From the NCBI GenBank assembly GCA_016188775.1, contig JACPHC010000010.1:31333-95332 (forward strand): a stretch of DNA of 64,000 bases, written 5' to 3'. Of the stretch, positions 1 to 64,000 are shown one piece after another; the stretch's first letter is position 1; every line of letters starts with the position of its first letter. The notes beneath the pieces were generated by a model. The model searched no databases and was not told the origin of the DNA. It saw only the letters and a program-made list of their open reading frames with translations. A program made the position numbers and the translations under genes. The stretch comes from Parcubacteria group bacterium (GTDB taxonomy: Bacteria; Patescibacteriota; Minisyncoccia; JACPHC01).

Positions 1-2
1 AA

Positions 3-317
3 TGCGAATATTACGCTCTTGAAGGATTGTCCCAGCTTTTCAGCACCATCGATTTGGTCAGGGAGAATTTGGGCGCTAATCCTAAAATCTTGGGAGCGGT
101 TTTGACGATGTTTGATCGAAAATCGCGTTTGAGCCGCGCGGTCTCAAAAGAAATTAAAAATAATTTTCCCGGATATGTTTTTGAAGCGATGATTCCCCGA
201 AATATTTCTTTAGCCGAGGCGCCCAGTTTCGGCAAATCAATTTTTCGTTACGACCCTTATTCGCACGGCGCCAAGGCTTATAGGCAATTAGCCGAAGAAG
301 TGATTAAAATGGTATAA
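3..317 (+). CDS. parA: ParA/Soj-family partitioning ATPase, C-terminal part (5' end outside window)
   Basis: ORF 27..317 reads as a ParA/Soj C-terminus (…MFDRKSRLSRAV…AKAYRQLAEEV); frame is open to the window edge; parB starts 7 bp downstream. Confidence 0.8.
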   Translation, partial: CEYYALEGLSQLFSTIDLVRENLGANPKILGAVLTMFDRKSRLSRAVSKEIKNNFPGYVFEAMIPRNISLAEAPSFGKSIFRYDPYSHGAKAYRQLAEEVIKMV

Positions 318-323
318 TTAATT

Positions 324-1232
324 ATGGCCAAATCAAGATTGGGAAGGGGACTTTCGTCTCTTATTCCTCAAAAAAAATCAAAAGCCCAAAACGAGCGGGA
401 GAATTTTAACGGCAATGGCTATGAAAATAACGGGAAAACTGAAAGCATTTTTTGGATTGAAATTGAAAAAATCCAGGCGAATCCGGAACAGCCGCGTCAG
501 GAATTCGACAAGGAAAGCTTGGAAGAGCTGGCGGATTCAATTCGCCGCCATGGCATTATTCAGCCCTTGGTAGTGACGAAAATAGAGACGCCGAGCGCTA
601 AAGGCATTGATGTTTCTTATCAGTTAATTGCCGGCGAGCGTCGGCTGAAAGCCGCCAAAATGGCCGGACTTTATCAAGTGCCGTCAATTATTCGCCGGAT
701 GGAATCCGAAAAAGAAAAATTGGAAGTGGCTTTAGTTGAAAATATTCAAAGAAAAGATTTAAATCCGATGGAAAAAGCCGAGGCCTATTTACGGCTGGCT
801 AAGGAGTTTAATTTGACTCAAGCGGAAGTCGGCAAAAAGGTGGGTAAATCAAGGGAATCGGTGGCTAACGCCATTCGTTTGCTTGAATTGCCGTCGGATA
901 TGAAACAAGCGCTTCGCGAAGGGAGGATTTCCGAAGGCCACGCTCGGGCGATTTTGGCCGCCGGCAACCAAGATCATCAAAAAGAAATTTTTTCAGCGAT
1001 TTTAACCGGCGGAGTTTCAGTCAGAAAAACCGAAGAGTTGATCGCTTCCAAAAATATTAAAATAAAATTAGATGCCGATCCTTATGTCAAACAGCTGATC
1101 AGCCGCTTGGAAGACAGATTAAACACGAAAGTTAAATTAAAAGGAAAAACGCATCGCGGCGTTTTGGCCATTGATTATTATTCAAAAGAAGAATTGCAAA
1201 ATATAGCCGATAAAATCGCTCCGGAAGAATAA
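324..1232 (+). CDS. parB: ParB/Spo0J chromosome partitioning protein
   Basis: ParB box GERRLKAAKMAGL; HTH region (LTQAEVGKKVGKSRESVANAIRLL); directly downstream of parA. Confidence 0.9.
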   Translation: MAKSRLGRGLSSLIPQKKSKAQNERENFNGNGYENNGKTESIFWIEIEKIQANPEQPRQEFDKESLEELADSIRRHGIIQPLVVTKIETPSAKGIDVSYQLIAGERRLKAAKMAGLYQVPSIIRRMESEKEKLEVALVENIQRKDLNPMEKAEAYLRLAKEFNLTQAEVGKKVGKSRESVANAIRLLELPSDMKQALREGRISEGHARAILAAGNQDHQKEIFSAILTGGVSVRKTEELIASKNIKIKLDADPYVKQLISRLEDRLNTKVKLKGKTHRGVLAIDYYSKEELQNIADKIAPEE

Positions 1233-1259
1233 AAGCCCCTTTATTTCGGGGCTTTTTCA
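1232..1259 (+). terminator. rho-independent terminator after parB
   Basis: aaagcccc-ttatttc-ggggcttttt: GC stem followed by T-run immediately after the parB stop. Confidence 0.7.
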
Positions 1260-1462
1260 ATTTTATGAGCGCAGTCGCAGCAGGTTCGTGTTTTTTCGCT
1301 CCATTCAGCATTATTTATAATCATTTTTTTTGCAATTTGGGCACAATCTTTTTATTTCGTAATGACGTAAAAATTTTTCTCTTAAATATAAAGTTAATAC
1401 AAGAAAAAACACAAGAAATAAAATAAAAATTGTTGCCGCTATTCATGGTTTTTCAAAACGAT

Positions 1463-1705
1463 TCATCTTTCCTCCTTAATTTTTTTATATTCCTTTTCCG
1501 CGCAAGTTTGGCAAATTTTTATTTTTGGATCGTTTAACGACCAAGTTAAAAAATTAACTTCGGCCTTACAGGAGGGGCAGATGATTTTTATGATATATTG
1601 ACGAAGAGCTTTTTCTCTTAGCCATGCCGATAAAATTATTCCGAAAATTAAAAAGATTCCAAAAGCTCCAAGAGCTAACCATGGATTTAAAATAGTGTTT
1701 ATCAT
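1463..1705 (-). CDS. small membrane protein with C-terminal zinc ribbon
   Basis: N-terminal hydrophobic helix (LALGAFGIFLIFGIILSAWL) then CPSCK…CQTCAEKE (2x CxxC). Confidence 0.45.
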   Translation of the reverse strand: MINTILNPWLALGAFGIFLIFGIILSAWLREKALRQYIIKIICPSCKAEVNFLTWSLNDPKIKICQTCAEKEYKKIKEER

Positions 1706-1767
1706 TTTTTTTCTCCTCTTTGTTAAAGATCAATTTTTATAAAAGTACAATAATCAACCGTCAATCG

Positions 1768-3498
1768 TCAAGTTTTTACAATCAATTTATGGCTGATTTC
1801 CGCCACGCCTTTAATGCCTTTTATTTTTGTCACCAAGGGAGGCAGTTGGCTTTTTTCCCTTAATCTTAAAGTCAGGCAAAGAGGCGAGCCTTTTTCTTTT
1901 GATTCGTTGAAAATATTTTCAATGTTTATTTTTGAAGCCGAGACGACAGAGCTGACCTCCTTAATCAAACCGATTCTGTCTCTTTCAAAAACAATGCGAA
2001 GTTCGGCTCGAGGAATTTTTTCCGCCTCCCATTGGGAAAGTCCGGAAAATTTACTTTGCTTTATAATTTTTCTGATTCGGTTTTTGGCAAAGCTGGTCTG
2101 AACAAATTCAAACCAGTCCGGCGACGGCTTTTTATTTTTTTGAATGACAATTTCAACAACATCCCCGTTTTTTAATTTTGTGTTTAAAGGCGCTATCCGA
2201 TTGTTGATTTTGGCGCCGGCGCAGGCGTCGCCAATTTCGGTGTGAATTTGGTAGGCAAAATCAACCGGCGTTGAGCCTTCCGGTAGATCAATGATTTGGC
2301 CTTTGGGCGTTAAGACGAAAATCCGATCCTGAAAAAAATCAATTTTTAGTCTTTCCAAGAATTCCTCCGGCTTGGAAAATTCTTTTTGCCATTCGGAAAG
2401 TTGTTTGACCCAGGCTAAGTTTTGCTCATCCGTTTCTATTTTTTTCCCCGTTTTGCCGGATTCGGAATAAAGCCAGTGAGCCACGATGCCGTATTCGGCT
2501 TCAGCATGCATTTCTTGGGTGCGGATTTGAAATTCAACGATTTTTTCGTCTTGGCAAAAAACGGTCGTGTGCAGCGAACGATAGCCATTGGGTTTCGGCA
2601 GGGCGATGTAATCTTTAATCCGGCCCGGCAAAGGTTTCCAGATTTTGTGAATCGCGCCCAAGGCGCCGTAGCAGGAAGCGAGGTCGGGCAGTATCAGGCG
2701 AACCGCCACTAAATCGTGCATTAAGTCCAGGTTCATTTCGTGTTTTAAAAGTTTTTGCCAGAGACTGAAATAATGTTTGGCCCGGTAATCAAAACGCAAA
2801 GGCGTTATGTTTTCTTTTTTTAATTCGGCTAAAATTATCGGCGTCACTTTTTCCAAATATTTTTCCCTTTCTTCGTAGCGGTTGCCGACATTAGCCATAA
2901 TCCAGCTATATTCCTCGGGCCATAAATAGCCGAAAGCCAAATCTTCAAGTTTACCTTTAATTTCTCCAATGCCCAACCGGTGCGCTAGCGGGGCGTAGAT
3001 TTCAATGGTTTCTTGGGCGATGCGGCGCCGTTTTCTTTCCGGAACATAATGGAGCGTTTCCATGTTATGAAGTCGATCGGCCAGTTTGATCAGAATAACT
3101 CTGATGTCTTGGGCCATGGCCAAAATCATTTTTCTTAAATTTTCCGCTTCTCGGGCGACGCCGTGATATTTTATTTTTCCGAGTTTAGTCACGCCATTGA
3201 CCAAAAAAACTATATCTTTTCCAAAATGACGCTCAATTTCTTCCTGATCCATCGGATGAGCCGCGTCATCTTCCAGGGTGTCGTGAAGCAGAGAGGCGGC
3301 GATGGTCGCTCCATCAAGCTTGAGGCGGGTTAAAATTTTGGCCGCGGCCAGCGGATGGCCGATGTAGTCTTCGTCGGAATATCTTTTTTGCCCTTGGTGA
3401 GAAATTTTGGCAAATTGAAAAGCTTTCCGAATCATTTCTTCGTCTTGGGGCGATTGATTATATTTTTTAAAATCTTTGATTATTGGTTCTATGTTCAT
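1768..3498 (-). CDS. relA: bifunctional (p)ppGpp synthetase/hydrolase RelA/SpoT family
   Basis: HD hydrolase motif (HPLAAAKIL…LLHDTLEDD); RelA_SpoT synthetase region (RIKDYIALPKPNGYRSLHTTV); TGS/ACT-like C-terminus. Confidence 0.9.
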   Translation of the reverse strand: MNIEPIIKDFKKYNQSPQDEEMIRKAFQFAKISHQGQKRYSDEDYIGHPLAAAKILTRLKLDGATIAASLLHDTLEDDAAHPMDQEEIERHFGKDIVFLVNGVTKLGKIKYHGVAREAENLRKMILAMAQDIRVILIKLADRLHNMETLHYVPERKRRRIAQETIEIYAPLAHRLGIGEIKGKLEDLAFGYLWPEEYSWIMANVGNRYEEREKYLEKVTPIILAELKKENITPLRFDYRAKHYFSLWQKLLKHEMNLDLMHDLVAVRLILPDLASCYGALGAIHKIWKPLPGRIKDYIALPKPNGYRSLHTTVFCQDEKIVEFQIRTQEMHAEAEYGIVAHWLYSESGKTGKKIETDEQNLAWVKQLSEWQKEFSKPEEFLERLKIDFFQDRIFVLTPKGQIIDLPEGSTPVDFAYQIHTEIGDACAGAKINNRIAPLNTKLKNGDVVEIVIQKNKKPSPDWFEFVQTSFAKNRIRKIIKQSKFSGLSQWEAEKIPRAELRIVFERDRIGLIKEVSSVVSASKINIENIFNESKEKGSPLCLTLRLREKSQLPPLVTKIKGIKGVAEISHKLIVKT

Positions 3499-3499
3499 T

Positions 3500-5593
3500 T
3501 TACATTTCCTTAAAATCGCAGGTTTTGTTTGAGCACTTTATTTGATTTCTCAAAGTTTTGACCAAAAGGGAGCCGCATTGGGGACATTTTTGGCCGGTGG
3601 GTTCGTCCCAGAGGGCAAAATCGCATTCCGGATACCTGGAGCAGCCGTAAAAAAATTTTCCTTTTCTGGTCCGTTTTTTAACGATTTCGCCTTTTTCGCA
3701 TTTCAGGCATTTAAGGCCAATGGTATTTTTAATCGGTTTGGCGTTGCGGCATTCCGGAAAGCCGGTGCAAGCCAAAAATTTTCCGAATCGGGACATTTTT
3801 ATCACCATCGGTTTGCCGCATTTTTCGCAAACTTCTTCGGTTTTTTCCTCTATTTTTTCTTTTTTGACTTCCTCATATTTTTCTTCCAGATTTTTTTTGA
3901 AAGGGCCGTAAAAATCATTAAGCAGCGTTTCGTATTTTATTTCGCCTTCGGCGATTTTATCAAGCCCTTCTTCCATTTGGGCCGTAAATTCCAAATCAAC
4001 TATTTTGGGAAAATGTTGGACGAGAATTTTATTGACTAAAATTCCCATTTCGGTCGGAGCCAGTCTTTTTTGATCGTTTTTTTGAACATAGCCGCGTTCT
4101 TGGATAGTGGAAAGAGTCGGAGCGTAAGTGGAGGGGCGGCCAATGCCGTTTTTTTCCAACGTTTTAATCAAAGAAGCTTCGGAATATCGGGCCGGCGGTT
4201 CTGTAAAATGCTGGAGAGGTTTTAATTCAAGAAGTTTGAGTTCGTCTTTTTCTTTGAGTTCGGGCAGAATTATTTCTTCTTTTTTTGACGGGTAAATTTT
4301 TAAAAAGCCGTCGAATTTAATAATGGAACCGCTGGCCCGAAAGATGTGTAATTTTTTATCAACATCGTTTTTGGCCTCGATGTCGTAATGCGTGTTTGAG
4401 AAAACGGCGTCGCTCATTTGCGAGGCGACGAATCTTCTCCAGATGAGGTCATAGACCTTAAACTGGCGGCTGTCCAGATATTTTTGAACTGACTCGGGAG
4501 TTCTGATCGCTTCAGTCGGCCTAATGGCTTCGTGCGCTTCTTGGGCGGTTTTGGATTTGGTTTTGTATAATCTTTTTCGCCAATAATTTTCGCCCATCTC
4601 TTTTTTAATATAAGCTTCGGCCGATTCTTGGGCGGACTCGGCGATATTAAGCGAATCGGTTCTCATATAGGTGATCAGGCCGGTTGTCCCTTCTTCGCCG
4701 ATTTCAACGCCTTCATATAATTGCTGGGCGAGCATCATTGTTTGTTTGGCCGAGAAATGATATTTAGCCCAAGCTTCTTGTTGAAGGGTGCTGGTGGAAA
4801 AAGGCGGCGAGGGTGATTTATTTATTTCTTTTTTTTCAATTTTCGCGATCAGCCAATTCCTATTGGCTAAATTTTTTAAAATGTTTTCCGCCTCGTTTTT
4901 CGTTTTAATCGCGAATTTTTCCAAAACCTTATCGTCAATCTTGATCAGCAAAGCCTCAATCGTTATCTCGTCTTTTTTCGGTTTTAATAAAGCGGCGATC
5001 GTCCAGTATTCTTCCGGTTGGAAATTTTTAATTTCTTCTTCCCGTTCGACAATTAGCCGAACAGCGACAGATTGGACTCGGCCGGCTGACAAGCCTTTAG
5101 CCACCTTTTTCCATAAAAACGGAGAAAGCTCGTAGCCGACCAGGCGATCTAAAATTCTCCGGCCTTGCTGAGCGTTAACTAGATTCATATCAATTTCGCG
5201 AGAATGCTTTAGGGCGTTTTCAATGGCCGATTTGGTGATTTCATGAAAAACAATTCTTTCTATCGTTTTTTCTTTTTCTTTTTTCGTTTTGACCTCATCA
5301 AGGCCTAAGGCTTTGGCCAGGTGCCAGGCGATAGCTTCTCCTTCCCGGTCTTCGTCAGTGGCCAGAATAATATTTTCCGATTCTTCCGCCGCTTCTTTGA
5401 GTTCTTTAACGTGTTTTTTCGCTTTGGCGGGAATGATATATTTGGGAATAAAATTATGCTCGACATCCACGCCGATTTTACTTTTGGGCAGATCCCGGAC
5501 ATGGCCGTAAGAGGATTCAACGCGATAATCTTTCCCTAAAAATCGGGAAATTGTTTTGGCTTTGGTTGGTGATTCAACTATGACGAGTTTCAT
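3500..5593 (-). CDS. topA: DNA topoisomerase I
   Basis: Toprim N-terminus (KLVIVESPTKAKTI…ILATDEDREGEAIAWH); active-site Tyr region (GLITYMRTDS); three C-terminal CxxC zinc ribbons. Confidence 0.9.
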   Translation of the reverse strand: MKLVIVESPTKAKTISRFLGKDYRVESSYGHVRDLPKSKIGVDVEHNFIPKYIIPAKAKKHVKELKEAAEESENIILATDEDREGEAIAWHLAKALGLDEVKTKKEKEKTIERIVFHEITKSAIENALKHSREIDMNLVNAQQGRRILDRLVGYELSPFLWKKVAKGLSAGRVQSVAVRLIVEREEEIKNFQPEEYWTIAALLKPKKDEITIEALLIKIDDKVLEKFAIKTKNEAENILKNLANRNWLIAKIEKKEINKSPSPPFSTSTLQQEAWAKYHFSAKQTMMLAQQLYEGVEIGEEGTTGLITYMRTDSLNIAESAQESAEAYIKKEMGENYWRKRLYKTKSKTAQEAHEAIRPTEAIRTPESVQKYLDSRQFKVYDLIWRRFVASQMSDAVFSNTHYDIEAKNDVDKKLHIFRASGSIIKFDGFLKIYPSKKEEIILPELKEKDELKLLELKPLQHFTEPPARYSEASLIKTLEKNGIGRPSTYAPTLSTIQERGYVQKNDQKRLAPTEMGILVNKILVQHFPKIVDLEFTAQMEEGLDKIAEGEIKYETLLNDFYGPFKKNLEEKYEEVKKEKIEEKTEEVCEKCGKPMVIKMSRFGKFLACTGFPECRNAKPIKNTIGLKCLKCEKGEIVKKRTRKGKFFYGCSRYPECDFALWDEPTGQKCPQCGSLLVKTLRNQIKCSNKTCDFKEM

Positions 5594-5638
5594 TTTATTT
5601 CACCCGCCAAAATTTCTTTGAAATTTAGGCGGGTGAAT

Positions 5639-5857
5639 TTATATTACCATATAAATATCGCCGCCGATATTTTTAATATAGCCGTTAAGTTCCATCAGGA
5701 CTAAAGAAGTGATAATTTCATTAACGCTTCTTTCGCCTTTTTTTATAATTTCGTCAATATGAGTTGGCTCATTCATAAATTCAAGAATCTTTTTTTCCAA
5801 TTCATTTAAAGATTTTTTTTGTTTTTGTTCGGGATTTTCAAGGCCATATTCTTCCAA
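5639..5857 (-). pseudogene. dprA: DprA C-terminal winged-helix domain, separated from the dprA body by a frameshift
   Basis: Translation (LNELEKKILEFMNEPTHIDEIIKKGERSVNEIITSLVLMELNGYI) matches the DprA C-terminal domain; this frame is open upstream to a TGA at 5897-5899 and overlaps the dprA stop (5883-5885) in a different frame; ORF-track start is TTG. Confidence 0.6.
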
Positions 5858-5882
5858 GACATCGTTGGCTTCCCGGACAAGT

Positions 5883-6731
5883 TTAGCCCATTTTAATCAG
5901 CGAATTCGGACCGATTGAATTTTCGGAAAAGATTGAGCCGGGTACGGCAAAAACATCGCGGTTTTGTTCCAGTGCGATGTCGGCCGTAATCAGGGCTCCG
6001 CTTTTGGCCTTAGCTTCAACGACAATTACGCCCTTGGAAAGACCGGAGATAATTCGATTCCTTAAAGGAAAATTTTGCGGCCAAGCTCCGGTGCCCAGAG
6101 GAAATTCCGAGATTAAAGCGCCGTTTTTGGCGATTTTTTTGGCCAGTTTTAAATTTTCTTTGGGATAAAGGTGAGCCTCGTCAAGGCCGGAACCCAAAAC
6201 CGCGATTGTCCGGCCGCCCGCCGACAGAGCGGCTTCATGAGCCGAGGCATCAATGCCCAAGGCCAAGCCGCTTACGATTGTCAGTCCGGCTTCAGCTAGT
6301 TTTTCGCTTAATTTTCGAGCGGTAGTGTCGCCGTATTGGCTTAAACGTCTGGTGCCGACAATGGCAATGGCCAGTTCGTCTTTTGGGTCCAGATTTCCTT
6401 TTATATACAAGAGAGCCGGCGCTTGGGGAATTTCTTTAAGCCGTAAAGGATAATTTTTATCTTTGATCGTTAAAAGTTCAATTTCTTCATCGGCTAATTT
6501 TTTAAATTCTTTTTCCGGATTTATTTTTTCTCTCTTTTTTTCAAATTGTTCAATTAATTCTTTTGTCTGAAGAGACGTTTCTCCTCTGGCAAAAACCGCT
6601 TCCAATTTTTCTCCGGATCCTTCCCAGGCATTTTTTAAAGATTTAAAATTTTTCATCAATCGGGCGAATCTTTGCGGCCCGAAAAGCCCGGTCAGGCTAA
6701 AAGCGTTAAAATATATTTTTTCCAAATCCAT
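5883..6731 (-). CDS. dprA: DNA processing protein A (Smf), Rossmann-fold body
   Basis: DprA signature LALGIDASAHEAALSAGGRTIAVLGSGLD; ends KMG* roughly 70 aa short of a typical DprA. Confidence 0.8.
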   Translation of the reverse strand: MDLEKIYFNAFSLTGLFGPQRFARLMKNFKSLKNAWEGSGEKLEAVFARGETSLQTKELIEQFEKKREKINPEKEFKKLADEEIELLTIKDKNYPLRLKEIPQAPALLYIKGNLDPKDELAIAIVGTRRLSQYGDTTARKLSEKLAEAGLTIVSGLALGIDASAHEAALSAGGRTIAVLGSGLDEAHLYPKENLKLAKKIAKNGALISEFPLGTGAWPQNFPLRNRIISGLSKGVIVVEAKAKSGALITADIALEQNRDVFAVPGSIFSENSIGPNSLIKMG

Positions 6732-6820
6732 TGAAACAATTTATACCGTAATTTAGCAACGAATGCAAATATCTTTTTTATTATTTTAATATTAAGATTG
6801 AAAGCGCTTTGCTTTACTAT

Positions 6821-6866
6821 ATTTCACTACAATGACCTCACGATCGTGAGGTCATTGTAGTGAATA
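6821..6866. repeat. perfect 42-46 bp palindrome (family C copy 1), TTCACTACAAT-GAC-CTCACGATCGTGAG-GTC-ATTGTAGTGAA
   Basis: Perfect palindrome centred on CGATCG between the mfd stop and the dprA start; second copy at 61307-61350 has a compensated 3-nt change. Confidence 0.8.
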
Positions 6867-6887
6867 ATTTACACTACTGGACGCCAG

Positions 6888-8840
6888 TTATTTTTTTAGT
6901 TTTTCAATCGCTTCATTGAGCAGTTGATAATAAAGATTCAATCCAACGGCATTAACGCAGCCGGATTGTTTGGCGCCAAGGATATTCCCGGCGCCGCGAA
7001 TTTTCAGGTCGGCCGTCGCGATTTCATAGCCGGCTCCCAAATGAGACATCTGACGCAAAGTCTCCAGCCGCTTTTTGGCTTTTTCCGGAATGCTTAAAGA
7101 GCGGTAAAGAAAATAAGCAAAAGCTTGCCGGTTGCCCCGGCCTACCCGGCCTCTTAATTGGTGCGCTTCGGCCAGACCCAAAAGCGATCCTTCTTCAACG
7201 ATCAGGGTGTTGACATTGGCTAAATCCAGGCCGTTTTCAATGATGGTCGTGGCCATTAAAACTTGAATTTTTTTCTCTCGAAAGTCTTGAATGATTTTAA
7301 GCAGAGATTTCTCGTTCATTCGGCCGTGAGCCGTTTCTATTTTCGGCCAATTTCCATGGCGGTTTTTCTTTAAAATCTTGATCAGATTTTTCTTGGCCGC
7401 TTCAATGGTTTCAATTCGGTTATGCAAAAAGAAAACTTGGCCGCCTCTCTGAAGTTCGTAATTAATCGCCTCTTGAATTATTTTTTTTGAGAACGGCAGG
7501 ACAAAAGTTTTAATCGGAGTTCTGCCCAGGGGCGCCTCGTCAATTCGCGAAAGCGACCTTAACGAAGAAAGAGCCAAAGAAAGAGTGCGGGGGATAGGGG
7601 TGGCCGATAAGCTTAAAATATCCAAAACAGCGCGCATCTTTTTCATTTTTTCTTTTTGGCGCACGCCGAATTTTTGCTCCTCGTCAATTATCAAAAGTCC
7701 GAGATTTTTAAATTCGATGTCCGGAGAAAGCAGGCGGTGGGTGCCGATAATAATGTCAATTTTGCCGTTTTTTAAATCAGCCAGAGTCTGTTTTGTTTCT
7801 TTTTTGGAAAAAAGACGGGAAACGCGCTCGATATTCAAAGGGAATTTTTTAAGCCGATTTTTAAAAGTTTCAAAATGCTGTTGGGCCAGTATTGTCGTTG
7901 GCGAAATCAAGGCGACCTGCGATCCGTTTAGAGCTACTCGAAAGGCCGCGCGCAGCGCGACTTCGGTTTTTCCAAAGCCGACATCGCCGACGACAATTCT
8001 ATCCATTGGGCGTTGACTTTCCAAATCCTTAAAAATTTCACTAATCGTTTTCTTTTGGCTTTCGGTTTCTTGATATTCAAAAGAATCCGTTAGCATTATT
8101 TCTAGGTGTCGGTCCGGAACATAAGGTTTTCGGCCGACCATTTCTCTTTTGGCGTAAATAGCGATTAATTCTTTGGCAAATTCAATTATATTTTCTTTGA
8201 TTTTTTTTCTGGTATTTCCCCAGAGAGGGCTGCCCAAGCGGTGAATTTTGGGAGTTTCAAATCCAAGATACGGGCTGATTTTTTCTTTGAGTCCAAAAGG
8301 AACAAAAAGCAAATCCGGACGACCGCCGATTTTAGGCGGAGCGTATTCTATGATGAAATATTTATTTTGTTTTTTTTCTTGAACGCCCCGAAAGATTCCA
8401 ATGCCGTGATCCAAGTGGACGACATAATCGCCGAGATTAAAGACATCCTCTTTTGATTTTTTGGGCTTTTGCCCGGACAACGTTGTCGGCTCTATTTCAA
8501 TAATTTCTTCAAGCCGGTTGTTTTCAAAATCAAGCCTGATAATTTTTTCAGAGTTTATCGGAAAGATGTCAATAATGCCGCCTTGTTTGGAAAATTCGCC
8601 GGCGGAAAAAACTTTGGAAACTTTTTTGTAGCCCAAATCGTCAAATTGTTTTAAAAGCCGGCTGATGGCAATGTTGTCGTCTTTTCGCAAAAAAAGAGTG
8701 TTTTTTTGGAAAAAAATCTGGGTTTTGGCCGAATTTTTTATTTGATGAAAATTTTCCGAAAACCACAAAACGGGCTTTTCCAAAAAAGAGGGGGTAAGCC
8801 CGGCGATTAAAATTTCTTTTTGTCTGATTAAATTATTCAT
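6888..8840 (-). CDS. mfd: transcription-repair coupling factor Mfd-like helicase, short form lacking the UvrB-homology N-terminal module
   Basis: RNAP-interaction motif GDYVVHLDHGIGIF; Mfd-type Walker A GDVGFGKTEVALRAAF; DEEQKFGV; helicase C motifs (QLRGRVGRG); 650 aa versus ~1150 for canonical Mfd. Confidence 0.7.
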   Translation of the reverse strand: MNNLIRQKEILIAGLTPSFLEKPVLWFSENFHQIKNSAKTQIFFQKNTLFLRKDDNIAISRLLKQFDDLGYKKVSKVFSAGEFSKQGGIIDIFPINSEKIIRLDFENNRLEEIIEIEPTTLSGQKPKKSKEDVFNLGDYVVHLDHGIGIFRGVQEKKQNKYFIIEYAPPKIGGRPDLLFVPFGLKEKISPYLGFETPKIHRLGSPLWGNTRKKIKENIIEFAKELIAIYAKREMVGRKPYVPDRHLEIMLTDSFEYQETESQKKTISEIFKDLESQRPMDRIVVGDVGFGKTEVALRAAFRVALNGSQVALISPTTILAQQHFETFKNRLKKFPLNIERVSRLFSKKETKQTLADLKNGKIDIIIGTHRLLSPDIEFKNLGLLIIDEEQKFGVRQKEKMKKMRAVLDILSLSATPIPRTLSLALSSLRSLSRIDEAPLGRTPIKTFVLPFSKKIIQEAINYELQRGGQVFFLHNRIETIEAAKKNLIKILKKNRHGNWPKIETAHGRMNEKSLLKIIQDFREKKIQVLMATTIIENGLDLANVNTLIVEEGSLLGLAEAHQLRGRVGRGNRQAFAYFLYRSLSIPEKAKKRLETLRQMSHLGAGYEIATADLKIRGAGNILGAKQSGCVNAVGLNLYYQLLNEAIEKLKK

Positions 8841-9016
8841 TTTTAGATGGAGCGTAGGCTTGACTCGCGGAACCGTTGTCGGCTCGCCCCAGCGGCTCGC
8901 CGCAACTTAATTCTCGGCGCCAAAACTTTTGCTTCGCAAAAGACCAATCTTTTGGCGCCTCCGAGATATTCCGCTAAGCAAGTTTACGCTCCGTCTATTT
9001 TAAAATAATCATCCGT

Positions 9017-9553
9017 CTATTTAATTTTAATCTCAATATCTTCAATTGTTTCTTTAATGATCTTTTTTAAAGTTTTTTCTTCGTTGGGGGCGAATTTTTG
9101 CAAAACCAGTTTTTCCGCTTTCATTCTTCTTTTTTCTTTTGGCGGTCGAATGCCGACGCGAAAACGCCATAATTCATTGGTTTTTAAATTTTTAATAACT
9201 GACTCCACTCCTTTGTGGCCGGCCGAATGTTTGCCAAAAGAAATTTTGATTTTGCCGAATTCAATGTCTGAATCGTCGTGGACGACAAATATGTTCGCCG
9301 GTTTGATTTTGTAATATTTAGCCGCCAAGCCGGCCGATTTTCCGGAATTGTTCATAAAAGTTTCCGGCAGAAGAAGGATAATCCCGCTTTTTTTAATTTT
9401 TGTTTGAGCTATTTTTCCGAACGCTTTTTTGTCTTCACGAAATTCAATTCCCAGTTTTTTAGCCAGTGCTTCAACAACCCGTCTTCCTATGTTATGGCGG
9501 GTATTTTCATATTTTTTGCCCGGATTGCCTAAGCCGATGATGAGATATGACAT
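9017..9553 (-). CDS. pth: peptidyl-tRNA hydrolase
   Basis: MSYLIIGLGNPGKKYENTRHNIGRRVVEALA: canonical Pth N-terminus. Confidence 0.9.
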   Translation of the reverse strand: MSYLIIGLGNPGKKYENTRHNIGRRVVEALAKKLGIEFREDKKAFGKIAQTKIKKSGIILLLPETFMNNSGKSAGLAAKYYKIKPANIFVVHDDSDIEFGKIKISFGKHSAGHKGVESVIKNLKTNELWRFRVGIRPPKEKRRMKAEKLVLQKFAPNEEKTLKKIIKETIEDIEIKIK

Positions 9554-9601
9554 TGCAATTTTAGATAGATTATTATATAATTAAAAAATTAAAAAAGCAA
9601 A

Positions 9602-10177
9602 ATGGAAAAATTAAGAATAATGTTTAAAAATTTTTTCAGGCAGGCTTGGGAGATCGCGAAAATCATCGTTGTTTCTTTGGCCATTATCATTCCCGTCCGT
9701 TATTTTCTTGTCCAGCCGTTTCTTGTCAAAGGTTCTTCAATGGAGCCGAATTTTCAAGACGGCAATTATCTTTTAATTGACGAAATATCGCCGCGGCTGC
9801 GCGATTACGGGAGAGGGGATATTATTGTTTTTCGCTTTCCGCAAAATCATGGCATTTATTTGATTAAAAGAATCATCGGACTGCCTGGCGAGGAAGTGGA
9901 AATAGACAATGGCCGGATTTATGTTTGGGACGCCGTTGGCCTTAAAAAAATCGCTTTAATCGAGCCGTATTTGGCCAATGGCGTTTTAACTCTTGGCAGT
10001 TCCCGGATTACTTTGGGCCAAAACGAATATTTTGTTTTGGGAGACAATCGCGCCGCCAGTTCCGATTCGCGGAGTTGGGGTTCGGTTAAAAAAGATAATA
10101 TTGTCGGTAAGGTTTGGCTGCGCGCTTGGCCCATAGCCGAGGCCGGTTTTTTTGAAACCCCGAACTACAGACCATAG
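9602..10177 (+). CDS. lepB: signal peptidase I
   Basis: TM anchor, catalytic Ser box (GSSMEP), Lys box (YLIKRIIGLPGE), GDNRAASSDSRSWG. Confidence 0.85.
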   Translation: MEKLRIMFKNFFRQAWEIAKIIVVSLAIIIPVRYFLVQPFLVKGSSMEPNFQDGNYLLIDEISPRLRDYGRGDIIVFRFPQNHGIYLIKRIIGLPGEEVEIDNGRIYVWDAVGLKKIALIEPYLANGVLTLGSSRITLGQNEYFVLGDNRAASSDSRSWGSVKKDNIVGKVWLRAWPIAEAGFFETPNYRP

Positions 10178-10180
10178 GTC

Positions 10181-10333
10181 TTTCGCTTATAATGATTAAA
10201 GAAGTTATTCTAAAAATTTTTAAGGTCGAGGCGCTTTAATTAAATTATATAATCCGCCGAGGGTGCCTAAAAAATTTTAGAATAACTTCTTGCCATTATT
10301 CCGAAAAATTATTTCGCAAAAAGTTTTATTAAA
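10181..10333. repeat. family A hairpin element copy 1 (A1 subtype) forming the hisS 5' region
   Basis: cgcTTATAATgattaaa + 22-bp arm (gaagttattctaaaaattttta) + conserved core GGTCGAGGCGCTTTAATTAAATTATATAATCCGCCGAGGGTGCC + complementary arm + conserved tail running to the hisS ATG; near-identical copies at 50363-50512 and 52665-52815. Confidence 0.8.
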
Positions 10334-11617
10334 ATGCCTAAAAAAAGACAAAAAGAATTATTTCAGCCGGCCAAAGGAACTTTTGATATTTTGCCGGAAG
10401 ACGAGTGGTATTGGGACAAGATTTATAAAGCCGCGAGCAAAGCGGCCGATGTTTACGGGTTTGGCAAGATAGAGACGCCGATTTTTGAAAATACCAATCT
10501 GTTTTTAAGAAGCGTGGGCGAGACTACCGATATAGCGGAGAAACAAATGTATAGCTTTAAGACCAGAGGCGGGGATGCGCTCACTTTGAGACCGGAAGGA
10601 ACGGCGCCGATTAGCCGGGCTTTTATTTCCAACGGACTTTTTGAATTGCCTCAACCGCTGAAGCTTTGGTATTGGGGTCCCTTTTTTAGGCACGAAAGTC
10701 CGCAGCATTTAAGATACCGGGAGTTTCATCAGTTCGGTTTTGAAATTTTTGGCGACCGGGATTCGGTTTATGACGCTTTAATTATTCAGATTTTTGCCAA
10801 TATTTTAAAGGAACTCGGATGGGCTGATTTTGTCGTGGAGATCAATAGCGTGGGCTGTCAGACTTGCCGGCCGGATTTTCGGCGCCTTCTTTTAAATTAT
10901 TATCGTTCTCGCCAGCGGCTTTTGTGCAAGGACTGCAAAAGGCGGTTTGTTTCCAATCCTTTGCGGCTTTTAGATTGCAAAGAAGAAAAATGCGCCGAGT
11001 TGAAATCGCGCGCGCCGCAAATTATCGATCATCTTTGTTCCGCTTGTCGTCCGCATTTTAAATCCACGCTTGAATTTTTGGATGATCTGGAAATTCCTTA
11101 TATGCTGAATCCGCATCTGGTGCGCGGTTTGGATTATTATTCCAAAACCGTGTTTGAATTTGTTTCAACTTCAAAAGAAGATAAGATGGCTATCGCTTCC
11201 GGCGGGCGTTATGACAATTTGGTGGAATTATTGGGAGGAAAAAGCGCGCCGGCCGTCGGCGGAGCCGCGGGCATTGAACGGCTCATCGCCAGTTTAAAAG
11301 AAATCGGCGTTCAGCCGGAGCCGAAAGAAAATCCGAAAGTTTTTGTGGTTCAGCTCGGTTCTTTAGCCAAAAGAAAATCTCTTTCTTTGATTGAAGATTT
11401 AAGAAAAGCGGAAATCACTTTTGCCGAATCCCTGGGTCGGGATTCCATTAAAGCTCAACTCAAGATTGCTGATCGCCTCAAGGCGCAATTAGCGCTAATT
11501 ATCGGCCAAAAAGAATCTTTGGATAATACGATTATTATTCGAGAGATGGATTCCGGCAATCAGGAAACCGTGACACGAGCGAAAATTATTGATAGATTAA
11601 AAAAGAGATTAAGTTAA
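10334..11617 (+). CDS. hisS: histidyl-tRNA synthetase
   Basis: Class II aaRS motifs (YSFKTRGGDALTLRPEGTAPISRAF; GGRYDNL); anticodon-binding C-terminus; Cys-rich insertion (CQTCRPDF…CKDCKRR…CSACRPHF). Confidence 0.85.
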   Translation: MPKKRQKELFQPAKGTFDILPEDEWYWDKIYKAASKAADVYGFGKIETPIFENTNLFLRSVGETTDIAEKQMYSFKTRGGDALTLRPEGTAPISRAFISNGLFELPQPLKLWYWGPFFRHESPQHLRYREFHQFGFEIFGDRDSVYDALIIQIFANILKELGWADFVVEINSVGCQTCRPDFRRLLLNYYRSRQRLLCKDCKRRFVSNPLRLLDCKEEKCAELKSRAPQIIDHLCSACRPHFKSTLEFLDDLEIPYMLNPHLVRGLDYYSKTVFEFVSTSKEDKMAIASGGRYDNLVELLGGKSAPAVGGAAGIERLIASLKEIGVQPEPKENPKVFVVQLGSLAKRKSLSLIEDLRKAEITFAESLGRDSIKAQLKIADRLKAQLALIIGQKESLDNTIIIREMDSGNQETVTRAKIIDRLKKRLS

Positions 11618-11623
11618 AATTTT

Positions 11624-11992
11624 ATGGCTGTTATTTTCGATCCCAATTGTATTTTTTGTAAAATCGGCAGAAAAGAATTGTCGGCGGATATTTTGTTTGA
11701 AAATGACGCTTATGTCGTTTTTAAAGATATTCAGCCCAAAGCGCCGGTTCATCTTTTAGTGGCGACTAAAAATCATATCAGCTCGATAATGGAAATTCAG
11801 GAAAAGGACAAGGAATTGATCGGCGGTTTGATTTTGCTGGCGAAAAAAATCGCCCAAGATCAGGGAATCGCCGCCAGCGGTTTTAAATTGGTTTTTAATG
11901 TCGGTCGAGGAGGCGGGCAGGTAATCGATCACCTTCACCTTCATCTTTTGGGGGGCTGGGCGGTTCCGGCTCAAAAAAAAGTGGAAGTGTAG
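11624..11992 (+). CDS. HIT-family (histidine triad) hydrolase
   Basis: HLHLHLLGG histidine-triad motif near the C-terminus. Confidence 0.8.
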   Translation: MAVIFDPNCIFCKIGRKELSADILFENDAYVVFKDIQPKAPVHLLVATKNHISSIMEIQEKDKELIGGLILLAKKIAQDQGIAASGFKLVFNVGRGGGQVIDHLHLHLLGGWAVPAQKKVEV

Positions 11993-12022
11993 AAAATTTG
12001 AAAAGAGATAATTTTAAGCATT

Positions 12023-12253
12023 ATGCCAATCATTGTTAGAAAAAGAGAAAAAGAAACCCCCGGCGGTTTAGTTCGACGTTTTACTAAAATAGTCAAACAA
12101 AGCGGCTTTGTTTTGAAGACGAGAAAAAAAAGATTTTATAAAAAACCGCTGACTAAAAAGAAAAAACGGGACGCGGCTCTGGGTCGGGCTAAAACGGCCA
12201 AAGAAATGGAACGGCTGGAAAAATTGGGAAAGAAAAAAGAAACCAAAAGATAG
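12023..12253 (+). CDS. rpsU: ribosomal protein S21
   Basis: MPIIVRKREKE…RRFTKIVKQSG…KKRFYKKPLTKKKKRDAA: S21 pattern. Confidence 0.75.
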   Translation: MPIIVRKREKETPGGLVRRFTKIVKQSGFVLKTRKKRFYKKPLTKKKKRDAALGRAKTAKEMERLEKLGKKKETKR

Positions 12254-12261
12254 TTTTCAAT

Positions 12262-12750
12262 ATGTTAAAAGTTCAGCTTCAAAATGATTTAAAAACCGCC
12301 ATGAAAGCGGTTGATATTTCGCGCCGGACCGTTTTGCAGTCATTGCTGGCCGCGATTCGGAATAAAGAAATAGAAAAACGGAGCCGGATTAAAGAAGTTG
12401 CCGGAAAAAGCGACGAAGAACTTCGAACACTTTCCGAATTAAAAGACGATGAAATTATTTCCGTCATTGCCGCGGAGGTTAAAAAAAGAAAAGACGCTTT
12501 AACGCTTTACGAAAAAAGCGGACGTTTGGATTTAATTGAAAAAGAAAAATCCGAACTGGAAATTTTATCGGCTTATTTGCCCGAACAGCTTTCGGAAGAA
12601 GAAATTAGAATAGAAGTTAAAAAAATTATTGAAACTTTAAAAGCCGGTCCCGGCGATTTCGGCAAAGCAATGAAAGAAGTTTCAGCTCGCCTTAAAGGAA
12701 AAGCCGAGGGCGGCCTAGTCAGTAAAATCGTCAAAGAAATGCTGGGTTAA
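12262..12750 (+). CDS. GatB/YqeY-domain protein
   Basis: N-terminus MLKVQLQNDLKTAMKA…LQSLLAAIRNKEIEK matches the YqeY family. Confidence 0.7.
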   Translation: MLKVQLQNDLKTAMKAVDISRRTVLQSLLAAIRNKEIEKRSRIKEVAGKSDEELRTLSELKDDEIISVIAAEVKKRKDALTLYEKSGRLDLIEKEKSELEILSAYLPEQLSEEEIRIEVKKIIETLKAGPGDFGKAMKEVSARLKGKAEGGLVSKIVKEMLG

Positions 12751-12754
12751 TTTT

Positions 12755-13237
12755 ATGATTGTTCTCGAGATTAATAATTTAACCGCGGTAAAAATTAATA
12801 AAACTCAATTAAAAAAAACCGCTCAAAAAATCATTGGGGCGGTAAGCAAAGAAAAAATCGAATTTAAAAAATTTAAAAAAATTGAAATTAGCTTGGCCTT
12901 TGTCGGCGATTCCCGTATAAAAAAATTAAACAAAATTTGGAGAGGAAAAAATCGGATCACGGATGTTTTATCTTTTGGCGTTGAGGAAATTGAATTTAAA
13001 AACTCGCCGGTTGGCGATGTTTTTATTTCTCCGGATAACGTTAAGAGAATCGGCGAGATTGTTATAGATCCGCATCAGGCGAAAAAACAGGCCAAAAAAT
13101 TTGGCCATAGTCTTGATAAAGAAATTATCCGCCTTTTAGCTCACGGCATCTTGCATCTTTTAGGTTACGATCATGAAAATGATAAAGAAGCCCTTGAAAT
13201 GGAAAGGCTGGAAGAGAAAATTTTAATGGATTTTTAG
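12755..13237 (+). CDS. ybeY: rRNA maturation endoribonuclease YbeY
   Basis: HGILHLLGYDHEND zinc-binding motif. Confidence 0.85.
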   Translation: MIVLEINNLTAVKINKTQLKKTAQKIIGAVSKEKIEFKKFKKIEISLAFVGDSRIKKLNKIWRGKNRITDVLSFGVEEIEFKNSPVGDVFISPDNVKRIGEIVIDPHQAKKQAKKFGHSLDKEIIRLLAHGILHLLGYDHENDKEALEMERLEEKILMDF

Positions 13238-13297
13238 CATTGCAATTGATTTAATTTCCAGTTATTCTATACAATATAGAATAACTTTTTTATTTAT

Positions 13298-14527
13298 ATG
13301 GCGCGGGAAAAAATAATTGTGGGATTGGATATCGGCACTTCAACGATCCAGACGATTGTGGCCAAAAAAAGAAAAGGGACTCGGCCGCAAGTAATCGGAA
13401 TTGGCGAATCGGGCGCCCTGGGAATCAGGCGCGGCGTTGTTGTCAATATCAATGAAGCCATTAAAAGCATTAAAGCGTCGGTTATGCAGGCGGAACGCGC
13501 TTCCGGCGTTCCCGTCTCTCGAGTCTACGTCAGTCTGGGCGGATCTCATATTCAGATCGCTCCTTCCAAAGGAGTGGTGGCGGTTTCTCGGGCCGACGGC
13601 GAAGTGTCGGAAGATGACGTGGATCGAGTGATTCGCGCCGCCGAGTCAATTTCTTTGCCGGCTAATTATGAAATTTTGCATATCATACCGCGCCGTTTTC
13701 GTCTGGACAGCCAAGAAGACATTAAAGATCCCAAAGGCATGACTGGCATTCGGCTTGAAACCGAGGCTTTAGTTGTTGAAGCTTTTACTCCCTCGGTTAA
13801 AAATTTAACCAAGGCCGTGAATGAGGCCGGATTGAAAATAGAAGAGCTGATTTTTTCCAGTTTAGCCGCGGCTGAATCCAGTTTAAGTCAGCAGCAAAAA
13901 GAACTGGGCGTTATCGGCATTGATATCGGCGGCGGCACAACCGGTCTCGTGGTTTACGAAGAAGGAGATCTTTTGCACGCCGGGGTTATTCCCGTTGGAG
14001 GAACGCATTTAACCAATGATGTGGCTATCGGGCTTAGAACTTCCATTGAGACGGCTGAGCGAGTCAAGGTGGCGGCCGGCTACGCGGTGCCGGAAAAAAT
14101 CGGCAAACGCGATTTGATTGATTTAGCTAAATTTTCCAAACACGAAGAAGGCGAGACGCAGAAGCGGTATTTGGCGGAAATCATTGAAGCCCGGCTTTCG
14201 GAAATTTTCGAGCTGGCGAATAAAGAATTAAAAAAGATTAATCGTTTGGGCGAACTGCCCGCCGGAGCGGTTTTGTTGGGCGGCTCGGCTCATTTAAATG
14301 ACATCGCGGAACTCGCTAAAAAACGATTGAAACTGCCGGTAATCACCGGTCGGCCAATAGAACTTGACGGATTAGGCGATCGCCTGTCCAAACCGGAATA
14401 CGCTACGGCTGTTGGTTTGATTTTAATCGCTTCCAAGCACCTTGAGAATGAAGAAAACGGTTTTCCTTTCCGAAAAGCTCCTCCAATCAGCGGATTTTTC
14501 AGATGGCTTAAAAACTTCCTTCCCTAA
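13298..14527 (+). CDS. ftsA: cell division protein FtsA
   Basis: Actin-fold N-terminus IVGLDIGTSTIQTIVA; GIDIGGGTT; ftsZ downstream. Confidence 0.85.
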   Translation: MAREKIIVGLDIGTSTIQTIVAKKRKGTRPQVIGIGESGALGIRRGVVVNINEAIKSIKASVMQAERASGVPVSRVYVSLGGSHIQIAPSKGVVAVSRADGEVSEDDVDRVIRAAESISLPANYEILHIIPRRFRLDSQEDIKDPKGMTGIRLETEALVVEAFTPSVKNLTKAVNEAGLKIEELIFSSLAAAESSLSQQQKELGVIGIDIGGGTTGLVVYEEGDLLHAGVIPVGGTHLTNDVAIGLRTSIETAERVKVAAGYAVPEKIGKRDLIDLAKFSKHEEGETQKRYLAEIIEARLSEIFELANKELKKINRLGELPAGAVLLGGSAHLNDIAELAKKRLKLPVITGRPIELDGLGDRLSKPEYATAVGLILIASKHLENEENGFPFRKAPPISGFFRWLKNFLP

Positions 14528-14572
14528 ATTAATTTTTTGTGCTAAGATTGTTTCGTCCAGAAAAAAATAAAA

Positions 14573-15055
14573 ATGAAGAAAACAAAAATAATAACGGACA
14601 AGAAAGATATTGAAAAACTTCTCGTAAAACAGACTGCGGTAATTTTAAACGCGGTTGATGAGAAAATTTCAAAGCTTGACAAGTCAGTTGATGAGAAAAT
14701 TTCAAAGCTTGACAAGTCAGTTGATGAGAAAATTTCAAAGCTTGACAAGTCAGTTGATGAGAAAATTTCAAAGCTTGACAAGTCAGTTGATGAGAAAATT
14801 TCAAAGCTTGACAAGTCAGTTGATGAGAAAATTTCAAGACTTAGTTTGGAAATAATTAAAAGAGAAGCCCATATGGACGCGCGACTTGGAAAGCTTGAAG
14901 AAAGATTGACTAAAAAAATCGATCAGCTTACTACGGCATTAGATAAGTTTCTCACCCGTCTTACTGGACTCGAGCAAGAATTTATATTTATGAAGGAAGA
15001 TATAAAAAGAATAAAATCAATTTTAAAAGAGAAAATTGGAGTCGATTTAACTTAG
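14573..15055 (+). CDS. hypothetical coiled-coil protein with 11-residue tandem repeats (VDEKISKLDKS x5, then a diverged copy), lying between ftsA and ftsZ
   Basis: 160-aa ORF; five perfect 33-bp DNA repeats encode a perfect hendecad repeat; C-terminal heptad-like region (LGKLEERLTKKIDQLTTALDKFLTRLTGLEQE). Confidence 0.55.
   Translation: MKKTKIITDKKDIEKLLVKQTAVILNAVDEKISKLDKSVDEKISKLDKSVDEKISKLDKSVDEKISKLDKSVDEKISKLDKSVDEKISRLSLEIIKREAHMDARLGKLEERLTKKIDQLTTALDKFLTRLTGLEQEFIFMKEDIKRIKSILKEKIGVDLT
14654..14851 (+). repeat. 33-bp direct tandem repeat, 5 perfect units plus 1 diverged unit
   Basis: gttgatgagaaaatttcaaagcttgacaagtca repeated head-to-tail with no spacers, so not CRISPR; lies inside the 14573..15055 CDS. 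Confidence 0.95.
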
Positions 15056-15070
15056 GCTTATTTAATTATG

Positions 15071-15210
15071 CCCAGTAGTGAAATTTCGATAGATTTTTTT
15101 TCTGTCATTTGATTATCACTCTCTACTTGGCAAAATATATTTATTATTAACAATTCCGACTTCTTGTCTTAAGAAATCTTAATGACAGAATCGAAATTCT
15201 ACTACTGGGT
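15071..15210. repeat. family B ~140-bp inverted-repeat element copy 1, ending exactly at the ftsZ ATG
   Basis: cccagtagtgaaatttcgat…atcgaaattctactactggg terminal inverted repeats plus inner tctgtcat/atgacaga pairing; ~93% identical copy at 51255-51394. Confidence 0.8.
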
Positions 15211-16374
15211 ATGCCTCGCATTAAACCAAGCATCGAAACATTTGCCAAAATTAAAGTCATTGGCATTGGCGGTTCCGGCTCTAACGCGGTTGACCATATG
15301 ATTGAGCGGCGAATTCAAGGCGTGGAATTTATCGCCATCAACACCGACGCGCAGGATTTGCATCATTCCCGGGCGCCGATTAAAATTCATATCGGGAAAA
15401 ATTTGACCCATGGCTTGGGCGCGGGAATGAATCCCGAAGTCGGCGAAAAAGCGGCTGAAGAAAGCAAGGAGGAAATCCAGGAAGCTTTAAAGGGCGCGGA
15501 CATGATTTTTATCGCCGGCGGTTTTGGCGGCGGCACTTGTTCCGGGGCCTCCCCCGTGGTGGCGGAAATCGCCGATGGCACCGGCGCTTTAGTCGTGGCG
15601 GTCATTACCCGTCCTTTTAGTTTTGAAGGCGCTCACAGAACTCGGATTGCCGATGAAGCTTTTGGCCGGATTGAAAGCCGAGTGGACACTTTAATCAGAA
15701 TCAGCAATGACAAACTTTTATCTTTAATTGACAAAAAAACTCCTCTTTTGAGCGCTTTCAATATTGTCGATGAAGTTTTGCTTCAGGCGGTGCAGGGAAT
15801 TTCCGATATCATCACTTTGCCCGGCATTGTTAATGTGGATTTTGCCGATGTCAAGGCGATTATGGGTCAAGGCGGAGCCTCTCTTTTGGGCATTGGCAAG
15901 GCCTCGGGCCAAGAGCGGGCGATAGAAGCGGCTCGAGCCGCCATGCATTCTCCTCTTTTAGATATTTCCATTGACGGGGCCAAAGGGCTTTTGTTTAACG
16001 TCAGCGGCGGCCCGGATTTGGCTATGTATGAAATCAATGACGCGGCAAAATTGATTACCGAATCAATAGATAAAGACGCCAAAGTTATTTTCGGCGCGGT
16101 TGAGGACGCTCGCCTTAAAAAAGGCGAAATTAAAATCACGATTATTGCCACTGGTTTTGATGATAAACCTTCCAATACCGACGGTGAATTAGGGAAAAAT
16201 GTTTCCAATAAGCCGTTAATTAAGACTGTCGGAGCGGTGGAAAGTTTTTTTGCCAGGGAAAGCAAAGAGGACAAAAATGATAAGAAATCTGAAAATAACG
16301 TTAAGATTGAAGAGAAAAAAAAAGAAGAATCCGACGAGTGGGATATTCCGGCCTTTTTAAGGAGAAAGAAATAA
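15211..16374 (+). CDS. ftsZ: cell division GTPase FtsZ
   Basis: IKVIGIGGSGSNAV; tubulin signature GGGTCSGASPVVAEIA; acidic C-terminal tail. Confidence 0.92.
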   Translation: MPRIKPSIETFAKIKVIGIGGSGSNAVDHMIERRIQGVEFIAINTDAQDLHHSRAPIKIHIGKNLTHGLGAGMNPEVGEKAAEESKEEIQEALKGADMIFIAGGFGGGTCSGASPVVAEIADGTGALVVAVITRPFSFEGAHRTRIADEAFGRIESRVDTLIRISNDKLLSLIDKKTPLLSAFNIVDEVLLQAVQGISDIITLPGIVNVDFADVKAIMGQGGASLLGIGKASGQERAIEAARAAMHSPLLDISIDGAKGLLFNVSGGPDLAMYEINDAAKLITESIDKDAKVIFGAVEDARLKKGEIKITIIATGFDDKPSNTDGELGKNVSNKPLIKTVGAVESFFARESKEDKNDKKSENNVKIEEKKKEESDEWDIPAFLRRKK

Positions 16375-16445
16375 AAAAAGCTCGACTTATCCCCAGAAGA
16401 ACGCCTTGACGGCGTTTTTTGTTCGTCTAAAATAAAGATACTTAT

Positions 16446-18752
16446 ATGTTAAAAAATCCCATCAAACAAGTTGAAAAACGCGACGGCCGGATTGTTGATT
16501 TTGATCAGGCGAGAATCACCAGCGCTATTTACCGGGCCATGGAAGCGGCGAACGAAGGCGATTTGGGTCGGGACCCTCAAAAAGTTTCCGATCGCGTGGT
16601 CAAAGAGTTGATAAAAAAATATTCCAAAGGAGGGATTCCAAAAATAGAAGAAATTCAGGACGTCGCGGAAGAGTCTTTAATTTTATTGGATTTCCCCAAA
16701 GTCGCCAAGGCTTACATTCTTTACCGGCATGAGCGTTCGCTGGTTCGGGAGAAACAAAAATTTATTCCGGAGCGCGTTAAAAAATTAGCCAGCGAGTCTA
16801 AAAAATATTTCCGCAATCCTTTGGGCGAATTTATTTTTTACCGGACTTATTCGCGCTGGATCGAAGAAGAAAATCGAAGGGAAACTTGGATTGAAACGGT
16901 TGATCGCTATGTTAATTTTATGAAAGAAAATTTGGGCCAGCGGCTGAAAGAAGATGAATACGCGACGATTCGCGAGGCGATTTTAAATCAGGAAGTAATG
17001 CCTTCAATGCGGCTTTTATGGAGCGCGGGCAAAAGCGCTAAAGCCACTAATGTTTCGGCCTATAATTGTTCTTATTTAGCACCCTCAAAAATAGAGGATT
17101 TTGCCGAGATTATGTATCTACTGATGTGCGGCGCCGGAGTCGGGTTTTCCGTGGAATCGCAGACAGTTCAAGAATTGCCGATCGTCAAGCGTCAGAATGG
17201 AAAAATAAGAGAGGCTTACGCGATAGCCGACAGCAAAGAAGGCTGGGCCGACGCTTTGACTCTTGGTTTAAAAACTTGGTACGAAGGAGAGGATATTGAA
17301 TTTGATTTTTCCCAGCTTCGGCCGGCTGGAGCCCGTCTTAAAACCATGGGCGGCCGAAGTTCCGGCCCGGCTCCTTTGGTCGCTCTTTTGGATTTTACTC
17401 GGAATAAAATTTTGTCCAGACAGGGAAAGAGATTGAGCAATTTAGATGTTCACGATATTATCTGCAAAATCGCGGATTTGGTGGTGATGGGCGGCGTTCG
17501 GCGATCGGCCCTGATTTCTTTATCGGACCTTGACGATGAAGAGATGCGATTTGCCAAAACCGGACAATTTTACTTGACTGACCCGCAGAGAATGCTGGCT
17601 AATAATTCGGCTGTTTATAATTATCGGCCGACTTCAACCCAATTTTTGGACGAGTGGCTGGCTTTGGCCAAAAGCGGCACGGGCGAGCGGGGAATTTTTA
17701 ACCGCGGCAGTCTAAAAAATCAATTGCCGGAGAGGCGTTGGAAGGTTTTTGAGAAATATTGGCAGACGTCCGGCACTAATCCCTGCGGCGAAATTATTCT
17801 AAGATCGAAGCAATTTTGCAATCTTTCGGAAGTGGTGGCGCGAGCCCAAGATACCGAAGAAACTTTGCTTAGAAAAGTTGAAATAGCGGCGATTTTGGGA
17901 ACTTATCAATCAACTTTCATTAATTTTCCATATATTTCCAAAGATTGGAGGAAAAATTGCGAAGAAGAAAGGTTGCTGGGAGTTTCCATAACCGGCCAGT
18001 GGGATAGTTCGGCCGCCCGATCTCCGGAAATTTTACGAAAATTAAAAGTTCAAGCCGTTAAAACAAATCGTCAATACGCCAAGAAATTCGGCGTTAACGA
18101 ATCAACGTGCGTGACGTGCGTTAAGCCGTCCGGCACGGTTTCGCAATTGGTGGATGCCGCTTCGGGCATGCATCCGCGCCACGCCAAATATTATATTCGC
18201 CGGATCCGTATTTCCGCCACTGATCCGCTTTTCCAAATGTTAAAGGAACAAAAATTTCCCTATCAGCCGGAAGTGGGGCAATTGGAAAATTCCGCCACTA
18301 CTTACGTGTTGGATTTTCCGGTTAAAGCCCCCAAAAGCGCGGCTTTAAGAAACGATTTGACGGCTATGAGTCAGTTGGAGTATTGGAAAATTGTTAAAAT
18401 GAATTACACCGAGCATAATCCTTCCGTGACCATTACCGTTGACGACGGCGAATGGATTGAGGTGGCCAATTGGCTTTATCAAAACTGGGACATGCTGGGC
18501 GGTCTTTCTTTTTTGCCTAAAGAAAAACACGTTTATCAATTGGCTCCTTATGAAGAAATTACCGAAGAGAAATATGTTGAGTTAATGTCTAGAATGCCCG
18601 ATATTGATTTTTCCCAAATTATCGCTTACGAAAAAGAAGATCAGACAACCGGCGCCAAAGAATTGGCCTGCGTGGGCGGAGTTTGCGAAATTGATCCGGA
18701 AGAAGGCAGCGTGCCAACAGCAGAGACAAAAATTATCGCGGCCAGTTATTAA
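16446..18752 (+). CDS. nrdJ: ribonucleotide reductase with N-terminal ATP-cone, probably class II (B12-dependent)
   Basis: ATP-cone (VEKRDGRIVDFDQARITSAI); NPCGEI active-site motif; C-terminal Cys pair; no adjacent NrdB-like gene; class assignment is inference. Confidence 0.65.
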   Translation: MLKNPIKQVEKRDGRIVDFDQARITSAIYRAMEAANEGDLGRDPQKVSDRVVKELIKKYSKGGIPKIEEIQDVAEESLILLDFPKVAKAYILYRHERSLVREKQKFIPERVKKLASESKKYFRNPLGEFIFYRTYSRWIEEENRRETWIETVDRYVNFMKENLGQRLKEDEYATIREAILNQEVMPSMRLLWSAGKSAKATNVSAYNCSYLAPSKIEDFAEIMYLLMCGAGVGFSVESQTVQELPIVKRQNGKIREAYAIADSKEGWADALTLGLKTWYEGEDIEFDFSQLRPAGARLKTMGGRSSGPAPLVALLDFTRNKILSRQGKRLSNLDVHDIICKIADLVVMGGVRRSALISLSDLDDEEMRFAKTGQFYLTDPQRMLANNSAVYNYRPTSTQFLDEWLALAKSGTGERGIFNRGSLKNQLPERRWKVFEKYWQTSGTNPCGEIILRSKQFCNLSEVVARAQDTEETLLRKVEIAAILGTYQSTFINFPYISKDWRKNCEEERLLGVSITGQWDSSAARSPEILRKLKVQAVKTNRQYAKKFGVNESTCVTCVKPSGTVSQLVDAASGMHPRHAKYYIRRIRISATDPLFQMLKEQKFPYQPEVGQLENSATTYVLDFPVKAPKSAALRNDLTAMSQLEYWKIVKMNYTEHNPSVTITVDDGEWIEVANWLYQNWDMLGGLSFLPKEKHVYQLAPYEEITEEKYVELMSRMPDIDFSQIIAYEKEDQTTGAKELACVGGVCEIDPEEGSVPTAETKIIAASY

Positions 18753-18815
18753 TTTACGAATTATTTGTTTTGTCATTGCGAGTCGGGAGCGAAGCAATCT
18801 CGCGATTATTTTTTT

Positions 18816-18916
18816 AAAGCCGGTCTAATCCGGCGGTCGTAAACTTTTTGGGTGTTTTTACTCTTTGGAGTATTGATCCTGAAAAAGGATGAAGGCCGCC
18901 GGATTAGACCGGCTTT
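18816..18916. other. long hairpin (23-bp stem, ~55-nt loop with an inner hairpin) downstream of the RNR gene
   Basis: aaagccggtctaatccggcggtc … ggccgccggattagaccggcttt, nearly perfect complement; possible terminator or sRNA. Confidence 0.5.
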
Positions 18917-19062
18917 GTCTACTTCATGCTCTAATAATAATTTTTAATTATTTTTTTTATTTTGTTATAATATTTCAAGCATTTACTTGCTATCGCTTAT
19001 AAATGCTAAAATGGATAGTTTATAGTTTTAAGTTTAAAAATTATTAATCTATTTTAAAATCT

Positions 19063-19623
19063 ATGTCTTTTGGTCCAGGAGTTGTGCAACGGAAAATTTT
19101 ACTTCTACTTTTAGGCGGGTTATCTCTTAGTTTTTCCAGATCGCCGCGGCAATATTTTAGTATTCTTAAAGAAATAAGAAAAAAGTGGAAAAAAATAAAT
19201 CAGCAATCCTTGCAGCGAGCAATAAGAAGTTTATACAAGAATCGTCTCATCACTGAAAAATATAATCGTGACGGAACAATTACGCTTGCGCTTTCCGATG
19301 CCGGCCGTAAGCGCGCTTTGATTTTTAACCTAAATGAAATGTCAATCAAGAAACCGAAGACGTGGGATAAAAAATGGAGAATTATTTTGTTTGATATCCC
19401 TGAAAATAGAAAAAAAATACGGGAAGCTTTACGTTTTCATCTTCAACGTTTAGGTTTTAGACAATTGCAGAAAAGCGTTTTTGTTTATCCTTATCCTTGC
19501 GATGATGAGGTGGATTTTCTTATTGAATTTTATCAAATTAAATCTTTTGTCAGAAAAATGTTCGCTGTTTCGATTGATAATGAATTGTATTTTAAACAAA
19601 AGTTTTCTCTTTTTAATAGTTAG
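19063..19623 (+). CDS. PaaX-family-like transcriptional regulator, short form (winged HTH plus PaaX middle domain, no C-terminal domain)
   Basis: N-terminal wHTH-like region (…LALSDAGRKRA, compare PaaX YSLSDKG); WDKKWRIILFDIPENRKKIREALRFHLQRLGFRQLQKSVFVY resembles the PaaX WDGKWLLLL…GFG core and is Cas2-fold-like. Confidence 0.5.
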   Translation: MSFGPGVVQRKILLLLLGGLSLSFSRSPRQYFSILKEIRKKWKKINQQSLQRAIRSLYKNRLITEKYNRDGTITLALSDAGRKRALIFNLNEMSIKKPKTWDKKWRIILFDIPENRKKIREALRFHLQRLGFRQLQKSVFVYPYPCDDEVDFLIEFYQIKSFVRKMFAVSIDNELYFKQKFSLFNS

Positions 19624-19781
19624 TTGGCTAATTAGAATAGCAATTTGATTAGTTAATAACTACATTATAGATTTTATTTTTAGCACTTAATCGCGATAGC
19701 AAGTAAGTGCTAAAAATAGTTAATTTAGCTAGTAAAGATAATTAAACTAATACTTGATTTTATTTAATTAAATTTTTAATC

Positions 19782-21206
19782 TTGTCTAATATGTCTAAAT
19801 CTCGGATTTTTTTAATTTGGCTTCTTTGTTTTATTGCCGGAATTTTTTTCGCTTCTTATATCAGTTGGCCGAAATTATTTTTAATATTTTTATCCATTGT
19901 CTCTTCGGCGGTTATTCTGGTTTTTAGAAAAGAAAAAATTATTTTTATTTTTGCGGGCGGAATTTTGATTTTTAGCCTCGGATTTTTAAGAATCGCGGGA
20001 ATCGCGGAGAAAAAATCGACGCTTGATCAATATTTAGATAAAAAAATTATTAGCCGAGGAATAGTAATGGCCGAGCCAAAAACAAAAGGAGAATCAACCA
20101 GTTTTCTTTTGGAAATTAGGGGAGAAAAAATTCAAATCAGAACCCGAAATTATCCGATTATCAATTATGGCGACGAATTAGAAGTTCAGGGCCAGCTTAA
20201 ATCGGTTCAAAATTCCGCTATCCGCTACGCTCTCAATTGGCCCAAAATTGAAATTCAAAAAAAAGATCAAGGGAATTTTTTCAAATCCAGTCTTTTTAAA
20301 TTAAAAGAAAAATTCAGCCAAAATATTTCTCAAAATATGCCCGAACCCGAAGCCTCGCTGCTGGCCGGCTATATTTTCGGCTCCCGAAATCTTCCTTCGG
20401 ATGTCGAGCAAAATTTTAAAACCCTCGGCCTTTCCCATATCGTCGCGGTTTCCGGTTTTAATTTAAGCGTTATCGCGCTTTTTATCAGTCAAATTTTTAC
20501 TTATTTTAATTGGCCTCGTTTTTTGAAATTTTGGAGCGCCGTTTCCATTATTTTTCTTTTTGTTTTAATGATCGGTTTTCCGTCTTCGGCCATGCGGGCC
20601 GCGATTATGGCTATTTTAGTTTTAGTGGCGGAAAAAGAAGGCCGCTTGTACGAATCCGCTCATGCCATAATTTTTGCCGGCGCTCTGATGCTTTTATTGG
20701 ATCCTTTAATTTTGCGTTTTGACCTGGGGTTTTCTTTGTCGTTCTTAGCGACTTTGGGGCTGATTTTTCTCTCGCCGATTTTACCGAAATATCTGCCTCA
20801 ACTCGTTTCCCAGACTTTGGCCGCCCAAATTTTTGTTTTACCGGTTCTGCTTTTAAATTTCGGCGTCGTCTCTCCCTACAGTTTATTGGTTAATTTTTTG
20901 ATTTTGCCCTTGGTGCCTCTGGCCATGCTTTTAGGATTTTTAGCCGGCCTGACTGGTTTTATTTTTCAAATTTTGGCCGAAATTATCAGTTGGCTGGCTT
21001 GGCCGATTTTATTTTATCAAATTAAAATCGCTCAATTTTTTTCTTTTTTCCCTTACGCCAAGATTAATTTCGGAAAAATCAGTTTGATTTTCGCCTTTAT
21101 TTATTACGCGGCGATTGGATTTATTATTTTTAAAAATAGAAATAAAGTACCCACTTCCACTTGCGGCGCTGATGTTTTGTTGGGGCATAATAAGCAGGTA
21201 TCCTAA
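19782..21206 (+). CDS. comEC: ComEC/Rec2 DNA-uptake channel, membrane part (DUF4131 + competence domain)
   Basis: Polytopic membrane protein; competence-domain motif LSHIVAVSGFNLSVIALF; the stop codon lies inside a family A repeat. Confidence 0.75.
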   Translation: MSNMSKSRIFLIWLLCFIAGIFFASYISWPKLFLIFLSIVSSAVILVFRKEKIIFIFAGGILIFSLGFLRIAGIAEKKSTLDQYLDKKIISRGIVMAEPKTKGESTSFLLEIRGEKIQIRTRNYPIINYGDELEVQGQLKSVQNSAIRYALNWPKIEIQKKDQGNFFKSSLFKLKEKFSQNISQNMPEPEASLLAGYIFGSRNLPSDVEQNFKTLGLSHIVAVSGFNLSVIALFISQIFTYFNWPRFLKFWSAVSIIFLFVLMIGFPSSAMRAAIMAILVLVAEKEGRLYESAHAIIFAGALMLLLDPLILRFDLGFSLSFLATLGLIFLSPILPKYLPQLVSQTLAAQIFVLPVLLLNFGVVSPYSLLVNFLILPLVPLAMLLGFLAGLTGFIFQILAEIISWLAWPILFYQIKIAQFFSFFPYAKINFGKISLIFAFIYYAAIGFIIFKNRNKVPTSTCGADVLLGHNKQVS

Positions 21207-21280
21207 AAAATTTTTGAGGTCGAGGCTCTTTAATGAAATTATATAATCCGCCGAGGGGACCTAAAAATTTTTAGGATACC
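21197..21280. repeat. family A hairpin element copy 2 (A2 subtype)
   Basis: gtatcctaaaaaattttt-GAGGTCGAGGCTCTTTAATGAAATTATATAATCCGCCGAGGGGACC-taaaaatttttaggatac; arms differ from A1 copies but remain mutually complementary. Confidence 0.8.
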
Positions 21281-21362
21281 TACGAAATTAGAAAAGATAA
21301 AGGCGATTTAAAAAATCTATTTCCGAAGCCTTGCTATAAAGTATTCGGCGAATACGTAAAAA

Positions 21363-22259
21363 ATGCTTAAGAAAATTATTAAAAATAAAAAAGGTTTAAT
21401 TTTCGGCTTTTTCGGGTTTTTAATTTTAGCCAATTTTTTAATCTGGACTTCGGTTTTCAGTAAAGCCGAGAGCCGATTTTTGCGCGTTTATTTTTTTGAC
21501 GTCGGCCAGGGAGACGCGATTTTTATTGAAACTCCGGGAAACAATCAAATTCTCATTGATGGCGGGCCGACCGATAGAATTATGGAAAAATTAGGCCGAA
21601 CTATGCCATTTTACGACCATTCAATAGATTTGATTATTTTGACTCATCCGCACGCGGATCACGTCAGCGGCCTGATTAATGTTTTAAAAAATTATGAAGT
21701 CAAAATGATTTTAATGAGCGATGTCAGCTATAACACGGCCGAATATCAGGAATTTTTAAGGCTGGTTAAAGAGAAAAATATTCCGGTTATTTTTGCCGAA
21801 CCGATGCGTTGGCGCTTGTCCAGCGGCGTTATTTTAGATATCTTAAACCCAGCGCAAGATTTGCAAGGAATTAGTTTAAAAAATGTTCATGACGGGGCGG
21901 TGGTCGGTCAATTAAAATACGGCCGAAATATTTTTCTTTTGACTTCGGATATTGAAGAAAATATAGAAAAACAACTTGTTCTGGCTTATGGCGATTCCTT
22001 GAATTCCGATATTTTAAAAGTCGGACATCACGGATCGAAAACTTCATCCTCTCCGGAATTTTTGAAAACAGTTTCTCCAAAAATTTCAGTAATTTCGACT
22101 GGCCGGAAAAACCGTTACGGCCATCCGCATCAAATAACGCTTGATCGTTTGCGAGAAATTGGCAGCCAAATTTTTCGCGCTGATCTGGACGGAGATATTG
22201 AGATTAAAAGCAACGGTGATATAATGGAAATAGATCTGTCGCGTAATAATTTTCGGTAG
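21363..22259 (+). CDS. ComEC-type metallo-beta-lactamase domain protein (separate ORF)
   Basis: N-terminal TM helix; FFDVGQGDAIFIETP…LTHPHADHVSGL…VGHHGSKTSSS: MBL-fold motifs typical of the ComEC C-terminal domain. Confidence 0.75.
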   Translation: MLKKIIKNKKGLIFGFFGFLILANFLIWTSVFSKAESRFLRVYFFDVGQGDAIFIETPGNNQILIDGGPTDRIMEKLGRTMPFYDHSIDLIILTHPHADHVSGLINVLKNYEVKMILMSDVSYNTAEYQEFLRLVKEKNIPVIFAEPMRWRLSSGVILDILNPAQDLQGISLKNVHDGAVVGQLKYGRNIFLLTSDIEENIEKQLVLAYGDSLNSDILKVGHHGSKTSSSPEFLKTVSPKISVISTGRKNRYGHPHQITLDRLREIGSQIFRADLDGDIEIKSNGDIMEIDLSRNNFR

Positions 22260-22307
22260 AAAGGTTATTACGCGACAGATCTAAGAATTAAATGAAATAG
22301 AAATAAA

Positions 22308-22775
22308 ATGAAAGAACGAACCTTGATTATAATTAAACCCGACGCTCTCCAAAGAAATCTTTTGGGCGAGATTATTTCCCGTTTTGAGAAAAAAGGGTTA
22401 AAAATTATCGGTTTTAAAATGATGGAATTGGGCGACGTTCTTTTGGAAGAACATTACGCTCATCATAAAGATAAAAGTTTTTTTGCCGGTTTGAAACGTT
22501 TTATGAAAAGTTCGCCGGTGATTTTGACGGTTCTTGAGGGCCCGAATATCATCAAAAGCGTTAGATTGATAGTCGGTCCGACTCGGGGATACGAGGCTGA
22601 CGCCGGAAGCATTCGGGGAGATTTTTCAATGAGCGCCCAATACAATATCGTTCACGCTTCGGATTCCCTAGAAAACGCCGAAATAGAAATCAGAAGATTT
22701 TTTGCCCCGGGAGAGCTTTTCGATTATCCCAAAGTTGATTTTGAATGGATTTATTCGGAGGAAGAGATTAAATAA
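22308..22775 (+). CDS. ndk: nucleoside diphosphate kinase
   Basis: ERTLIIIKPDALQRNLLGEIISRFE; NIVHASDS active-site His region. Confidence 0.85.
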   Translation: MKERTLIIIKPDALQRNLLGEIISRFEKKGLKIIGFKMMELGDVLLEEHYAHHKDKSFFAGLKRFMKSSPVILTVLEGPNIIKSVRLIVGPTRGYEADAGSIRGDFSMSAQYNIVHASDSLENAEIEIRRFFAPGELFDYPKVDFEWIYSEEEIK

Positions 22776-22782
22776 TGTCGGA

Positions 22783-23523
22783 TCAGGGTTTAATAAGAGT
22801 ATAGAGTTCGTCGTAGAGTCGGTAAAAATCTGGAGAGCGTTTGTTTCTGGGCCGAGGAAGCGAATTTTCAATGATTTTTTCAATGCGTCCGGGCAGAGGA
22901 GTCAGAACCGCGATACGGTCGGCCAACTCCAAGGCCTCTTCAATATTGTGACTGACCATGACGATGGTCATTTTTCTTTCATTCCATATCTTCAGCAGAT
23001 CCTGCCGCAATTCTTCGGCAGTAAAGGAATCCAATTCGGAAAAAGGCTCATCCATAAAAATAATCTTGGGATTGGTGCAAAGCGCGCGAGCCAGACCGAC
23101 GCGTTGCCTCATTCCTCCGGAAAGTTCTCGGGGAAAAGCTTGAGAAAATTTTTCCAGCTTGAAAAGTTTAAGTTCTTCGCTGACTCGTTTATTCCGGTCG
23201 GCCGAAGAAAGATTTCGACTCATCAGTCCCAGTCCTATATTTTCTCGCACGGTCAGCCAGGGAAGAAGCGCGAATTGCTGGAACACAAAGCTGAAATCAG
23301 ATTTGGCGATTTCGCCGGATAGGCTAAGATTTCCTTCATAGGATTTTTCCAGTCCGCTCATAACGCGCAGAAGCGTTGATTTGCCGGCGCCCGAAGGTCC
23401 GAGAAAAATAAAAAATTCCCCGAGCCGGATTTCCAGGGATATGTTTTTTAGCGCGACGAGAGTTTCCCCGGGTTTTTCTTGAAAGGATTTGGAAATATTT
23501 TTTAATTCAAGAGCGGTATTCAT
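22783..23523 (-). CDS. ABC transporter ATP-binding protein (SsuB/TauB-like)
   Basis: Walker A GPSGAGKST; ABC signature LSGGMRQRVGLARAL; Walker B IIFMDEPFS. Confidence 0.85.
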   Translation of the reverse strand: MNTALELKNISKSFQEKPGETLVALKNISLEIRLGEFFIFLGPSGAGKSTLLRVMSGLEKSYEGNLSLSGEIAKSDFSFVFQQFALLPWLTVRENIGLGLMSRNLSSADRNKRVSEELKLFKLEKFSQAFPRELSGGMRQRVGLARALCTNPKIIFMDEPFSELDSFTAEELRQDLLKIWNERKMTIVMVSHNIEEALELADRIAVLTPLPGRIEKIIENSLPRPRNKRSPDFYRLYDELYTLIKP

Positions 23524-23526
23524 ATT

Positions 23527-24255
23527 TTATTCTTCCATTTTGTGATGGCTCCATTCCAACAGCGGAAGCCAGATTAATTTATTAACGCTGAAAATAAAAA
23601 TAAGGAATCCGAAAATTCCCAGAGCGGTAATAGGGATGTTGCGCGAAAAAGTTTCAAAAAAGCCGCCGAGGCCCGATTTTACGCCGGTAATAATTTCCGT
23701 CGCGACCAGCGCTTCCCATCCTTCGCCGAGCCCGATAATGGAGCCAGTGATAAGGCCGGGCATCGTTATCGGCAGAAGGAAAATTTTTAAATAATTGAAA
23801 CCCGAAAGGCCTGCTATTTCCGCTACCTCTTGCCAGTCGCGCTTAATCAGTTTTAATGAGCTGATGATTGAGAAAAAAATCGGCCAAATGACGGTAATAA
23901 TAAGGAAAAAAATAACCACGAAATTAGAATGTCCCCACAGAAAAACCGCCATTGGCAAAGCGGCGAAAGTGGGGAAACTCTGGAGCACGTCAAAAATTGG
24001 CAAAGCGATGACGGCTCTTTTCCCGTGATAAAATAAAACCGCGGAGAGCCAACCAATTATCGCGGCCAGGCCATAGGCCGCGGCCAGCCGTCCGGCCGAG
24101 ATGAAAAGATCGCTAAATAATTTTCCGGTCGTTATATGCGCCAATCGAGAAAACACGAGAAGAAACAAAAACGGCACAACGATAAAAAGTAAAGTAACGA
24201 GGATATGCGTTCTTGATTGGTAGATTTTAGCCCGTTTTGTTCGGCGAGAAATCAT
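23527..24255 (-). CDS. ABC transporter permease
   Basis: Six predicted TM helices; binding-protein-dependent transport permease-like; translationally coupled to the ATPase. Confidence 0.7.
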   Translation of the reverse strand: MISRRTKRAKIYQSRTHILVTLLFIVVPFLFLLVFSRLAHITTGKLFSDLFISAGRLAAAYGLAAIIGWLSAVLFYHGKRAVIALPIFDVLQSFPTFAALPMAVFLWGHSNFVVIFFLIITVIWPIFFSIISSLKLIKRDWQEVAEIAGLSGFNYLKIFLLPITMPGLITGSIIGLGEGWEALVATEIITGVKSGLGGFFETFSRNIPITALGIFGFLIFIFSVNKLIWLPLLEWSHHKMEE

Positions 24256-24297
24256 ACGGATATAATATAATTTTTTACCAGAAATAGCGAATGCCTC

Positions 24298-24326
24298 TTG
24301 CTTATCTTCCGGAGATTTTTTATACT
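24298..24326 (+). promoter_or_regulatory. sigma70-like promoter TTGCTT-17-TATACT
   Basis: -35 TTGCTT (24298-24303), 17-nt spacer, -10 TATACT (24321-24326); reading of the sequence only. Confidence 0.4.
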
Positions 24327-24471
24327 GATGCCAGCTTCACTCTAAGGAAGGTTTTAGGACATTCGAATCTCCAGGGAGGCCTATATCTTGTTGTTCCAGT
24401 TCTTTGGAACAGAACAACTTTGCGGCCACCCACTTGGATTTTTGCTAAAACCTCTTGAGAGTTAAGCGTAT

Positions 24472-24503
24472 AAAAAAGTCCCGATTGCATCGGGGCTTTT
24501 TGC
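24472..24503 (+). terminator. rho-independent terminator-like hairpin 40 bp upstream of the Clp ATPase gene
   Basis: aaaaaGTCCCGATtgcATCGGGGCttttt. Confidence 0.6.
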
Positions 24504-24544
24504 TGTTTTATATTTTTTAAAATTTTGTTAAAATAATCACACTT

Positions 24545-26992
24545 ATGTATCAATACCTTTTTTGGCATTACACCGGCGGCATCAAAGGATTTATTGAAAT
24601 TTGGGGCAATTTCATCGAGTTTTTTTGGAATTATTTTTCCATTAAATTGCTTTCCAAAACGCTTTTCGCTCATTGGCATCGGGATATTTCCAAAAGAGGC
24701 CGAGCTTTTCGTTTTGGAGATTTTTTCCAAACCTTGGCTTTTAACGTTCTTAGCCGAATTATCGGCGCCGTTGTTAGATTAGTTGTTATTTTTGTCGGCC
24801 TGTTTTTTGTCATTTTAGCGATGATACTCGGTTTTCTTTTTTTCATAGTCTGGCTGTTTTTACCCGTTTTTATCATCGGCTGTTTGATTCTGGCTTTTGT
24901 TTTATTAAAAAATAATAATGTTTTCGGCAGTTTATCGTTTTTTGTTTTCGCCGCCTTCGCCGCTTTTTTACCCTGGCGTTTTTATTTAATCGCCTCGGAA
25001 AAAACTCCTTCGGAGCTGACCGAAGAAGAAATTTTGAAATCTTCGTTATTTAATTTGATTTTGCAAAGAGCCGGTATTGATCCGAAAATCGTTGGAAAAA
25101 TAAACGCGGGGAATATTAAGGCGGTTTTGGAAGAACATAATATTGCCGAAGAAGATTTTAACGAGATTATAAGTTGGGTTTTTCGAGAATATTATAAAAA
25201 AAGAGAAGCGAGCCGATTTTGGACCAAAGAAAATTTGGCGCGTCGTCGCGGCCTTGGCAAAAATTGGGCTTACGGATACACGATTAATCTTGATAAATTT
25301 TCCAAAGACTTAGGCGAGTTCGGGGCGGGAAAATTGAAGACAGAGCTTATTGGCCGGGACGAAGACATAGAAATAATCGAGAGAATTCTTTCCCGGGCCG
25401 AGGAAAACAATATTTTGATGATTGGCGAGCCGGGCGCGGGAAGAAAAATGGTTATCCAGGGATTGGCTAATTTAGTTTATGAGGGTATGGTTTTGCCGCC
25501 GCTCAAACACAAAAGAATTTTGGAAATAAATCTTGAAGCGTTAATAGCCAGCGCCGGAGCCGACGGGAATCTCGAGAGTCAATTGGCGCTGGTATTCAAC
25601 GAAGCCGTTGGAGCCGGCAATATTATTTTAGTTATCAATGATTTTCATAATTTCGTGGGCGCGGCTTCCGGAGTCGGCAAAATGGATATTTCCAGTTTTT
25701 TGACGCCGTATCTTTCTTCAAAAAATATTCAGATTATCGGCATTACCGATTATAAAGGGCTTCACCGTAACATGGAGGCTAACCCCGGACTTTTGATGTA
25801 TTTTGAAAAAGTTGAAATCAAAGAACCGGATGAAAAAACTTCAATGCTTATTTTGGAAGATATAGTCGGCCGTTTTGAAAAAAGGAGCAATGTTTTGGTA
25901 ACTTATCCGGCCTTGAAAGAAATAGTCAAACAATCCGCTCGTTATTTAAGCGCCGTTCCTATGCCTGAGCGAGCCATTGATTTGTTGGATGAGTCTATGG
26001 TTTATGCCGCGACCAAAACGGACGACCGGTTTTTAAAAATTGAACATATAGATAAAATTCTTTCAGAGAAAACAAAAATACCAATCGGCGAAGTCGGCAA
26101 AAGCGAAAAAGAAAAATTATCTCAATTGGAAAAAATTTTGCATCAAAGAGTGATTGATCAAGAAGAGGCGATTGTGGCTATTTCTCGGGCGATGAGAAGA
26201 TCGCGTTTGGGCGTTGGGGAGACGAAAAAACCCATTGGGACTTTTCTTTTTCTCGGGCCGACCGGCGTTGGCAAGACCGAGACCGCCAAAGCCTTGAGCG
26301 AAGCTTATTTCGGTTCCGAAGAACGAATGGTCCGTTTTGATATGTCCGAATATCAAAATACCGCTGACATCGCTCGATTAATCGGCTCTCCGGAGGGCGA
26401 ACCCGGAGTTTTAACGACCCGAATCAAGGAAAATCCTTTTTCATTGGTTTTGCTCGATGAACTTGAAAAAGCGCACCCGAATATTTTAAATCTTTTTCTT
26501 CAAGTTTTGGATGAAGGATTTTTAACCGACGCTTGGGGCCGAAAGGTGAATTTTCGGAATACTATCATTATCGCCACTTCCAACGCCGGAGCGGAGTTTA
26601 TCAGGGAAATGATTGAGAAAAATATTAACCCGGTCAAAGAAAAAGAAAAATTAATGGACTTTTTGCAGATGAATTCTCTTTTTAAGCCGGAATTTTTGAA
26701 CCGTTTTGACGAGATTGTTATTTTTCACGCTCTATCAAAAGAAAATCTTGTCAAAATCGCGATTCTGCTTTTGCGAAATTTAGCCAAAAGATTGGCGGAA
26801 CAAAAAATTACTTTATCAATAACTCCGGCCTTGGCCGAACGGGTCGCCGAATTGGGCTATAGTCCGGAATACGGCGCCCGGCCAATGAAGCGAGTGATTC
26901 AGGATAGAGTGGAAGATTTGATTTCAAGAAAATTATTGGACGGATCGCTCAAAAAGGGCGACACTTTGGAAATAAAACCGGAGGAAATTTGA
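24545..26992 (+). CDS. Clp/Hsp100-family double-ring AAA+ ATPase with N-terminal transmembrane domain in place of the Clp_N domain
   Basis: N-terminal ~170 aa with several hydrophobic helices; D1 (IGRDEDIEIIERILSR…GEPGAGRK); D2 (GPTGVGKTETAKALS…SNAG); no IGF/IGL ClpP-docking tripeptide seen. Confidence 0.75.
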   Translation: MYQYLFWHYTGGIKGFIEIWGNFIEFFWNYFSIKLLSKTLFAHWHRDISKRGRAFRFGDFFQTLAFNVLSRIIGAVVRLVVIFVGLFFVILAMILGFLFFIVWLFLPVFIIGCLILAFVLLKNNNVFGSLSFFVFAAFAAFLPWRFYLIASEKTPSELTEEEILKSSLFNLILQRAGIDPKIVGKINAGNIKAVLEEHNIAEEDFNEIISWVFREYYKKREASRFWTKENLARRRGLGKNWAYGYTINLDKFSKDLGEFGAGKLKTELIGRDEDIEIIERILSRAEENNILMIGEPGAGRKMVIQGLANLVYEGMVLPPLKHKRILEINLEALIASAGADGNLESQLALVFNEAVGAGNIILVINDFHNFVGAASGVGKMDISSFLTPYLSSKNIQIIGITDYKGLHRNMEANPGLLMYFEKVEIKEPDEKTSMLILEDIVGRFEKRSNVLVTYPALKEIVKQSARYLSAVPMPERAIDLLDESMVYAATKTDDRFLKIEHIDKILSEKTKIPIGEVGKSEKEKLSQLEKILHQRVIDQEEAIVAISRAMRRSRLGVGETKKPIGTFLFLGPTGVGKTETAKALSEAYFGSEERMVRFDMSEYQNTADIARLIGSPEGEPGVLTTRIKENPFSLVLLDELEKAHPNILNLFLQVLDEGFLTDAWGRKVNFRNTIIIATSNAGAEFIREMIEKNINPVKEKEKLMDFLQMNSLFKPEFLNRFDEIVIFHALSKENLVKIAILLLRNLAKRLAEQKITLSITPALAERVAELGYSPEYGARPMKRVIQDRVEDLISRKLLDGSLKKGDTLEIKPEEI

Positions 26993-27348
26993 TGGTCGCG
27001 ATTACTGAACGAAGCTCGAACCTTTTTCGAGCGAAAATCGCTCGAATGATTTGAAACCCCACCCCAGCGTTTCCGCCCGCCGAAACTCGGCGAGCAAAGC
27101 AAAACAATTTTCTTTTCAATTCTTTAATTTTTCGCGCGACCTTTTTTCTTTTAAAAGGAATTGAAAATTGTTTTGCTTTGATGTCTTGATACCAAGACGG
27201 CGGAAACTCTTCCCACCCCATTGCGCTTACGGCGCAGAACAGGCGGGCAAAAATTCCTTCCCCCCAACCCCCTTCCTTTTTGCCCGCCCGCTGGAAACTC
27301 CCAGCGGATTTTTCGGGCGGCGGGCCCTCAAATTGAGTGGTGGGTGGA

Positions 27349-28791
27349 TTATGTTGATTTTGGGATTAGGTTTTCCGCAACTTTCCTGCCAAGATATGAT
27401 AGCATTTTTCCTTCCTCTTCAAAACTTGTAGCGTCTGCCCAGATTAAATTCGCAATTTTTTGTCCCACCACGACTTCCCACGGTTTTGCGCTACCTATTA
27501 TGCCCATTAGATCATTTCGTACTTCTTTAATATCGTAATTTTTTCTATTGTACCCATCTTCTTTAAATCCGTTCATTACGAAAAAATGCGCATGTTGTGA
27601 ATTTGCTTTAAGCCAAGTTTCAATTCGTTGTTTTAATTCATCCCAAGTAACACTTAACGCCTCCAGAACATCATCAGAGAGCAAAAGATTTTCAGCGTTT
27701 CTACAAGATAATTTCATTCTGACTATCGGCAATAAATCGTCAATTGTTTCCTCGCCATCATCCCTATCTCTCAAAGAGTATCCTTTGGCGTTATCGTAAA
27801 CGGTCTGAACAATCTTTTGCGTCTCTTGTTCAAAGTCATTTATGTTACTAACACTATCAACCGAACAAGGGTATATCTTGATTTTGCCGCCGGCTGACCG
27901 GACAGCTTGTTGCCAAATTCGTTCGTCGTCTTCACCCTCAACTAATAAAATTGGAGCTTCATTAAAGAAATTTGATAGTGGATGCGCTCCAAACACCGGC
28001 AAAACTTTTTTATAAACTTCCGAGATAACTTTAAAATCTAATTCTTTTTGGTCATATACCATAAATGCCAAATGTGTATCGGCGTAGGATTCTAAGGCTC
28101 CCAAAATGGCGGTGCTATGAGTAGCAATTACTACTTGAAAGTTATTTTCAGCAACCAATCCTTTCAAGAAGTGCATCAACCGTACCTGTAAATCTGGGTG
28201 CAAATGCACGTCCGGCTCATCAAGAAATAAGATATTTCCTTTATCCGCCAAACATTCTTTACCAAAGATCAGGCACTCAATTCCCAAAGAAATAAGCTCA
28301 CTTTCGCCACTACTAATTGCGTTCGCGTCTAATTTATTCGTTGTTCCTTTTCGATATATCTCAAATGTCGTTTCGTGTCTTTTTATTTCGATATTGTCCA
28401 GCAAAGAGTTAATTTTATTGACGTAGATATCAAAGGTATAATCATTTTGTTGTCTTTTCTCTTTTTCAATTTCTCTCAAAACCAAGGTCTCAAGTTTACG
28501 ATATTGAGCAACGCTTTGCTGCCTAAATCCTGTTGCCTGATTTCGTCTTCTTTGGCCCGAAAGCCAATTTATATCATTTGTCAGACTTTGTTCAACCCCA
28601 GCCTCATAAATTAGCGCACCGCCTCTTTCCGGTGTGATATATTTCGTTTTGTCATAAGTTCCAGTTTGTGAGGAAAGACCTTGCTCAACCAGCCGAAGCA
28701 TTGTGCTCTTACCAGAGCCGTTCTTACCCAAAACGATATTTATTTTGTTTATGTTTTTTAGCGTATAACCGCTAACATTTGAAATATCCAT
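27349..28791 (-). CDS. OLD-family (overcoming lysogenization defect) nuclease: ABC-type ATPase + Toprim
   Basis: Walker A GKNGSGKST; Walker B/H-loop ILFLDEPDVHLHP; C-terminal Toprim-like LLVEGEDDERI … RDRDDGEE. Confidence 0.65.
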   Translation of the reverse strand: MDISNVSGYTLKNINKINIVLGKNGSGKSTMLRLVEQGLSSQTGTYDKTKYITPERGGALIYEAGVEQSLTNDINWLSGQRRRNQATGFRQQSVAQYRKLETLVLREIEKEKRQQNDYTFDIYVNKINSLLDNIEIKRHETTFEIYRKGTTNKLDANAISSGESELISLGIECLIFGKECLADKGNILFLDEPDVHLHPDLQVRLMHFLKGLVAENNFQVVIATHSTAILGALESYADTHLAFMVYDQKELDFKVISEVYKKVLPVFGAHPLSNFFNEAPILLVEGEDDERIWQQAVRSAGGKIKIYPCSVDSVSNINDFEQETQKIVQTVYDNAKGYSLRDRDDGEETIDDLLPIVRMKLSCRNAENLLLSDDVLEALSVTWDELKQRIETWLKANSQHAHFFVMNGFKEDGYNRKNYDIKEVRNDLMGIIGSAKPWEVVVGQKIANLIWADATSFEEEGKMLSYLGRKVAENLIPKST

Positions 28792-28793
28792 AG

Positions 28794-29249
28794 TTATTTA
28801 ATAGCTTTAAGAATCTTATCAGTAACGATTTTGCTTTCAGACTTTATCTGATGCTCCCAAAATCGCAATACGATCCAACCATTTTTTCGCAGATAAGTCG
28901 TAGTTTTTCTGTCTCGTTTGCGATTGTTTTCTATCTTTTCCCGCCAAAAATCGTTCTTTAGCAAATGCTTCCAGCGTGGGCAATACCAACCGTGCCAGAA
29001 ATTACTATCAAGAAAAATACATACCTTATCTTTTTGAAAAACTATATCTGGTTTTCCCTTGATTGACACAACATTCGCTTGGAATTTTTTGTGAGTAGCT
29101 TTCCCCAAAGAAACTATGAATTCTCGCTCGAATTTTGTGTCTCTGGAACGGATTTTTGCCATTAATTCCGACCGCTTTTTTGTCGGGAGTAAGTCGTCGC
29201 TCCGTTCTTTTTTGAAGTTTCTATTTAGATAGTTTTTCGTCTTTTTCAT
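28794..29249 (-). CDS. vsr: very short patch repair endonuclease
   Basis: DTKFEREF…DIVFQKDKVCIFLDSNFWHGW: Vsr signature. Confidence 0.85.
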   Translation of the reverse strand: MKKTKNYLNRNFKKERSDDLLPTKKRSELMAKIRSRDTKFEREFIVSLGKATHKKFQANVVSIKGKPDIVFQKDKVCIFLDSNFWHGWYCPRWKHLLKNDFWREKIENNRKRDRKTTTYLRKNGWIVLRFWEHQIKSESKIVTDKILKAIK

Positions 29250-30286
29250 AGAAGTCCAGCGTCAAAAATATCGGAAGCTTTGACGCCGGACTTAACGAGG
29301 GAAAATTTATCGTTCAAGAGTTTTTTCCACTGCTTCAAGCGATCACTTTCCAATTTTTCGCTTCTCCAATAGTAAGCGATGGTTTTGGCGTCCATCTCCT
29401 TGATTTTTCTTTCAATCGCTTTCGCTCTAACTTGCAAGCGATAAGCCAGTTGTGGCACTACGACATTTTTGCCTTTCACTTTTAATTTAATTTGACCGCC
29501 AGCCGTGAACAAATCTCGCAAGTTTGCGGATACGGCGTTGTATTCGGCGATAAGATAGGCGGCCGCACGCTCAAACTTTGTCGAGCTGTTACCAAACATT
29601 TCAGGAAACAGAATCATCGCTTCAACCACGAAATTTTCTTTTTCTTTGTCGCTCAAACCTCTGAAAGGCTTAATGATAGGACTAACCGCTTTTCCGTCTC
29701 CGTCTTGATCTATCCACCACAATTCCTCACCCTCTTTTAGTTGTGAGCGATAATAATCCTTGATTTTTTGAATTGGGTTAGTGTCATTCCGTAGCGTGTC
29801 ATAATCAATTCCAATCTTATCGAAAATTGATTTACCTGAAGGCAAATCCATGTTTATTCGATAGCGGGGAGAATGGGTAACGCTAATTTCTGGCAGACAT
29901 TCTTGGTAGAGTCGGTAGCGAACATCCAACTCACCGCCGAATTTTCCAAATACGATATAAATTCTTTCAACATCTTCAATACGTGAAGATTCAAGAACGC
30001 TGTTTCCGGTTGATGTCCAATGATCGTTCGCCGTCATTTTAACTTCAACGCCAAAGTATTTGTTGGCGATGATGTCTGGAAAAGCGTGCGTTCCCGTTTG
30101 TTTAACTGTTCCTTCGAAAGTCGTGCCTTTCGCCGCTTCACGAATTTGCTCAAAAACTATCGTTTCAAAATAAGTCGGCGAGATATTTTTCTTGCCACTC
30201 AAAAAGACCAGCATTAACCCCCTTGATTTTTCAAGCAAGGCGATAAAGTCTTTTTCTTTGGCGTTGGGTTTCGCGACGTAAATCAT
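29246..30286 (-). CDS. type II restriction endonuclease candidate (PD-(D/E)xK)
   Basis: FPDIIANKYFGVEVKM contains PD…(E)VK; flanked by dcm upstream and vsr downstream with 4-bp overlaps. Confidence 0.5.
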   Translation of the reverse strand: MIYVAKPNAKEKDFIALLEKSRGLMLVFLSGKKNISPTYFETIVFEQIREAAKGTTFEGTVKQTGTHAFPDIIANKYFGVEVKMTANDHWTSTGNSVLESSRIEDVERIYIVFGKFGGELDVRYRLYQECLPEISVTHSPRYRINMDLPSGKSIFDKIGIDYDTLRNDTNPIQKIKDYYRSQLKEGEELWWIDQDGDGKAVSPIIKPFRGLSDKEKENFVVEAMILFPEMFGNSSTKFERAAAYLIAEYNAVSANLRDLFTAGGQIKLKVKGKNVVVPQLAYRLQVRAKAIERKIKEMDAKTIAYYWRSEKLESDRLKQWKKLLNDKFSLVKSGVKASDIFDAGLL

Positions 30287-30288
30287 AG

Positions 30289-31260
30289 TTATTTCAAATT
30301 TTTATCTAAAAACTTTTCAATCGCCGTGGCGACATGCCAAGCTAAAACAGGCGGCACGGCGTTGCCAATCTGCTTATAAGCCGAGGAAGTGGACGGATAA
30401 AACACAAAATCGTCTGGAAAAGATTGAATCCGTGCCGCCTCTCTCGCCGACAATCTCCTTTTTCCGTTCCAATGATACTCTATGTTTCCGTGGTGTTCCG
30501 TTCGCATTGTTGGCCCCGGCTTATCCGCCGAGACGACCGAATTCCCTTGCCCGTTATTCTTTTTTGCCTTTGACCAGTAGTGATTGGCGATATTCCCTTC
30601 CTCCGCTTTCTCTAAATCGCCAATTGCTTGTTTTAAGCTAACCCAGCTTTTTTCGTCCAAAATCGGTTTTGGATGTTCAAAAGGAGGAAGTTTGTCTTTT
30701 CTTGTTCCAACAATAATAACTCTCTCTCGTGTTTGCGGCACTCCGTAATCAGCGGCCGTGAGTAATTTATAAACGACATGGTATCCCAATTTTTCAAAAT
30801 CCTTAATAATCGTTTGTATCGCTTCACCGCCGTTCATTGTGAGAAGTCCTCGGACATTTTCAGCGACAAATAAAACAGGTTTAGTTCTCTTGATAACTTC
30901 CGCCATGCTTTGATAAAGCAATCCTCGTTTACTATTAAATCCTTTTCTCTTTCCGGCATGGCTAAAATCTTGACAAGGAAAGCCGCCAAGCACTATATCC
31001 ACTTTTTGCGGGATTGGTTTTTCAAAAAAGCCCGAATTGTGTTTGCCGTCAAGAATTTTTCCGATATCGCCGCAAACTATATCGTGCTTAAAGTATTTTC
31101 TAAAGGTGGCACAGGCGGCCTCGTCAATATCGTTCGCCCAAGCAATCTCAAAGTTTCTTTTCGCGTATTTTTTGCCTAAAAATTCAAAATCGCCGACGAA
31201 GCCAAGATCGAGGCCACCGCAGCCCGCAAAAAGTGAAATTATGGAAAATTGTTTCTTCAT
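30289..31260 (-). CDS. dcm: DNA (cytosine-5)-methyltransferase
   Basis: Motif I FAGCGGLDLGF; motif IV GFPCQDFS; motif VI ENVRGL. Confidence 0.9.
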   Translation of the reverse strand: MKKQFSIISLFAGCGGLDLGFVGDFEFLGKKYAKRNFEIAWANDIDEAACATFRKYFKHDIVCGDIGKILDGKHNSGFFEKPIPQKVDIVLGGFPCQDFSHAGKRKGFNSKRGLLYQSMAEVIKRTKPVLFVAENVRGLLTMNGGEAIQTIIKDFEKLGYHVVYKLLTAADYGVPQTRERVIIVGTRKDKLPPFEHPKPILDEKSWVSLKQAIGDLEKAEEGNIANHYWSKAKKNNGQGNSVVSADKPGPTMRTEHHGNIEYHWNGKRRLSAREAARIQSFPDDFVFYPSTSSAYKQIGNAVPPVLAWHVATAIEKFLDKNLK

Positions 31261-31262
31261 AC

Positions 31263-31358
31263 TTTTACTTGATTAAATCATCAACACCAACATCCAACGC
31301 TTTGGCAATCTTGATTAGTGTTTCAATTGTATGGGTTAAAAAGTATTTTTTTACTTTC
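31263..31358 (-). pseudogene. remnant of an XRE-type HTH regulator (possible RM controller-protein fragment)
   Basis: Minus-strand 31-aa ORF MKVKKYFLTHTIETLIKIAKALDVGVDDLIK resembles the C-terminal half of an HTH_3 domain; too short to be functional. Confidence 0.3.
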
Positions 31359-31520
31359 ATCAATTACAATGATAACAAATTTCAAAACACTTATCTAAAC
31401 AAAAACGGAGTTTTTACTTGTTGCGCGCGCACGGGAAGGGTGGGGCAAACGCAACTATTCAACTCAACGCGCGAGCGAAGCGAGCGCGTACCTTCTTCCG
31501 AAAACTCTCAATACCTAACT

Positions 31521-31594
31521 TGGTCGGACCACCCGGAATCGAACCGGGGCTATACCCACCCCAAGGGTACGGACTGCCACTATCCGATGGTCCG
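31521..31594 (-). tRNA. tRNA-Pro (anticodon GGG), CCA encoded
   Basis: Folds by hand into a cloverleaf: acceptor CGGACCA/TGGTCCG, D-loop AGTGGCA, anticodon stem TACCC/GGGTA with loop TTGGGGT, T-arm CCCGG-TTCGATT-CCGGG, 3' ACCA. Confidence 0.8.
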
Positions 31595-31625
31595 ATGAAA
31601 AAATAGACCCTATGGAGTGTAGGAT

Positions 31626-31874
31626 CTAATTTTTGAGAGATTTTTTGATTTTTTCCAGGCTCATTTTTCCTTGAGCGATTGTTTTTCTGCAGTTGGAACA
31701 GGTTTTAATCCTTTTGATTGTTTTTTTACCAATCGTCAAGGCCGACGGCAAGGCGACCCATTGAAGATTAGGGTATTTTCTTTTGCGGCTTGTTGGATTA
31801 TACTTGCCTCGAAGGAGTTGACGATGAGTGACCATCGTCGAGCTCTTTTTGCAAGTTGGACAAATGTTTGCCAT
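31626..31874 (-). CDS. rpmB: ribosomal protein L28
   Basis: MANICPTCKKSSTMVTHRQLLRGKYNPTSRKRKYPNLQWV: L28 pattern. Confidence 0.75.
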   Translation of the reverse strand: MANICPTCKKSSTMVTHRQLLRGKYNPTSRKRKYPNLQWVALPSALTIGKKTIKRIKTCSNCRKTIAQGKMSLEKIKKSLKN

Positions 31875-31991
31875 AATTATTCACCCGCCAAAATTTCTAT
31901 GAAATTTAGGCGGAAAAATTTAAGTCTAAAAAGAAGGATAAACTATTTTTTATTTTTTTGCAAACTCGCAGTGAAACCGCGAAGAGTATAA

Positions 31992-32675
31992 ATGAATTTT
32001 TTTATGGCCGATTTATTCGACACAATTAGAATTTTCATCATTCAAATTGTTTTTTTGATTTTTTCCGTGATGGTTCACGAAGTTTTTCACGGCCTGTCCG
32101 CTCATTGGATGGGAGACGAGACGGCTAAAATGGAAGGCCGTTTGACTCTCAATCCCTTAAAACACTTGGATCCGTTCGGTTCGATAATTTTGCCTTTGAT
32201 CTTGGGATTGGCCGCGCTTTTTGGGGCCGGCGGAATTATTTTCGGCTGGGCCAAGCCCGTGCCTTATAATCCCAATAATTTAAAATATAAAAAATACGGG
32301 CCTTCTTTAGTGGCCTTGGCCGGGCCAATGGCTAATTTTTTAATAGCCGTGTCGGCCGGCCTTTTAATCAGATTTTTTTTAAGTTCCAATTTTTCCCCCG
32401 CTTATTTTAATTTTTTAAGCGATTTTGTCAGCATCATCGCTTTCGTGGTTTTTATAAATTTACTGTTGGGAATTTTTAATCTTTTGCCGATTCCGCCGCT
32501 GGACGGCTCAAAACTTCTTTTTGCCGTTTTGCCGTCCAAGTTTGACGAGTTAAAAATTTCTCTCGAGCAATATGGTTTTATAATACTGCTTCTCTTTTTA
32601 TTTATCGGATTTCAAATCATTATTCCGCCGATTCTTTTTCTTTTTCGAATTATTACCGGCCAGCCTTTTATTTAA
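31992..32675 (+). CDS. membrane zinc metalloprotease, site-2-protease/M50-like
   Basis: HEVFH (HExxH) in the first TM region; polytopic membrane protein. Confidence 0.5.
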   Translation: MNFFMADLFDTIRIFIIQIVFLIFSVMVHEVFHGLSAHWMGDETAKMEGRLTLNPLKHLDPFGSIILPLILGLAALFGAGGIIFGWAKPVPYNPNNLKYKKYGPSLVALAGPMANFLIAVSAGLLIRFFLSSNFSPAYFNFLSDFVSIIAFVVFINLLLGIFNLLPIPPLDGSKLLFAVLPSKFDELKISLEQYGFIILLLFLFIGFQIIIPPILFLFRIITGQPFI

Positions 32676-32814
32676 AAACTTACGGAATTTTAATTTGACA
32701 TTAAAATTTTATTTTGTTAATTTTTATAAAGCGCTAAGCGCTTTATTTATTTAAAGGGCTTTCTCTAAATTTTCAAGCGCCAAGTGCGCAGAAAATTTAG
32801 ATAGAAAACCTTTA

Positions 32815-32914
32815 CCCAGCACATAATTTTACATTCATTCCGTATATTATAAAAAGTTTTTTCGCTATTATACTTATATTTATAATAACGACTATTGTAA
32901 AGTTATGTGCTGGG
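32815..32914. repeat. family D inverted-repeat element copy 1 upstream of rpsL
   Basis: cccagcacataa … ttatgtgctggg perfect 12-bp arms around ~75 nt; second copy at 42153-42258. Confidence 0.7.
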
Positions 32915-32975
32915 CGCTCAATGTGATAGTAAAATTTACTTCGCATTGAGGCTCGTAAATTTTAATCACAATGGC

Positions 32976-33404
32976 ATGCCTACAATCAATCAATTGGTTA
33001 AAAAAGGAAATCAAATCCGCAAATTAAGAAAGTTGAGAAAGAAAACTCGTTCGGTCGCTCTTTTGCGGGGTTTTAACGCGAAAAAAAATCGCGCGATTTT
33101 TTATCCTTCGCCTTTTAAACGCGGCGTATGCGTTAAAGTGACGACCACGACTCCGAAAAAACCGAATTCGGCTTTGCGAAAAGTGGCCAGAGTTCGTTTG
33201 ACTAACGGAATGGAAGTGACGGCCTATATTCCCGGGGAAGGCCACTCCTTGCAGGAGCACTCGGTGGTTTTGATCAGGGGCGGCCGGGTCAAGGATTTGC
33301 CGGGCGTGCGCTACCATATTGTCCGAGGCATTTTAGACACGACGGGCGTGGAAAACAGAAAACAGCAAAGAAGCAAATACGGCGCCAAGCAGCCCAAAAA
33401 ATAA
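32976..33404 (+). CDS. rpsL: ribosomal protein S12
   Basis: [11 protein letters not shown]…; ORF-track start at 32907 is probably too far upstream, ATG at 32976 is the likely start. Confidence 0.9.
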
Positions 33405-33413
33405 CATTAACGT

Positions 33414-33881
33414 ATGCGCAGAAAACAAAACATAAAAAGAAACTTATTGCCCGATCCGCTTTACAATGACGCCGCGGTCGCGAAAATGATCAATCATATT
33501 ATGAAAGAGGGAAAAAAGACAACGGCTCAAAAAATAGTCTGGCAAGCTTTGGATGAAATCAATAAGCAAACCAAAAAAGAGGCGCTGGAAATTTTTGATT
33601 TGGCCATTAAAAACGCCTCCCCGCTTTTAGAAGTTAAATCCCGTCGGATCGGCGGCGCGACTTATCAGGTTCCCCGCGAGGTCAGAGGCGAGCGGCGTTT
33701 GGCTCTGGCCATGCGTTGGATTATTAACGCGGCCCGGGCTAAAAAAGGAAAGCCAATGGCTTTAAAATTAGCCGATGAGCTGGTTTTGGCTTCCAAAAAC
33801 GAAGGTTCGGCGATTAAGAAAAGAAATGACACCCACCGAATGGCCGAAGCCAATAAGGCTTTTGCTCATTTTGCCTGGTAA
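33414..33881 (+). CDS. rpsG: ribosomal protein S7
   Basis: [19 protein letters not shown]…. Confidence 0.9.
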
Positions 33882-33889
33882 AAAGAAAT

Positions 33890-35995
33890 ATGGCTGATTA
33901 TCCGATTGAGAAAATTAGAAATATTGGCATTATTGCCCACATTGACGCCGGTAAAACCACCGTTTCCGAGCGCGTTTTATTTTATACCGGCGTCTCGCAT
34001 AAAATTGGCGAGGTTCATGAAGGCACGACCGTGCTGGACTGGATGGAACAGGAAAGAGAGCGGGGCATCACTATCACGGCCGCGGCCACCACTGTTTTTT
34101 GGATCCCTTCTTATTTAAAAGAACGAAAAAAAGATCAGGAATACAAAATTAATATTATTGACACGCCCGGCCACGTTGATTTTACCGTTGAAGTGGAAAG
34201 ATCTTTAAGGGTGCTTGACGGAGGCGTGGTAGTTTTTGACGGCGTAGCCGGAGTTGAGCCGCAGTCCGAGACCGTTTGGCGCCAGGCGGATAAATATCAC
34301 GTTCCGCGAATTTGTTTTATTAATAAATTAGACCGCATGGGCGCTTCTTTTGAGCGGTCTTTTGAATCAATTTTAGAGAGGTTGACCGATAAGGCCGTGG
34401 CAGTGGCTATTCCGATGGGCTTGGAAGAAAAATTTATGGGCGTGATTGATCTGATTCGTCAAAAAGCCGTTAGTTTTGAAGGCGAGGCTGGCGAACGAAT
34501 TGTTGAAAACGATATTCCGGCCAATTATATTGAAGAAGCTAAAAAATGGCGGGAGAAACTTTTGGAAAATTTAGCCGATGAGGATGACCTGATCGCGGAA
34601 AAATATCTTTCCGGCCAGGAATTATCAATTGAGGAAATTAAAAAATCTTTGAGAATAGCGACATTAAAAAGCCGATTAGTGCCGGTTTTTTGCGGCTCGG
34701 CCTTGCAGAATAAAGGCGTTCAGTTGGTCATTGACGGCGTGATTGATTATTTACCCAGTCCGGTTGACGTGCCGCCGGTTAAAGGCATTGATTCTAAAAC
34801 CGGCCAAGAAATTTTCAGAGAGCCGAAAGAAGATACTCCTTTTTCCGCCCTCGCTTTCAAAGTCGCCACTGATCCGTTTGTCGGATCACTGACTTATTTC
34901 CGGGTTTATTCCGGAACCTTGACAGCCGGTTCTTATTTGTTAAACTCTACAAAAAATGACAAAGAAAGAATCGGCCGCATCCTTCAGATGCACGCCAATG
35001 ATCGCCGCGACTTGAAAGATATTTCCGCCGGCAATATCGGCGCGGCGGTTGGTTTGAAAAATACCACGACCGGAGACACTTTAACCGATCCGGAGCACTC
35101 TGTTATTTTGGAAAAAATCACTTTTCCCGAGCCGGTGGTCGGTTTAAGCATTGAGCCTAAGACGAAAGCCGATCAGGAAAAACTCGGCTTGGCCTTAAAG
35201 AGGCTTTCCGAAGAAGATCCGACTTTCAAAATTAAAGGCGATCTGGAAACCGGCCAAACGATTATTTCCGGCATGGGCGAATTGCATCTTGAAATTATCG
35301 TTGATCGGATGAAGAGGGAATTTAAGGTCGAGGCTAATGTCGGCCGGCCGGAAGTGGCTTATAAAGAAAGCGTTAAAGGAACGGCTGAAGCTGAAGGCAA
35401 ATACATTCGCCAAAGCGGCGGTCGAGGTCAATACGGCCATGTTTGGTTGAGAGTCGAGCCCAGAGAGCGCGGTCAAGGTTTTGAGTTCATTAACGCGATA
35501 AAAGGAGGCGTTATTCCCCAGGAATTTATTTCGGCCATTGAAAAAGGCGTTCGGGAAGCCATGGATAAAGGCGTTTTTGCCGGCTATCCTTTGGTTGATT
35601 TCGCCGTCACGCTTTATGACGGCTCTTATCATGAGGTTGATTCATCCGAAGCGGCTTTCAAAATTGCCGGTTCCATCGCTTTGCAGGAGGCGGTCAGGAG
35701 ATCCAATCCTTATCTTCTCGAGCCGATTATGAAAGTGGAAGTTGTGACGCCTGAGAAGTTTTTGGGAGAAGTGACCGGCAATATCAATTCTAAACGCGGT
35801 CGAATCGAGAAAATGGAAGAGCGTATCAATATCAAAGTCATAGACGCTAAAGTTCCTTTGTCGGAAATGTTTGGTTACGCGACAACGCTTCGTTCAATGA
35901 CTGAAGGTCGCGCTTCATTCACGATGGAATTCGATCATTACGATGAAGTGCCGTCCGGTATCGCTCAATTAATCATTGAAGGTAAAAAGAAATAA
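33890..35995 (+). CDS. fusA: elongation factor G
   Basis: [16 protein letters not shown]…DTPGHVDF; full five-domain length. Confidence 0.95.
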
Positions 35996-36006
35996 ATAAA
36001 AAGCAT

Positions 36007-36234
36007 ATGGATGGTTTCGTCAATAAAATGAAAACATTGATCAAGAACGGCGGAGATCGTTTTATCGTGGTGGATAATAATGAGCCGACTTTTGTTATTC
36101 TTAGTCTTTCCGAATACGAACAACTGGTGAACGGGAAAAGTAGCAACGATGAAAAAAATATTCAGCTGGGAAAAGATCAGGCCTTGTTTCAAGACGATGA
36201 AATCTTCAATGATCTTGACTTATCTTTAGATTAA
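36007..36234 (+). CDS. Phd/YefM-type antitoxin-like small protein (orphan)
   Basis: …DRFIVVDNNEPTFVILSLSEYEQL resembles YefM [23 protein letters not shown]; no toxin gene adjacent. Confidence 0.45.
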   Translation: MDGFVNKMKTLIKNGGDRFIVVDNNEPTFVILSLSEYEQLVNGKSSNDEKNIQLGKDQALFQDDEIFNDLDLSLD

Positions 36235-36341
36235 CATTATGATGTTAAAATCGTCGATTATTAAAATTTTTTTATATTAAATTTAAATTAAAATTAAATT
36301 TTTCTAGATTCTAATTTTTAGTTTCTAGATTCTAATTTTTT

Positions 36342-37535
36342 ATGGCAGAAAAATTTGAAAGAACAAAACCTCATTTAAACGTCGGCACTATTGGTCACGT
36401 TGACCATGGTAAAACCACTTTGACCGCTTCTATTCTTCATGTTTTGAATTTGGCGGGTTTGCGGGCCCAGCAAAAGTCGGTTGATCAGATTGATTCCGCG
36501 CCGGAAGAAAAAGCCCGTGGGATTACTATCAATTTGGCTCACGTTGAATACGAATCGGAAAAACGGCATTACGCTCACGTGGACGCTCCGGGTCACGCCG
36601 ACTATATTAAAAATATGATTACGGGCGCGGCTCAAATGGACGGCGCGATTTTAGTGGTTTCGGCCGCCGACGGCCCTATGCCTCAAACCCGAGAGCATAT
36701 TCTTTTAGCTCGCCAAGTCGGCGTTCCGGCTTTAGTTGTTTTTCTTAATAAAGTTGATCAGGTTACCGATCCGGAATTGACTGATTTGGTTGAGACCGAA
36801 GTCCGCGAACTTTTAACCAAATACGAATATCCGGGAGACACGACTCCGATTATCCGCGGTTCGGCCCTGAAAGCCTTGGAAGCGAAATCTAAAGACGATC
36901 CGGCCGCCAAACCGATCCTTGATTTAATAAAAGCCTTGGATGAATATATCGTGGAGCCGGTTCGGGAAATAGATAAGCCGTTTCTGATGCCTATTGAAGA
37001 CGTTTTTTCCATTGAAGGACGAGGCACGGTTGTGACCGGCCGAATTGAAAGAGGTATTATGAAAATTAACGACGAGGTGGAAGTGATCGGCATTCGTCCG
37101 ACTCAAAAATCCGTTGTTACCGGCATTGAAATGTTCAATAAATCTTTGGATGAAGGAAGGGCCGGAGATAACGCCGGAATTCTTTTGCGCGGTCTTAAAA
37201 AGGAAGACGTGGAACGGGGTCAAGTTTTAGCCAAGCCCGGATCAGCCACGCCGCATTCGGAATTTGAAAGCGAAGTTTATATTTTAAGCAAAGAAGAAGG
37301 CGGACGGCACACTCCGTTTTTGGCCGGCTACAAACCTCAATTTTATATCCGAACTACCGATGTAACCGGCGAGGTTACTTTGCCGTCAGGCACGGAAATG
37401 GTTATGCCCGGAGATACTGTTAAATTCACGGTTAAATTAATATCCCCGGTCGCCTTGGAAGAAAAACAGAGATTCGCCATCAGAGAAGGCGGGAAAACGG
37501 TAGGCGCGGGCGTGGTCACCAAAATTCTTAAATGA
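36342..37535 (+). CDS. tuf: elongation factor Tu
   Basis: [10 protein letters not shown]…DAPGHADY…NKVD. Confidence 0.95.
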
Positions 37536-37584
37536 TAAATAAGCTTGGGCGTTAAAATTTATTAAATCTGAAAAAGTTCTTTTT

Positions 37585-37911
37585 ATGGCCAAAATGGAAG
37601 AAGCAATTAAACAGAGAATTCGAATTAAAATTCGGGCTTATGACTCGAAGATTATTGATACATCGGCCAAGCAGATTGTCGAGACGGCTGAGCGATACGG
37701 GGCCGAGGTGATCGGGCCGGTTCCTTTGCCAACCGAGATCCATAAATATACCGTTAATCGTTCCACTTTTGTCCATAAAGATTCCCGAGAGCAGTTTGAA
37801 ATGAGAATTCATAAACGCTTGATTGATATTTTAAATCCAACGGCTAAAACCGTTGACGCTCTGATGAATCTGAATTTGCCGGCCGGCGTTGATATAGAAA
37901 TTAAGATGTGA
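37585..37911 (+). CDS. rpsJ: ribosomal protein S10
   Basis: [40 protein letters not shown]. Confidence 0.9.
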
Positions 37912-38009
37912 TTTTAATCGCCAATAATGGATATTGTTTAAAATTAATTTTTATTTTTTAAGAAAGCCCCGCGTTTGGCGAGCGGCTAGATGCGGGGCTT
38001 TTAAATTGT

Positions 38010-38624
38010 ATGACTTTTATTCTTGGAAAAAAATTAGGAATGTCTCAAGTTTTTGACGCCAAAGGAAATGTTCAGCCCGTCACCGTTGTCGAGGCCGGGC
38101 CGATTGTTGTCACTCAAATCAGAACAAAAGAGAGGGACGGCTATCTCGCCACTCAGGTTGGTTTCGGAATTAAAAAGAAATTAAATAAGCCGGCCAAAGG
38201 GCATCTTAAAGATTTGGGAAATTTCGCTTATTTAAGAGAATTCAGGATTAAAAAAGACAGCGAGAAGACGGAATTGAAAACCGGAGATAAGATAGACGTT
38301 TCAATGTTTCAAGAAGGCGAGTTCGTTAAAGTGACCGGCGTTTCCAAAGGAAAAGGATTTCAGGGAGTGGTGAAGAGGCACGGTTTCAGGGGCGCTTCCA
38401 AAACTCACGGCACCAAACACGCTTTAAGACAGCCCGGCTCCATTGGCGCCACGTGGCCCCAGCGGGTAATCAAAGGAAGAAGAATGGCCGGGCGAATGGG
38501 TTATGATAAGGTGACGGTGAAGAATTTAAAAATTATCCAAATCGACACAGAGAATAATTTATTGGCTCTGAAAGGAGCGGTGCCGGGATCAAAAGGTTCG
38601 TTAGTTAGAATCATTAGTATTTAA
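38010..38624 (+). CDS. rplC: ribosomal protein L3
   Basis: LGKKLGMSQVFD…; in order within the S10 cluster. Confidence 0.9.
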   Translation: MTFILGKKLGMSQVFDAKGNVQPVTVVEAGPIVVTQIRTKERDGYLATQVGFGIKKKLNKPAKGHLKDLGNFAYLREFRIKKDSEKTELKTGDKIDVSMFQEGEFVKVTGVSKGKGFQGVVKRHGFRGASKTHGTKHALRQPGSIGATWPQRVIKGRRMAGRMGYDKVTVKNLKIIQIDTENNLLALKGAVPGSKGSLVRIISI

Positions 38625-38670
38625 AATAAATCAAAAAGCGAGGCGTATTTTTTAATAAATTTTAGTAATT

Positions 38671-39342
38671 ATGATTTCCGTTGATTATTACAATCAGAAA
38701 GGGGAAAAAGTCGGAACTCTGGATTTATCAGAGAAAATTTTTGGTTTGAAATTTAAAGCCGATTTGGTTCATCAGGTTTTGACGGCCGTGGAGGCGAATC
38801 AAAGAAAATCGATTGCCCATACAAAAAATAGAGCGGAAGTTTCGGGCGGAGGCAAAAAGCCCTGGAAACAGAAAGGCACGGGCCGGGCGCGCCAAGGCTC
38901 AATCCGTTCACCGATTTTTCGTCACGGCGGCGTTGTTTTTGGGCCGAGAAAAGAAAAAAATTTCAGCCAAGACATCAATAAAAAAATGCGAAGAAAAGCT
39001 CTGTTGATGGTTCTTTCGGCCAAATTAAACGACCAAGAAATTTTATTTTTAGATAATATTAAAATTAAAGAACCAAAGACAAGATTGATGGCTGAATTTT
39101 TCAATAATTTTTTGAGCAAAGTAATTTACTCGTCCGGCAGGCGGGAAGGAGAAATTAAAAAACCAACTTTTCTTTTGAGCGCGAGCGAGCAAGGGAAAGA
39201 ACTTTTGAGAGGAACTCGAAATATTCCTTCAGCTGTTTTTTTAAGGCCTCAAGACTTGAATTTAAAAGAAGTTTTGGCTAAAAAATTTTTGATTTTCACC
39301 AAAGACGCGGTTTCGGTGATTGAAAAAACTTTTGTTAAATAA
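38671..39342 (+). CDS. rplD: ribosomal protein L4
   Basis: KPWKQKGTGRARQGSIRSPIFRHGG. Confidence 0.9.
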   Translation: MISVDYYNQKGEKVGTLDLSEKIFGLKFKADLVHQVLTAVEANQRKSIAHTKNRAEVSGGGKKPWKQKGTGRARQGSIRSPIFRHGGVVFGPRKEKNFSQDINKKMRRKALLMVLSAKLNDQEILFLDNIKIKEPKTRLMAEFFNNFLSKVIYSSGRREGEIKKPTFLLSASEQGKELLRGTRNIPSAVFLRPQDLNLKEVLAKKFLIFTKDAVSVIEKTFVK

Positions 39343-39347
39343 ATTTT

Positions 39348-39764
39348 ATGTTAAAAGGCATTAAGAAAATTTTTTCTGACCAGGCGAGTCAATCGGAATC
39401 AAAGATTGTCGTCCCCGCGGGAGACCTCTCGCGAGTTAAAAATGAAAAAGGCTATTTTAAAGACGCGCCGGAAACATTACGGGGAAGCGAGCTGAGTCTT
39501 TTAGTTTTGCGGCCGATTATAACGGAAAAAAGCACTTCTTTGGAAACGGAGGGAAAATATGTTTTTGAAGTTTTACCGAAATCAACAAAACAGGAAGTTA
39601 AAAAAGCGATTGAAAAATTTTATTCCGTTAAAGTGAATTCGGTCAGAATGATCAATACTCACGGAAAAGTTCGAAAAGTTGGCCGTCACGAAGGCAGAGT
39701 CTCGGGCAAAAGGAAAGCGATTGTCACTATCAATAAAGAACAAAAAATTGATCTGACGATTTAA
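39348..39764 (+). CDS. rplW: ribosomal protein L23 with N-terminal extension
   Basis: …LRPIITEKSTSLETEGKYVFEV…; position between L4 and L2. Confidence 0.8.
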   Translation: MLKGIKKIFSDQASQSESKIVVPAGDLSRVKNEKGYFKDAPETLRGSELSLLVLRPIITEKSTSLETEGKYVFEVLPKSTKQEVKKAIEKFYSVKVNSVRMINTHGKVRKVGRHEGRVSGKRKAIVTINKEQKIDLTI

Positions 39765-39769
39765 ATATT

Positions 39770-40594
39770 ATGAAGATTTACAATCCCACAACCAATGCCA
39801 GAAGGAATATGACCGGAGTGGATTACGGTGTTTTAAGCAAGGTTCGGCCGACAAAATCTCTTGTCAGGCCTCTTAAAAAAACCGGCGGACGAAATTCACA
39901 AGGCCGGATTACTTCCCGTCATCGCGGCGGAGGAAATAAAAGACTTTATCGAATGATTGATTTTGGCGAAAATAAAAGAGACGTCAAAGCAAAAGTTTTA
40001 ACGCTTGAATACGATCCGAACCGAACGGCTTTTATAGCCTTGATTCAATACGCGGACAATGAAAAAAGATATATTTTGGCCCCGTTTGACCTGAAAGTCG
40101 GAGATGAAATTATTTTCAGTGAAAGCGCGCCTTTAAAAATCGGCAACCGCCTTCCTTTAACAAAAATTCCGGTTGGTACTTTTGTTTATAATGTTGAATT
40201 GGTGGCTGGGAATGGCGGACAATTAGGACGTTCGGCCGGTTCTTCTTTGCAAGTAATGGCTCAAGAAGGCGGCTGGACTCATTTGCTTTTGCCCTCTTCG
40301 GAAATTCGCCGCGTCTCCGGCGATTCTTGGGCGAGCCTTGGAACCTTGTCAAACCCGGAATGGAATATTATAAATTGGGGAAAGGCCGGAAAATCCAGAT
40401 GGAAAGGAATTCGGCCTCATGTTCGAGGCAGCGTGATGAACCCGAGAGATCATCCGCACGGCGGCGGCGAAGGCAAAACAACCATCGGTCTCAAAGGGCC
40501 GAAGACTCCGTGGGGAAAGCCGGCTCGGGGAGTGAAAACCAGAAAAAGAAAAAAATCGTCAAATAAATTTATAATGAGAAGAAGAATCAAATAA
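39770..40594 (+). CDS. rplB: ribosomal protein L2
   Basis: …[16 protein letters not shown]…HPHGGGEGK. Confidence 0.95.
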
Positions 40595-40595
40595 C

Positions 40596-40922
40596 ATGGC
40601 CAGAAGCGTTAAAAAAGGTCCGTGGGTGGATCCAAAATTATTAAAAAAGATAGGCCGACTCAAATTCGGCGATAAAACTTTGATTAAAACCTGGTCGCGA
40701 AATTCAATGATTAGCCCGGAAATGATCGGTTTTAACATCGGAGTTCATAACGGTAAGAATTTTATCGAGGTTGTGATTACCGAAGAAATGGTCGGCCATA
40801 AGCTTGGCGAATTTTCTCCAACCAGAAAATTCACCAGACACGGCGGTAAGATGCAGAGAGAAATAGAGGCCAAAGCCAAAGCGGCTGAATCGGTCAAAGC
40901 GGAGACGCCCGAGAAAAAATAA
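40596..40922 (+). CDS. rpsS: ribosomal protein S19
   Basis: [19 protein letters not shown]. Confidence 0.9.
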
Positions 40923-40934
40923 TTTTAAATCAAA

Positions 40935-41441
40935 ATGAATGAAGTCAAAGCCCAATTAAATTCTTTAAGAATGAGCCCAAGAAAGGTTCGTTTGGTTGTT
41001 GATCTTCTTCGGGGGCTCGACGCCGGTCAAGCGAAATCGGTTTTACGATTTGTCGTCAAGAAAACCGCCAAACCTCTGCTCAAGCTTTTAAATTCAGCGA
41101 CCGCCAACGCCGAACACAATTTCGGACTGAATAAAAATAATCTTTATGTTTCGGAAATTAAAGTTGACGCCGGCCGGACCTTGAAGCGATTTAGACCCAG
41201 AGCTTTCGGCCGGGCTTCGGCTATCGGCAAAAGAACTTCAAAAATATCTCTGGTTTTAAAAGAAAAATTGGGACCGTCTTTAGGAACGGTTTCCAAGGTT
41301 CAGGCGGTTAAGGAATCTTCGGATAAAAAATCGGAAAAAATAGAGAAACGGCCTAAATACGCGAGACCGGAAACGCAAGAGAAGCAAAAAATAAATCAGC
41401 CTATTTTAAAGAAGAAAATTTTTCAAAGAAAAACCATTTAA
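40935..41441 (+). CDS. rplV: ribosomal protein L22 with C-terminal extension
   Basis: LRMSPRKVRLVVDLLRG. Confidence 0.85.
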   Translation: MNEVKAQLNSLRMSPRKVRLVVDLLRGLDAGQAKSVLRFVVKKTAKPLLKLLNSATANAEHNFGLNKNNLYVSEIKVDAGRTLKRFRPRAFGRASAIGKRTSKISLVLKEKLGPSLGTVSKVQAVKESSDKKSEKIEKRPKYARPETQEKQKINQPILKKKIFQRKTI

Positions 41442-41445
41442 TATT

Positions 41446-42096
41446 ATGGGACAAAAAACACATCCAATTGGTTTTAGAACCGGCTACGTTTTTCCCTGGC
41501 AATCCCGCTGGTTTTCAAAAAAGGATTTTAATAAAATCCTGCAAGAGGATTTTAAAATTCGAAGTTTTATCAATGAACGTTTTTCTCGGGCCGGCCTCAA
41601 GGCTGTTGAGATTGAACGAACTTCAAGTACTCTTTTGATAACGATTCATACTTCCAAGCCCGGTGTTTTGATTGGCCGAGGCGGAGAGGGAATAGAGAAA
41701 ATCAGAGGAGAATTAAAAAAACTTTTTAATAGAAAAGGAAATCGCGTTAAAGAAAAAGATTTTCGTCTCAACGTCGAAGAAGTCAGAGCGCCGGAAACGC
41801 AAGCCCTGATAGTGGCTTCTAACGTAGCGCAGGATCTTGAAAAGCGTTTGCCTTTTCGGAGAGTGATGCGGAAAACGGTAGATTCGGTCTCCGGCCAAAA
41901 AGACGTCAAAGGAGTGAAGATCCTTTTGTCCGGCCGGCTAAATGGCGCGGAAATCGCCCGATCCGAATGGCTTAAAAAGGGCGAGCTTCCTTTGAGCACG
42001 TTAAGAGCCAATATTGATTACGCCGGTCAAACGGCCTTCACGACTTACGGAACCATTGGCATAAAAGTTTGGATTTATAAAGGAGAAATATTTTAA
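41446..42096 (+). CDS. rpsC: ribosomal protein S3
   Basis: MGQKTHPIGFRTGY…KH domain. Confidence 0.9.
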   Translation: MGQKTHPIGFRTGYVFPWQSRWFSKKDFNKILQEDFKIRSFINERFSRAGLKAVEIERTSSTLLITIHTSKPGVLIGRGGEGIEKIRGELKKLFNRKGNRVKEKDFRLNVEEVRAPETQALIVASNVAQDLEKRLPFRRVMRKTVDSVSGQKDVKGVKILLSGRLNGAEIARSEWLKKGELPLSTLRANIDYAGQTAFTTYGTIGIKVWIYKGEIF

Positions 42097-42152
42097 AGGC
42101 TTGACCTAAAAATTCGAGCCGAAGACGAAGAATTTTTAGCTGTCAAACTTTA

Positions 42153-42258
42153 CCCAGCACATAAATTTATGAAAATATCTTTAAACAAAAATCAATCACT
42201 GGAACCAATAAATTTTATTTTATTAAACGGTCGTCGGGTTGAATTTATGCGCCGGGTG
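42153..42258. repeat. family D inverted-repeat element copy 2 in the S3-L16 spacer
   Basis: cccagcacataaattt … aatttatgcgccgggt (arms with 2 mismatches) around ~75 nt; the interior is unrelated to copy 1. Confidence 0.65.
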
Positions 42259-42278
42259 CTTAATTAGAACACATTAGC

Positions 42279-42686
42279 ATGTTATCGCCAAAAAAAGTAA
42301 AACATAGAAAATGGCATAAGGGTCGTTCCCGCGCCAAAGTCGCCGCCAGGGGCGCTAAATTAAGTTTTGGCAGTTTTGGAATTAAAGCTGAAGGAGAGCA
42401 GTGGATTAATGCCAGACAAATTGAAGCGGCGCGCCGAGCTATTATCCATTTTATTGAAAAACGCGGCAAAATTTGGGTCAGAATTTTCCCGGACAAACCA
42501 GTGACGACTAAAGGCAATGAAGTGCCGATGGGTCACGGAAAAGGCGCGGTTGATCGTTACGTGGCGCCGGTTAAGCCGGGGCAAGTTATTTTTGAAATCG
42601 ACGGCGTCACTAAAGAAATAGCTCAAAAGGCCATGTATCGAGCGGCGGCGAAATTGCCGGTTAAAACAAGATTTATTTCAAGATAA
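42279..42686 (+). CDS. rplP: ribosomal protein L16
   Basis: MLSPKKVKHRKWHKGR…. Confidence 0.9.
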   Translation: MLSPKKVKHRKWHKGRSRAKVAARGAKLSFGSFGIKAEGEQWINARQIEAARRAIIHFIEKRGKIWVRIFPDKPVTTKGNEVPMGHGKGAVDRYVAPVKPGQVIFEIDGVTKEIAQKAMYRAAAKLPVKTRFISR

Positions 42687-42710
42687 AATTATGATAAATA
42701 TGATAAATAA

Positions 42711-42791
42711 GTATCCTAAAAATTTTTGAGGTCGAGGCACTTTAATGAAATTATATAATCTGCCGAGGGTACCTAAAAATTTTTAGGATAC
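42711..42791. repeat. family A hairpin element copy 3 (A2 subtype) in the L16-L29 spacer
   Basis: gtatcctaaaaatttttGAGGTCGAGGCACTTTAATGAAATTATATAATCTGCCGAGGGTACCtaaaaatttttaggatac. Confidence 0.8.
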
Positions 42792-42803
42792 TTATTAAAC
42801 ATT

Positions 42804-42986
42804 ATGAAAATAAAAAAATTAAAAAATAAATCTTTTGAGGAATTAAAAAAAACGCTTGCCGCCGCAAGAGCTAAATTGAAATCTTTGCGATTTGAAAGAG
42901 CTCTGGGCGGAAAGATAAAAGACAATCAAGAGATGAAGAAAACTAAAAAAGAAATTGCCAGAGTTTTAACTTTAATAAATTTATGA
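42804..42986 (+). CDS. rpmC: ribosomal protein L29
   Basis: [31 protein letters not shown]. Confidence 0.85.
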
Positions 42987-43216
42987 GTAAAAGAATTTTA
43001 AAAGGCCAAATAGTTTCGGAAAAAATGGATAAGACGCGGGTTGTTTTAGTGGAAAGATTAAAAGAGCATCCGAAGTATAAAAAGCGCTATAAAATTAGCC
43101 GCCGTTATAAAGCGCATGATGAAAAAAACGAATATCATATCGGCGATCAAGTTTATATTGAGGAAACAAAGCCGATGTCTCGGGATAAAAGATGGATTGT
43201 TGTGAAAAAAATTTGA
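42983..43216 (+). CDS. rpsQ: ribosomal protein S17
   Basis: …[30 protein letters not shown]…. Confidence 0.85.
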
Positions 43217-43227
43217 ACTAATTTTTT

Positions 43228-43593
43228 ATGATTCAAACTCGCACAATGTTAAAAGTGGCTGATAACACGGGAGCGAAAATCGCTCAGTGCATTCGAGTTT
43301 TCGGAGGCTCCAAAAGAAAATACGGCCAGCTGGGCGATATTATTAAAGTGGTGATCAAAAAAGCCGAGCCGAGAAAAATAGTTAAAGCCAAAGAAAAACA
43401 CAGAGCCGTTATCGTTCGCCAACGTAAAACTTATCGCCGAGCCGATGGTTCTTACATCCGTTTCGATGATAACGCCATTGTTTTGTTGGACGGCCAAGAG
43501 CCGAAAGGCAGTCGAGTTTTCGGCCCGATTCCGAGAGAAATAAGGGAAAAAGGTTTTATAAAAATCGTTTCTTTAGCGGAAGAAATAGTGTAA
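43228..43593 (+). CDS. rplN: ribosomal protein L14
   Basis: MIQTRTMLKVADNTGAK. Confidence 0.95.
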   Translation: MIQTRTMLKVADNTGAKIAQCIRVFGGSKRKYGQLGDIIKVVIKKAEPRKIVKAKEKHRAVIVRQRKTYRRADGSYIRFDDNAIVLLDGQEPKGSRVFGPIPREIREKGFIKIVSLAEEIV

Positions 43594-43594
43594 C

Positions 43595-43900
43595 ATGAAA
43601 ATAAAAAAAGGAGACAATGTGTTAATTATCGCGGGAAAAGATAAGGGTAAAAAAGCCCCGGTGATTAAGGTTTTTCCAAAAAATAAATCTATTTTAGTTG
43701 AAGGAGTAAATTTGGTAAAAAAGCACCGGAAACCGAAAAAATCCGGCGAAAAAGGCGAAATTATAATTTTGCCCCGGCCTTTTTCCGTTTCCCGCGTTAT
43801 GTTGGTCTGTCCAAGATGTTCGAAGCCCGCCCGCGTTGGAATTAAAATCGAAGGAAATAAAAAAAACCGTTTTTGTAAAAAATGTCAAACGTCAATTTAA
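43595..43900 (+). CDS. rplX: ribosomal protein L24 (KOW) with C-terminal CxxC…CxxC tail
   Basis: MKIKKGDNVLIIAGKDKGKK…; C-terminus CPRCSKPARVG…CKKCQ. Confidence 0.85.
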   Translation: MKIKKGDNVLIIAGKDKGKKAPVIKVFPKNKSILVEGVNLVKKHRKPKKSGEKGEIIILPRPFSVSRVMLVCPRCSKPARVGIKIEGNKKNRFCKKCQTSI

Positions 43901-44442
43901 ATTTAAAAGATAAATACGAGAAGAAAGTGATCGCGGAAATGATGGAAAAATTCGGATATAAAAGCCGTCTTAATGTTCCGCGTCTGGAAAAAGTCGCGAT
44001 TAACGTCGGCATTGGCAGACTGGCTCAAGCCAAAGACGAGAAAAAAATAGAACGAATCAAAAACAGTTTCGCCTTGATCGCGGGCCAAAAACCGGCCTTA
44101 GCTCGGGCTCGAAAAGCGATTGCCGGCTTCAAAACAAGACAAGGAATGGTCATCGGTTTTTTCGCTATTTTAAGAGGAAATCGAATGTATGATTTTTTAG
44201 ACAGACTTATTTATATCGCTTTGCCGCGGACTCGAGATTTTCGCGGCTTGGAAGAAAAATCCATTGATCAGGGAGGAAATTTGACTATTGGCGTAAAAGA
44301 GCATATTGTTTTTCCGGAAATACAAGCCGAGTCTCAAGAAACTATGTTCGGTTTTCAAATTACCGTTGTCTCCAACGCTAAAAAAAGAGAAGAAGCGGTC
44401 GAATTATTTAGATTACTCGGTTTCCCCATTAAAAATGGCTAA
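43882..44442 (+). CDS. rplE: ribosomal protein L5
   Basis: …[14 protein letters not shown]…. Confidence 0.9.
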
Positions 44443-44620
44443 AGAATCACAAATTGCCAGAGCCCTGAAAACCCCCAAGTTTTCCACTCGGGTTATTCGG
44501 CGCTGTTTTATTTGCGGACGACGGAGGGGCTATATCAGAAAATTCGGCCTTTGCCGGATAGACTTCCGTTCCCTGGCTTTAAAAGGGGAAATTCCGGGCA
44601 TTAAAAAATCTTCGTGGTAA
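44435..44620 (+). CDS. rpsZ: ribosomal protein S14 type Z (zinc-binding, 61 aa)
   Basis: [41 protein letters not shown]; ORF-track start at 44306 is too far upstream, ATG at 44435 fits. Confidence 0.85.
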
Positions 44621-44631
44621 TCCCGTTAGAA

Positions 44632-44714
44632 ATTAAAAAGGCAAAATCAATGTTTTATAGCATAAAAAAGTCAAATAATAATTATAATAATCTTGTTAGA
44701 AATTTTCTAACGGG
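44632..44714. repeat. family E inverted-repeat element copy 1 in the S14-S8 spacer
   Basis: cccgttagaaatt … aattttctaacggg 12-bp arms around ~57 nt; second copy at 56016-56080. Confidence 0.65.
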
Positions 44715-44729
44715 ACTATTCCTAACGAG

Positions 44730-45119
44730 ATGAACGATCCTATTTCAGATATGTTAGCGCGAATAAAAAACGCTCAAGCGGTTCAAAAAGAAACCGTGAC
44801 GGTTCCGTTTTCCGAAATTAAATGGCGGATCGCTGAAATTCTTAAAGCCAACCATTATATAGATGACATTGAAAAAAAAGGCAAGACCGTTAAACGTTTT
44901 ATCGCCATAACTTTGAAATATATTGACGGAAAACCGGCCATTGTCAGTTTAAGGCGAGTTTCCAAGCCGGGACAAAGATTGTATATTCAGTCAAAAGACT
45001 TGAGGCCGTTTAAGAGCGGATTTGGGTTAAGAATTATTTCCACCTCAAAAGGACTGATGACTAATCTGGAAGCAAAAAATTTGAAATTAGGCGGAGAATT
45101 AATTTGTGAAGTTTGGTAA
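44730..45119 (+). CDS. rpsH: ribosomal protein S8
   Basis: MNDPISDMLARIKNA. Confidence 0.9.
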   Translation: MNDPISDMLARIKNAQAVQKETVTVPFSEIKWRIAEILKANHYIDDIEKKGKTVKRFIAITLKYIDGKPAIVSLRRVSKPGQRLYIQSKDLRPFKSGFGLRIISTSKGLMTNLEAKNLKLGGELICEVW

Positions 45120-45663
45120 TATGAGTCGAATCGGTAAAAAATCTATTTTAATTCCGACGGGCGTTAATGTCGCGATTGTTGACGATGTAGTTAAAGTTGA
45201 AGGCCCGAAAGGAAAATTGGAACGACATTTGAGTCCGGGGATTAAAGCTGAAGTTAAGGATAACGGTATTTTTGTTTTTCCAACCGGCAAAAACGGAATG
45301 TCCCGTCTTTGGGGTCTTGAACGCAGTCTTTTAGCCAATATAGTAGCGGGAGTTTCTCAAGGATTTGAAAAAATATTGGAATTTGAAGGCATTGGATTTA
45401 AAGCGGAAATTCAGGGCGATGATTTAGTTTTAAGTTTGGGCTTTAGTCATCCGATACGAATTAAAACTCCGGCCGGAATTGCTCTTAAAGTTGCTAAAAA
45501 CATGATTTATATTTCAGGCATTAACAAAGAATTGGTTGGCGAGACGGCGGCGAAAATTCGCGCTCTTAAAAAACCCGAACCCTACAAAGGCAAAGGCATC
45601 AGATATCAAGGAGAGATTATTAGAAGAAAAGCCGGCAAAAAAGCCGTTGCTTCGGCCGGTTAA
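45106..45663 (+). CDS. rplF: ribosomal protein L6
   Basis: SRIGKKSILIPTGVNVAIV…. Confidence 0.9.
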   Translation: MKFGNMSRIGKKSILIPTGVNVAIVDDVVKVEGPKGKLERHLSPGIKAEVKDNGIFVFPTGKNGMSRLWGLERSLLANIVAGVSQGFEKILEFEGIGFKAEIQGDDLVLSLGFSHPIRIKTPAGIALKVAKNMIYISGINKELVGETAAKIRALKKPEPYKGKGIRYQGEIIRRKAGKKAVASAG

Positions 45664-45672
45664 TAAAATGAT

Positions 45673-46026
45673 ATGTCTAATCTTCGTGTAAAAAATCAAA
45701 GCCATAGAATAAGAAGACATAAAAAAGTCCGGGCTGTCATTTCGGGCAGCGCCGAGATACCTCGTCTTTATGTTTTTCGTTCCTCTAAACATATTTACGC
45801 CGCCATTGTGGATGATAAAACGAGCAGAACCTTGACCCAAGTTTCAGATTTAGACATTAAAAAAGGTTTAAAGAGCGAAAAGGCCGGTTTGATTGGAAAA
45901 AAAATAGCCGAGGCGGCTAAGAAAATAAAAATTAAGAAAGTGGTTTTTGATCGCGGCGGCTATAAATATCACGGACGGATCAAGCAATTGGCCGAGGCGG
46001 CCAGACTGGGAGGATTAGAATTTTAA
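45673..46026 (+). CDS. rplR: ribosomal protein L18
   Basis: …[19 protein letters not shown]…[26 protein letters not shown]. Confidence 0.9.
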
Positions 46027-46036
46027 GACCTTTTAT

Positions 46037-46552
46037 ATGGATACTAATAAAGAAAAAGAAATAAAAAAAGAAACAAAATTTTCCGGCGGAAAAAGGCTTG
46101 AAAAAGACGCTTTTGATTCCAAGGTCCTGGATTTAAGAAGAGTGGCGCGGGTGGTGGCTGGCGGACGGCGTTTTAGTTTTCGGGCGACGGTCGTGGCCGG
46201 CAATCGCAAAGGCGAGGTCGGAGTGGGTATAGCCAAAGGCTTGGATGTCCAGCAATCGGTTAATAAAGCGACTCGAATGGCTAAAAAAGATTTAATTCGG
46301 GTTTCGTTCAGAAACGGCACTATCGTTCACGAGGTGGACGGAAAATTTGGGTCGGCTTTCGTTCGGCTCAAGCCGGCCGCCAAGGGACGCGGGATTATCG
46401 CCGGTGGGGCGGTTAGGACCGTTTTATCCTTGGCCGGCCTGTCCGACGTCACTTCCAAAATTATTTCCACTTCTTCCAATAAATTAAATATCGCCCGCGC
46501 GACTTTGGAAGCGTTAAAGCATTTAAAAAATAAAAATAGACCTACTGCTTAA
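46037..46552 (+). CDS. rpsE: ribosomal protein S5
   Basis: …VLDLRRVARVVAGGRRFSFRATVVAGN…. Confidence 0.9.
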   Translation: MDTNKEKEIKKETKFSGGKRLEKDAFDSKVLDLRRVARVVAGGRRFSFRATVVAGNRKGEVGVGIAKGLDVQQSVNKATRMAKKDLIRVSFRNGTIVHEVDGKFGSAFVRLKPAAKGRGIIAGGAVRTVLSLAGLSDVTSKIISTSSNKLNIARATLEALKHLKNKNRPTA

Positions 46553-46710
46553 TAACCTTTTCTACTCCAATGATAATTTTTCGGCTACAAACAACTCACC
46601 GCTCGTCAATGAATACGTTGCGTTCACTTCCTCGCGTTTCGTTGTTTTCGCTCGAAAAATTATCATTTCGCTACGAAAAATTATTAAGCAGTGGGTCTAA
46701 ATAAAAACAT

Positions 46711-47112
46711 ATGCAGCTCCATCAAATTCAGCCAATTCATAAAGGCAAAAAATCAAGGAGAATCGGCCGAGGGGGAAAGCGGGGCAGTTATTCCGGCCGG
46801 GGCATTAAGGGTCAAAGATCCAGAGCGGGCGCTCGGATCAGGCCGGCTATCCGCGATTTAATTTTACGGCTGCCGAAATTAAGAGGCGCCCGTTTTAAAT
46901 CTCTCAAAGAAAAATCCGTCGCTTTAAATATCAAAAAAATCGGAAGATATTTTTCCGATGGAGATAAAATTAATCTCGAGGCGTTAGAGAAGGCCGGACT
47001 AATAAATCGTTTTGGCGGGAAATTGCCGGAGGTGAAGATTATTGGCCAAAATTTTTCCGGTAAAAAATTTGAATTTGAAGGGATAAAATTATCTAAGAGT
47101 ATTAATAAATGA
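46711..47112 (+). CDS. rplO: ribosomal protein L15
   Basis: MQLHQIQPIHKGKKSRRIGRGGKRGSYSGRG. Confidence 0.9.
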   Translation: MQLHQIQPIHKGKKSRRIGRGGKRGSYSGRGIKGQRSRAGARIRPAIRDLILRLPKLRGARFKSLKEKSVALNIKKIGRYFSDGDKINLEALEKAGLINRFGGKLPEVKIIGQNFSGKKFEFEGIKLSKSINK

Positions 47113-48374
47113 AAATTCCGCGCGTTTTACAAGATCCGGATTTAAGAAAAAAGATTTTTTGGGTTTTAGCGATCCTGGCGGTTTTTAGATTGGCGGCTTC
47201 TATTCCGGTTCCCGGAGTCAATCCGGACGCTCTGCGGGCTTTTTTCGCCCAGAATCAATTTTTTAATCTTTTAAATTTATTTTCCGGCGGCGGACTGGAG
47301 AATCTTTCCATTGTTATGCTGGGCGTGGGGCCTTATATCACCGCCTCGATTATTATGCAGCTTTTTACGATTATTTTTCCTAAGCTTAAAGAGATGCATG
47401 AGGAATCGGGCGAGCAGGGCCGGGCTAAATTTAATCAATACACGCGTTATTTGACAGTCCCTTTAGCTTTCCTTCAGGCTTTTGGACTTATAAAATTGCT
47501 TTCCCGACAGGGAGTTTTTGGAGAGACGACAACTTTTTCTTTTATCACTAATCTTGTTGTCGTGGTGGCCGGCACTTTATTTTTAATGTGGCTGGGCGAA
47601 ATTATTTCCGAATATAAAATCGGCAACGGCATTTCTCTTTTGATCTTTGCCGGCATTGTCGCCCGTCTGCCAAGAGAAATTTTGAATCTAGCTTTAAGTT
47701 TCAATGTTTCCCAGTTGCCTTACATTATCGGTTTTGTTTTAATCGGCCTTTTAGTTATCGCGGCGGTGGTATTTGTCACCGAAGGTGAAAGAGATATTCC
47801 GGTTTCTTACGCCAAACGGGTTCGGGGAACGCGGATGTACGGCGGAATTTCCACTCATCTGCCGCTTCGGGTTAATCAGGCCGGAGTGATCCCGATTATT
47901 TTCGCTCTTTCGATTATACTTTTGCCGGGTATGATTGCCACTTTTTTATCAGCGGCTAAATTTGAAACTCTGGCTAAAATCGCCTCCAGTCTCGCCAATC
48001 TTTTCAATCGCCAGAGCTTTTACGGCGGCCTTTATTTTATTCTGGTTGTTGTTTTCACGTATTTTTACACGGCCATCGCTTTTGATCCCAAAAAAATATC
48101 CGAAAACATCCAGAAACAAGGCGGATTTATTCCCGGGATTCGGCCGGGCAGCCACACGGTTGATTATTTGTATAAAATAGTCAATCGGATTACTTTAGTC
48201 GGCGCTATTTTTCTCGGACTAATCGCGATTTTGCCGTTTATCGTTCAGACTTTTACCAAAATTAGCACTATTACCATTGGCGGCACCTCGCTTTTAATCG
48301 TGGTCAGCGTTGTTTTGGAAACAATTAAACAAATTGAAGCGCAAATGGTCATGCGCGAATATGATACCGTTTAA
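47109..48374 (+). CDS. secY: preprotein translocase SecY
   Basis: 10-TM profile; …GVNPDAL…GIMPYITASIIMQL-like segment. Confidence 0.9.
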   Translation: MKIPRVLQDPDLRKKIFWVLAILAVFRLAASIPVPGVNPDALRAFFAQNQFFNLLNLFSGGGLENLSIVMLGVGPYITASIIMQLFTIIFPKLKEMHEESGEQGRAKFNQYTRYLTVPLAFLQAFGLIKLLSRQGVFGETTTFSFITNLVVVVAGTLFLMWLGEIISEYKIGNGISLLIFAGIVARLPREILNLALSFNVSQLPYIIGFVLIGLLVIAAVVFVTEGERDIPVSYAKRVRGTRMYGGISTHLPLRVNQAGVIPIIFALSIILLPGMIATFLSAAKFETLAKIASSLANLFNRQSFYGGLYFILVVVFTYFYTAIAFDPKKISENIQKQGGFIPGIRPGSHTVDYLYKIVNRITLVGAIFLGLIAILPFIVQTFTKISTITIGGTSLLIVVSVVLETIKQIEAQMVMREYDTV

Positions 48375-48969
48375 AAAAGGAATTGTTATAGCTTTTTTGG
48401 GGCGTTCCGGGTCCGGCAAAGGAACGCAAGCGAATCTTTTGGCGAAAAAATTTAATTTGAGAATTATTTCGACGGGCAATCTGGCTCGCGATTTTTCCAA
48501 AGAGAAATCAATGAGCGGAAAATTAATCGCTCAAATCCTGGAAAAAGGCGGATTTTTGCCTCATTGGCTGGCCAGTTTTTTATGGATGAGAGAAATAATC
48601 CAGAGTCAAGAACCTTTTTTGAGAATAGCGTTTGAAGGGTCGCCCAGAAAATCGGGCGAAGCTCGCGATATTGACGAGGTTTTTAATTTTTACGGCTTGA
48701 AAAATAATATTATCGCGTTTTATATTAATATCTCTCGCCAAGAAGCGATTAAAAGATTGCTTGCCAGGGGACGGGAAGATGATACAAAAAAAGCCATTGA
48801 AAATCGGTTGGATGAATTTGAAAAATTTGTCATTCCGGTTATTGAATATTACAAAAAAACTAAAAGACTAATCACCATTAACGGTCAACAGAGCGTGGAA
48901 GATGTTTTTAAAGAAATCGTCAAAAAACTAAAAGTAAAGAATGATTGCTCGATCCGAAAACGAAATTAA
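48361..48969 (+). CDS. adk: adenylate kinase
   Basis: IVIAFLGRSGSGKGTQANLLAKKF (P-loop); ORF-track start at 48310 is probably too far upstream. Confidence 0.8.
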   Translation: MIPFKKGIVIAFLGRSGSGKGTQANLLAKKFNLRIISTGNLARDFSKEKSMSGKLIAQILEKGGFLPHWLASFLWMREIIQSQEPFLRIAFEGSPRKSGEARDIDEVFNFYGLKNNIIAFYINISRQEAIKRLLARGREDDTKKAIENRLDEFEKFVIPVIEYYKKTKRLITINGQQSVEDVFKEIVKKLKVKNDCSIRKRN

Positions 48970-49702
48970 AAAATTAAGAGAAGCCGGCGGTATTTTAGCC
49001 GTGATTTTAAACGATGTCGCTAAGAAAGTTGTTCCCGGCATCTCGACTTTTGAACTTGATCAATACGCCGAAGAAGCTATTTTAAAATCCGGCAGTCAGC
49101 CGTCTTTTAAGGGTTATCGTCCGTGGGGCGTGGCAACGGCTTATCCGGCCAGTCTTTGCGTTTCCGTAAACGATACGGTTGTTCACGGATTGCCTTCTCA
49201 AAGACGCTTGAAAGAGGGAGAGATTATTAGTCTTGATTTAGGCTTGGAATGGCAAGGGCTTTTCGTGGACGCGGCCTTGACCGTTTCGGTCGGAATTCCC
49301 TTGCCGGAAATAAAGAGATTTTTGGAAATTACAAAACATTCTCTTGACATTGGCGTTGAAAAAGCGAGAGTCGGCAATCATATCGGCGATATCGGAGCCG
49401 CTATTGCCGATTACGCGGAAAAAGCGGGTTATTCAATAATTCGCGAACTGGTCGGACACGGCGTGGGAGAAGCGGTGCACGAGCCGCCGCAAATCCCGAA
49501 TTTTGGCCGGCCCGGCTCCGGCCCTTTGATCTTGGAAGGCATGGTTCTGGCCATTGAACCGATGGTCAGTCTTGGAAAATTTGACGTGATTTTAGCCGAT
49601 GACGGCTGGAGCTGGAAAACTAAAGACGGCAGTTTGGCGGCTCATTTTGAGCATACGATTTTGGTGACTAAAGAAGGGCCGGAGATTCTAACTAAAATCT
49701 AA
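48941..49702 (+). CDS. map: methionine aminopeptidase type I
   Basis: …VVHGLPS…DLGLEWQGLFVDAA…ELVGHGVGEAVHEPP…. Confidence 0.9.
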   Translation: MIARSENEIKKLREAGGILAVILNDVAKKVVPGISTFELDQYAEEAILKSGSQPSFKGYRPWGVATAYPASLCVSVNDTVVHGLPSQRRLKEGEIISLDLGLEWQGLFVDAALTVSVGIPLPEIKRFLEITKHSLDIGVEKARVGNHIGDIGAAIADYAEKAGYSIIRELVGHGVGEAVHEPPQIPNFGRPGSGPLILEGMVLAIEPMVSLGKFDVILADDGWSWKTKDGSLAAHFEHTILVTKEGPEILTKI

Positions 49703-49716
49703 TTTGTAAAATTTTA

Positions 49717-49906
49717 CAGCGTTGTTTACATTATCCTGCAGGTAATGAGCGCGAAAACACGCTATCAAATTTCCCAGCGAGAAATTTTCGCTTGTTTTCG
49801 GGCTCGCTCGTCTCCCTGCGGGAGACACCTGCCCGCTCGCCTTGCGAGACAGCTTTCTTAGCTCATTACCTGCAGGATACAATACATAAAAGTGTAAACA
49901 ACGCTC
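49717..49906. other. ~190-bp structured element with long two-part terminal inverted repeat and GC-rich hairpin interior
   Basis: cagcgttgtttaca…ttatcctgcaggtaatgagc at the left pairs with gctcattacctgcaggatac…tgtaaacaacgctc at the right; inner hairpins tctccctgcgggaga and gcgagaaattttcgc. Confidence 0.55.
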
Positions 49907-49928
49907 GGAATTCTTAAATCTAATTATT

Positions 49929-50312
49929 ATGCGTTATCTTGGTGTTGATTTTGGGACGAAAAAAATCGGTCTGGCTATTTCCGACGAGAAAGGCCAGATG
50001 GCTTTTCCGCTTCAGACGATCCTTTATAAAAGCGATCGTTTTGTTTTCGCTCGGCTTAAAGAAATTGTTGAAAAAAATCAAATTGAGCGGATTGTGGCCG
50101 GATTACCCGTCAGCATTCAAAAAACTCAAACGGATATTTCAAAGAAAGTTGAAAGATTCGCTCAAAAACTTTCCCAATCGACTGATCTTTCCGTTGATTT
50201 TGAACGGGAATTTATGACTACTAAAATCGCCAAAATCAGTTCGTCTAAAAAAATTGACGAAGCCTCGGCGGCCTTGATTCTCCAAAGTTATTTGGACAGA
50301 AAGAATCGTTAA
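49929..50312 (+). CDS. ruvX: Holliday junction resolvase-like YqgF/RuvX
   Basis: MRYLGVDFGTKKIGLAISDE. Confidence 0.85.
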   Translation: MRYLGVDFGTKKIGLAISDEKGQMAFPLQTILYKSDRFVFARLKEIVEKNQIERIVAGLPVSIQKTQTDISKKVERFAQKLSQSTDLSVDFEREFMTTKIAKISSSKKIDEASAALILQSYLDRKNR

Positions 50313-50362
50313 GGTATAATAATATTATAGACTTCTTGCGAAATAATTTTTTAAAAATCCAT

Positions 50363-50512
50363 TTCCTTCGCTTATAATGATTAAAGAAGTTATTCTAAAA
50401 ATTTTTAAGGTCGAGGCGCTTTAATTAAATTATATAATCCGCCGAGGGTGCCTAAAAAATTTTAGAATAACTTCTTGTTATTATTCTGAAAAATTATTTC
50501 GCAAAAAGTCTT
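50363..50512. repeat. family A hairpin element copy 4 (A1 subtype) forming the 5' region of the GT2 gene
   Basis: Same TTATAAT + arm + core + arm + conserved tail as copy 1; ends at the ATG of the 50513 gene. Confidence 0.85.
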
Positions 50513-51262
50513 ATGAAACCATATTTATCAATTATTATTCCGGCTTATTACGAAGAGCATCGGATTGAAAAAACGCTTCGCGAGTCGGATAAATATCTGC
50601 GATCTCAAAAATACGATTACGAAATTTTAGTCGTTAACGACGGTTCAAAAGACAAAACCGCTGATGTCGTGAAAAGGCTTGTTTCGGAAATCGCGAATTT
50701 AAGATTGATTGACAATAAAATCAATCAAGGCAAGGGTAGCGTGGTTAGGCAAGGAATGCTGGAGGCTCAAGGCCAGTTTCGGCTTTTTATGGACGCGGAT
50801 AATTCAGTTTCTTTAGATCAGGTCGCGAATTTTTTTCCTCGTCTTTGCGGCGCCAAAAACGCCGGTTCGGAATGTTTTGATATTGTTATTGGCTCGATTG
50901 AGGTGGAGGGCGCTAAAATCGAAGAGCAGTCCCAGTGGTATCGGAGAGCTTTGGGGAGATTTTCCAAATATTTAATCAGATTGATTTCCGGCCTTCGGGA
51001 GATTCACGATTCCCAGCGGGGTTTTAAAATTTTTTCGGAAAAGGCCGCTTTGCGAATATTTCCCAAACAGACAATCGCGCGCTGGGGTTTTGATATTGAA
51101 ATTTTGCTTATTGCCAAGCGTCAAGGATTTAAAATCAAAGAGGTGCCGGTGGTTTGGATTAATCCGCCGGAATCCAAAGTGACTTTAAAGGCTTATATTA
51201 AAACTTTCGGCGAGCTTTTGAAAATCAAATGGAATGATATAAGAGGAAGATATGCCCAGTAG
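50513..51262 (+). CDS. family 2 glycosyltransferase (dolichyl/polyprenyl-phosphate glycosyltransferase-like)
   Basis: LSIIIPAYYEE…VVNDGSKDKT…DAD: GT-A fold motifs. Confidence 0.8.
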   Translation: MKPYLSIIIPAYYEEHRIEKTLRESDKYLRSQKYDYEILVVNDGSKDKTADVVKRLVSEIANLRLIDNKINQGKGSVVRQGMLEAQGQFRLFMDADNSVSLDQVANFFPRLCGAKNAGSECFDIVIGSIEVEGAKIEEQSQWYRRALGRFSKYLIRLISGLREIHDSQRGFKIFSEKAALRIFPKQTIARWGFDIEILLIAKRQGFKIKEVPVVWINPPESKVTLKAYIKTFGELLKIKWNDIRGRYAQ

Positions 51263-51394
51263 TGAAATTTCGATAGATTTCTTTTCTGTCATCTGATTAT
51301 TACTCTCTACTTGGCAAAGTATATTTATTATTAACAATTCCGACTTCTTGTCTTAAGAAATCTTAATGACAGAATCGAAATTCTACTACTGAGT
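51255..51394. repeat. family B inverted-repeat element copy 2, ending at the galT ATG
   Basis: cccagtagtgaaatttcgat … atcgaaattctactactgagt. Confidence 0.8.
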
Positions 51395-52411
51395 ATGTCC
51401 GGTAAAAATCAAATTCAAAAATCCGTTTCCGAATTACGGCAAGATTTGGTTTCCGGCGATTGGGTGGTTATTGCCACCGGTCGGGCCAAAAGGCCGAATT
51501 TTTTTAAAGAAAAAAAGATTATGCCGGATCAACCGGTCCAAGCTTGCCCTTTTGAAAATCCGCAAAAATCAACTCACGGCGACCCTTTCTATGTTAGTCC
51601 GAATTTAAAAAATTGGTGGGTGCAGGTGGTTGGCAATAAATATCCGGCTTTTGGCCCGGGCAATTGCCTTATTTTGACTAAAAACGGGCCGTATTCTCAA
51701 ATAGACGGAGCCGGTTTTCACGAATTAGTGATTACTCGCGATCACAAAAGAAGCATTGCCGAAATGTCGGCTAAAGAAGTGGAAGCGATAATTTTAGCCT
51801 ATAAAAATCGTTATTCAGAACATTCCAAAAGCGAATGCGTGGAATATATTTCTATTTTTCACAATCACGGCCCGGCGGCCGGCGCTTCCATTTCCCATCC
51901 CCATTCGCAAATTATCGCTATTCCGGTCGTGCCGCCTGACGTGGGTCGGTCATTGAACGGTTCGGCCGATTATTTTAAAAAAAATAAAAAGCGCGTTCAT
52001 GACGTGATGCTGGATTTTGAAATGAAAGAGCAAACGAGAATCGTTTACGAAAATAAAGATTTTGTTTCGCTTTGCCCTTTTGTTTCCCGCTCCATTTTTG
52101 AAGTTCGGATTTTTCCCAAAAAACACAATCCTTATTTTGAAGATATAAAAACCGAAGAAGTTAAAACTTTAGCCGATATTTTACAAAAAACGCTAAGCAA
52201 GATTTTTAAGGGATTAAATAATCCTTCTTATAATTTTTTTATTCATACCAGTCCGACCAAGGATCGGGAATTTTACGATCATTATCATTGGCATATTGAA
52301 ATTTTGCCTCGGGCTTCGGTTTGGGGCGGAGTGGAGTTGGGCATTGGCATTGAAATTTTAACCGTTTTGCCCGAAGACGCGGCCGAATACTTGCGCGGCA
52401 TAAAAATATAG
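51395..52411 (+). CDS. galT: galactose-1-phosphate uridylyltransferase family (HIT superfamily)
   Basis: …CPFENPQ…ISHPHSQIIAIPVVP: HxHxQ nucleotidyl-transfer motif. Confidence 0.7.
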   Translation: MSGKNQIQKSVSELRQDLVSGDWVVIATGRAKRPNFFKEKKIMPDQPVQACPFENPQKSTHGDPFYVSPNLKNWWVQVVGNKYPAFGPGNCLILTKNGPYSQIDGAGFHELVITRDHKRSIAEMSAKEVEAIILAYKNRYSEHSKSECVEYISIFHNHGPAAGASISHPHSQIIAIPVVPPDVGRSLNGSADYFKKNKKRVHDVMLDFEMKEQTRIVYENKDFVSLCPFVSRSIFEVRIFPKKHNPYFEDIKTEEVKTLADILQKTLSKIFKGLNNPSYNFFIHTSPTKDREFYDHYHWHIEILPRASVWGGVELGIGIEILTVLPEDAAEYLRGIKI

Positions 52412-52502
52412 ACTTTTTTCAAAATAATTTTTCAGAAATAAATCGCTTCGGAAACGGATTTTTAAAATCGCCATAGCCATGAGATCGTACAAAAATTCAA
52501 TC

Positions 52503-52638
52503 ATTTGTCATTGCGAGAAGCGAAGAGACGAAGCAATCTCATTTGTCATTGCGAGGAGGAATGAAGCGACGAAGCAATCTCTAAAATCAGCCAAGAAATG
52601 AGATTTCTTCGGCGATTCCATCGCCTCGCAATGACGAT
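52503..52638. repeat. family F: two direct ~40-bp repeats (TTTGTCATTGCGAG…GCGAAGCAATCTC) plus an inverted partial copy
   Basis: Units 52503-52540 and 52541-52581 abut; cctcgcaatgacgat at 52624-52638 is the reverse complement of the unit start; a related unit lies at 18768-18808; no spacers, so not CRISPR. Confidence 0.7.
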
Positions 52639-52664
52639 TGTTTCGCAATATTTTAAAAATCTAT

Positions 52665-52815
52665 TTCCTTCGCTTATAATGATTAAAGAGATTATTCTAA
52701 AAATTTTTAAGGTCGAGGCTCTTTAATTAAATTATATAATCCGCCGAGGGTACCTGAAAAATTTTAGAATAACTTCTTGTTATTATTTCGAAAAATTATT
52801 TCGCAAAAAAGTTTT
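52665..52815. repeat. family A hairpin element copy 5 (A1 subtype) forming the tpiA 5' region
   Basis: Same architecture as copies 1 and 4; ends at the ATG at 52816. Confidence 0.85.
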
Positions 52816-53556
52816 ATGAAAAAAATTATTATTGCCAATTGGAAAATGAATCCCCAAAGCGCCAAAGAGGCGATTAGTCTTTTTGATCAAGTTATTAAAG
52901 CGGCCGCCCGATTAAAAAATCTTGATTTAATTTTTTGTCCGCCTTTTGTTTGGCTTGGCGTCATTTCGGAAAAATTGAAAAAAATAAAAAAGATCCTGCC
53001 TGCCGCAGGCAGGATCTTTTTGGGAGCCCAGGATATTTTTTGGCAATCCAGGGGCGCTTTTACCGGCGAAATTTCCGGCCCGATGCTGAAAAATTTAGAC
53101 TGTCAATATGTCATTATCGGCCATTCGGAGCGGCGATGGATAATCGGAGAGACCAATGAAATCGTCAATAAAAAATTTTTAGCCGCTCTGAATTTCGGTC
53201 TCATTCCCATTTTGGCCGTGGGAGAGAAAGAAAGAAAAAAGGATTTTCTGGATTTTTTGAAAAATCAACTTGAAGAATCAATAAAAGACGTTTCGAAAGA
53301 AGCGAAATTTATTATCGCTTACGAACCGGTCTGGGCGATTGGAACCGGTCTTCCCGATCGGCCCGAAGATACTGAATTAGCGGTTAATTTTATTAAAAAA
53401 ATAGCGGGAGAAAATTTGATTTTATACGGCGGTTCGGTGACATCAAAAAATATCAAGAGTTTTTTGGAAAAAGCCGGAGTGGACGGCGCCTTGGTGGGCG
53501 GAGCGAGTTTGGACGCGAAAGAATTCGCCAAGATATTAAAAATTGCCAATTTATGA
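52816..53556 (+). CDS. tpiA: triosephosphate isomerase
   Basis: MKKIIIANWKMN…AYEPVWAIGTG; ORF-track start at 52777 lies inside the repeat element. Confidence 0.9.
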   Translation: MKKIIIANWKMNPQSAKEAISLFDQVIKAAARLKNLDLIFCPPFVWLGVISEKLKKIKKILPAAGRIFLGAQDIFWQSRGAFTGEISGPMLKNLDCQYVIIGHSERRWIIGETNEIVNKKFLAALNFGLIPILAVGEKERKKDFLDFLKNQLEESIKDVSKEAKFIIAYEPVWAIGTGLPDRPEDTELAVNFIKKIAGENLILYGGSVTSKNIKSFLEKAGVDGALVGGASLDAKEFAKILKIANL

Positions 53557-54719
53557 TTCGCTCCATCACTAAAGTTAAATTAAAAAATAAGAAAGTTCTT
53601 GTTAGGGTTGATTTTAACGTGCCAATTAAAAACGGCAAAGTTGTTGACGATTTCCGAATCAAAGAAGCGATTCCAACGATTCAATATGTTTTAAAAAAAG
53701 GAGGGAGTATTATCGTAGCGGCTCATTTGGGCCGGCCTCAAGGGAAAATTGTTCCGGAATTAAGCATGAAGCCGGTGGCGAAAAAACTTTCCCAGCTTAT
53801 TAAAAGAAAAGTGGATTTTATCGCTGATTCTCCGGATTCAAAAAATATTTTTGAAAAGATTAAAAAAAGGGGGGAAATATTTTTTTTGGAAAATTTGCGT
53901 TTTAGCGGCCAAGAAGAAGCGAATGATGAAAATTTTGCCCGGCATTTAGCCGGCCTGGCTGACGTTTACGTCAATGAAGCGTTTTCCGATTCTCATCGAA
54001 CTCACTCTTCCATTGTCGGCGTTCCGAAATTTTTGCCTTCCTGTGCCGGACTTTTGTTTATGAAAGAATACAGGGCGCTTTCAAGGGCTCTGCATCAAAA
54101 GAAACGACCTTACGTGGTGATTATGGGCGGGGCAAAAGTGGCGACTAAATTTCCGTATTTAGTGAAATTTTTTACCATTGCCGATGAGGTAATTTTAGGC
54201 GGTATCATCGCCAACACCTTTTTAAAAGCCAAAGGGCTTTCGGTCGGTAAATCTTTATTTGAAGAAGAAGTGGCCGAAGAGGCCAGAAAAATGGAAATTA
54301 CTTCTCTCAAGCTTCATTTGCCGGTTGATGTCGTGGTTTCAATAAATTTATCCGGGCGAGGCGAGGTTTTCGCTCGAGGAGCCGGCGGAGTTTTAAAAAA
54401 TGAGTATATTTTGGATATCGGACCGGATTCAGTATTGCTTTTTGAAAGCATTATTAAAAAAGCGAAAATGATTATTTGGAACGGGCCGATGGGACTGACC
54501 GAAGTTCCGAAATTCGCCAAAGGGACCGAGGCTATTGCTTTGGCTGTTGCCAAGGCCAAAGCTTGGAGTTTGGTTGGCGGCGGGGACGTTATCGCCGCGA
54601 TTGACAAATTAGGCCTTCGGCATAAAATGAATCATATTTCCACGGCCGGCGGCGCCATGCTTGCCTATTTAGCCGGCGAGAAATTACCTGGAGTGGAAGC
54701 GTTAAAAAATCAAAATTAA
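53553..54719 (+). CDS. pgk: phosphoglycerate kinase
   Basis: …KVLVRVDFNVP…; overlaps the tpiA stop by 4 bp. Confidence 0.9.
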   Translation: MIRSITKVKLKNKKVLVRVDFNVPIKNGKVVDDFRIKEAIPTIQYVLKKGGSIIVAAHLGRPQGKIVPELSMKPVAKKLSQLIKRKVDFIADSPDSKNIFEKIKKRGEIFFLENLRFSGQEEANDENFARHLAGLADVYVNEAFSDSHRTHSSIVGVPKFLPSCAGLLFMKEYRALSRALHQKKRPYVVIMGGAKVATKFPYLVKFFTIADEVILGGIIANTFLKAKGLSVGKSLFEEEVAEEARKMEITSLKLHLPVDVVVSINLSGRGEVFARGAGGVLKNEYILDIGPDSVLLFESIIKKAKMIIWNGPMGLTEVPKFAKGTEAIALAVAKAKAWSLVGGGDVIAAIDKLGLRHKMNHISTAGGAMLAYLAGEKLPGVEALKNQN

Positions 54720-54721
54720 AA

Positions 54722-55558
54722 ATGCCTAAAATTTTAGTCACTCATATTAATCCTCATTTGGACGATATCGCCGCTTTTTGGCTTTTTCAGCGTTTCCATC
54801 CGGATTTTCAAGACGCTGAATTGAAATTTTTAAGCCAGCATCACAGTCCGACCTGGGAAAATAAACCCGTTGATTCCGATCTGGACGTGATTCATCTTGG
54901 CGTGGGACGGGGAATGTTTGATGAGCACCGAGGCCTGCCGGACGAATCAACCACATCTTTAGTTTGGAAGTGGCTCAAAGAAAAAAAATTAGGACCCCAA
55001 GAAGAAATTTTGGAAAAAGCGATTGATAAGTTTGTGGAGCAGGTGCGGCTTGAAGACACCGGACATTTCATTCAAAGAGAATTCAGTCTGCCTTCCGTTA
55101 TTTCCGGCCTCAATATTTTTTTTCGCGATTCTATAAAAACTTCGAAAACTATTTTTCCCATTTTGGACGGACTGGTTGAATTTTTGAAGACCGAAGTTAT
55201 TTTGGATCAGGATTGGCCCAAGAGAATTGAGTTTGAAACGGCTTGGGGGAAAGGGGTGGCTTTGGAAAGTCAATCCCGGCCGTATGATTACGGTTATCAT
55301 CGAGGATTTGAGATTGTCATTTCCCTCAATCCCGTCAATGGTTGGCGAAGCATTCGGGCCAAAGGTCCAAGCAATATTGATTTGACGCCGGTTTATGGAA
55401 AATTAAAAGAAATTGATCTCAAAACCGACTGGTATTTTCACCATTCCAAAAAAATGATTATTAATGGCGGCGATGTGGCGCCCGAGGTCAAAGTTTCCCG
55501 ATTATCACTTTCCGAGTTAATTAAAATTGTCGTTCAATCCAAGCCCTCCGCCTTATAG
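54722..55558 (+). CDS. hypothetical protein, possibly MYG1/UPF0160-like metal-dependent hydrolase
   Basis: ILVTHINPHLDDIAAFWLF and GMFDEHRG resemble MYG1 motifs; weak. Confidence 0.35.
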   Translation: MPKILVTHINPHLDDIAAFWLFQRFHPDFQDAELKFLSQHHSPTWENKPVDSDLDVIHLGVGRGMFDEHRGLPDESTTSLVWKWLKEKKLGPQEEILEKAIDKFVEQVRLEDTGHFIQREFSLPSVISGLNIFFRDSIKTSKTIFPILDGLVEFLKTEVILDQDWPKRIEFETAWGKGVALESQSRPYDYGYHRGFEIVISLNPVNGWRSIRAKGPSNIDLTPVYGKLKEIDLKTDWYFHHSKKMIINGGDVAPEVKVSRLSLSELIKIVVQSKPSAL

Positions 55559-55672
55559 GGCCTATTTTTAGCTATTTTTTGCAAAGGAATCACAAAATCG
55601 TTTAAGAAATAATCTTCGCGCATAACATAACTATTGCGCTTATTCTATTTTTTCGTTATCATTTGAATAAGT

Positions 55673-56008
55673 ATGCAAAAGAGAAATATTTATGGCGAGC
55701 GAAGTCGAATCACCAAGCAAATAAAGAAAGAGCTAAAAGATAAAAAAGCGCTTGTTCAGTGCGCGGAGAATTTCAATGTGATAGGCGATTTTACCCGGCT
55801 TAAGGTTTGTTATCTTCTATGCCATCATAAGGGGCTGTCGGTCGGAGAAATCGCCGATGTTGTGGGAATTTCAATATCGGCCGTCTCGCACACCCTCAAA
55901 AAATTGCAGGAGGCTAAAATTGCTGAAAGTTATCGAGTTCACCGCAATGTCTATTATCAACTAAAAAAGTCGCCATTTACCAACATCATAAAAAGCCAAT
56001 TTAAATAA
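55673..56008 (+). CDS. ArsR/SmtB-family metalloregulator
   Basis: wHTH …LKVCYLLCHHKGLSVGEIADVVGISISAVSHTLKKLQEAKIAES; candidate metal-sensing Cys (CYLLCHH). Confidence 0.8.
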   Translation: MQKRNIYGERSRITKQIKKELKDKKALVQCAENFNVIGDFTRLKVCYLLCHHKGLSVGEIADVVGISISAVSHTLKKLQEAKIAESYRVHRNVYYQLKKSPFTNIIKSQFK

Positions 56009-56015
56009 CATGAAC

Positions 56016-56080
56016 CCCGTTAGAAACTAAAAAGCGGGACAATAAAATTATGACTAAGCAAAATAAAATTTCTAACGGGG
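56016..56080. repeat. family E inverted-repeat element copy 2, overlapping the merA start
   Basis: ccccgttagaaa … tttctaacgggg. Confidence 0.65.
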
Positions 56081-57513
56081 TGGAAGCATTTGATTATCAA
56101 TTTATTATAGTCGGGGGCGGAGCCGCGGGTTTCGCGGCCGCCATCAAGGCGGATTCTTTGAAAATTAAAACTTTGATGATTTCGGGCGGAAAAGTGCCTC
56201 TTGGCGGCACATGCATCAATGTCGGCTGCATGCCGTCTAAAAGATTGCTTGCCGTGGCGGAGGCCTACTGGAATGCTAAACACAGCAAATTTGATGGAGT
56301 ACAAAATTCCGCGCCAAAATTAAATTTTGAAGAAGTCGTCAAATCAAAAGACGCTCTTATCGGTAAACTTCAAAGCAAGGCGTACGCCGGCACTCTTAAA
56401 TTTTTGGTTTACGTGACGCTTAAAGAAGGAGACGCGAAATTTATTGATGAGCGCGCGATCGAAGTAAATGGCGAGAAAATCACGGGGGAAAAGTTCCTTA
56501 TTTCAACGGGGTCATCCGCTTTTATTCCGCCGATTTCCGGATTGGATAGCGTGGATTATTTGACCAATATTGAAGCGTTGAGTTTAAAAGAATTGCCGAA
56601 ATCAATGATTATTTTAGGTGGCGGGCCCCTGGGTCTTGAATTTTCCCAAATCTATAGCCGTTTTGGAACAAAGGTTACGGTCTTGCAATCAGCTGAAAGA
56701 ATTGCCGACCGCGAAGAGCCGGAATTATCCAATTTTCTCCGAAAAAAATTAGAAGAGGAAGGAATTACAATCTATACTTCCGCGCGAACTAAAAGTGTTA
56801 GCCGGCGCGATGGCTTTATCGAGGTTCAAACAGATGTGCGCGGTAAAGAAATTATAATCAAGGCGGAAAAAATTTTGGTGGCAACTGGAGTAAGAGCCAA
56901 TACTCAATCTTTGAACCTCGAAAGCATCGGTGTCGGTATCGGCAAAAAAGGAGGAGTAATAACCAACGAATTTTTACAGACAGACCTCCCTCATATATTT
57001 GCGGCTGGCGATGTTGTGGACCAGTATGGCGATGAGGTTAATCCCAAATTAGAGACAACCGCCGGAAGAGAGGGCTTTGTCGCCGCGTCCAATCTTCTCG
57101 AAAATAAGGGCATCAAAATAGATTTTCGCTCTACTCCGCGTGCTATTTTCACCGACCCGTCGCTCGTCAGCGTCGGCCTTACCGATGCCCAAATCGTCAA
57201 GCAAAGCGGGCTTACCTGTGGCTGCCGCGCTCTGAGCTTGGAACTTGTTCCAAAAGCGCATATTTTAGAAGCGGCGGACGGCTTAATTAAAATGGCAATA
57301 GACGCCAAAACAGAAGAAGTTATCGGTATCCACATGGCGGGAGCAAGAGCGGACGAAATTATTTCAATGGCAAGTTTTATTATCAAGAACAGAATGAAGT
57401 TGGACGACATTATTGAAAACACGTTTATCTTTCCGACTATGGCCGAATCAATCAAATGGGTCGCCCAATCCTTCAGGAAAGATGTCAGCAAACTTTCCTG
57501 CTGCACGGAATAG
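56050..57513 (+). CDS. merA: mercuric reductase (core, without NmerA domain)
   Basis: FAD site FIIVGGGAAGFAAA; redox-active GGTCINVGCMPSK; C-terminal vicinal Cys pair (KLSCCTE) characteristic of MerA. Confidence 0.7.
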   Translation: MTKQNKISNGVEAFDYQFIIVGGGAAGFAAAIKADSLKIKTLMISGGKVPLGGTCINVGCMPSKRLLAVAEAYWNAKHSKFDGVQNSAPKLNFEEVVKSKDALIGKLQSKAYAGTLKFLVYVTLKEGDAKFIDERAIEVNGEKITGEKFLISTGSSAFIPPISGLDSVDYLTNIEALSLKELPKSMIILGGGPLGLEFSQIYSRFGTKVTVLQSAERIADREEPELSNFLRKKLEEEGITIYTSARTKSVSRRDGFIEVQTDVRGKEIIIKAEKILVATGVRANTQSLNLESIGVGIGKKGGVITNEFLQTDLPHIFAAGDVVDQYGDEVNPKLETTAGREGFVAASNLLENKGIKIDFRSTPRAIFTDPSLVSVGLTDAQIVKQSGLTCGCRALSLELVPKAHILEAADGLIKMAIDAKTEEVIGIHMAGARADEIISMASFIIKNRMKLDDIIENTFIFPTMAESIKWVAQSFRKDVSKLSCCTE

Positions 57514-57517
57514 AATT

Positions 57518-57961
57518 ATGGAGAATAAAAAAGCGCCGGAATTTATAACCGATGACGAGAAATGGCTGAATTCAAGGCCGTTGAAACTCGCTGATCTAAA
57601 AGGCAAGATAGTATTGATTAAATTCTGGACTTTTATGTGCTCGTGGTGTCAGCAGGATTTGCCGGGCATTATGGAACTTGAAAAGAAATATAAAGACAAG
57701 GGGTTGGCGGTAATTGGTATCCATTCACCAGAGACAACTTTTGAAAGAGACATCGAAGCCCTTAAAAAACAGATGAAAGTTTTAAAAGTGGATTTTCCGG
57801 TGCTTACCGATAATGCCCAACAAAACTGGAAAGCCTATAAAGTTGAGAATTGGCCGGCGTATTATCTGATTGATAAGGAGGGAAACATCGCGTTTCACAT
57901 TCTTGGTCCGGGGATCGAAGGCCGGCTAGAAAATAAGATTAAGGAAATTCTCGGCATATGA
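57518..57961 (+). CDS. thioredoxin-fold thiol:disulfide oxidoreductase (TlpA/redoxin-like)
   Basis: FWTFMCSWCQ CxxC motif; start ATG 57518 chosen just after the merA stop. Confidence 0.7.
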   Translation: MENKKAPEFITDDEKWLNSRPLKLADLKGKIVLIKFWTFMCSWCQQDLPGIMELEKKYKDKGLAVIGIHSPETTFERDIEALKKQMKVLKVDFPVLTDNAQQNWKAYKVENWPAYYLIDKEGNIAFHILGPGIEGRLENKIKEILGI

Positions 57962-58668
57962 ATAAAAAAGAGGCAATTCCCGCCATTACCCGAGGTCAAA
58001 TGCGCGAAATTGACCGATTGATGATGGATGGCCTTGGCATTTCTTTTTTTATGATGGCCGAAAATGCGGCGCGTGAAATCGCGCGCGTGGCGCGCGATCA
58101 GGCGGGAAATGGCCGTCGGGTTCTGGTTCTTGCCGGAACCGGCGGCAATGGCGGAGACGGCTTAATCACGGCAAGAAGATTGTCGGGGTGGGGATACGAA
58201 CCTCGCGTTATTCTTGTCGGCGGCCGCGTTAGAGACGAGATAAATATATTGAGTTCCATATTGGTAAAAATGAAGATTTTTATACAGAGCAATTCTCTAG
58301 GAATAAATGAATTGTTTGCGTGGGCGGATATTATCGTCGATTCCTTGTTGGGCTACGGAGCTTCAGGAAATCCGCGAGGGGAAATGGTTAAATTGATAGA
58401 AATGGCCAATAACTCCGGAAAAACAATTGTCTCCGTTGATATGCCCACGGGGCTTGACGCTGATACGGGAGCGCCCGCTGAATTTACAATTAAGGCGCGT
58501 CATACCGTATCCATTGGACTTCCCAAGGTAGGGCTTTTAAAAGATGCCGCAAGTTTATATGTTGGAAAATTATGGCTATGCGATATTGGCATCCCACCAT
58601 CTCTCTATAAGGAGATTGGCGTCGAGGTGGGGCCTATATTCCGCGATGATACGCTTATTAGTATTTAA
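57958..58668 (+). CDS. YjeF N-terminal domain protein (NAD(P)H-hydrate epimerase)
   Basis: VLVLAGTGGNGGDGLITARRL. Confidence 0.75.
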   Translation: MNKKEAIPAITRGQMREIDRLMMDGLGISFFMMAENAAREIARVARDQAGNGRRVLVLAGTGGNGGDGLITARRLSGWGYEPRVILVGGRVRDEINILSSILVKMKIFIQSNSLGINELFAWADIIVDSLLGYGASGNPRGEMVKLIEMANNSGKTIVSVDMPTGLDADTGAPAEFTIKARHTVSIGLPKVGLLKDAASLYVGKLWLCDIGIPPSLYKEIGVEVGPIFRDDTLISI

Positions 58669-58679
58669 TTATAAATTTT

Positions 58680-58940
58680 ATGGAACAAACAAATCACAAA
58701 ATAACCATTTACTCGACTTCTACCTGTCCTTCCTGCAAAATGCTAAAATCTTATCTTCAGGAAAAAGGATTTGAGTATGAAAATAAAGATGTGGGGGAAG
58801 ACGCGAAAGCCCGCGAAGAGATGATGGAAAAAAGCGGCGGACTTTTGAGTACGCCGACGATGGAAATTGACGGAAAAGTAATTGTTGGTTTTGACAAGGA
58901 AAAAGTTGATGTTTTGCTGGGGATAAACTCCCATGCCTAA
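58680..58940 (+). CDS. glutaredoxin-like protein (NrdH/YruB-like)
   Basis: ITIYSTSTCPSCKMLKSYLQEKGFEYENKDV. Confidence 0.8.
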   Translation: MEQTNHKITIYSTSTCPSCKMLKSYLQEKGFEYENKDVGEDAKAREEMMEKSGGLLSTPTMEIDGKVIVGFDKEKVDVLLGINSHA

Positions 58941-58943
58941 TGT

Positions 58944-59213
58944 TTGAACATTACCACCAGCGGCGCGATTACCGCGGGTGAAAAATCAGAGTTTGGGAAA
59001 CTCACGAATATAATTCTTTTAACTCGCGCTAGGGAAGAAGCTTGTAAAATTTGCGCTACTTTCAATTTGGCTCCTACGATGAGCGCATTAGTTGAGTCGG
59101 CCTTAGGAGACGCGATTTCAAGAGCGCTTCAGGAAATGAAAGGATTTAAACAAGAACATTTTGCTAAATTTCATCTCGGAGGCGCGCTTGGCAAGCTAGA
59201 TAAAACAGCTTGA
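58944..59213 (+). pseudogene. fragment of a SIS-domain (KpsF/GutQ-like sugar-phosphate isomerase) gene
   Basis: …PTMSALVESALGDAISRALQEMKGFKQEHFAKFHLGGALGKL matches the SIS C-terminal half; only 89 aa with a TTG start, so probably a remnant. Confidence 0.45.
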
Positions 59214-59234
59214 TTTTATTTCTAAATTTTATAT

Positions 59235-59256
59235 CATTTGAATAATTATTCAAATG
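59235..59256. promoter_or_regulatory. perfect 22-bp palindrome CATTTGAATAATTATTCAAATG upstream of the aroE-like gene; the half-site is shared with the arsR upstream region (55657-55670)
   Basis: Perfect dyad; tatcatttgaataa recurs ~15 bp upstream of the arsR start. Confidence 0.4.
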
Positions 59257-59271
59257 TTGATACATTAAACA

Positions 59272-60756
59272 ATGACAAGCTGTTGCGAAGAACCACAATT
59301 TAACAAGGAGGGCGGAGAAGTGGAAAAAATGGACGTTGACAAACATGAAAAGCCGGCAATCGCGCAAGAGCTTTGGTTTCAAGAAGACGAAAAAGAGCTT
59401 GTCGCAAAACACAGCATTGGCGCAACCGTAAGAGCCGGTGACAGAACCGCGAAAACCGCCGACCTCAAGGGCGGATATCAGGAAGGCGGATTTGTTAACT
59501 TGAAAATTCAAAAAAATGACGGCAGTTTTGATCCCCTAGAGACAAGAGTGATAGTCTACTCCGTTGTGAAAAAGATGTTGGAAGAAATTGAGCCGGAAGA
59601 TTTAGAAGGTACGCCATTGCTCCAAAAAACCAAAGCAGATCTCATTGAAAAATTAAAACGGCTTTACGGAAGAGATTTTACCGACAACGATGTTGTTACG
59701 ATTGTGCGATTTGAATACGCGGATAACTTAAAAGAGGCCGGTGATTTAATCAGGGTAAAAACCTTGACTTACGCTCATGAGCCGAAAGAAAACCCAAAAA
59801 ACATGGACATCCCTTCGTATACCATTCCGCTCATAGAGCATGACTATCCTGCCAAAACGCCGGTAATGTGGAATGCGGCATACCGAAAATTCGGAATTGA
59901 TGCTGGAAATATTATGCTGGTCGGCGATTCGCAGAGCGCTGGCCACATATTGGATGTGTTCCGCAAAGACGCGAAATACAGAGGCGGCGGGGCTGGCGTT
60001 GGCTTTAAAAATGAAGTTATTACTTACCTTGACGAACTTGAACCGCTAGCAAAAGAGATTGGCGCCGTGAACTTTATCATGAAAACGCCGGAAGGAAAGC
60101 TCAAGGGTTTTAATACTGACGGAATAGGCTATGCGCAGAGTTTGGAAGAAGTATTCAAGCAGAGACAAGAAGAATTGCGGGGCAAAAAAGCAGTTGTTTT
60201 GGGCGCTGGCGGAGCCGGCAACGCGGTCGCCTTCGCTCTTGCAGAAAAAGGCATGAGGGTTGTGATTCTCAATAGAACTGTCGCGAAAGCCCGCGATTTA
60301 GCGGATAAGATAAATAGATACTTCAAGAAAATGAGAATAAATGAGACGTTGAGATTCGGCGGTGAAGAATTGATTGCCGCAGAAATAAGAGATGCCGATG
60401 CAGTAATTAATGTTTCAACAAAAGGCTCGGCCGGAGAACTGGAAAAGTATTCAGCTTTAGCTCCGGCTGTATTGCCGGCAAGCCAAGAAAACATCCAAGA
60501 AAATCTCGATCGGACAAAAGAGCTGTTGCGTGTCATACCCCAAGATGCTATTATCAGTGATATTGTGCTGGGCAAAGAAGCTACTCCATTACTAAAATCC
60601 GCCAAAGCTGCCGGATTTGAAACTCTTGATGGCATTCCAATGGTAATCAATCAAGGAGTGGAAGCGTTTTGGCTGCTCTATGACAAAGAGCTTCAATCAA
60701 AAAACATTACCAAAGAACAAGTTGCCGAAGTTATGAAACGAGCCGCAAGCTCTTAA
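59272..60756 (+). CDS. aroE: shikimate dehydrogenase-family protein with ~180-aa N-terminal extension of unknown function
   Basis: C-terminal ~300 aa: …MWNAAYRKFGIDA…NTDGIGYAQSL…GKKAVVLGAGGAGNAVAFALAEKG…NRTVAKARDLA. Confidence 0.6.
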   Translation: MTSCCEEPQFNKEGGEVEKMDVDKHEKPAIAQELWFQEDEKELVAKHSIGATVRAGDRTAKTADLKGGYQEGGFVNLKIQKNDGSFDPLETRVIVYSVVKKMLEEIEPEDLEGTPLLQKTKADLIEKLKRLYGRDFTDNDVVTIVRFEYADNLKEAGDLIRVKTLTYAHEPKENPKNMDIPSYTIPLIEHDYPAKTPVMWNAAYRKFGIDAGNIMLVGDSQSAGHILDVFRKDAKYRGGGAGVGFKNEVITYLDELEPLAKEIGAVNFIMKTPEGKLKGFNTDGIGYAQSLEEVFKQRQEELRGKKAVVLGAGGAGNAVAFALAEKGMRVVILNRTVAKARDLADKINRYFKKMRINETLRFGGEELIAAEIRDADAVINVSTKGSAGELEKYSALAPAVLPASQENIQENLDRTKELLRVIPQDAIISDIVLGKEATPLLKSAKAAGFETLDGIPMVINQGVEAFWLLYDKELQSKNITKEQVAEVMKRAASS

Positions 60757-60772
60757 ATTTTCAGGCACCTTC

Positions 60773-61210
60773 ATGTTATTGAGGGTGCTTTTTTATATGA
60801 TTATTCATGAAAAATTAATTATCTATACCGACGGCGGAGCCCGGGGCAATCCCGGACCGGCGGCTCTGGGCGCGGTGGTTCAAACCGCTGAAGGGAAATT
60901 GGTAAAAACTTATTCGGAGTATTTGGGAGAAAAAACTAATAATCAGGCCGAATACGAGGCGCTGATTTTCGCTCTGCGGAAAGTCAAGATATACAAGCCC
61001 AAAGAAATTACCTGTTTTTTAGACAGCGAGTTGGTGGTCAAGCAACTAAACGCCGAATATAAAATTAAAGACCCGGATCTTGGGCCGCTTTTTATTAAAG
61101 TTTGGAATTTAAAACTGGATTTTGAAAAAGTGATTTTTAATCATATTTCGCGCGAAAAAAACAAAGAAGCGGATAAATTGGTTAATCAAAAATTAGATCA
61201 GAAAATATAA
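60773..61210 (+). CDS. rnhA: ribonuclease HI
   Basis: IYTDGGARGNPGPAALGAV…NNQAEYEALIFAL. Confidence 0.85.
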   Translation: MLLRVLFYMIIHEKLIIYTDGGARGNPGPAALGAVVQTAEGKLVKTYSEYLGEKTNNQAEYEALIFALRKVKIYKPKEITCFLDSELVVKQLNAEYKIKDPDLGPLFIKVWNLKLDFEKVIFNHISREKNKEADKLVNQKLDQKI

Positions 61211-61306
61211 AATGTCGCCGCATATTATTCTTCAAATTTTTTTACATATTTTTAAACGATCGTTTGAAAAGAAGAAGGGATTTTAAAAAAATAAAGGATT
61301 TAAAAT

Positions 61307-61350
61307 TTTCACTACAATCAACTCACGATCGTGAGTTGATTGTAGTGAAA
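61307..61350. repeat. perfect palindrome, family C copy 2 (TTCACTACAAT-CAA-CTCACGATCGTGAG-TTG-ATTGTAGTGAA)
   Basis: Same outer and core sequence as 6821-6866 with the internal triplet swapped and compensated. Confidence 0.8.
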
Positions 61351-61441
61351 TAAATGAAATAGTGGAATAAAATAAAGCAAATTAATATTTGGGTCATGAT
61401 AAATTTTGATGTGGATAAGTAATATGGTATAATAATTATCT

Positions 61442-61756
61442 ATGGGAAAAATCAATTTAAAAGAATTAATCATTATTTTACTTTTAACTTCGTTTATTCT
61501 TTTTGTCGGCGTAGCCATTGGCTTGTCTGTTGGTTGGATCCAGGGCGATGCGATAGGATTGAAAGAAGGAATAGCTAAAGGTTTTGAACAGGGAAAATTG
61601 GAAGGCCAGGCGATTTTGCGCGCCGAGTTAAAGGCCGAGGCGGAAAAAGCGGCGGCCGAAGCGGCTAATCCTTTTAAAGAAACAACCGTTAATCCTTTTG
61701 AAAAAGCTATTACTAATCCTTTTGAAAATATCAAATTAAATCCCTTTGACCGGTAG
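61442..61756 (+). CDS. small membrane-anchored protein with 4x NPF(E/K/D) C-terminal repeats
   Basis: N-terminal TM helix; Ala/Glu-rich helix; NPFKE, NPFEK, NPFEN, NPFD repeats. Confidence 0.45.
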   Translation: MGKINLKELIIILLLTSFILFVGVAIGLSVGWIQGDAIGLKEGIAKGFEQGKLEGQAILRAELKAEAEKAAAEAANPFKETTVNPFEKAITNPFENIKLNPFDR

Positions 61757-61790
61757 GTCTGTTGCGTAATGGTTAGCAAAATTAATTGCT

Positions 61791-63737
61791 ATGAACGAGT
61801 TTAAAAAATATTTTTTCGTCTTTTTTTTAATTTTCGGGGTTTTATTTTTTTTGGGTGTTTTCACACCTGATTTTTTTGTCTTGGCTTCCTCTCCTTTTGA
61901 TATTACTTATCCGATTTCCGAGCTGTCTAGTTGCGCCACTCAAGACGAGTGTCGGGTTTATTGCGATAATTTGGCTAATAAAGACGTTTGTTTCGCTTTT
62001 GCTCAAAAGCACGGTTTTGTTTCCAAAGACGACGCGGAAAAGATTAAAAATTTGCCTTTGGTCGGTCCGGGCGGCTGTCAGGGCGAGAATCAGTGCCGAG
62101 AATTTTGCGGCAAATCGGAAAATCAAAATGAATGCTTTAATTTTGCCAAGACAAACGGCTTGATTTCTCAGGATGAAATTCGGCGTTTTGAAAAATTTAA
62201 CAAAATTAAAGGGCCGGCTGGCTGCCGCGGTTTTGAAGAATGCCATCAAGCTTGCGGCGATCCCCGGAATGCTCGGGCTTGTTTGGAAATTTCCAGAAAA
62301 GAAGGACTGATTGAAGAAAAAGAGTTCGGACTTTTAGAAGATGTTTTGGAAAAAGGCGGCCCGGGGGGGTGTTTGGGTCCGGAAGAGTGTCAGATCTATT
62401 GCCAAGATTCAAATCATCTCGCCGAATGCGTTAATTTTGCCAAAGAACATCATTTTATATCCGAAGCAGAAGCGGCCAAAATTCAGGCTTTGCCTCAAAT
62501 CGGTCCGGGCGGTTGTCAAGGGGAGGTTTGCCGAACTTATTGCCAAGTTCCGGCTCATCAGACGGAATGTATAAATTTTGCCGTGGAAAATGGATTTATG
62601 TCTGAAGAAGAAGCTCTCCATGCGAGAAAAGCCATGGAAGCGATGCGGGCCGGCGGACCCGGAGGATGTTCGGGCCCGGATGAATGCCGAGTTTATTGCG
62701 AAAATCCGGACAATTTTGAAGCATGCGCTGGATTTGGAGAAAAAAATGGTTTGGTAAACAAAGAAGACATTAGGCGCGGTCGGGAATTTTCAAGAACTAT
62801 TCGAGAGAAAGGCGGCCCCGGCGGTTGCCATAAGCCTGAAGAATGCCGAGTTTATTGCGAAAATCTGGATCACGGAGATGAATGTTTTGAGTTTGGAAAG
62901 AAACAGGGGCTTATTCGCGAAGAAGATATTAAAAATTTTGAACGCGGAAAAGAGATCCGGAAAAAAGTAATGGAAACCGGCGGCCCCGGCGGATGCAAAT
63001 CCGATAATGAGTGCCGCTCTTATTGCCAAGATTCTTCTCGTGCCGAAGAGTGTCTCGCTTTCGCGGTTGAGCATGGCGGAATTCCTCCCGAAGACGCCAA
63101 AATGATGCTCGAAAATTTTGTCCGTGAAACTCATCGGCCGGAATTCGGTCCTCCGTCGAGAGATTTTGAAAAATTTGAGCAGGAAAAATTTAGAAGATTT
63201 GATGAATTTCGAGGATTAGAACGTCAATTTCGACAAGGTCCGGCGACTCAATTTCAAGGCGGTCCGGGCGGTTGTTTGAGTCCGGAAGAATGCATCAAAT
63301 TTTGTTCCGATCCGGCCAATCGCGATACTTGCGCTCATTTTGGTCCGCCTTCCGGAGGTCCGCCGTCAGGAGAAATATTTAAACAAGTTCCTTCCGGTTC
63401 TGAATCCGAATTTAGAAATATTGAGCCGTTTATACTGCCCAAAAATACGCCTTATCCGCGAATGATGCCGCCAACCGAGGTCGCTTCTCCTTTTTCCCCG
63501 GATTTAATAAATCCTCAATATCCGCAATACGCGCCTCGGCAATTTGGCCCCGGCGGTTGCGCTTCAGAGGCTGAATGCAAAGCTTACTGTTCGGATCCGG
63601 CGCGCGCCACTGAATGCGGAATTTATGTTCCGCCTTCGATAACTCCAGAGTTAAAAAATTCTTCCTCGCCTCAAAGCGGTTTTCTAAGATTTTTATCCGC
63701 GATGTTAGGCGTTATTTTGCCCGGATTTAGATATTAA
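61791..63737 (+). CDS. secreted/membrane-anchored cysteine-rich modular repeat protein (~10 modules GPGGC-x4-EC-x2-YC-x7-EC-x2-FA…G[LF]I…EE)
   Basis: N-terminal signal/TM (FFVFFLIFGVLFFLGVF); ~48-aa modules with 4 Cys each; Pro-rich C-terminal region and a hydrophobic C-terminus (FLRFLSAMLGVILPGF). Confidence 0.6.
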   Translation: MNEFKKYFFVFFLIFGVLFFLGVFTPDFFVLASSPFDITYPISELSSCATQDECRVYCDNLANKDVCFAFAQKHGFVSKDDAEKIKNLPLVGPGGCQGENQCREFCGKSENQNECFNFAKTNGLISQDEIRRFEKFNKIKGPAGCRGFEECHQACGDPRNARACLEISRKEGLIEEKEFGLLEDVLEKGGPGGCLGPEECQIYCQDSNHLAECVNFAKEHHFISEAEAAKIQALPQIGPGGCQGEVCRTYCQVPAHQTECINFAVENGFMSEEEALHARKAMEAMRAGGPGGCSGPDECRVYCENPDNFEACAGFGEKNGLVNKEDIRRGREFSRTIREKGGPGGCHKPEECRVYCENLDHGDECFEFGKKQGLIREEDIKNFERGKEIRKKVMETGGPGGCKSDNECRSYCQDSSRAEECLAFAVEHGGIPPEDAKMMLENFVRETHRPEFGPPSRDFEKFEQEKFRRFDEFRGLERQFRQGPATQFQGGPGGCLSPEECIKFCSDPANRDTCAHFGPPSGGPPSGEIFKQVPSGSESEFRNIEPFILPKNTPYPRMMPPTEVASPFSPDLINPQYPQYAPRQFGPGGCASEAECKAYCSDPARATECGIYVPPSITPELKNSSSPQSGFLRFLSAMLGVILPGFRY

Positions 63738-64000
63738 AAAAGTAAGTTGACGTTTAGTTTTTGCTTTCTCAAGTGTTTTAACTTGCTCACAAATATCCTC
63801 TTTGAGCAAATCAAACTCCTTTATGAAGGGCCGACTGGCAAGCTCAGGAATCGACTTTCCATGCTCCAGATGGAGCTTTATCCATTGTTCTTTTATTGTG
63901 GCCCTACAATGAAGGTATATTTTGTTTATTGTAGCTATTCCGCATTATATGCGTGGAAGCATTTTGATCAAGAACTCAGACAATTGCATATGACTTATTA

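Follow-up and report, generated by a model that had tools for sequence, protein, structure and literature searches.

A conserved two-gene unit of Parcubacteria encodes a putatively exported cysteine-repeat protein and an NPF-motif membrane partner

Organization of the locus

The window, i.e. the whole stretch of 64,000 nucleotides analysed here, carries two adjacent genes on the forward (+) strand. The first (61442..61756, +) encodes a bitopic protein of 104 aa, and the second (61791..63737, +) a cysteine-repeat protein of 648 aa that is predicted to be exported. Both ORFs were found on the strand and at exactly the coordinates that the original prediction had assigned to them. The 648-aa protein (P0001) is 100% identical to HYV52_03750, which is annotated at NCBI as a 'hypothetical protein' of a Parcubacteria group bacterium MAG.

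A terminator-like scan, combined with reading of the sequence, located a perfect hairpin with a 20-bp stem and a 4-nt loop (61307..61350, no strand assigned) between the upstream RNase H gene and the two-gene unit. This hairpin is likely a terminator or an insulator. An extended -10 promoter-like site, TTGATG-16-TG-TATAAT (61406..61433, +), which matches the consensus at 10 of 12 positions with the TG present, ends 8 nt 5' of the ATG of the first gene. This putative promoter suggests that the pair has its own promoter and that its mRNA is leaderless or near-leaderless. The hairpin and the promoter-like site thus point to the gene pair being a transcription unit of its own.

The cysteine-repeat protein

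The first 32 residues of the 648-aa protein (61791..61886, +) comprise a basic n-region and a hydrophobic core, followed by V30-L31-A32, which agrees with the -3/-1 rule and places the predicted cleavage between VLA and SS. On reading the sequence, neither a twin-Arg motif nor a lipobox Cys was found in this N-terminus. Conservation among homologues begins directly after it, at SPFDI, the first residues of the family start motif SPFDIxFPIxELGxC. To judge by these features, the N-terminus is a Sec-type signal peptide; a signal peptide and a hydrophobic N-terminus had already been noted.

The mature part is dominated by an array of eight full modules of ~48 aa (61914..63140, +), each made of [GPGG]C-x5(4)-C-x3-C-x8-C, a FAxxxG[LF] segment and a third helix. 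The whole protein contains exactly 40 cysteines in ten four-Cys units, in line with the expected figures of ~10 modules and ~40 Cys. The spacing is C-x5-C-x3-C-x8-C in nine of the ten units and C-x4-C-x3-C-x8-C in module 5; the variable first gap of the predicted C-x4/5-C-x3-C-x7/8-C was therefore retained, while the last gap is always x8 in this protein. Similarly, the conserved segment expected after each Cys unit is present as the helical F-A-x-x-x-G-[LF] in units 1 to 8 (8/10; aa ~42-450) and is missing from units 9 and 10, which are truncated mini-modules. A six-frame translation of the 64-kb window showed the four-Cys pattern at no other place, and its occurrence here is thus not due to chance.

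A single module is predicted to fold as three helices (pLDDT 92.6). In the prediction for the whole protein (pTM 0.60), residues ~40-450 have a pLDDT above 90, and the eight full modules are predicted to form one continuous all-helical body. The second and third cysteines (C2 and C3) would be separated by one turn of helix 1, the fourth (C4) would be on helix 2, and the first (C1) in the preceding GPGG loop; a His or Asn five residues past C3 is conserved. The array is acidic, with a median pI of 4.95 for the family.

The array is followed by a long conserved linker helix (aa 457-482; 63159..63236, +) that carries the family motif RFEEFRxLExQFR and is predicted as H457-482 with a pLDDT of ~91. 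The remainder contains a largely disordered Pro-rich spacer (63339..63674, +; 16.5% Pro over aa 491-648) and the two mini-modules set in this Pro-rich part. Mini-module 9 (aa 489-516, GGPGGCLSPEECIKFCSDPANRDTC; 63255..63338, +) is a predicted four-Cys helix-turn-helix without helix 3, its helices H498-506 and H508-516 having a pLDDT of ~77-83, and mini-module 10 (aa 584-611, FGPGGCASEAECKAYCSDPARATEC; 63540..63623, +) lies inside the disordered region. The 22-aa mini-modules are predicted to fold by themselves, so cross-links would be needed. In relatives, the spacer region holds Kazal domains, Laminin-G domains or long Cys/Pro/Thr-rich inserts.

The protein ends in an amphipathic helix (aa 629-648, GFLRFLSAMLGVILPGFRY; 63675..63734, +; predicted H631-642, low pLDDT), which is seen in most family members, usually with an R/K/Y end. 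Family tails are 13-16 aa long and amphipathic, with D, E or R frequent within them. The hydrophobic C-terminal tail that had been described was therefore not confirmed: its character is amphipathic, and it does not reach the length of a TM anchor. No LPXTG motif was found near the C-terminus, and anchoring to the cell wall by sortase was rejected because this motif is missing and because the short, amphipathic tail contains acidic and basic residues. A role of the tail as a general sorting signal was also discarded, as an HMM of the tail matched no other protein among the 963 ORFs of the local flanks. In locus L017 this HMM gave its sole significant match, just 3' of a shortened array ORF; a frameshift probably separated this C-terminal stretch from the rest of that gene.

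The NPF partner

The 104-aa protein has a single TM helix and a helix rich in Gly, Ala and Glu, and its very C-terminal end carries four NPF motifs. The TM helix (aa 9-27, LIIILLLTSFILFVGVAIG; 61466..61522, +) has a hydropathy of 2.89 over 19 aa. The C-terminal array NPFkettvNPFekaitNPFeniklNPF (aa 76-102; 61667..61747, +) was compared in 42 orthologues, among which N76, P77, N100, P101 and F102 are invariant and F78, N84, P85, N92 and P93 are conserved in at least 90%. Following the positive-inside rule, the flanks of the TM helix differ little (K+R 1.5 vs 1.57). The protein could be inserted N-in/C-out with its NPF tail outside the cell, and the charge bias would allow a cytoplasmic tail as well.

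In 60 of 71 array loci, the gene immediately upstream of the array gene is a co-oriented NPF gene, and the two are separated by -46 to +217 nt. In the reverse direction, an array gene follows each of the three divergent NPF genes that were examined (3/3), and where one MAG contains two paralogous pairs, each has kept its own NPF gene. The number of NPF motifs correlates with the number of modules (rho 0.47, p=2e-4, a value without phylogenetic correction). Co-occurrence in relatives had been proposed as a check on the pairing, and these results support the view that the NPF protein is a genuine partner of the array protein.

Distribution and conservation

A search with a module profile covered 1.84 billion representative proteins (clusters at 50% identity) and recovered the module in ~1,900 of them, nearly always in 6-13 tandem copies. 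The array ORF is thus far from being absent or frameshifted in all relatives, an outcome that would have spoken against the original prediction. Every source of the module that names an organism is a member of the Patescibacteria/Parcubacteria, and 78 loci from species-representative genomes belong to at least 11 named candidate lineages. Array loci were located by tblastn with the block of modules 7-8, which shows 30-63% identity across many candidate phyla; the window protein is 37-49% identical to most of the relatives listed. It has all the features by which the family was defined, namely a signal peptide, the SPFDI start, at least four tandem C-x4/5-C-x3-C-x8-C modules and an upstream NPF gene. 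The two-gene unit is therefore real, conserved and found only in Parcubacteria.

The number of modules is largely fixed, at nine in most members. Orthologous modules share an identity of 0.44, against 0.33 between modules at different positions, so that module positions keep their identity across lineages, and homogenisation of modules within proteins was not found. The family is strongly conserved for an exported protein.

Comparison with known protein families

The window protein gave no matches in Pfam and NCBIfam at E<=1 and none in a PDB sequence search, and a Pfam scan of 113 individual modules detected no recurrent family. These results agree with the view that the module is not a known bacterial domain. 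The weak single-module matches obtained (Euplotes pheromone, defensins, scorpion toxin) concerned at most 4 of the 113 modules per family and were attributed to chance, driven by CX3C; the one Fer4_RLI match (one of 113 modules, E=0.1) was also at chance level. A Ku70 SAP match (E=0.13) was not significant and the array is acidic, so SAP/HeH-like DNA binding was dropped. Nothing specific was found in the literature on the GPGGC module or on Cys-repeat proteins of Parcubacteria. By sequence, the module is thus an undescribed domain family, apparently of the disulfide-stapled helical-repeat kind.

The known proteins closest in kind are HcpB and HcpC of Helicobacter and human COA7, which are disulfide-bridged solenoids of Sel1-like repeats whose surface binds peptides or proteins (PMC8892353). 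The array protein resembles them in being an exported or compartmentalised all-helical tandem repeat with a probable disulfide staple in each unit. Sel1 and TPR HMMs gave no match at E<=1 to the whole protein or to the 113 single modules, and structural superposition did not place it among the solved SLR/TPR solenoids. A short helix-turn-helix held by cysteines, with CX3C on helix 1, is shared with CHCH domains and CS-alpha/alpha toxins. However, these have two symmetric motifs, CX3C...CX3C or CX9C...CX9C, whereas the module has C-x5-C-x3-C-x8-C, in which helix 2 bears a single Cys and the N-terminal GPGG loop another, as well as a third helix and a tandem arrangement, and it gave no HMM matches. 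As had been noted before, the module also differs from rubredoxin, ferredoxin and heme-binding motifs, and neither CxxC pairs nor CxxCxxCxxxCP nor CxxCH occur in the window protein, the signal peptide of which lacks RR.

Kazal matches in relatives map to separate C-terminal domains and not to the four-Cys module, and the window protein has no match to the Kazal models (PF00050/PF07648) among its Pfam results at E<=1. In the RECK protein, a signal peptide precedes tandem Cys-rich helical repeats in the N-terminal part, which are followed by Kazal domains and a hydrophobic C-terminal end, and the Kazal-bearing relatives share this overall layout, as an analogy only. RECK, a protein of eukaryotes, is GPI-anchored and its repeats have six cysteines; no sequence similarity to it was detected, and the window protein is without Kazal domains. 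On the partner side, the tandem NPF tripeptides with acidic flanks on a flexible tail recall eukaryotic NPF-EH recognition, and the first and last of the four motifs are invariant or nearly so. In contrast to that system, the setting here is bacterial and probably extracytoplasmic, the partner's match to the Pfam NPF model (Rabosyn-5; E=0.029, 15.3 bits) is below the threshold of 27.6, and no EH or EF-hand family was detected in the array protein.

Within the CPR, large extracellular proteins that carry a signal peptide and are rich in Cys have been described in Peregrinibacteria and proposed to serve in rigidity or attachment; their mean length is 1,655 aa, and they weakly resemble Myxococcus Cys-rich repeats and integrin FG-GAP (PMC4736985). 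They are far larger than the array protein, and their description mentions no GPGGC module and no NPF partner.

State of the cysteines

Within the family, all four cysteines are kept in 1085 of 1092 modules, and the C-x5(4)-C-x3-C-x8-C spacing in 997 of 1092. This near-complete retention left no way of reading the disulfide pairing from pairwise Cys loss. Of 239 family proteins, 223 have an even number of cysteines, and a count restricted to cysteines outside the modules is nearly always even as well. Because of this parity, and because Kazal domains, which require disulfides, lie on the same chain in relatives, the module cysteines most likely form disulfides, one of the two options initially considered, rather than metal sites.

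The other option, that the modules are Cys4 metal sites, with zinc as the most plausible metal, in an extracytoplasmic array serving in metal binding, metal buffering or metal-dependent structure, appears unlikely. It would account for the four invariant cysteines, no module having lost a Cys pair, and for the conserved His/Asn past C3; in the predicted fold C2 and C3 of helix 1, C4 of helix 2 and C1 of the loop might all meet at a single metal ion. Anoxic habitats such as groundwater, in which disulfide formation is less obvious, are probably home to many Parcubacteria. However, the even number of cysteines outside the modules and the disulfide-dependent Kazal domains of exported relatives argue against it, the spacing reads unlike that of rubredoxin, ferredoxin or zinc-ribbon knuckles, and no metal-binding family was detected in Pfam, single modules included. 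Moreover, a Sec-type signal without twin-Arg makes a pre-assembled Fe-S cofactor improbable.

Neighbouring genes and fused domains

Apart from the NPF gene, the neighbours vary across array loci. In some relatives, 1 to 3 Kazal domains are fused 3' of the array (e.g. P0016, aa 600-692), and Laminin_G_3 domains fused downstream of it likewise occur in relatives. Together with the Sec-type signal peptide, these Kazal and Laminin-G fusions agree with the presumed extracytoplasmic location. In 16 loci, co-oriented SecD/SecF genes come after the pair. They are part of a wider synteny block, in which genes for a PD-(D/E)XK nuclease and HhH-GPD also occur, together with a sigma-factor-like gene; this SecDF linkage is absent from most loci, including the window. 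Type IV pilus genes adjoin the pair in locus L003, and 5 loci have pilin-like genes after it. The SecDF, PD-(D/E)XK, sigma-factor and pilin neighbours were not retained as partners, because they occur in subsets of loci and the synteny block includes unrelated DNA-repair genes. A gene for a trypsin-like peptidase (25.3 bits vs a Pfam threshold of 27.6) lies directly 3' of the pair in 10 loci. It was rejected as the target of the Kazal domains, since the Kazal-bearing members (7 loci) and the trypsin-like neighbours (10 loci) never co-occur.

Discussion

The features described above are best explained if the two genes form one operon that encodes an envelope complex specific to Parcubacteria, in which the array protein would act as a cell-envelope scaffold and the NPF partner would keep it at the membrane. 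We give this explanation as a whole a probability of about one half. The architecture makes a cell-envelope scaffold or binding platform the most likely function of the array by default.

In the mechanism that we propose, the 648-aa protein would be exported via Sec and its signal peptide then removed. Each ~48-aa module would fold as a three-helix unit locked by its four invariant cysteines through a pair of disulfides within the module, one of which would staple helix 1 to helix 2, and the eight modules would stack into one rigid, acidic helical-repeat body, followed by the long helix, the Pro-rich spacer with its two four-Cys mini-modules and the short amphipathic C-terminal helix. The 104-aa partner would reside in the cytoplasmic membrane and expose its C-terminal (NPF)x4 tail outside the cell. 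By analogy with peptides bound to TPR or SLR solenoids, this tail may dock as an extended peptide on the repeat body and so keep the array at the cell surface. The array would then be a stable scaffold or protein-binding platform, to which some lineages would add a Kazal inhibitor or a Laminin-G lectin.

The original prediction had raised adhesion or cell-cell attachment as a possible role, and an adhesin could indeed be imagined that attaches the episymbiont to its host, with the array as stalk and the N-terminal tip or the C-terminal domains as heads. The protein is exported by prediction, its layout recalls that of a Gram-positive surface protein, the repeats lying between a signal peptide and a Pro-rich spacer and the hydrophobic C-terminal tail finishing in basic residues, and the Laminin-G fusions, the pilus and pilin-like genes near the pair and the attachment role proposed for CPR Cys-rich extracellular proteins (PMC4736985) all accord with this idea. 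However, the array is conserved across candidate phyla that presumably have different hosts, no LPXTG is present, the amphipathic tail is too short to be a TM anchor, lectin and Kazal heads are confined to minorities, and the pilus linkage concerns few loci. The largely fixed module number, the position identity of the modules and the lack of homogenisation or expansion are more in keeping with a conserved function in structure or as a scaffold than with a rapidly evolving adhesin. The attachment idea is thus not supported, and we regard an adhesin as improbable.

It is very unlikely that the protein is a multi-headed protease inhibitor or a protective decoy that shields the envelope from proteases of the host or the environment. 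The true Kazal serine-protease-inhibitor domains in a subset of relatives, the small cystine-stabilised units, which are typical of inhibitors, and the trypsin-like gene 3' of some pairs would suit such a role. On the other hand, the helical modules are predicted to pack into one body instead of forming independent domains with exposed reactive loops, similarity to inhibitor families was not found, and the trypsin-like gene, itself below the Pfam threshold, never accompanies the Kazal-bearing members. Least probable of all is an extracytoplasmic folding or secretion helper tied to Sec, either a holdase-like chaperone or a thiol-disulfide relay using the CX3C pairs: the SecD/SecF genes, the common binding of unfolded peptides by helical-repeat proteins and the disulfide reductase activity of COA7 (PMC8892353) speak for it, but SecDF is part of the wider block and missing from most loci, a thioredoxin-like CXXC motif is lacking, and forty structural cysteines exceed the need of a catalytic relay.

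The scaffold reading can be taken one step further, to a hitherto unrecognised bacterial peptide-repeat/helical-repeat recognition system in which the extracytoplasmic (NPF)n tail of the bitopic partner would thread along a cystine-stapled three-helix solenoid of a new class, with about one NPF per two modules. Together the two proteins would make an envelope strut of defined length, resistant to proteases and redox changes, that holds Kazal or Laminin-G domains at a fixed distance from the membrane in Parcubacteria. We put this forward tentatively, as a rather doubtful extension.

Parcubacteria are a very large and almost wholly uncultivated group of ultra-small bacteria, and little is known of their envelope and cell interactions. 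The gene pair is widespread in them and restricted to them, with no described domain family or solved structural analogue, and the module is a candidate for a new Pfam/InterPro family. The 48-aa cystine-stapled module is compact and probably very stable, which makes it a target for structure determination and could interest protein engineers. The array offers a handle on how CPR bacteria build or decorate their surface, e.g. as a target for antibodies or tagging in cryo-ET, while the invariant NPF tail leads to a directly testable hypothesis of a protein-peptide interaction. If the recognition-strut reading is true, the pair would represent both a protein fold of a new class and an envelope structure that defines this lineage of ultra-small episymbionts.

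Organization of the array protein

The array protein, a 648-aa exported Cys-repeat protein, is encoded on the plus strand at 61791-63737. The co-oriented ORF upstream of it (61442-61756, 104 aa) encodes the NPF protein, and both ORFs were found where the original prediction had located them. All 40 Cys of the array protein lie within ten four-Cys units, matching the roughly ten modules and 40 Cys that had been expected. Nine of the ten units are spaced C-x5-C-x3-C-x8-C and one C-x4-C-x3-C-x8-C; the first two gaps are as predicted (x4/5 and x3), whereas the last, predicted as x7/8, is x8 in every unit. No other instance of this pattern appears when the 64-kb window is translated in all six frames. 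Units 1 to 8 (aa ~42-450) are full modules of ~48 aa, each containing the conserved F-A-x-x-x-G-[LF] segment plus a third helix. The module first described, GPGGC plus the F-A segment, holds for units 2 to 8, which start with GP[GA]GC, but unit 1 starts with ELSSC, and units 9 and 10 are shortened mini-modules enclosed in the Pro-rich C-terminal stretch that had also been noticed. The chain ends in a short amphipathic helix instead of the hydrophobic tail proposed, and its signal peptide is of the Sec type without twin-Arg. The arrays of the family are acidic (median pI 4.95), which argues against nucleic-acid binding.

As anticipated, the module corresponds to no known domain: the array protein had no match in Pfam or NCBIfam at E<=1, nor in a PDB sequence search. 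A profile of 113 diverse modules matched only the Ku70 SAP motif, non-significantly (E=0.13). When these 113 modules were scanned singly against Pfam, no family recurred (any one was matched by at most 4 of 113, chance level), and the matches were small cystine-rich peptides with the common CX3C spacing. Identity with Kazal was rejected, as the precomputed Kazal labels of many homologues trace to separate, canonical C-terminal Kazal domains. A sequence identical to the array protein is recorded at NCBI as a "hypothetical protein" from a MAG of the Parcubacteria group. General remarks on Cys-rich exported proteins of CPR exist (PMC4736985), and our search brought up neither a domain model nor a structure or publication that describes the module or the NPF pairing. 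Array proteins are already public as "hypothetical"; what is new is the repeat unit, the predicted architecture and the conserved partner.

Predicted structure and role of the cysteines

AlphaFold2, run with the 113-module alignment, predicted a single module as three helices (residues 10-17, 20-32 and 38-45 of a 49-aa construct) with a pLDDT of 92.6. The first Cys (C1) lies in the GPGG loop; helix 1 carries C2 and C3, separated by one turn, and helix 2 carries C4. For the full-length protein, pLDDT exceeded 90 across about aa 40-450 and pTM was 0.60. With roughly one fifth of the protein predicted to be disordered, this pTM suggests that the eight modules pack as one defined body and not as beads on a string. 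Foldseek returned no match below E 0.5 for the whole model. There was no superposition on TPR, SLR, ARM or HEAT solenoids; HcpB, HcpC and COA7 were not among the fold matches listed. Judged from these models, neither module nor array has a solved analogue.

The four Cys are complete in 1085 of 1092 modules. Because loss of a Cys pair was seen in none of them, Cys variation is uninformative on pairing. The 22-aa mini-modules are predicted to fold amid disordered sequence, which implies cross-links, either covalent or metal. A Cys4 zinc site has some support but is not favoured by the data: besides mini-module folding and the Sec signal without twin-Arg, disulfides are favoured by the even Cys count of 223 of 239 family proteins, where Cys outside the modules also occur almost only in even numbers, and by the Kazal domains, needing three disulfides, that share the exported chain with the array in many relatives. 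From the helix geometry of the model, the most plausible arrangement would be a C2-C4 staple joining helices 1 and 2, with the second bond using C1. We rate the array protein as belonging to the disulfide-stapled extracytoplasmic helical-repeat kind, with its own repeat unit and partner.

Distribution and evolution of the family

A word-indexed search yielded more than 1,197 relatives, and all those with an organism name were Parcubacteria or unclassified bacterial MAGs. An exhaustive HMM search of the module profile against 1.84 billion representative proteins matched 1,900 proteins at E<=1e-3, of which 1,127 reached E<=1e-30. The 150 matches listed carry 6-13 tandem copies per protein, indicating that the module is essentially confined to one family. 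A scan of species-representative genomes gave 78 loci, all in Patescibacteria, including Azam-, Zambryski-, Wildermuth-, Sung-, Colwell-, Ryan-, Harrison-, Nealson-, Staskawicz-, Lloyd- and Yanofskybacteria. At one locus (L087, 5286-7300) the array gene is spread over three reading frames with many stops and the upstream NPF gene is intact; this is probably an indel error in a long-read contig, not a pseudogene.

Among the first 120 family members, 92 have nine modules. Between species, modules that occupy the same position share 0.44 identity, versus 0.33 for other positions between proteins and 0.35 within one protein, so the array is old and each module separately constrained. A host adhesin, the role first suggested, has some support; however, the concerted evolution and copy-number churn usual in adhesin repeats are lacking in the array, and the data do not favour it.

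The variable part is the C-terminal region, which may hold a Pro-rich spacer alone, one to three Kazal domains, a Laminin_G_3 lectin domain or a ~900-aa Cys/Pro/Thr-rich extension, and is usually closed by the amphipathic helix; this helix was on no other protein in the sampled flanks. The Laminin_G_3 (ConA-like lectin) domain lies behind the array in some members (P0141, P0206 and P0225), and P0141 has an additional ~190-aa N-terminal region ahead of the first module. The ~900-aa extension belongs to the 1555-aa member P0122; it contains a second Cys/Pro/Thr-rich repeat type (CP..C...C motifs) with ~70-90 extra Cys and has no Pfam match.

The NPF partner

As originally described, the NPF protein combines a single TM helix with a helix rich in Gly, Ala and Glu, and four NPF motifs stand at the very C-terminal end of the chain. 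Exact-protein look-ups retrieved five loci in which an 87-107-aa ORF with a TM helix and an invariant NPF..NP..TNPF..NPF tail immediately precedes the array gene; the genes flanking the pair differ (type IV pilus, SecDF, glycosyltransferases, or RNase H and MurJ). The genome scan gave 71 loci where the array gene is complete; at 60 of them an NPF ORF lies upstream on the same strand, at distances of -46 to +217 nt, and about five of the other eleven loci sit at contig ends. Conversely, a profile of 42 NPF proteins matched 193 relatives. Among the 120 listed, lengths run from 75 to 156 aa, nearly all below 125, and those with an organism name are Patescibacteria. Divergent NPF genes on long contigs were followed by an array gene in 3 of 3 cases, one array being broken by assembly frameshifts. 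The suspected partnership is thus borne out in both directions. Arrays with more modules tend to be paired with more NPF motifs (Spearman 0.47, p=2e-4, n=58, not corrected for phylogeny).

Charges flanking the TM helix give no clear orientation signal; the protein resembles a signal anchor, N-in/C-out, in that a hydrophobic core comes after a short basic N-terminus. Its juxtamembrane Gly-x3-Gly-rich helix (aa 24-73) weakly matches NCBIfam FliH (E 2e-4, far under the cut-off), and some orthologues are annotated FliH or FliL by JGI. The FliH match looks compositional (GxxxG repeats of FliH) and not homologous. The MAG CAYIEG01 carries two paralogous pairs (L014 and L064), each with its own NPF gene: a 9-module array with four NPF, and a 5-module array with five NP[FY]-type motifs.

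Genomic context

The window is an ordinary Parcubacteria genome stretch, encoding RelA/SpoT, TopA, a TRCF-like helicase, class II ribonucleotide reductase, a ClpB-like ATPase, EF-G and ComEC. Between the RNase H and NPF genes lies a perfect inverted repeat (61307-61350; 20-bp stem, 4-nt loop, TTTCACTACAATCAACTCAC-GATC-GTGAGTTGATTGTAGTGAAA), with a terminator-like score on the minus strand. An extended -10 promoter-like site (61406-61441 region) ends 8 nt before the NPF ATG, and no Shine-Dalgarno is evident in 61406-61441, so the NPF mRNA may be leaderless or nearly so. The hairpin and promoter-like site suggest that the pair is a separate transcription unit.

Recurrent neighbours are a PD-(D/E)XK nuclease (19 loci), SecD/SecF (16), a sigma-70/HARE-HTH protein (12), a sub-threshold trypsin-like peptidase (10) and a pilin-like protein (5). 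Together these make up a synteny block confined to a subset of loci. A protease inhibitor has some support and is not favoured by the data; the trypsin-like neighbour and a Kazal-bearing array never occur in the same locus. A Sec-linked folding helper has some support too, and the data likewise do not favour it. The peptidase-like gene (~390 aa, sub-threshold Trypsin_2 match; L013, L030, L032, L035, L042 and others) lies downstream of the array gene by 60-140 nt, or ~1 kb when the pilin-like gene intervenes, and SecD/SecF follow it in most of the 10 loci.

In this genome (L001), a 471-aa protein that is highly charged, rich in Glu and Lys and without Pfam match (2869-4284) lies ~450 nt 3' of the array gene, past the window end, and precedes MurJ. 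A 494-aa shikimate-dehydrogenase-like protein (window 59272-60756) has Shikimate_dh_N and Shikimate_DH beginning only at ~aa 195, behind a ~190-aa extension with no Pfam match. On the minus strand, window 27349-28788 encodes a 479-aa protein whose domains are AAA_21/AAA_15 (AbiEii/OLD-like ATPase); with the subsequent co-oriented ORFs (28794-31260) it is possibly part of a system for defence or of the toxin-antitoxin type.

Interpretation

The reading with the best support is that the array protein is exported and serves the Parcubacteria envelope as a scaffold of cystine-stapled helical repeats, working with a small membrane protein. In the most economical mechanism, the extracytoplasmic NPF tail of the partner would dock on the repeat body as an extended peptide and so tether it. 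Such docking would parallel TPR/SLR solenoids, which bind peptides and include the disulfide-bridged Hcp and COA7 (PMC8892353). The NPF and array pair offers a clean, testable and lineage-defining case.
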